A stretch of DNA of 63,727 nucleotides, counting the filler, from Octopus bimaculoides (lineage: Eukaryota), in the NCBI RefSeq assembly GCF_001194135.2. It is 5 parts of 5 records of this genome, joined end to end, with 100 filler letters (N's around TTAATTAATTAA, not from the genome) between each part and the next. Parts side by side here need not be neighbours in the genome. Positions count along the whole stretch, not along the records: positions 12,249 to 27,564 come from NC_068994.1; 4 more parts are not named here. One strand, 5' to 3'. Shown here one piece after another: positions 1 through 63,727 of this stretch. Below the pieces are notes generated by a model. The model was not told the origin of the DNA. It ran no database searches and saw nothing but the letters and a program-made list of their open reading frames with translations. The position numbers and the translations under genes are program-made. Positions within the stretch are counted from its first letter, which is position 1; each line of letters begins with the position of its first letter.

Positions 1-12204: not shown

Positions 12205-12248
12205 NNNNNNNNNNNNNNNNNNNNNNNNNNNNNNNNNNNNNNNNNNNN

Positions 12249-12344
<96 letters not shown>

Positions 12345-12420
12345 AATAATAATAATAATAATAATAATTTTAATAATAATAATAATAATTTTAATAATAA
12401 TAAATAATTATAATAATAAT
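12249..12420. repeat. (AAC)n(AAT)n microsatellite
   Basis: Seen directly. Confidence 0.98.
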
Positions 12421-12921
12421 TGAAAGACTTCAGACAAAAATCATGCCTCCTCATTGATATGACTGTCCCAATCAATATAAACGTATCTGTCAAGACCTAC
12501 CGAAAACTGAGCAAGTATAAATAAAGATCTTGAAATAAAAATTAGCAAAATGTGGAACCTGCAGACTAAAACAATACCTGTTGTCATAATGACCTAGGAA
12601 TGATAGCAAAAGGGGCTGATTGCTACCTAGCTCAGATACCAGGAAACTCCCAAATGGCAGAAATTCAAAAGATAGTGCTCTTGGGAACTGCCCATATCCT
12701 ACGCAAAATACTTTCTATGTAATCTCAAATTTTAAAACAAACACATAATTTTCTTATGGTTTCTTAAACATTCTCTAGAACAACACTATGTACAAAACCA
12801 AATATATGGCACCCTAGGCATAACACCAACATGAACTTCTAACTTGTTGTCTCTTGAGGTCTCTGGGTGAGACTTGGAGCCAACTTGTACAAATGTAAAG
12901 CAAAAATCAAACATAAAATAA
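12419..12921 (+). mobile_element. 5'-truncated R4/Dong-like (restriction-like endonuclease) LINE 3' end
   Basis: KDFRQKSCLLIDMTVP...KLSKY..DLEIKISKMWNLQTKTIPVVI..LGMIAKG...EIQKIVLLGTAHILRKILSM*, then the 3' UTR. Inserted next to (AAT)n. Confidence 0.8.
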
Positions 12922-12922
12922 C

Positions 12923-13122
12923 AATCCTTTCTACTGGAGGTACAATGCCTGTAATTTTAGGGGGAAGGGACTCGTCGTTTACATTGACCCTAGTAAGTGA
13001 CTGGTACTTTTTTCTGTCGACCTCGCAATAATGAAAAGTGAAAACAACCTCGACGTAATTTGAACTTAGAACCTAAAGAGATGCGTCTAAGCATTTTCCC
13101 CGCCGCGCTAAAGATTCCTCCA
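12923..13122 (-). mobile_element. Family C SINE (old)
   Basis: Degenerate match to the family C core. Confidence 0.6.
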
Positions 13123-13176
13123 TTTCTCTGCGTTTGTTGAAATTGTAAAATATATATAAAACACGTATCATTTCAG

Positions 13177-13313
13177 GTCTTACAAGAAGTATGTGAATTG
13201 TCTGACCGAAGGCATTGGTAAATCCGACGAGGAGCAAGACATGTTCCTCAATTTACTTTATCAAAACGAATCGATGCACATCTCATACGCGGGAATCTGC
13301 CATGACGTAAACG
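13177..13313 (+). CDS. Internal exon A of an uncharacterised Cys-rich, probably GPI-anchored/secreted protein
   Basis: Acceptor atcatttcAG (13175-76), donor aacg|GTAAGA (13314). Open frame xSYKKYVNCLTEGIGKSDEEQDMFLNLLYQNESMHISYAGICHDVN. Phase 2 in, phase 1 out, which matches exon B. Confidence 0.75.
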
Positions 13314-13359
13314 GTAAGAAGTCTCCTAAGTCTGCATTGCAGCATATTATTGTTGTTGT

Positions 13360-13750
13360 GTGGAGGCGCAATGGCCCAGTGGTTAGGGCAGCGGACTCGC
13401 GGTCGTAGGATCGCGGTTTTCGATTCCCAGACCGGGCGTTGTGAGTGTTTATTGAGCGAAAACACCTAAAGCTCCACGAGGCTCCGGCAGGGGATGGTGG
13501 CGAACCCTGCTGTACTCTTCCACCACAACATTCTCTCACTCTTACTTCCTGTTTCTGTTGTGCCTGTAATTCAAAGGGTTGGCTTTGTCACACTGTGTCA
13601 CGCTGAACATCCCCGAGAACTACGTTAAGGTTACACGTGTCCGTGGAGTGCTCAGCCACTTGCACGTTAATTTCACGAGCAGGCTGTTCCGTTGATCGGA
13701 TCAACTGGAACCCTCGACGTCGTAAGCGACGGAGTGCCATACATACATAC
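13360..13750 (+). mobile_element. Full-length family B SINE with a 14-bp TSD, in the intron after exon A
   Basis: TSD ATTATTGTTGTTGT at 13346-13359 and 13751-13764, with an (ACAT)n tail. Confidence 0.92.
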
Positions 13751-14019
13751 ATTATTGTTGTTGTACGCTTGATCGCGTACATATTTAATCCTAACACTCG
13801 CAAATTTATAACTAGGAGTACCACACTGAGGAGAACAATAGGTAAATATAATTTACTTTAAATTCGAAACGCATCAGTCGTTAACATCGAAGTCGTGTGG
13901 ATTCATCATTTTTCTGTTTGCTTACATAGAAAGGTATGTGATTGTCTCGGAGATTTTTTATTGTAGTTGAAAATACATTAGCGTCTATTTCTAATTCAGT
14001 ACGTGGCGAGGCAGTTTTC

Positions 14020-14178
14020 GAGGCAGCTTCTTTCAGTTTTCGTTTACCAAATTCACTCATAAGGCTTTGGTCGACCCGACTATATAGTAGGAGACACCTG
14101 CCCAAGGTGGTGCGCTGTCGGCACTGAAACCGGTATCACGTAGCCACAAGAGCGAATTCCTCAAACAAGCAAGCCATA
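14020..14178 (-). mobile_element. Partial, old family A SINE
   Basis: cttctttcagttttcgtttaccaaattcactcataaggctttggtcg matches family A. Confidence 0.75.
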
Positions 14179-14298
14179 CCCGCTTGCATCAATAAGCAAT
14201 GTCGGTATTAAGTAATGCTGAACGTTTTGTTTTTGCTTCCACGGCTGTGTTGTAAATGTATTCACACCCGTTTAACTACTTTCTTATTTTCCGAGCAG

Positions 14299-14452
14299 AT
14301 CTTATAAAAGGTACCCAATGCTTGGCGATAACCGAAGAGTTGAAAGTATGCTATAATAATTTCGCCAGGTCACTTTCAATGATAACGGAGAAATTTGAAG
14401 CGCCTCTACCTGATCATCCGGCTAGCGGTACCCTGAAAGCGTCAGCCTGCAA
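14299..14452 (+). CDS. Internal exon B of the same Cys-rich protein
   Basis: Acceptor ttcttattttccgagcAG, donor gcaa|GTAAGT. Encodes (D)LIKGTQCLAITEELKVCYNNFARSLSMITEKFEAPLPDHPASGTLKASAC. Phase 1 in, phase 2 out, which matches exons A and C. Confidence 0.8.
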
Positions 14453-14506
14453 GTAAGTATAGAAGGCTAAAAATATATGAGACAATTTTGAGGACCTTAT
14501 GTATAT

Positions 14507-14551
<45 letters not shown>

Positions 14552-14641
14552 NNNNNNNNNNTACCAGTTGCGTACTGGGGTCGATCTAATCGACTGGTCC
14601 CCACCCCCAAAATTTTCGGGCCATGTGCCTAGAGTAGAAAA

Positions 14642-14677
<36 letters not shown>

Positions 14678-14684
14678 CTACACA

Positions 14685-14800
14685 CGTACTGTTGGTGATT
14701 TCTTTTCCTTCTTTAGACTTTTTCCTTCTCTCGTTTCCGACGAAGAGCTACGGTCGTAACGTCAAACTCTTTCTTTTTACCGACCGTCAAGCTAATACTT
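14685..14800 (+). repeat. Short repeat carrying a degenerate hammerhead-like motif; second copy at 57580-57680
   Basis: Both copies share tgttggYgatttcttttcct...gaagag...tcgtaacgtcaaactctttctttttaccga. Confidence 0.7.
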
Positions 14801-14864
14801 TCTTTATGCACGTCCGCTTGTCGTCCGTTAATTTGATTCGTTTATTTGAATCGACTATATACAT

Positions 14865-14918
<54 letters not shown>

Positions 14919-15389
14919 CAATAAGAAAATGGAGGGGATCAATAGGTGGTATTCATCAACTTCTAGACATTATATTATGTCAATTTACTTATTTAGTAAA
15001 ACGACAATTATAACAATATACATACATGTATAACATATTATGCTTTACATATATAATATATAAAATATAAAAATATCAGTAATTATTAAAACATATAACA
15101 TAGAGCAATAGAAATTGGGATAATATCTTACAGCTATTTCAGCCAAGAGGCAATAATACCTCATTCTACTTTTATCCCTCCAGTGGACTGAAGTAATTAG
15201 TAGATGAAATTGAGGTACTTGGGTGTTTCTCTAGGCTTCGTCAGAGGTTTTAGAAAGTATATATAGTTAAGTTATCGTTAAGTTTATCGATCGGTGCGGG
15301 GTATAGCCCAGACTATACTCCCTCCAGACAACCAGGCCAGAATATACCCCTGCCAAGACTATACCCCAGGCTTGCGGACAAATAACACA

Positions 15390-15600
15390 GATGTACCTCA
15401 CTTATAAAAGTTGCCTCTTTAGCCTGCTGGGCTTCAGCGAAGAAGCTGCCAATACCTCAGAGCACAGAACACACTGTGGTCTTTCTACTCGACCAGTAAG
15501 CACAGTGAAACCGAGGCTCAAATATGACTCGTCGTATCTCCTTTTCTTTGTTAAAGACGTTCTACAAATAAATATAATAACAATATGCAAACGTTGTGCA
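15390..15600 (-). mobile_element. hAT (Buster/Charlie-type) transposase N-terminal BED-finger fragment
   Basis: KKRRYDESYLSLGFT...RPQCVLCSEVLAASSLKPSRLKRQL. Confidence 0.8.
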
Positions 15601-15890
15601 GACGGAAGGGCCGCCCCAGGCGACACACACTCTTGCTACGCTAGTATGTGTGTAAGGTATAGAATTGCCTTTGGTACAGAACAGGATGGTAATGCAGTGC
15701 TTATTTACAAAAAGAGAGATTTGGTTTCTACTTTTAGCATGCAGCGGGATCTCATACAGTCTCTTGGCAGTTTATAGCTCCACTTACTCTTCACTTTCTT
15801 TCATTTTTTTTTTTTTTGTTTCACTTGTGTAAACATGTTTGTTTATTATTTCTTAAATATCTTTTTTTTTCTTCTTTGCTTCCGCTCTAG

Positions 15891-16137
15891 CGTGACCGTT
15901 ACAAGATACAAATGCGAACTCGCCATCTACAGGCGCTGCAGCAAGAGAGTTGGGCAAATTATGATGAACTTCTTGGTCGGAGCATTGCCCAGTCGCTGCC
16001 AGATTCAAATGGGAGTGACATCCGAGTACACTGCCATGTATGGAAGCAATATCAGTAGAGTTACTTCCAGTTGGCCCGTGGTGTTCTTGTGTGTTTTACT
16101 CACTCTAAATTCCTCATTCTTCCAAACATTGCAATAA
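15891..16137 (+). CDS. Terminal exon C of the Cys-rich protein, with a hydrophobic GPI-signal-like tail
   Basis: Long polypyrimidine acceptor ending ctctAG (15889-90). Encodes (N)VTVTRYKCELAIYRRCSKRVGQIMMNFLVGALPSRC...SSWPVVFLCVLLTLNSSFFQTLQ*. AATAAA at 16133-16138. Confidence 0.8.
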
Positions 16138-16293
16138 AGTATTTGTATTGTTCTTCGCAGCTTCTGTTTTGTTGTTGTTGTTATCGATGGTGGTTGTAGC
16201 GGTGGTGGTGGTAGTGGTAGTGGTGATGGTGGTTGTGGTGGTGATAATGGTTCTCGTAGTGGTGGTGGTGGTTGTTGTGGTCGTTGTTGTGGG

Positions 16294-16470
16294 GGAGGTG
16301 GGGATGAAGTCGATTACATCGACCCCAGTGTTTCTCTGGCACTTGGTTTATCGACCCTCCCGAGAAGATGAGAGGCAAAGTCAACCACGGCGGAATTTGA
16401 ACTCAGAACGTAGCGGCAAACGAAATACAGCTTAGCATTTCGTCCGGCTCTACCAGCTCCTCGCCGCCTT
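16294..16470 (-). mobile_element. Family C SINE
   Basis: tcgattacatcgaccccagtg...gcggaatttgaactcagaacgtagc. Confidence 0.75.
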
Positions 16471-16759
16471 GTAGCACGTGATAATTGAAGTGAAAATGTC
16501 ATGTCTACTTTCCGCCCTTTTCATTAATCTATTAAGCCATAAAATGTCGCTTTTGTCACGTCACTAGGTAATAATTGATTTATAGCTGTCTCTTCAGTGT
16601 TTAGTACGCTTTAGTACAAGATAGTACTAAAACAGTGGGTTGGGAGCGGGTGAGAGTTTTAATGGAACAGCAACCTGCCAGAAATAGAATCTGTCTGTCT
16701 GTCTGTCTGTACATCAGTCACTGTTCCAATCACTATCTATCTATCTATCTATCTATCTG

Positions 16760-17335
16760 CATGGAAGAGCCTTTTCGAAGGATGGTTTACAAAACATCTT
16801 GTGTTCTGCTGTAGAAAAGTACAGTCTTAGACGTAATAGTTCCAACAATCTTTTCTCCCCGCCCAGTTCAGCTAGATGAGTTTTGTGATAATGTAAGAAT
16901 AGAATATATCCCCAAGAACATAAGGTTTTTACTCCAAACAATGGATCAAGGTGTAGCAGCTAATTTCAAGGCATATCCGGGAAAAAAATTTTCCAAACAA
17001 CTTATAAAAGCAATTGAAGGGGAGATAAATCTACAATTAAAGACTTTTAGAATAAGTTTAGCATAATGAATGTTGTGGGTAACATAGCTAAGTCATGAGA
17101 TGAAGTAAAAGTCTAAGCTTTGAATGGTGTTTAGAAAAATATATAGTCAAGCTGTATACGTGAGCTTACAAGTTTTTCATAAAGCGGACATCTGCGTCAA
17201 ATCTGGAAAGCTATTTTGACACTTGCAAACGTAAGGTCTGAAGATGTCATGGAGGATGACGTGGTCGAACCGCTAGCGTTTCATAGAACAAAAGTTTAAG
17301 TAACGAGGAGCTGATGCTGTTAGGACAAAGTAAGC
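16760..17335 (+). mobile_element. Decayed Tigger/pogo DDE transposase
   Basis: LFEGWFTKH...IEYIPKN..FLLQTMDQGVAANFKAY...LNGV*K...EDDV...SNEELM. Confidence 0.8.
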
Positions 17336-18781
17336 TGGGAAGACATGAAAATACAGAAATACGGGAATATAACATAAAAAGTACAAGAGACAGCATGGCC
17401 GCAGCTCTAAGCTGAAATTATAAACAATAAACTGAGTTCAGTTCGTAGACCGAGAGGATTGCACCATAACCCTCAAATATTTTTGAATAAGGTTCTCAGT
17501 GTGATTGTGAAGTAGCCAGTGAATAAATCGTCACTAAACGTTTGCATTCTTTATATCTAAACATGGATGCCTTGTTACCGCACCGAGTACAATGTAATTA
17601 GCTTTGTGAGAACCTCTCATATAGGCGTTTGGTGCATAGAAGCATGCATAGATACTAGCAGACGAATTTCGTCTGTAAGCTTTTATACATTAAGCGCCTA
17701 CAGGAGTGGGTTTCTCAGAGCTCTAATAACGCAGTATTCGGTGTTATAACTAAGCTTCCATGTTCAGTTGGATATAAAAATTATCTTTTGATATTAATAC
17801 TACTTAATATCAAAATCATCCTCAAATCTGAAACATGGTATGAAATTCGTTAAGAGAATATTCCTCATTTGATCAGTAGCATGACTAATAGAGACCTTGC
17901 ACTGAAAAATGTAAAGGGCATGTCTACTAAATATTAGATATTCACGTTATAATAATTAGTAAATAATCTGAATGTATAATTTCAGATTTAAATAAATGTT
18001 AACGATTATAATGGTGTCTATTTACTCCTGTCATGTCTGTGTACTTGCACACAATTTACTTAGAATAACAATATCCTTTGTGTGAACAAAATAAATTTGA
18101 ACAAATATTATTGTCAAGAAATGTTTTACTATTTTCCATTGTATGTAAATTTTTTAAGTATTCGTATGAAATAAGCACAAATTTGTTAGAAACGGTATTT
18201 TTATGGTTTTTGAGACAAAGCGAGGGTATCCTGTAGCTCACAAAGTTGAAAAAAACTGGGGCCATTTTGGGATTCAAAGACCAAAAGTTAGACAAAAGTA
18301 AGTGTTAGATCTAACTCAAGGAAAATTGTGTTCCTCAAAGTTAACAATTCTAAGATTGGAGGATAAGAGCAGAAAAAAAATGCTTAATTGTTCTTTGAAG
18401 AAGGCAAATACACTTGGATGCACACTCACTAAGCTACCACAACTGCTTCCGTGCTACGAAATATAATAAAATCAAATTCAAATTTAACTTTACACTATAT
18501 GCCGTCTCATACGGGGGAATGCAAGTGTAAAAAGAACAGGTCGATGATCACTCGGCGGCCAACATTAATACGAGCTGAAGACAGTTAACAGTGGAACAGA
18601 TGTTGAAGAGTAACAACCGGTCTCAACCGGTTTCAACCGGTAGAGGAAGCTTGCTTCTCAATGCATTGAATACCTAAGTTTAAATCTAATTCTTTCTATT
18701 AAATATTATCTATTCCCTATACGTAATGCATCTTTAATTTCTTTATTAAATATAGCTATTCTTTTTAATAAAGTTGTATTT

Positions 18782-18885
18782 ACATGCTCATATATTTACA
18801 TTATTTACATTTAACGTAGTGGTTAAGAGCGCGGGCTACTAACCACCAGCTTCCGAATTCGATTCCAGGCAGTGACCTGAATAAT
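18782..18885 (+). mobile_element. Short family D copy with an inverted 5' leader
   Basis: Same leader and tRNA head as 19936-20030. Confidence 0.75.
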
Positions 18886-19602
18886 ATTAAAAAAAAAAAA
18901 ACCATGGTGATTTTTATATATGATTGAATGTTTGAGGGCTGGTGTTGTATGTAAAGTTGTTGACCCAAATTTAATGTTTGTTCTATAATTAATGCTTCCT
19001 TATCTTCGTCTCATTTTATATTCGAGCACTTCTTATGCAGTCCTACAAACACTTTTGTTTCTGTAAAAGGAGACAAATATTATTTCTTACTGTCTCCTTA
19101 TATTTTACTTACATAAAGGTTGAATCGCAATTTAAGTACAAGGAAACGAAGGAAAGAAGGGGGAGGTGAGGGAATACGCCCTGAATTCAAATTCCCGTTT
19201 CAGGGGTCGATCAAATAAGTACCAGTTGAACACTGGGGGTCAATTTAATCGACTTAAGCCCCCTTCACCAAAATTGCTGCCCTTGTGGCAAAATTTGAAA
19301 CATATATTAAATGTTTCAGTTTCTAACATTTAATATGTTGTTGAATATCAAAATATTTTCAATGACTTCATAAAAGAAAAGAAACAAATAAAGAAGAAAA
19401 AAAGAGAAAAAAGGAAAGAAAAAGAAAGAAAGAAAAAGCACTATTATTTATAGCATCGTAATATTATGACTTCCTATTTCATGTTCGGTTGGCCTCAATA
19501 TGTAAAGCATCATGTTATAACCCGAAACCGATCTAACGTTGAGGAAATATTTGAATCAAATTTAAAAGTGCTGAATTTCTTTTTGGCTTTGCTTAGCTGA
19601 AA

Positions 19603-19631
19603 ATGAACAAACTAAACTCCATTATAACGAG
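19603..19631 (+). CDS. GAL3ST: Probable first coding micro-exon of the GAL3ST-family gene (MNKLNSIIT-R); whole exon 19597-19631
   Basis: Acceptor tttctttttggctttgcttAG (19595-96), ATG at 19603, strong donor gag|GTAAGT. Phase 2 matches the next exon. Confidence 0.6.
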
Positions 19632-19935
19632 GTAAGTGTTTGTAGCATTTATAATTATTGTTGATTATTTGTTAATATTTGTTAATATTATCTTTAATTT
19701 AGAAATGAAAACGAATTTTAAATTGCCAATCACTTTAATATTTTCCTCATTGGGTTTATGTGTGCGTGAGTGTACGTATGCCATTATTTCAATTTATTTC
19801 AAGATTTCTTGCTAATAGAAAAAAAACATTTTCTAACCTAGATCCAACATCAACAACAGGGTATGTATGTATGTATGTATGTGCAGATTTGCATGTTTTA
19901 TGTATTTATTCTCATACATATAATTACAAATCTAG

Positions 19936-20029
19936 ACATGCTCATATATTTACATCATTTACATTTGACGCAGCGGTTAAGAGTGCGGGCTACTAACCAC
20001 AAGATTCCGAATTCGATTCCAGTCAGTGA

Positions 20030-20083
<54 letters not shown>

Positions 20084-20262
20084 CAAAATCGAAAAATACC
20101 TTAGGAATGAGAGAACCCAGGTTCGAAATTTCTCCAAGACACGTAATGAAGGCTGGAAGGTATATCAACCGAAACATTGTGTTAACAACAAACAAGATGA
20201 GGATAAATATCTGTCAAATGTAAATAATGTACATAATTCCTCATCTCTTAAGTATAGAACTG
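19936..20262 (+). mobile_element. Family D composite element: tRNA head, (AAT)n and a hammerhead-like 3' module
   Basis: A/B-box head at 19968-20035 and an AAT tract. The body aaataccttaggaatgaga matches the reverse of 11900-11930. Hammerhead-like fold at 20138-20183. Confidence 0.75.
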
Positions 20263-20282
20263 TATTATACCCATATATATTT

Positions 20283-20505
20283 AAATGATGAACTTCTGCA
20301 AAGTTCTACAAATTTTTATACTTCCAGTGATAGATTGGATCTGTAGTCTTCGAATTAGCTTTCTCTTTTCTGGTTTTGAGAAGTCTAATTTCTCAAGATT
20401 GGTATTTAGGCAGTGTGTTACATATCCCAGGGCCCCAATAATTACAGGTATAAACCTGAACTTGTAATCTGGATAGAGTAATTGCAGATTTCTCAATAGT
20501 TCAGC
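20283..20505 (-). mobile_element. RLE-type (R4/Dong-like) LINE ORF C-terminus
   Basis: LRNLQLLYPDYKFRFIPVIIGALGYVTHCL...LQIQSITGSIKICRTLQKFII*. Confidence 0.7.
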
Positions 20506-21371
20506 GTAGGTGTTCTCTCTCTCCCCTCTGTGTGTGTGNNNNNNNNNNNNNNNNNNNNNNNNNNNNNNNNNNNNNNNNNNNNNNNNNNNNNNNNNNNNNN
20601 NNNNNNNNNNNNNNNNNNNNNNNNNNNNNNNNNNNNNNNNNNNNNNNNNNNNNNNNNNNNNNNNNNNNNNNNNNNNNNNNNNNNNNNNNNNNNNNNNNNN
20701 NNNNNNNNNNNNNNNNNNNNNNNNNNNNNNNNNNNNNNNNNNNNNNNNNNNNNNNNNNNNNNNNNNNNNNNNNNNNNNNNNNNNNNNNNNNNNNNNNNNN
20801 NNNNNNNNNNNNNNNNNNNNNNNNNNNNNNNNNNNNNNNNNNNNNNNNNNNNNNNNNNNNNNNNNNNNNNNNNNNNNNNNNNNNNNNNNNNNNNNNNNNN
20901 NNNNNNNNNNNNNNNNNNNNNNNNNNNNNNNNNNNNNNNNNNNNNNNNNNNNNNNNNNNNNNNNNNNNNNNNNNNNNNNNNNNNNNNNNNNNNNNNNNNN
21001 NNNNNNNNNNNNNNNNNNNNNNNNNNNNNNNNNNNNNNNNNNNNNNNNNNNNNNNNNNNNNNNNNNNNNNNNNNNNNNNNNNNNNNNNNNNNNNNNNNNN
21101 NNNNNNNNNNNNNNNNNNNNNNNNNNNNNNNNNNNNNNNNNNNNNNNNNNNNNNNNNNNNNNNNNNNNNNNNNNNNNNNNNNNNNNNNNNNNNNNNNNNN
21201 NNNNNNNNNNNNNNNNNNNNNNNNNNNNNNNNNNNNNNNNNNNNNNNNNNNNNNNNNNNNNNNNNNNNNNNNNNNNNNNNNNNNNNNNNNNNNNNNNNNN
21301 NNNNNNNNNNNNNNNNNNNNNNNNNNNNNNNNNNNNNNNNNNNNNNNNNNNNNNNCAAACAAATTTATTTT

Positions 21372-21759
21372 AATATGGGCTAGGACTGCCTTTCACAGTA
21401 ATTACAGCTTGAATTCTACGAGGTATGGACTCGTACAAAATTTGAATTGTTTCCAAAGGAATTTTTGTCCATTCTTCTACTAAAACAGTCTCCAGTTCTT
21501 GTAGTGATGATGGTGGAGGATATTGACTCCTTATTTGTTTTTCTAAAATGCACCATAAATGTTCAATAATATTGAGATCTGGGGACTGTGGTGGCTAGAT
21601 AAGATGTTCAACTTCACTAGAATGTTCCTTGTGCCATTCAGTAACAACTTTAGCTGTGTGAATTGGTGCATTGTCATCCTGAAAGATTGCGTTTCTCTCC
21701 AGAAACAAATTCATCCTATGGATGCGGAACTGTTTCTGGAGGGAAACGCAATCTTTCAG
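21372..21759 (-). mobile_element. Tc1-family transposase C-terminal fragment with a terminal fold-back
   Basis: Minus strand: NAIFQDDNAPIHTAKVV...PPQSPDLNIIEHLW...PPSSLQELE...IPRRIQAVITVKGSPSPY*. Confidence 0.9.
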
Positions 21760-21981
21760 TGATTTCGAGTCAATATTGTGCTAAGTAACAATAGTTAGTT
21801 TTACTACTGCTTCGGTTGAGTTTTACGTGTTACTAGGTCAAACAACAATAACAACAGCACAAACATATGAACATCCACTACAACAATAAAAAACAACAGA
21901 ATGTTTATTATGCCAAATCCCCTCACCTCGATGAAATAATTTCAAGTCTTAATATTTATAATTCACAATTCTTTGTTACAG

Positions 21982-22144
21982 AGTTCCACCGCTAAGAAAG
22001 AAACTACAATATCAGTTTCTGTTATTGATTTTGTTCTGTCTTATGCTTGTTCTTATACTCTCCAATAATACGACATTGTTCCATAGCGACCAGCCTCATA
22101 AAGAAATGCATTGCTTCCCACAAGAATATATAATATTTATTAAG
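21982..22144 (+). CDS. GAL3ST: GAL3ST-family exon 2: type II transmembrane anchor and stem
   Basis: Acceptor tctttgttacAG, donor aag|GTTTGT. Encodes VPPLRKKLQYQFLLLILFCLMLVLILSNNTTLFHSDQPHKEMHCFPQEYIIFIK. Its phase-0 end joins VHKAGSTT to give C-x-P-x3-IIFIKVHK, matching the family motif CxPxxNIVFLKTHK. Confidence 0.9.
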
Positions 22145-23059
22145 GTTTGTATAAAAAAACCCATCTAGCCTTACTTACTTTTCGTAGCCAACATGCAATC
22201 ACACAGCTAAATAATATTTTACTTAACCTAGTCAGCCCTTTACACTCATTCAACCAATTTTCCGACAATGCTACATTCCGTAAAGTTTCGGAGTATTGCA
22301 TTAAAGTCTTATTCTCTGGAAAAACAAAAAGATATATAAGATAATGAAACCTACAAACTTATATTCGAAACTAAACGAAGGATATAATCTGCTTTTGCCC
22401 ACATTTTTATAGAAAGAAGCTTTCCATATCTGTGGCTAAAATACATATTAAAATGCTTCAAAAACACTTCATTACAAAATATTTTAATTAGAATTCTATA
22501 AAAGTTTCTTATTCAACTACAACATTCATTTTTCGCAATCTCTAACAAGTAAGAATCAAATTTGCATCAGCATACGCCCAACATATTACTACACAATTGT
22601 AAATGCATCTCCGAATGTATTGTTTACTACTCAACATTAAACAAATTCATATGCATATTTAACTGCTGATTCTTTTGAGACAACGTATATATAACACAAA
22701 CACACCTTCTGAAACCAACTTAGACGTACCGAAACTATCTTGTCCGATTATATGCTTTTGTTTTTTTTTTAAATAAGGAGATAAATTATAGCATTAATGA
22801 AAATTAATTTGCTTCCCATACCATACAAAAATTAAGACACGCTCTGTTCGCTTTGTACATTCGAGGTATATATGAGATATTGTCCTCAAATTTTTTCCCT
22901 CTTCAATAGAAACTTTGAAAGAAACTTTAGTTGTTTTCATAGATGCCCATGAATGCTAAAACATTTAAAACCTTTTATAAAATAATCACATGGTGATGTA
23001 GTTATGTCCTTGAATAAGACTTTTATTTCACATTGCTCCAGTCCACTCAGCAATGATTT

Positions 23060-23235
23060 ATACTTGTAATTCAAAGGGTCAGCCTGGTTCCATTCTGTGT
23101 CAGGTGGAATCTCCTTAAGAACTATGTTAAGGACACGCGTGTCTGTGGATTGCTCAGCCACTTGTATGTTAATTTCACGAGCAGGCTGTTCCGTTGGTCG
23201 GATCAACTGAAGCAATAGTCGTCGTAACTGACAGA
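23060..23235 (+). mobile_element. Old 3' fragment of a family B SINE
   Basis: gtaattcaaagggtcagcc...tgctcagccacttg...caggctgttccgttg. Confidence 0.8.
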
Positions 23236-35560: not shown

Positions 35561-38061
35561 ATCTACCATGTAGCATAGGTTTATGCAGTATTCGCACTGG
35601 ATGTTATAGTAATCTACACCGTATTTTCCTTATTAATAGGTTATCCATGGCAGTCTCGAGCAGCACCACCGTTATTTTATATTCAATAGTAATACCCCTA
35701 TGTTATTGAGTATATAGTAATGTATAAATTACACACACAGAGGTACAGGTTCGCCAATAATTAGTGTACATCGAGGAGATTAACTCATGTCTGTGTTATT
35801 ATGTACTTCTTGAATACAGAAACGTAATTTGAAATATTTTCTATGGTAGGCTAGCTGATCATCTATGTGTACTCAAAACATACAGATCACCCTAAGATAC
35901 CATTTTGGACGTAGCATCAATGCATCTGTTCATTCATATATTGTACTCATTCACAATTAGCAGTAATATATATCAGAGTTACATTATGAAAGAGATCAGT
36001 TATATTTCTTCCGCAGACCAAGGTGACAACTTTGCTACCTTCCGTCTTTCTTCAGCCGTTTTATTTATTTCGTTAAGTCTGGTGATACGAACAATTGAGA
36101 TGTTGGAGCTTATTGGTTTCTTTTTTTCTTTGCATATAACATGCTAAAAAATTACTTTCATTTGAAGATGTGATAAAGGAAATATAGTGCTATGATTCCA
36201 AGTGTATAATGATATACGACATGCAATATATGACAAACCGTCGCTGACTCAATTATCCTCTCACTGCTAGATATTTCCAAAAATAACTAATTTGATTCTG
36301 GTGCTTGATTTTTCATCGATTTCCAACCATGAAATAACTTATGCCTTTGTACAGTCATGGTTCATGAAATAGCTTATGTCCTTGTACGTTCGTTAACGGA
36401 ATCATCAATAAGAGTTAATTTTTATTGTATCCATTCACCTTATAATTCTTTCTTTAGTATATACTGGCTTCACTACTTCGGTATGCCTTCTGTTATTACC
36501 TCATTATTTAGTGTTTCTAGCTTGCTAAAGCACTCCTTTAAGATGTGGGGCCTCTATATTCCATTTTTACACTGTCATATATCCATTCACACACACCTTG
36601 TTATCTTTGTGTTTATATATTTATCTACCTATATATATANNNNNNNNNNNNNNNNNNNNNNNNNNNNNNNNNNNNNNNNNNNNNNNNNNNNNNNNNNNNN
36701 NNNNNNNNNNNNNNNNNNNNNNNNNNNNNNNNNNNNNNNNNNNNNNNNNNNNNNNNNNNNNNNNNNNNNNNNNNNNNNNNNNNNNNNNNNNNNNNNNNNN
36801 NNNNNNNNNNNNNNNNNNNNNNNNNNNNNNNNNNNNNNNNNNNNNNNNNNNNNNNNNNNNNNNNNNNNNNNNNNNNNNNNNNNNNNNNNNNNNNNNNNNN
36901 NNNNNNNNNNNNNNNNNNNNNNNNNNNNNNNNNNNNNNNNNNNNNNNNNNNNNNNNNNNNNNNNNNNNNNNNNNNNNNNNNNNNNNNNNNNNNNNNNNNN
37001 NNNNNNNNNNNNNNNNNNNNNNNNNNNNNNNNNNNNNNNNNNNNNNNNNNNNNNNNNNNNNNNNNNNNNNNNNNNNNNNNNNNNNNNNNNNNNNNNNNNN
37101 NNNNNNNNNNNNNNNNNNNNNNNNNNNNNNNNNNNNNNNNNNNNNNNNNNNNNNNNNNNNNNNNNNNNNNNNNNNNNNNNNNNNNNNNNNNNNNNNNNNN
37201 NNNNNNNNNNNNNNNNNNNNNNNNNNNNNNNNNNNNNNNNNNNNNNNNNNNNNNNNNNNNNNNNNNNNNNNNNNNNNNNNNNNNNNNNNNNNNNNNNNNN
37301 NNNNNNNNNNNNNNNNNNNNNNNNNNNNNNNNNNNNNNNNNNNNNNNNNNNNNNNNNNNNNNNNNNNNNNNNNNNNNNNNNNNNNNNNNNNNNNNNNNNN
37401 NNNNNNNNNNNNNNNNNNNNNNNGACAATATTTCAAATGTTGCCACATCAATGCCAACTATACTCGCCCGAACGCCCAGCCGTTAACAGAACTGAGAACA
37501 GTGAAGAAGTTATCAATGAAAAATATTTCAATACAAATGTATTAATACAAATGTATTAATTTCCAGCAAAAAATAGCCCTATAAATTCATAAGAGTGGTA
37601 CAACAAGGCACCGATATTTACTGGACAATAGCAATCGATATAAATACGACGCTATTGTATAGCTTCACTGCGTATATACTGGCAAAAATGCGTGCGTGCA
37701 ACAAACATGAAAAAACTTGTCTTACATTTGAAATATTGTCTAGGTAAATGCAGTTGATGAGGACTAATCAGATTTACGTTGTGAAACGTATTTGAAGAGT
37801 CTGAAACCTTATCACTTTCAGCACTTATCACATATTCAGCACTTATCACTTTCATTCTAAAGTGCTTGCTCAGTGCGTTATGATTGCAATCTTTCATCCT
37901 ACACAAATCTGAACGCCATACATCCAATAATAGCAGTCCGGTGGAATTTCTTACATATGTTTTCTTCTGCTCCAATGCTGTATTCGCATCCAATCAGTCC
38001 TCTTTCCCTTTGTTTCTTGGTACACATTGTCTGTCCGTGTAACTTTTGTGATTCATATATA

Positions 38062-38139
<78 letters not shown>

Positions 38140-38618
38140 ACACACACACATATAATGTAGGCTATTTGCCAACATGATATGGCTGTCCTGAAAAGGACAA
38201 TATTACTGTTGTTTTAGCCCCAAGAAACATCGTTTCTAGCTGGCTATACGACACACTATCTCTGTTCTTATGTTTCCGGACAGGGAGCTCAGCACCACAT
38301 CTAGCGCAATAGAACAACTGCGGACTAGTTTCTGGGTTGTTGCACTTTATTAACACAGAGAAGCTACTTTGGCCAGATGGCATTGCTGAATTTATAGTTC
38401 GAACATACAGTTTTTGAAGGGACACACAGACACAGATCAAAACATAGAAATCTTATTATATCTAAATCTCTCAAAGAGAGACATTCAGTAAGAGATCTTT
38501 AGAGTAAAGGCTATTTGCCAACATAATGTGGTTGTCCAGAAAGGGGCGATGTTACTGTTGTTTTTGCTATTTCTTACATGCCCCTATTTTTAAGATATAT
38601 ATACATACACACGCGCGA

Positions 38619-38704
<86 letters not shown>

Positions 38705-41556
38705 GGAATATATAACAATAGCCAACATATGTTTTACTGCAGCGACTATACATGAGCGTTTGTACGCATGTATCTATGTATGTGTGTGTATGAGTGTGTG
38801 TTTCTTTCTCACTGTGTGCTTGTGTGTGTGTGTTTGTGTGTTTGTGTGTGTGCGTGTGTGTGTTCATATATGCATAAAACTTTATCTTTAAATATATTTA
38901 TGTTCCTGCATAGAAAAATATTACGTTATTCGCATAAAATTATATTCACATAAGATTATATTCGCATAACATTTTTTGAGGTTGTCAGAGTGTTATTTTC
39001 CCAGCATTAATCCTCTTCTATAATCTCATTTCCAAGTAAGGAGTGCGATTTTGCTTTTTCTTTGATGCACAAAGTATATACAAACGAAATTTGTGTAAAT
39101 AGTTATCTCGGATTTCATATGTTTACCTTGTCCGTTAACGGCTTCAAATGTATTTTTTGTTTTATGTTATATCGTGTACGAATTGTAATGACTTCATGTA
39201 AATGCATAGTGACCCTATGGGAGATATTCATCGGTATATTACCAATACAATAGTTAGTTGCAGTAGAAGTGTTTACAAATATTACTTTTATGGGTACATT
39301 CTCTATGCGTAATATATATAATTCGTAACATTGCATGTTTACGTTCTATCCCGTTTCGTATTACTGAATGTTATTACGCACAATATTACTGATAGGCTAT
39401 GATTTCCAGCTGTAGAAAGTTTGAAGACTACTCAATAACAGTGATGGTTAAGCATGAAAGTCATATAGCGCAAAGCGCTACCTACATTATATCTTCTGTA
39501 TAAGAAATGCAAATATTAATTCTGAAGCATAAACATATACAAAAAAATATTTGCATATGATTAAGTGTCAGACGACAGCTAATCGTTAGCACGTTTGTTT
39601 ACATATAACATGGTACGACAATTAAAAACAAGTATATAAACACACCATACATACAAAATTTTTCCATAGTGCAAGATGTGTGAATAGCAAAACTAAATAA
39701 CAGTATTAAAGTAGAAGGTGTGAGCGAAGATAAAAATATTTCAAACGTCTTTAAATTGTGTACCAAAAATACCTGCTCCGGTATTCTTTAGGAAATTGTG
39801 TTATGAGCTTCTTCTATTCGACATGAAAAGAAACAACATTTGTGATATATTATCGATGTTGTGGTTGCTTAGTTGGTGTGAGCCGATTAGTTAAAAATAT
39901 TTTGCCTGTCATAATGACAGTTCTTGGACGACGATCAAAAATCTGTTTACAGCTTACAAATGGTAACTGCTGTAGTTTTTGAAAATAGTTGTTTTGATGT
40001 TTGTTTCAAAAACCGATCATTTTATGTAACCATCTTTTTCAAAAACACGGCGCAAGTGTATCTTTTTCAGAGAAATGAAGGGTCATGTGGTAAGGAAACA
40101 TATCTGCTGGGATAACAAGATTTGTGTTTATGAAACTGATAACGAATAGTTCACTCCCTGATTTAGTCTCATACTCTAAAACTGTATAGAGAGTAAAATC
40201 CAGAGTAGTGTAATTATATACGAAATATGCATATTTATATGAGCGGTTTGTTCCTTTCACAAAATGTAGACATTGTGCTGATTATGATCAGACAATGTGG
40301 GAAATAAAATAAAGATGAAATTCAAAAATGTTTAGTTAATGATTATATATCCGGGCCTAAAAGGCGGAGTAATTCATAAGAAGTTCCATATACTAGGTTA
40401 TTTTACGTACTCTTTGAAAACCTGGTTTATCTTCAATTTTAGCTCCTGCTCCGCGCTAATGAGATTTGAATACTATAAAGTATTGGCTCATCTTCTATCA
40501 ACAAGACTGTTTGCTTCTAGTCAATATGATCTTAACTTTCTCTAGCGCAAAAAAGCCTTTGTTTTTCTGAGATCACTACTAAACTTCGATATCTCCCAAA
40601 ACAAAATATCAGTAATTCATTTAGTTATTCCAGTTGCAGTAGACATTTGTTCCCGTACTAGCTCCATCTTTTTAGCTGTTAATCTTCTTACCAAATAGTC
40701 AATACTATCGCACTAAAACACCGTACAATTCACAATTTCTGATGTTCATATTCAGAAAAATTTTCCTTGCATTCTTGAGATTGAGTCCTGCGCACTTTCT
40801 TACTGGGTGAGAAATCTAAGCATTAATCTAAATTTACTCCAACCGCATATAAATAAAATGTACTGTATTTGTAAATTGCTTACCAATTTTACTTACTATC
40901 TTCTACTGTTTTCTGAAGTACGACAATAAATCTGCTGAACCGGAATTTTTATTCAACCATTATACCTTCAGGCCCCACATTTATTGAAGCTGTTCTCGTT
41001 TAAGTCCTTAGAATGTACTTTAAAAATACATGACTTCTATTTCTAGCAGAAAAGGCATCAGTTTGAATGTTTTGTTCTTGGACTAAATGCGTTTCTTCGC
41101 GTCGGTGATATTTCAGTCATCATATCAGCTCTGCTTTCTAATTTTTATTATTTTCCTTTCTCGATCTGGCGTACTCTGTTCAATATTTATTGTATGATGT
41201 TAGTTCCGTTTAACTTTTAGACTTTGTCTTTTATATATATTTAAATCACTTTCTGAAATTTTACTTGTATTAATCCTGGGACTAGTAATATAACATCTAT
41301 ATATAGATAATTGGTATAATTCGGGTAACAGGGAGAGTTCTCAAGATTTTATAACATAATTCATTCTTTTTAATCGATTTGTGATGATAATTCTCTACTA
41401 TCAGACAATGAGATGTACTTTATTGATGTTATGAGGTATGTGTTTCGTTTATAGAACTCGAGGAACAGGCTTGTGGCCGTGTGCTGCAGGACACTATTGA
41501 AGGCTGTTGGACTGCAAATGTAGTACTGGGGTTCCGTGAACTAAATTTGAAATGTC

Positions 41557-41642
<86 letters not shown>

Positions 41643-43299
41643 ATTCTGTGAAAAATAAGGCAAAAAACTTTAGAATAATTTTTTCTTTCCTAATTTTTTC
41701 ATTCATAATTTTTTCCATTCATAATTTTTNNNNNNNNNNNNNNNNNNNNNNNNNNNNNNNNNNNNNNNNNNNNNNNNNNNNNNNNNNNNNNNNNNNNNNN
41801 NNNNNNNNNNNNNNNNNNNNNNNNNNNNNNNNNNNNNNNNNNNNNNNNNNNNNNNNNNNNNNNNNNNNNNNNNNNNNNNNNNNNNNNNNNNNNNNNNNNN
41901 NNNNNNNNNNNNNNNNNNNNNNNNNNNNNNNNNNNNNNNNNNNNNNNNNNNNNNNNNNNNNNNNNNNNNNNNNNNNNNNNNNNNNNNNNNNNNNNNNNNN
42001 NNAATTTATGTAAGATGTTTTTTGTATATAATATACATGTTATTATAATGGATGAAGGGATGATTATTGAATGGTTATTATTTTGATATTATGATATTTT
42101 TTAAATAATTTTTCTATCTTTATATAATAAGTATTTCATATTAATTCATTTGGTACTTATTGTTGGTTGAGATATATATCTAATTATTGTTCTACTTACG
42201 ATCTGACGAGTAGCTATATTTTTGAATAGAACTTATTTTCGATAATTTCAATTGATTTTAATCGATTTAAATTTCTTTTCTATTTGAAAATTGGTTATGA
42301 AACACGTGTAATCTTTTTATTATATTTATCTTATGATATTTAATTTAGTTTATATTATACTCATTTATTGTGCTTTTAATTATTAATTTTAATCTTTTAT
42401 AAATTGATTTTAATTGAGTTTTTTACCTGTAATTTTGGATTTTGTCCCTAATATTATTATTATATATGTATATATATATAAGTGTGTATGTATGTACGTG
42501 TGTGTGTATCTGCATATGCACATCCGTATGCACCTTCTTATAAAGCAAGCAGAAATGTCGCATAATCAGGCAATAAAAATCTACGTATCAACTTGTATAT
42601 TTGTATTTCTTGTGTGTTTAAATTGGTGGGAGAACATCATATAGTTTGCATATAATCCCTACAAGTTGCACGATTATATTTTCCCATCTATGCACTTTCT
42701 ACATGCAGTGCAGATTTTCGAATATAAATATGCAACTTACGTCAATCTACAGCATTACATAATGCACGCTCCCGAACCGTATGTTTCTATTGTATTACAT
42801 TTATCTGTATTGAAACATTGTACATAATTGTTAAGCTACTCACATAGCTGAGATTTCTTTATTCCAAATGTTGAAGTTCGTTGCAGTGCCCGCAAACAAA
42901 TAATACATTCGTTTAATAAGACCCCCATGCACACACACGCCTCTTCAAGATTTCGCACTGTAGGGTTTTCAATACGTAGTGAATATTTATGAACATGCAA
43001 ACAAAAATACCTGTACCTGTACTTACAACAGCATATAATACATCCTAACGAATACGTTCATTGTTATACTAATTTGTCATATTTATAATGCTAACTGTGA
43101 ATATAATACAATCCGTATTTGCCTCTGCCGGATGTGTCAGCGGGAAATAAATCGGTTCATTCTCGAATATACAGCCGACTGATGAAATATTACATACACA
43201 CGCACCCACACACATACGCACGCACACGCACACATATATATATTTAAACATATATAAACGTATATATATATAAACACACAAATGCATATGTATATGTGT

Positions 43300-43364
<65 letters not shown>

Positions 43365-43640
43365 NNNNNNNNNNNNNNNNNNNNNNNNNNNNNNNNNNNN
43401 NNNNNNNNNNNNNNNNNNNNNNNNNNNNNNNNNNNNNNNNNNNNNNNNNNNNNNNNNNNNNNNNNNNNNNNNNNNNNNNNNNNNNNNNNNNNNNNNNNNN
43501 NNNNNNNNNNNNNNNNNNNNNNNNNNNNNNNNNNNNNNNNNNNNNNNNNNNNNNNNNNNNNNNNNNNNNNNNNNNNNNNNNTATATATATGATATATAAT
43601 ATATATGTATAATTTAGACAAATATGTGCATTCGGCTATT

Positions 43641-44178
43641 ACCATGTTACCACAGGTATACAAATATTTTCACTTTTGAGTTATGCATGAAAGAACCATA
43701 TATTTGGGCTTAGAGTTTTTTATTGCTAAAACATGGTGAATGCATTTTTTATCATTTACTTTTTCCGTATGAAATATTCCATCGTTTAAATAGCAATGTA
43801 AAAATCATGTGAAATGCAATTTTGAATACTAAATTAGCCTTTGGGTTAATAACCTACAAAAGTTTACTGATATATTTATGCACTATTTCGCATGTTATAT
43901 TATTTTGGAAAAAACCCGGAAGAATGGGGTAAATGTAATCAACAATAATCTTAATCATATCTACAGCTAGGCCTATGGCAATGTTCACGCAGCTGTGAGT
44001 GTTATTCATCTGTAGCATGCTGTTATTGATGTCTGCAAGATTTTTTTCCGTTTTGGTACTTCTGATTTAAAAAAAAACAGTTTGAAATGACTGCGTAGTA
44101 AAATTCTAAACCAAAATATATGTTCCTTTCATGCATAACTCATAAGTAAAAATATATGTTTACCTGTGGTAATATGGT
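43641..44178. mobile_element. MITE-like element with ~78-bp terminal inverted repeats
   Basis: 43641-43718 versus the reverse complement of 44101-44178: ungapped, about 10 mismatches. The right end reads GG-TTAA. Confidence 0.7.
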
Positions 44179-44796
44179 TAAATATCTGTAATATAATATG
44201 CGGTTAAATATCTGTATTATAAACGAACTTCTATGCATAAAAACATCAATAGCCCAGATAAATTTAAATGTTAAAGATGAACGTTTTAGAAAGAAAGGAT
44301 TTGCATAGCTATTCGTTCTAATAATGGTAGGAAAAAAATACATTCATGTATATTTTCGGTTTGAGGAAAGGGATAGTGATATTGGTGAAGATATAGTCGT
44401 ATATGCACTATACCAGAATGAGGAAGTACAATGAGAGTTGTTAGTTCTGTAACTATCTTTGCTGATAGTTTTCTCCATTCGAGATGGCATGAAGCTAAAC
44501 AACTACAAAATCTATACAGTATATAGAAAAATGGCTTACATAGGGGTAACTTTCATGTAAAATACTCATACAGATTGAGTGTGTATGCATATATGTATGC
44601 GTTTCTCAGATAATATATACATGCCATACATTTACACACATAAACACACATCCGCACGCACGCACGCACGCGCATACACACACATGCACATACACACACA
44701 CACACATATATACACACATATATATATATCCGTATATATTTGTATATAATCATATATGCACATTTACATGCATACTCACACCTATATACACACACA

Positions 44797-44828
<32 letters not shown>

Positions 44829-45641
44829 NNNNNNNNNNNNNNNNNNNNNNNNNNNNNNNNNNNNNNNNNNNNNNNNNNNNNNNNNNNNNNNNNNNNNNNN
44901 NNNNNNNNNNNNNNNNNNNNNNNNNNNNNNNNNNNNNNNNNNNNNNNNNNNNNNNNNNNNNNNNNNNNNNNNNNNNNNNNNNNNNNNNNNNNNNNNNNNN
45001 NNNNNNNNNNNNNNNNNNNNNNNNNNNNNNNNNNNNNNNNNNNNNNNNNNNNNNNNNNNNNNNNNNNNNNNNNNNNNNNNNNNNNNNNNNNNNNNNNNNN
45101 NNNNNNNNNNNNNNTATATATATACAAAGATATACGTACATATATATACATACACATACAAGCGCGCGCACACATACACATATATAGTAAACATAGATCG
45201 CAGTATGTGTGTGTATAATGACTAACGCATATATTTCCACAATTCTCAACCGAGTTTCACCAAACTTTACGCACACATTGCTTATGTCCCAAGGGTTGTC
45301 ATGCACTATAACTTTTTGCCCAGAGATCCTGCGTAAGTTGACGTAAATGGACGGTGATTCAATTGACTAGGAACACTGTTCACGATGAATATCCAATACC
45401 AAATAATCTTACTCTATATATTTAAACTGCATTAAACTTTGGCAAGCTTACTTTTTACCTATTCTGAGTTACTTGAAAGATGATGTTCCCTTCTATCTCT
45501 TATATTTGTTGATATATTTCTTTACGCTTGATACCATTGTTTCACTTTAAGTCTTCTTCTTTACACATCCATTATGATACTTCGACCGTTGTCCATTGTT
45601 TTAGATACGTTATAGCATTGTCATTCTAGCCCTTTTTAAAC

Positions 45642-46028
45642 AGGAGTGGCTGTGTGGTAAGTAGCTTGCTTACCAACCACATGGTTCCGGGTTCATTCTC
45701 ACTGCGTGGCACCTTGGGCAAGTATCTTCAACTATAGCTTTGGTCCGACCAAAGCCTTGTGAGTGGATTTGGTGGACTGAAACTGAAAGAAACCCGTCGT
45801 ATATGTGCATGTGTGTATGTTTGTGTGTCTGTTTGTCCCCCCAACATCGTTGACAACCGATGCTGATACGTTTTCGTCCCCGTAACCGAACGGTTCGACA
45901 GAAGAGACCGATAGAATAAGTACTGGGCTTCCAAAGAATAAGTCCTGTGGTCGAATTGCTCGACTAAAGGCGGTGCTCCAGCATGGCCGCATTCAAATGA
46001 CCGAAACAAGTAAAAGAGTAAAAGAGTA
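45642..46028 (+). mobile_element. Full-length family A SINE
   Basis: tRNA head with A/B boxes, ccttgggcaag core and (aaagagt) tail. Confidence 0.9.
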
Positions 46029-46601
46029 ATCATATATGATTTGTCCCAAAGAATCAACGTTTAAATAAGAGGTTTCCTTCCACTAGCGAAAGCTATACGT
46101 ATCTTTCAGAAAGCTCCATACCAAAGTAACTTTATGTGGCATTTGCTGTTTGTTTATGCGTAGACAATGTGAGAAGACAGAATAAAGAGGATTTTGTTAG
46201 CTTATCTCTCCGAAAAATAGCTCTCTTTTCCGTTGAATAAAATAAACTCGCAGAAGGGAAGTTTCAATGTCTTCCTTCAATTTCCTTACACCATTTACAT
46301 GGCTGTTTCTGACAAGAAATTTCGCTTTCATGTAGAACAACTATATTTTGTAGTCTTTATCCGTAATCTACTCCCAAAACTCTTCAGTAGTTCTACGTTG
46401 CATCTCTTGCAAATTTATATGTTCTATGACCATTGAAGTGCAACGATTTCCACAATAACCAGCCTTCAATTTCATTTCAGTTCCTAGGTTAATCGGAAAC
46501 ATAGATTGACGTGCTACTCATAAACCTTCTAGGTAGTTCGATTATCGCGTGAAAAAATATCACCAGAGCAATGTAAACCGTTCAAAGGACGGGTGTGTTT
46601 G

Positions 46602-46668
<67 letters not shown>

Positions 46669-48139
46669 ATATGTATATATATAGATAGATTAAAAACTTC
46701 CTCTTTCAGAGAACGTGTGTTTGAGAAGGTTTAACGAAAGCGCTCACGCACTAGAAACATTCTTCCCCAAAAGGGTTAGTAGCATCCTTATAAAAGATTT
46801 CAGAACACTTTTTTAAAAACCAATTTTCTAAAAAAAAAAAATCAGCTTTACACTTCAAAAACTGTATTAAGTAAACCTCACAGACTTTCAGAAACACACA
46901 CGCACACGCATTCACACACGCACACGCACGCACACACACACACACACACACAAATATATAAATATAGGATATAGCGATGGAGAAAAAAGAGAGACAGACG
47001 GGCACGTATTATGCAAAATGTGATCTATTTAAATCATTATCCTAACTCTGGAGATATTAGCATGCACCAGTGCATGTACGAATTTCTACATAAAGACAAT
47101 TATATATACACGCATGTAACCGTACAGCTTCACATAGTCACGCTTGTCATCACTAATACATCATTACAATCGTGAAGATCATTGTTTCCTGTCCATGTTA
47201 GCATGAGTTGGAATTTCGTCTTAGAAATATTTTTGTCTTTTATTTCATAAACACACACGCACACACACTCATACACCCATGCCTATATGTATATGTGTTT
47301 GCGTACATAAATATATGTATGTATATTTATGTGTCTGTGTATATAAGTGTGTGTGCATGCATGTATATGATGCATATGTATGTATATGCTCCTTTCCTTA
47401 AATGGTTTTTACAATCCTTTCTTTTCACAATGTGTTTATATTACTTAATTTTATTATTTTACTTAACCACTATTTTTTGCTTTTATGCATGTCGAAGGAA
47501 CGATAATAACATTGAATGATTTCATTTTTAACTAAAGAAAAGGTAAATTTTGATTAAAGGGTGATTAATCTGATGTTAATAGGACTAACAACCATGTAGA
47601 AACATCTGTGTGTTCACGACAACGACGTTAATGCTCCCTTGGTGCTTTTCTGCTAGAACTGAATACAGCTTTTTTTTGTCTTGAGTTTCACGTATTTTCA
47701 GGGAATGGTATTAAATTTAAAATTTATTACATCTCAAGAAAGACATCACACCAAAATTCATTCTAAATCGATTTTTGACGGAGCAAAACACAGTGAAGAT
47801 TCTCATATTTGACAAGCACGCTTAGAACAAAGCAATTTTCTTTAGACGGGGTATATCTGAAAACGCTCTGTATGTATTTTGAGCAAACACTGTTGTGCTT
47901 CGTGTGTACTGTTGTTCATATGTCAATTTTAATATGATCAATAATTATCCTTCTCTTTCCCATTTAACGTAGTTAATTTGTACTCACCATCCATTCATTC
48001 CTATAATCATTTTAATAGCTTCTTGTATGATTTCGCTGAAATGGTCGAATGTGTAACTGTGATCCTGCGGTAAATACAGCAGCTGTTCTAAATTATTCCT
48101 TCAAACTTTAAACACCTGGATTACATTTTCCCCTTTTAT

Positions 48140-48720
48140 TCTATTTCTGTTATTACATTTTCCCCAACATCGGCATATACCTTATAGTCACTATTACAAA
48201 TATCATTGTCGTCATCCTCATCACTACTACCATCAGTAGAAGCGACAGCAGCAGCAGCTGTAGCTGCAGCAACAGCAGTAAAAGCATTTGCGGCGACAGT
48301 AATAGCAGTGGTGGCGGTGACAAGAAGGTAATAACATTTTCTACAAAGGTATTTATAGTGACAATGCCATAGCAGCAACATACCTAATCATAATCGTATT
48401 AACCCCCATCACCAGCAGCACCACCACCACCACCCTCCTACTCACTCTCATCATCATCATCAACGTCATCATCATCATCATCATAATCATCATAATCACC
48501 ATAAGGATCCTTGTCGTATCATTGTCGCCATCGTCCTTATCGTCATCATCGACATCATCGCCATAATGACCATGATCAGCACTATTGCTAATGTCATTTA
48601 TCTTAAGCGAGTATCACTGCTATGGTTCTTGTCATGAGATTGAAGAAAGAAACCAACAGTAACTTCAGCATCAACTGAAGCTGCAGCTTCGGGATCACCA
48701 GCATCATAATGAGCCGCTGC
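48140..48720. repeat. Degenerate trinucleotide low-complexity tract (GCA/CAC/CAT)
   Basis: Seen directly. Confidence 0.85.
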
Positions 48721-49289
48721 AGTAGGAATAGTACATTTGATATCTTACCCCTTTTAATTAACGCCATGAAATGATTTTAACAATTCTGTTAGATTTGTCA
48801 TACATTTTACGAGCTACGTATTCTCTCTCTCCCTCTCTGTCCCTCTTTCTCTCTCTCGCTCGTACGCGCGTGCACGCACTCACATACACATACGTGAGCA
48901 TACAGATAAATACATTGTGTTTCGGATTGTACTTAAGATTCATTCATTCGTACTTAATAAGACATTCTGTTATTTCTCTTGTAAAACTGTATCTATAGTA
49001 AGAAGCCACCTAAAGCGATACGTAAAATCTTATCGAATAATATGTACCATTCAGCAAGGTGCTTAATCTTTCTCTGTGAGCTGGTCCGCACATCATTTAC
49101 TAACGGCTCAGAAGCATTTTGATATGAGATTTTGTCAATGAAATTTATTAACGCTTTTTAACTAAAATTGTCTGCTTAATCTAAACTAATTACAGCAACA
49201 GCAGCAGTGTTAACATTAACACCATTATCACCACCTCCAAGAATAACAACAATAAGAACGATGGTGATAATAATAATAATAATTATTAT

Positions 49290-49324
<35 letters not shown>

Positions 49325-49349
49325 TGATGATGATGATGATGATGATAAT

Positions 49350-49515
49350 TTCTACTATAGGCACAACACCTGAAATATGAGGAAGAGGAATAGTCGATTC
49401 CATCGACCCCCGTACTCAAGGCTACTTATTTTATTGACCCCGGAATAATGAAAGGCATTTCGACCACGGTGGACTTTGAACGCAGAAAGTAAAGACAGAA
49501 GAAATGCCGCTAAGT
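49350..49515 (-). mobile_element. Family C SINE
   Basis: Core similarity; follows an (AAT)n(GAT)n tract. Confidence 0.65.
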
Positions 49516-49538
49516 TTTTATCCTGAGTCTTAACTTAA

Positions 49539-49758
49539 CCCGTTGGCATCCATGGTTTGCATTCTAGGACCAGAAGAGTCCTTCATATTTCTGCAACACC
49601 GGTACTTTTCTGAGATATCTTTAGTTAGTCATCAAGACTGGAGTGTTTTTCAAGTATTGTAATAATTTTTATATATATATATTTAGTATAAGATAAAGTT
49701 ATATAAAAAAAAAGATTTTTGTTAATAATTGAAAAAAAAAAAATTGGGCACTAATGGG
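49539..49758. mobile_element. piggyBac-type MITE (220 bp)
   Basis: TTAA at 49535-38 and 49759-62; termini CCC...GGG; imperfect ~13-bp TIRs. Confidence 0.65.
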
Positions 49759-49779
49759 TTAATAATGATAATAACAATA

Positions 49780-50260
49780 ATGCTCCGATGCAATACCGCG
49801 CAGAATTTCTCATGGCTTTTACTGATTGCTTTGCTTTTTTTTTTAATATTAACATGTACATGCTTTGAGTTGGTGTAAGAGGTGGCCTATAGCGAATATT
49901 CTGCTCAATACCTCAGATTTGCTTTTCAGCTGCTTGACTTTAATCGTCAGACCATGTCTTTTAGTGGCTGATGATATGTGCATCTCTGACCATAGGCAGT
50001 GTTGGTGGACATGCATCATAACAATGCGTTTGTGAGGAATTCTTTGGGATTTGAATAATTCAGCCCTAAAAACATGGGTGTTTCTGTCATCATCCTTAAA
50101 CCCTTTTCATGGACCCTTTGAGTAGGATGCGCTACTCGACCTGAAGAATATTCTAACTGGGATCCACCTGCAAAGTCATGCGCTATTTATCTTGATATAA
50201 GGTCACCGTATCAAGCACGCATGACTGTGATGGAAGTTCTTGTAACATTACCAGACGGGG
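49780..50260. repeat. Unclassified interspersed repeat; inverted fragment at 50895-50930
   Basis: agcaaatctgaggtattgagc occurs at 50.9k and as its reverse complement at 49.9k. Confidence 0.45.
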
Positions 50261-63649: not shown

Positions 63650-63727
63650 ACTTGGAAGTGGATTTGGTAGGCAGAAACTGAAAGAAGCCCGGTGAATGTG
63701 TTTGTTTGTGTGTGTGTGTGTGTGTGT
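63650..63727 (+). mobile_element. Family A SINE internal fragment running into (TG)n
   Basis: gtggatttggtaggcagaaactgaaagaagcccg. Confidence 0.7.

Follow-up and report, generated by a model that had tools for sequence, protein, structure and literature searches.

Several groups of small extracellular proteins resemble the product of the locus described here. Neuritin (NRN1/CPG15) is a small GPI-anchored protein of about 90 residues with 6 Cys, the GFR-alpha and GAS1 domains are GPI-anchored, disulfide-rich, helical and extracellular, and DUF19 (PF01579) is a Cys-rich extracellular domain of nematodes. DUF1397 (PF07165), secreted and some 200 residues long, is the domain of the arthropod 27-kDa haemolymph glycoprotein, which was described as a silkworm allergen (PMC8358373); DUF1397 proteins were also reported from the peritrophic-matrix proteome of a fly (PMC8035744) and from centipede venom (PMC6878950). 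The reading we favour, and hold to be likely, is that LOC106873399 of Octopus bimaculoides is a five-exon gene that would encode a secretory, Cys-braced helical protein, likely GPI-anchored, from a mollusc family probably related to DUF1397.

The locus lies in a window of 63,727 nucleotides, filler included, in which five parts of the O. bimaculoides genome are joined end to end; the piece of interest (positions 12,249 to 27,564) comes from NC_068994.1. The initial annotation had read three GT-AG exons with chained phases there, giving about 178 uninterrupted residues with 8 Cys, and took them for a hidden gene. Borders and phases are exact in the sequence (Table 1), and the spliced exons A, B and C give 178 stop-free codons, with 8 Cys in the body of the peptide and a ninth inside the hydrophobic tail, WPVVFLCVLLTL. 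Compared with protein databases, the splice chain from an internal ATG at 13241 matches exactly (100% identity) XP_014776230.1 (P0001; LOC106873399, 157 aa), which is named only "uncharacterized". The gene is thus not hidden, since RefSeq (XP_014776230.1) and UniProt (A0A0L8H1R7, "uncharacterized protein LOC106873399") already list it, with the same three exons and junctions, as a 5'-truncated model. Unlike the full gene, this model starts at an internal Met (13241-13243), so that the signal peptide and some 60 residues at the N-terminus are missing from it. Sequence comparison confirms 13177-16137 as coding exons 3, 4 and 5 of a predicted five-exon gene: the three exons first reported are all real but their count was incomplete, the orthologue having five coding exons.

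Table 1. Features of the LOC106873399 locus, in positions of the window.
Feature	Position	Strand	Details
Intron, 3' part	12249-13176	+	precedes exon A; the piece starts at an assembly gap
Exon A	13177-13313	+	coding exon 3 of 5; tttcag before, gtaaga after
Intron	13314-14298	+	GT..AG borders; contains the SINE-like repeat
SINE-like repeat	13363-13748		about 385 bp, within intron 13314-14298; flanking direct ATTATTGTTGTTGT
Exon B	14299-14452	+	coding exon 4 of 5; gagcag before, gtaagt after
Intron	14453-15890	+	GT at 14453, AG at 15889-15890; contains assembly gap 14552-14561
Exon C	15891-16137	+	coding exon 5 of 5, final; ctctag before; TAA stop at 16135-16137
GPI-signal-like C-terminus	16042-16134	+	small residues, polar spacer, hydrophobic run, stop

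The closest relative is the O. sinensis orthologue LOC118766035 (XP_036365065.1; 231 aa, five coding exons spanning 26 kb), which is 74% identical, shares the Cys pattern, sequons and C-terminal tail, has its splice sites in the same codon phases, and extends the spliced peptide by a signal peptide and 47 residues; in contrast to the O. bimaculoides gene, its 5' end is complete and its tail is 8 residues shorter. A further orthologue, Ahia01_000680400 of Argonauta hians, is about 50% identical and shares the Cys pattern, sequons and tail. In tblastn searches, exon A matched residues 61-105 of the O. sinensis protein (89% identity, E 1.7e-23), exon B residues 106-157 (54%, E 2.6e-15) and exon C the orthologue with 76% identity (E 4.5e-33), exon B (14299-14452) being the fastest evolving of the three. 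Chance ORFs are ruled out by this homology evidence. As for the ten Cys common to full-length members of the family, exon A (peptide (G)SYKKYVNCLTEG...GICHDVN) holds Cys 3 and 4, exon B (DLIKGTQCLAITEELKVCYNNF...LKASAC(N)) holds Cys 5, 6 and 7, and exon C ((N)VTVTRYKCELAIYRRC...SRCQ...) holds Cys 8, 9 and 10 and carries the conserved N-x-T/S sequon adjoining Cys 7. Cys 3 to 10 thus all fall in the three window exons, at the spacing of the family; Cys 1 and 2, seen in the O. sinensis orthologue, belong to the missing exon 2.

What became of the 5' end can be followed on the same chromosome record. The signal-peptide exon had been expected upstream or in a gap; it does lie upstream, as exon 1, and a further exon is placed in an assembly gap. 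Exon 1 is found outside the piece, 3.3 kb upstream of exon 3, at L002 6606-6642 (ATG...ATTATAT followed by gtaagt), with the same 12 residues as in O. sinensis; its donor site is intact and it encodes MNTLSLFIILII, judged by hydropathy to be a signal peptide. Exon 2 was not found anywhere in the available O. bimaculoides sequence, and tblastn found nothing in 12249-13176 that codes for residues 1-60 of the orthologue. The interval 12306-13350 is colinear with, and 89% identical to, an intron and exon of O. sinensis (L001 18733-19788), and since this intron homology runs to the edge of the piece, with exon 2 of the orthologue some 1.4 kb beyond that point, we place exon 2 in the N gap of about 1.5 kb that borders the piece (L002 7513-9008), which would explain why the public model is truncated. 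A second, short N gap (14552-14561), 100 nt past the exon B donor and between (TA)n runs, breaks no frame and hides no coding exon, because the O. sinensis orthologue aligns through the exon B/C junction with zero residues missing. Scans of the piece for tRNA genes and Rfam families gave no matches. The SINE-like repeat has further copies elsewhere within the piece and in the O. sinensis locus.

The family extends well beyond octopuses. The two octopus proteins were combined into a profile, and an exhaustive HMMER search with it in a library of 1.8 billion sequences matched gastropod and chiton proteins with E from 3e-36 to 2e-5; 16 representatives were recovered at E <= 1e-3, nine of them at E <= 1e-10. 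Every match with a named source is a mollusc, labelled "uncharacterized", "hypothetical", "unnamed" or automatically, while two nameless ones come from metagenome and ENA collections. Word-indexed searches with family alignments (A3, A5) added seven more gastropod and Argonauta members and no member from outside the molluscs, the second of these searches yielding nothing new. As judged from sequence similarity, the family spans cephalopods, gastropods and a chiton, is unnamed, and has no Pfam model that captures it; the initial annotation had suggested a lineage-specific protein, but with relatives in gastropods and a chiton it is not octopus-specific. The alignment shows six Cys columns without variation and a seventh with almost none, and ten are common to full-length members; a CN[VI][ST] sequon is conserved, and full-length members have hydrophobic N-terminal leaders by hydropathy. 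Three forms occur, anchored, secreted and tandem two-domain, and the family divides into one subgroup, the octopus protein included, with a GPI-signal-like hydrophobic tail and another without it. No papers were found on the locus names, or joining DUF19, DUF1397 and neuritin.

Of the links to named families just one was reproducible: distant members align with DUF1397 over its full length, though below the threshold. The Babylonia relative P0014 scored 24.5 bits (E 2.1e-5) against a curated gathering cut-off of 25.7, its residues 22-203 aligning to positions 18-199 of the 207-position profile, and the assignment is also present in the database's precomputed Pfam column. Three further distant members are colinear with the profile, P0015 over positions 46-200 and P0013 over 63-188 among them, and the consensus of the secreted subfamily aligned to positions 26-200 (E 2e-4). 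Reversed or shuffled controls, five of them with Cys positions fixed, gave no match in ten. Colinear matches were thus obtained for P0014, P0015 and P0013, but none for P0022, P0023 and P0024, which are close relatives of P0014, and the octopus protein itself does not match DUF1397 in Pfam. With distant members covering nearly the whole profile colinearly, the molluscan proteins probably form a remote branch of arthropod DUF1397. They differ from DUF1397 in that some end in an anchor signal and others carry two domains in tandem, neither of which, to our knowledge, has been described for DUF1397.

The initial annotation could assign no family and suggested a helical, Cys-rich extracellular domain. 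The lack of a family and the helical, Cys-rich nature hold up: neither a Pfam family nor a solved structure matches the octopus protein, and AlphaFold2 with a 20-sequence alignment predicts nothing but helices (pLDDT 79, pTM 0.76), a model used in place of one from a two-sequence alignment, which was too poor (pLDDT 46). Structure modelling and the representative search were run on the database proteins in place of the spliced peptide. With the spliced peptide as query, neither Pfam nor the PDB sequences gave a match, and searching the PDB with a profile of the family alignment returned only noise (E >= 0.13). Foldseek, which had also been proposed, gave no match against viral models and none of note against the PDB, where the best E was 1.0 and TM did not exceed 0.29 among the 50 matches listed. 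The predicted all-helical fold would thus have no counterpart among the solved structures searched.

A hydrophobic C-terminal tail after a small-residue region had been claimed as well, and this arrangement is both present and conserved in a subgroup of relatives. In O. bimaculoides it runs G-S-N (16042-16050), a spacer ISRVTSS, the hydrophobic WPVVFLCVLLTL (16072-16107), NSSFFQTLQ and the stop, with no cytoplasmic domain. Small-residue motif, spacer and hydrophobic end form the usual layout of a GPI signal. The C-terminus most likely acts as a GPI-attachment signal, and the protein probably sits on the cell surface; the following observations are consistent with this: (i), the features of the GPI class (leader, small residues, spacer and tail) are all present by inspection and hydropathy. 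(ii), hydropathy peaks at 2.8 at the extreme C-terminus (Kyte-Doolittle scale, window 11). (iii), the layout [FYW]-G/N-G/A-small, spacer and hydrophobic end recurs in Physella, Gigantopelta, Aplysia, Candidula, Argonauta and chiton relatives. The candidate attachment triplet, G-S-N, is less canonical than the G-S-S of O. sinensis, and 8 extra residues (NSSFFQTL) follow the hydrophobic run through an in-frame indel. The tail could instead anchor the protein as an ordinary transmembrane segment with next to nothing on the cytoplasmic side, or be retained rather than cleaved. The nine residues (NSSFFQTLQ) that follow the 12-residue run in O. bimaculoides, a similar extension in Argonauta and the charged ends past the run in some relatives (...CKKWTTD in P0011, ...EQKGHHD in P0008) would fit such an anchor, but membrane spans are usually longer than 12-13 residues, and most tail-bearing relatives end inside the hydrophobic run with the conserved small-residue motif 8-12 residues ahead of it. 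We consider either alternative unlikely.

We thus propose that a full product of about 235 residues would be made with the signal peptide MNTLSLFIILII and, exon 1 encoding that peptide, would enter the secretory pathway. The mature part would fold as one all-helical domain, some 150 residues long and with conserved N-glycosylation sequons, and the ten conserved Cys suggest five disulfides. The tail would then be cleaved and replaced by a lipid anchor, so that the helical domain may be displayed outside the plasma membrane. With no catalytic motif or match to an enzyme family, we regard the domain as serving in binding or recognition and not as an enzyme; its surface may evolve fast around a fixed disulfide scaffold.

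A wider grouping may be imagined, in which the mollusc family, arthropod DUF1397, nematode DUF19 and vertebrate neuritin form one ancient bilaterian superfamily of helical proteins braced by disulfides and often GPI-anchored, with the octopus gene as the invertebrate counterpart of a neurotrophic surface ligand. Relatives match DUF1397 and NRN1, one is named DUF19, and human neuritin weakly matches DUF19; none of these signals is significant, and we regard this grouping as distinctly improbable. The DUF19 name comes from UniRef, which calls the two-domain Elysia relative P0016 a "DUF19 domain-containing protein"; the Pfam copy searched gave no DUF19 match at E <= 10 in P0016 or the other two-domain relatives, so that the name was not reproduced and is kept as a lead only.

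Could the O. bimaculoides copy be a decaying or non-functional gene, without exon 2 and evolving near neutrality? Exon 2 is absent from the available sequence, the public model is 5'-truncated, and the dN/dS ratio to O. sinensis, taken over 170 codons, is 0.64, which by a rough estimate is not clearly below 1 and indicates weak pairwise constraint. However, the three exons remain open and bordered by canonical splice sites, none of their conserved Cys is lost, exon 1 and its donor are intact, the N run of about 1.5 kb falls exactly where exon 2 is expected, the tail indel keeps the frame, and the Cys scaffold of the family is preserved from one molluscan class to another. Decay is, to us, very improbable beside an intact gene with an exon in a gap.

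Least credible of all is that the protein is an invertebrate member of the neuritin or GFR-alpha/GAS1 group of neurotrophic ligands and receptors, even though neuritin, too, is small, secreted and rich in Cys, ends in a GPI signal and has weak local similarity around a C-x8-9-C motif, and two distant relatives match Pfam NRN1 weakly over the same stretch (P0010, E 0.0038; P0011, E 0.0079): these NRN1 (PF15056) matches score 17-18 bits against a cut-off of 27, the octopus protein has none, and its family has ten Cys in about 150 residues. Compared with human neuritin (a sequence that Pfam confirmed at 134 bits), the family profile reached an hhalign probability of only 14.7% over 65 columns, leaving the neuritin link unsupported. 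The PDB is expected to hold solved GFR-alpha domains, yet no GFR-alpha chain occurs among the 50 Foldseek matches listed, and a GFR-alpha-like fold was rejected; the octopus protein has neither a Pfam nor a PDB structural match to the GFR-alpha/GAS1 group.

The gene in itself adds little, RefSeq already listing an uncharacterised protein. For the five-exon, probably GPI-anchored reading, what is gained is that the public model can be corrected to a protein bearing a signal peptide, its truncation being traced to an assembly gap, and that the protein is now placed in a cephalopod, gastropod and chiton family with a confidently predicted fold and no solved counterpart. If the DUF1397 link is true, the molluscan branch would add membrane-anchored and tandem-domain forms to DUF1397, and a function found in one phylum could be transferred to the other. 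At the 3' end of the gene, an AATAAA (16133-16138) overlaps the TAA stop codon of the last exon.

LOC106873399 lies in the piece of NC_068994.1 that fills window positions 12249-27564, an AT-rich stretch of animal DNA containing both microsatellites and interspersed repeats. The initial annotation had proposed here a hidden three-exon gene for a Cys-rich, GPI-anchor-like protein, and this reading is essentially right: the three exons carry canonical splice signals and, spliced in one frame, give 178 stop-free codons with 8 Cys in the body of the peptide and a ninth within the hydrophobic C-terminal run WPVVFLCVLLTL. Public annotation already lists this gene, however, so it is not hidden, though it has neither name nor function there: searching a large protein collection turned up a 157-aa entry (XP_014776230.1 / UniProt A0A0L8H1R7, 'uncharacterized protein LOC106873399 [Octopus bimaculoides]') that agrees with the splice chain at 100% identity. 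The same search returned the Octopus sinensis orthologue LOC118766035 (231 aa, 74% identical), which each exon matches on its own (tblastn E = 1.7e-23, 2.6e-15 and 4.5e-33 for exons 3, 4 and 5); on this sequence evidence, a chance origin of the three exons is excluded. What was known before is thus an uncharacterised locus; new here are a five-exon structure that corrects the public model, the gap behind the truncation of that model, and the recognition of a mollusc-wide family with a probable distant tie to DUF1397. A short assembly gap interrupts the second intron between (TA)n runs; because the orthologue aligns over the exon 4/5 junction with no residue missing, this gap leaves the frame unaffected and conceals no coding exon. 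An AATAAA hexamer that overlaps the stop codon is kept in O. sinensis; it may be a polyadenylation signal, which, if true, would imply a very short 3' UTR.

The O. sinensis gene has five coding exons over 26 kb. The last three (exons 3, 4 and 5) are homologous to the exons in the window, and their splice phases fall at matching codon positions. The O. bimaculoides chromosome record CM046614.1 (locus L002; add 3240 for window positions) contains an intact exon 1 at L002 6606-6642 (ATG AAC ACC ... ATT ATA T, followed by gtaagt), 3.3 kb upstream of window 13177 and outside the piece; the leader that it encodes, MNTLSLFIILII, is identical in the two species. A tblastn search did not recover exon 2, which in the orthologue encodes residues 13-60, including the first two family Cys. 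Window 12306-13350 is 89% identical to and colinear with the O. sinensis intron, an alignment that reaches the border of the piece. O. sinensis exon 2 lies another 1.4 kb upstream of the block so aligned, and the corresponding place in O. bimaculoides is a run of 1,496 N (L002 7513-9008). On the simplest interpretation, exon 2 has been left out of the assembly, and for that reason the public model, whose first Met is an internal ATG at window 13241, is 5'-truncated. The expectation that signal-peptide exons would lie either upstream or in a gap was borne out on both counts: exon 1 is upstream of the piece and exon 2 is expected in the N run.

Nor is the gene octopus-specific. An exhaustive HMMER search with a profile of the two octopus proteins against 1.84 billion cluster representatives gave 16 proteins at E <= 1e-3 (9 of the 16 at E <= 1e-10), and seven further members came from word-indexed searches that used family alignments. 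All matches with a named source are molluscan, namely cephalopods (two Octopus species, Argonauta), gastropods (Aplysia, Physella, Candidula, Gigantopelta, Haliotis, Elysia, Bradybaena, Babylonia, Littorina, Nucella, Batillaria, Pomacea) and the chiton Liolophura; P0003 (JGI/IMG) and P0008 (ENA) carry no source name. Descriptive names are absent from the family, which bears automatic labels such as 'Secreted protein' or 'DUF19 domain-containing protein'. The common domain spans ~150 residues, in tandem in several two-domain proteins, and has six invariant Cys columns, a seventh nearly so and ten common to full-length members; a conserved CN[VI][ST] sequon adjoins the seventh Cys. Full-length members begin with a hydrophobic leader. 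In one group (the octopods, Physella P0004, Gigantopelta, Aplysia, Candidula, the chiton proteins and the two-domain proteins of Haliotis and Bradybaena), the C-terminus is hydrophobic, has no cytoplasmic part and follows a small-residue motif ([FYW]-G/N-G/A-small) and a polar spacer; members of the other group, presumably secreted, have a polar C-terminus. A small-residue motif, a polar spacer and a terminal hydrophobic tail form the layout of a GPI-attachment signal, and the tail-bearing proteins may thus be GPI-anchored.

The octopus protein itself has no Pfam match and so stands outside DUF1397 (PF07165) by Pfam's criterion. More distant members point to this one Pfam family, with a profile of 207 positions: Babylonia P0014 (E 2.1e-5, 24.5 bits against a cut-off of 25.7, profile 18-199), Bradybaena P0013 (E 0.0044, 16.8 bits, 63-188), Physella P0015 (E 0.016, 15 bits, 46-200) and Elysia P0016 (E 0.046, 13.5 bits, 124-188), as well as the consensus sequences of the secreted subfamily (E 2e-4, 21.2 bits, 26-200) and of the two-domain proteins (E 0.008, 16 bits, 129-193). 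The P0014 match is also present in the collection's precomputed Pfam column, and none of ten control versions of P0014 (one reversed, five Cys-fixed shuffled, four fully shuffled) matched DUF1397 at E <= 10. Three close P0014 relatives had no DUF1397 match. We consider homology of the mollusc family to DUF1397 probable, though not proven. DUF1397 is itself uncharacterised; it includes a silkworm 27-kDa glycoprotein allergen (PMC8358373) and was found in a fly peritrophic-matrix proteome (PMC8035744) and in scutigeromorph centipede venom (PMC6878950).

Other named families fare less well. Kinship to neuritin is unsupported: two relatives (P0010, P0011) match its Pfam family weakly (E 0.004-0.008), and when the family profile was aligned by hhalign with human neuritin (a sequence confirmed by its PF15056 match, 134 bits), the probability was 14.7%. 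UniRef names P0016 'DUF19 domain-containing', a label of one relative that Pfam did not reproduce. Human neuritin also matches DUF19 weakly (E 0.0088, not significant); these are weak signals among Cys-rich helical families that point at each other, none of them significant. For GFR-alpha and GAS1 there is no Pfam match, and no GFR-alpha chain is among the PDB structural matches listed.

AlphaFold2 on two sequences alone reached a pLDDT of 46, and the fold reading rests on a 20-sequence alignment (pLDDT 79, pTM 0.76; core blocks 83-97), for which the family model is all helical. Foldseek found no counterpart of the model in the PDB (best E = 1.0, TM <= 0.29) or among predicted viral structures, and sequence-profile searches of the PDB returned noise only. 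Over 170 codons compared with O. sinensis, dS = 0.27, dN = 0.17 and dN/dS = 0.64, so that pairwise constraint is weak; the middle exon has just 54% protein identity. The Cys are unchanged, there is no frameshift, and the single indel, which spans 8 codons of the C-terminal tail, preserves the frame, a pattern that fits a rapidly evolving surface over a fixed disulfide scaffold. We propose that the protein would enter the ER co-translationally, fold into a helical bundle stapled by five disulfides, be N-glycosylated, be cleaved at a G-S-N site near the C-terminus for attachment of a GPI anchor, and be displayed on the outer leaflet of the plasma membrane. The main rival to the GPI step is that the hydrophobic tail is a plain membrane anchor. 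No enzyme family or catalytic motif was detected, and the surface changes fast between congeners; a putative binding or recognition role would therefore be expected.

Within the second intron, one block is more similar to O. sinensis than the coding exons are (95% vs 74-92%) and may represent either a regulatory element under conservation or part of a young transposon; a 74-aa minus-strand ORF in this region has no Pfam match but is reminiscent of the N-terminus of transposase-derived zinc-finger proteins. A SINE-like multi-copy repeat, bordered by direct copies of ATTATTGTTGTTGT, has at least 5 copies in the O. sinensis locus; ARAGORN called no tRNA and Rfam no RNA family in it. A second interspersed repeat exceeds 10 copies there. 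Two short translated stretches (e.g. '...IPVIIGALG...' and '...IQKIVLLGTAHILRKIL') look like degraded 3' ends of a retrotransposon ORF; an ORF scan of the minus-strand one gave no Pfam match. The same-strand neighbour is a galactose-3-O-sulfotransferase gene (PF06990, E 1.5e-30; public model 466 aa), broken by assembly gaps.

Features of the LOC106873399 piece (window coordinates)
Feature	Position	Strand	Remarks
(AAC)n and (AAT)n microsatellites	12249-12420		start of piece
Translated stretch	12430-12730	+	
Exon 3 of 5	13177-13313	+	tttcag at 5' border, gtaaga at 3' border
SINE-like repeat	13363-13748		~385 bp, 50 bp past exon 3 donor site
Exon 4 of 5	14299-14452	+	gagcag at 5' border, gtaagt at 3' border
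Second intron	14453-15890	+	
(TA)n microsatellites	14515-14551, 14640-14676		either side of N gap
Assembly gap	14552-14561		
'ggtcgat...taccagt' repeat	14562-14652		~100 bp type; adjoins N gap
(TA)n microsatellite	14870-14918		deeper in second intron
Conserved intron block	15304-15575		O. sinensis locus L001 33970-34244
ORF, 74 aa	15402-15626	-	
Exon 5 of 5	15891-16137	+	ctctag at 5' border, ends in TAA (16135-16137)
AATAAA hexamer	16133-16138		
GGT/GTT-rich tract	16170-16300		immediately downstream of gene
'ggtcgat...taccagt' repeat	16301-16400		directly past gene
Galactose-3-O-sulfotransferase gene	19603-25353	+	long ORF 23560-24741 (+)
Translated stretch	20281-20496	-	
Assembly gaps	20539-21355, 25078-25105		in sulfotransferase locus
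SINE-like repeat	23095-23246	+	
SINE-like repeat	26443-26573	-
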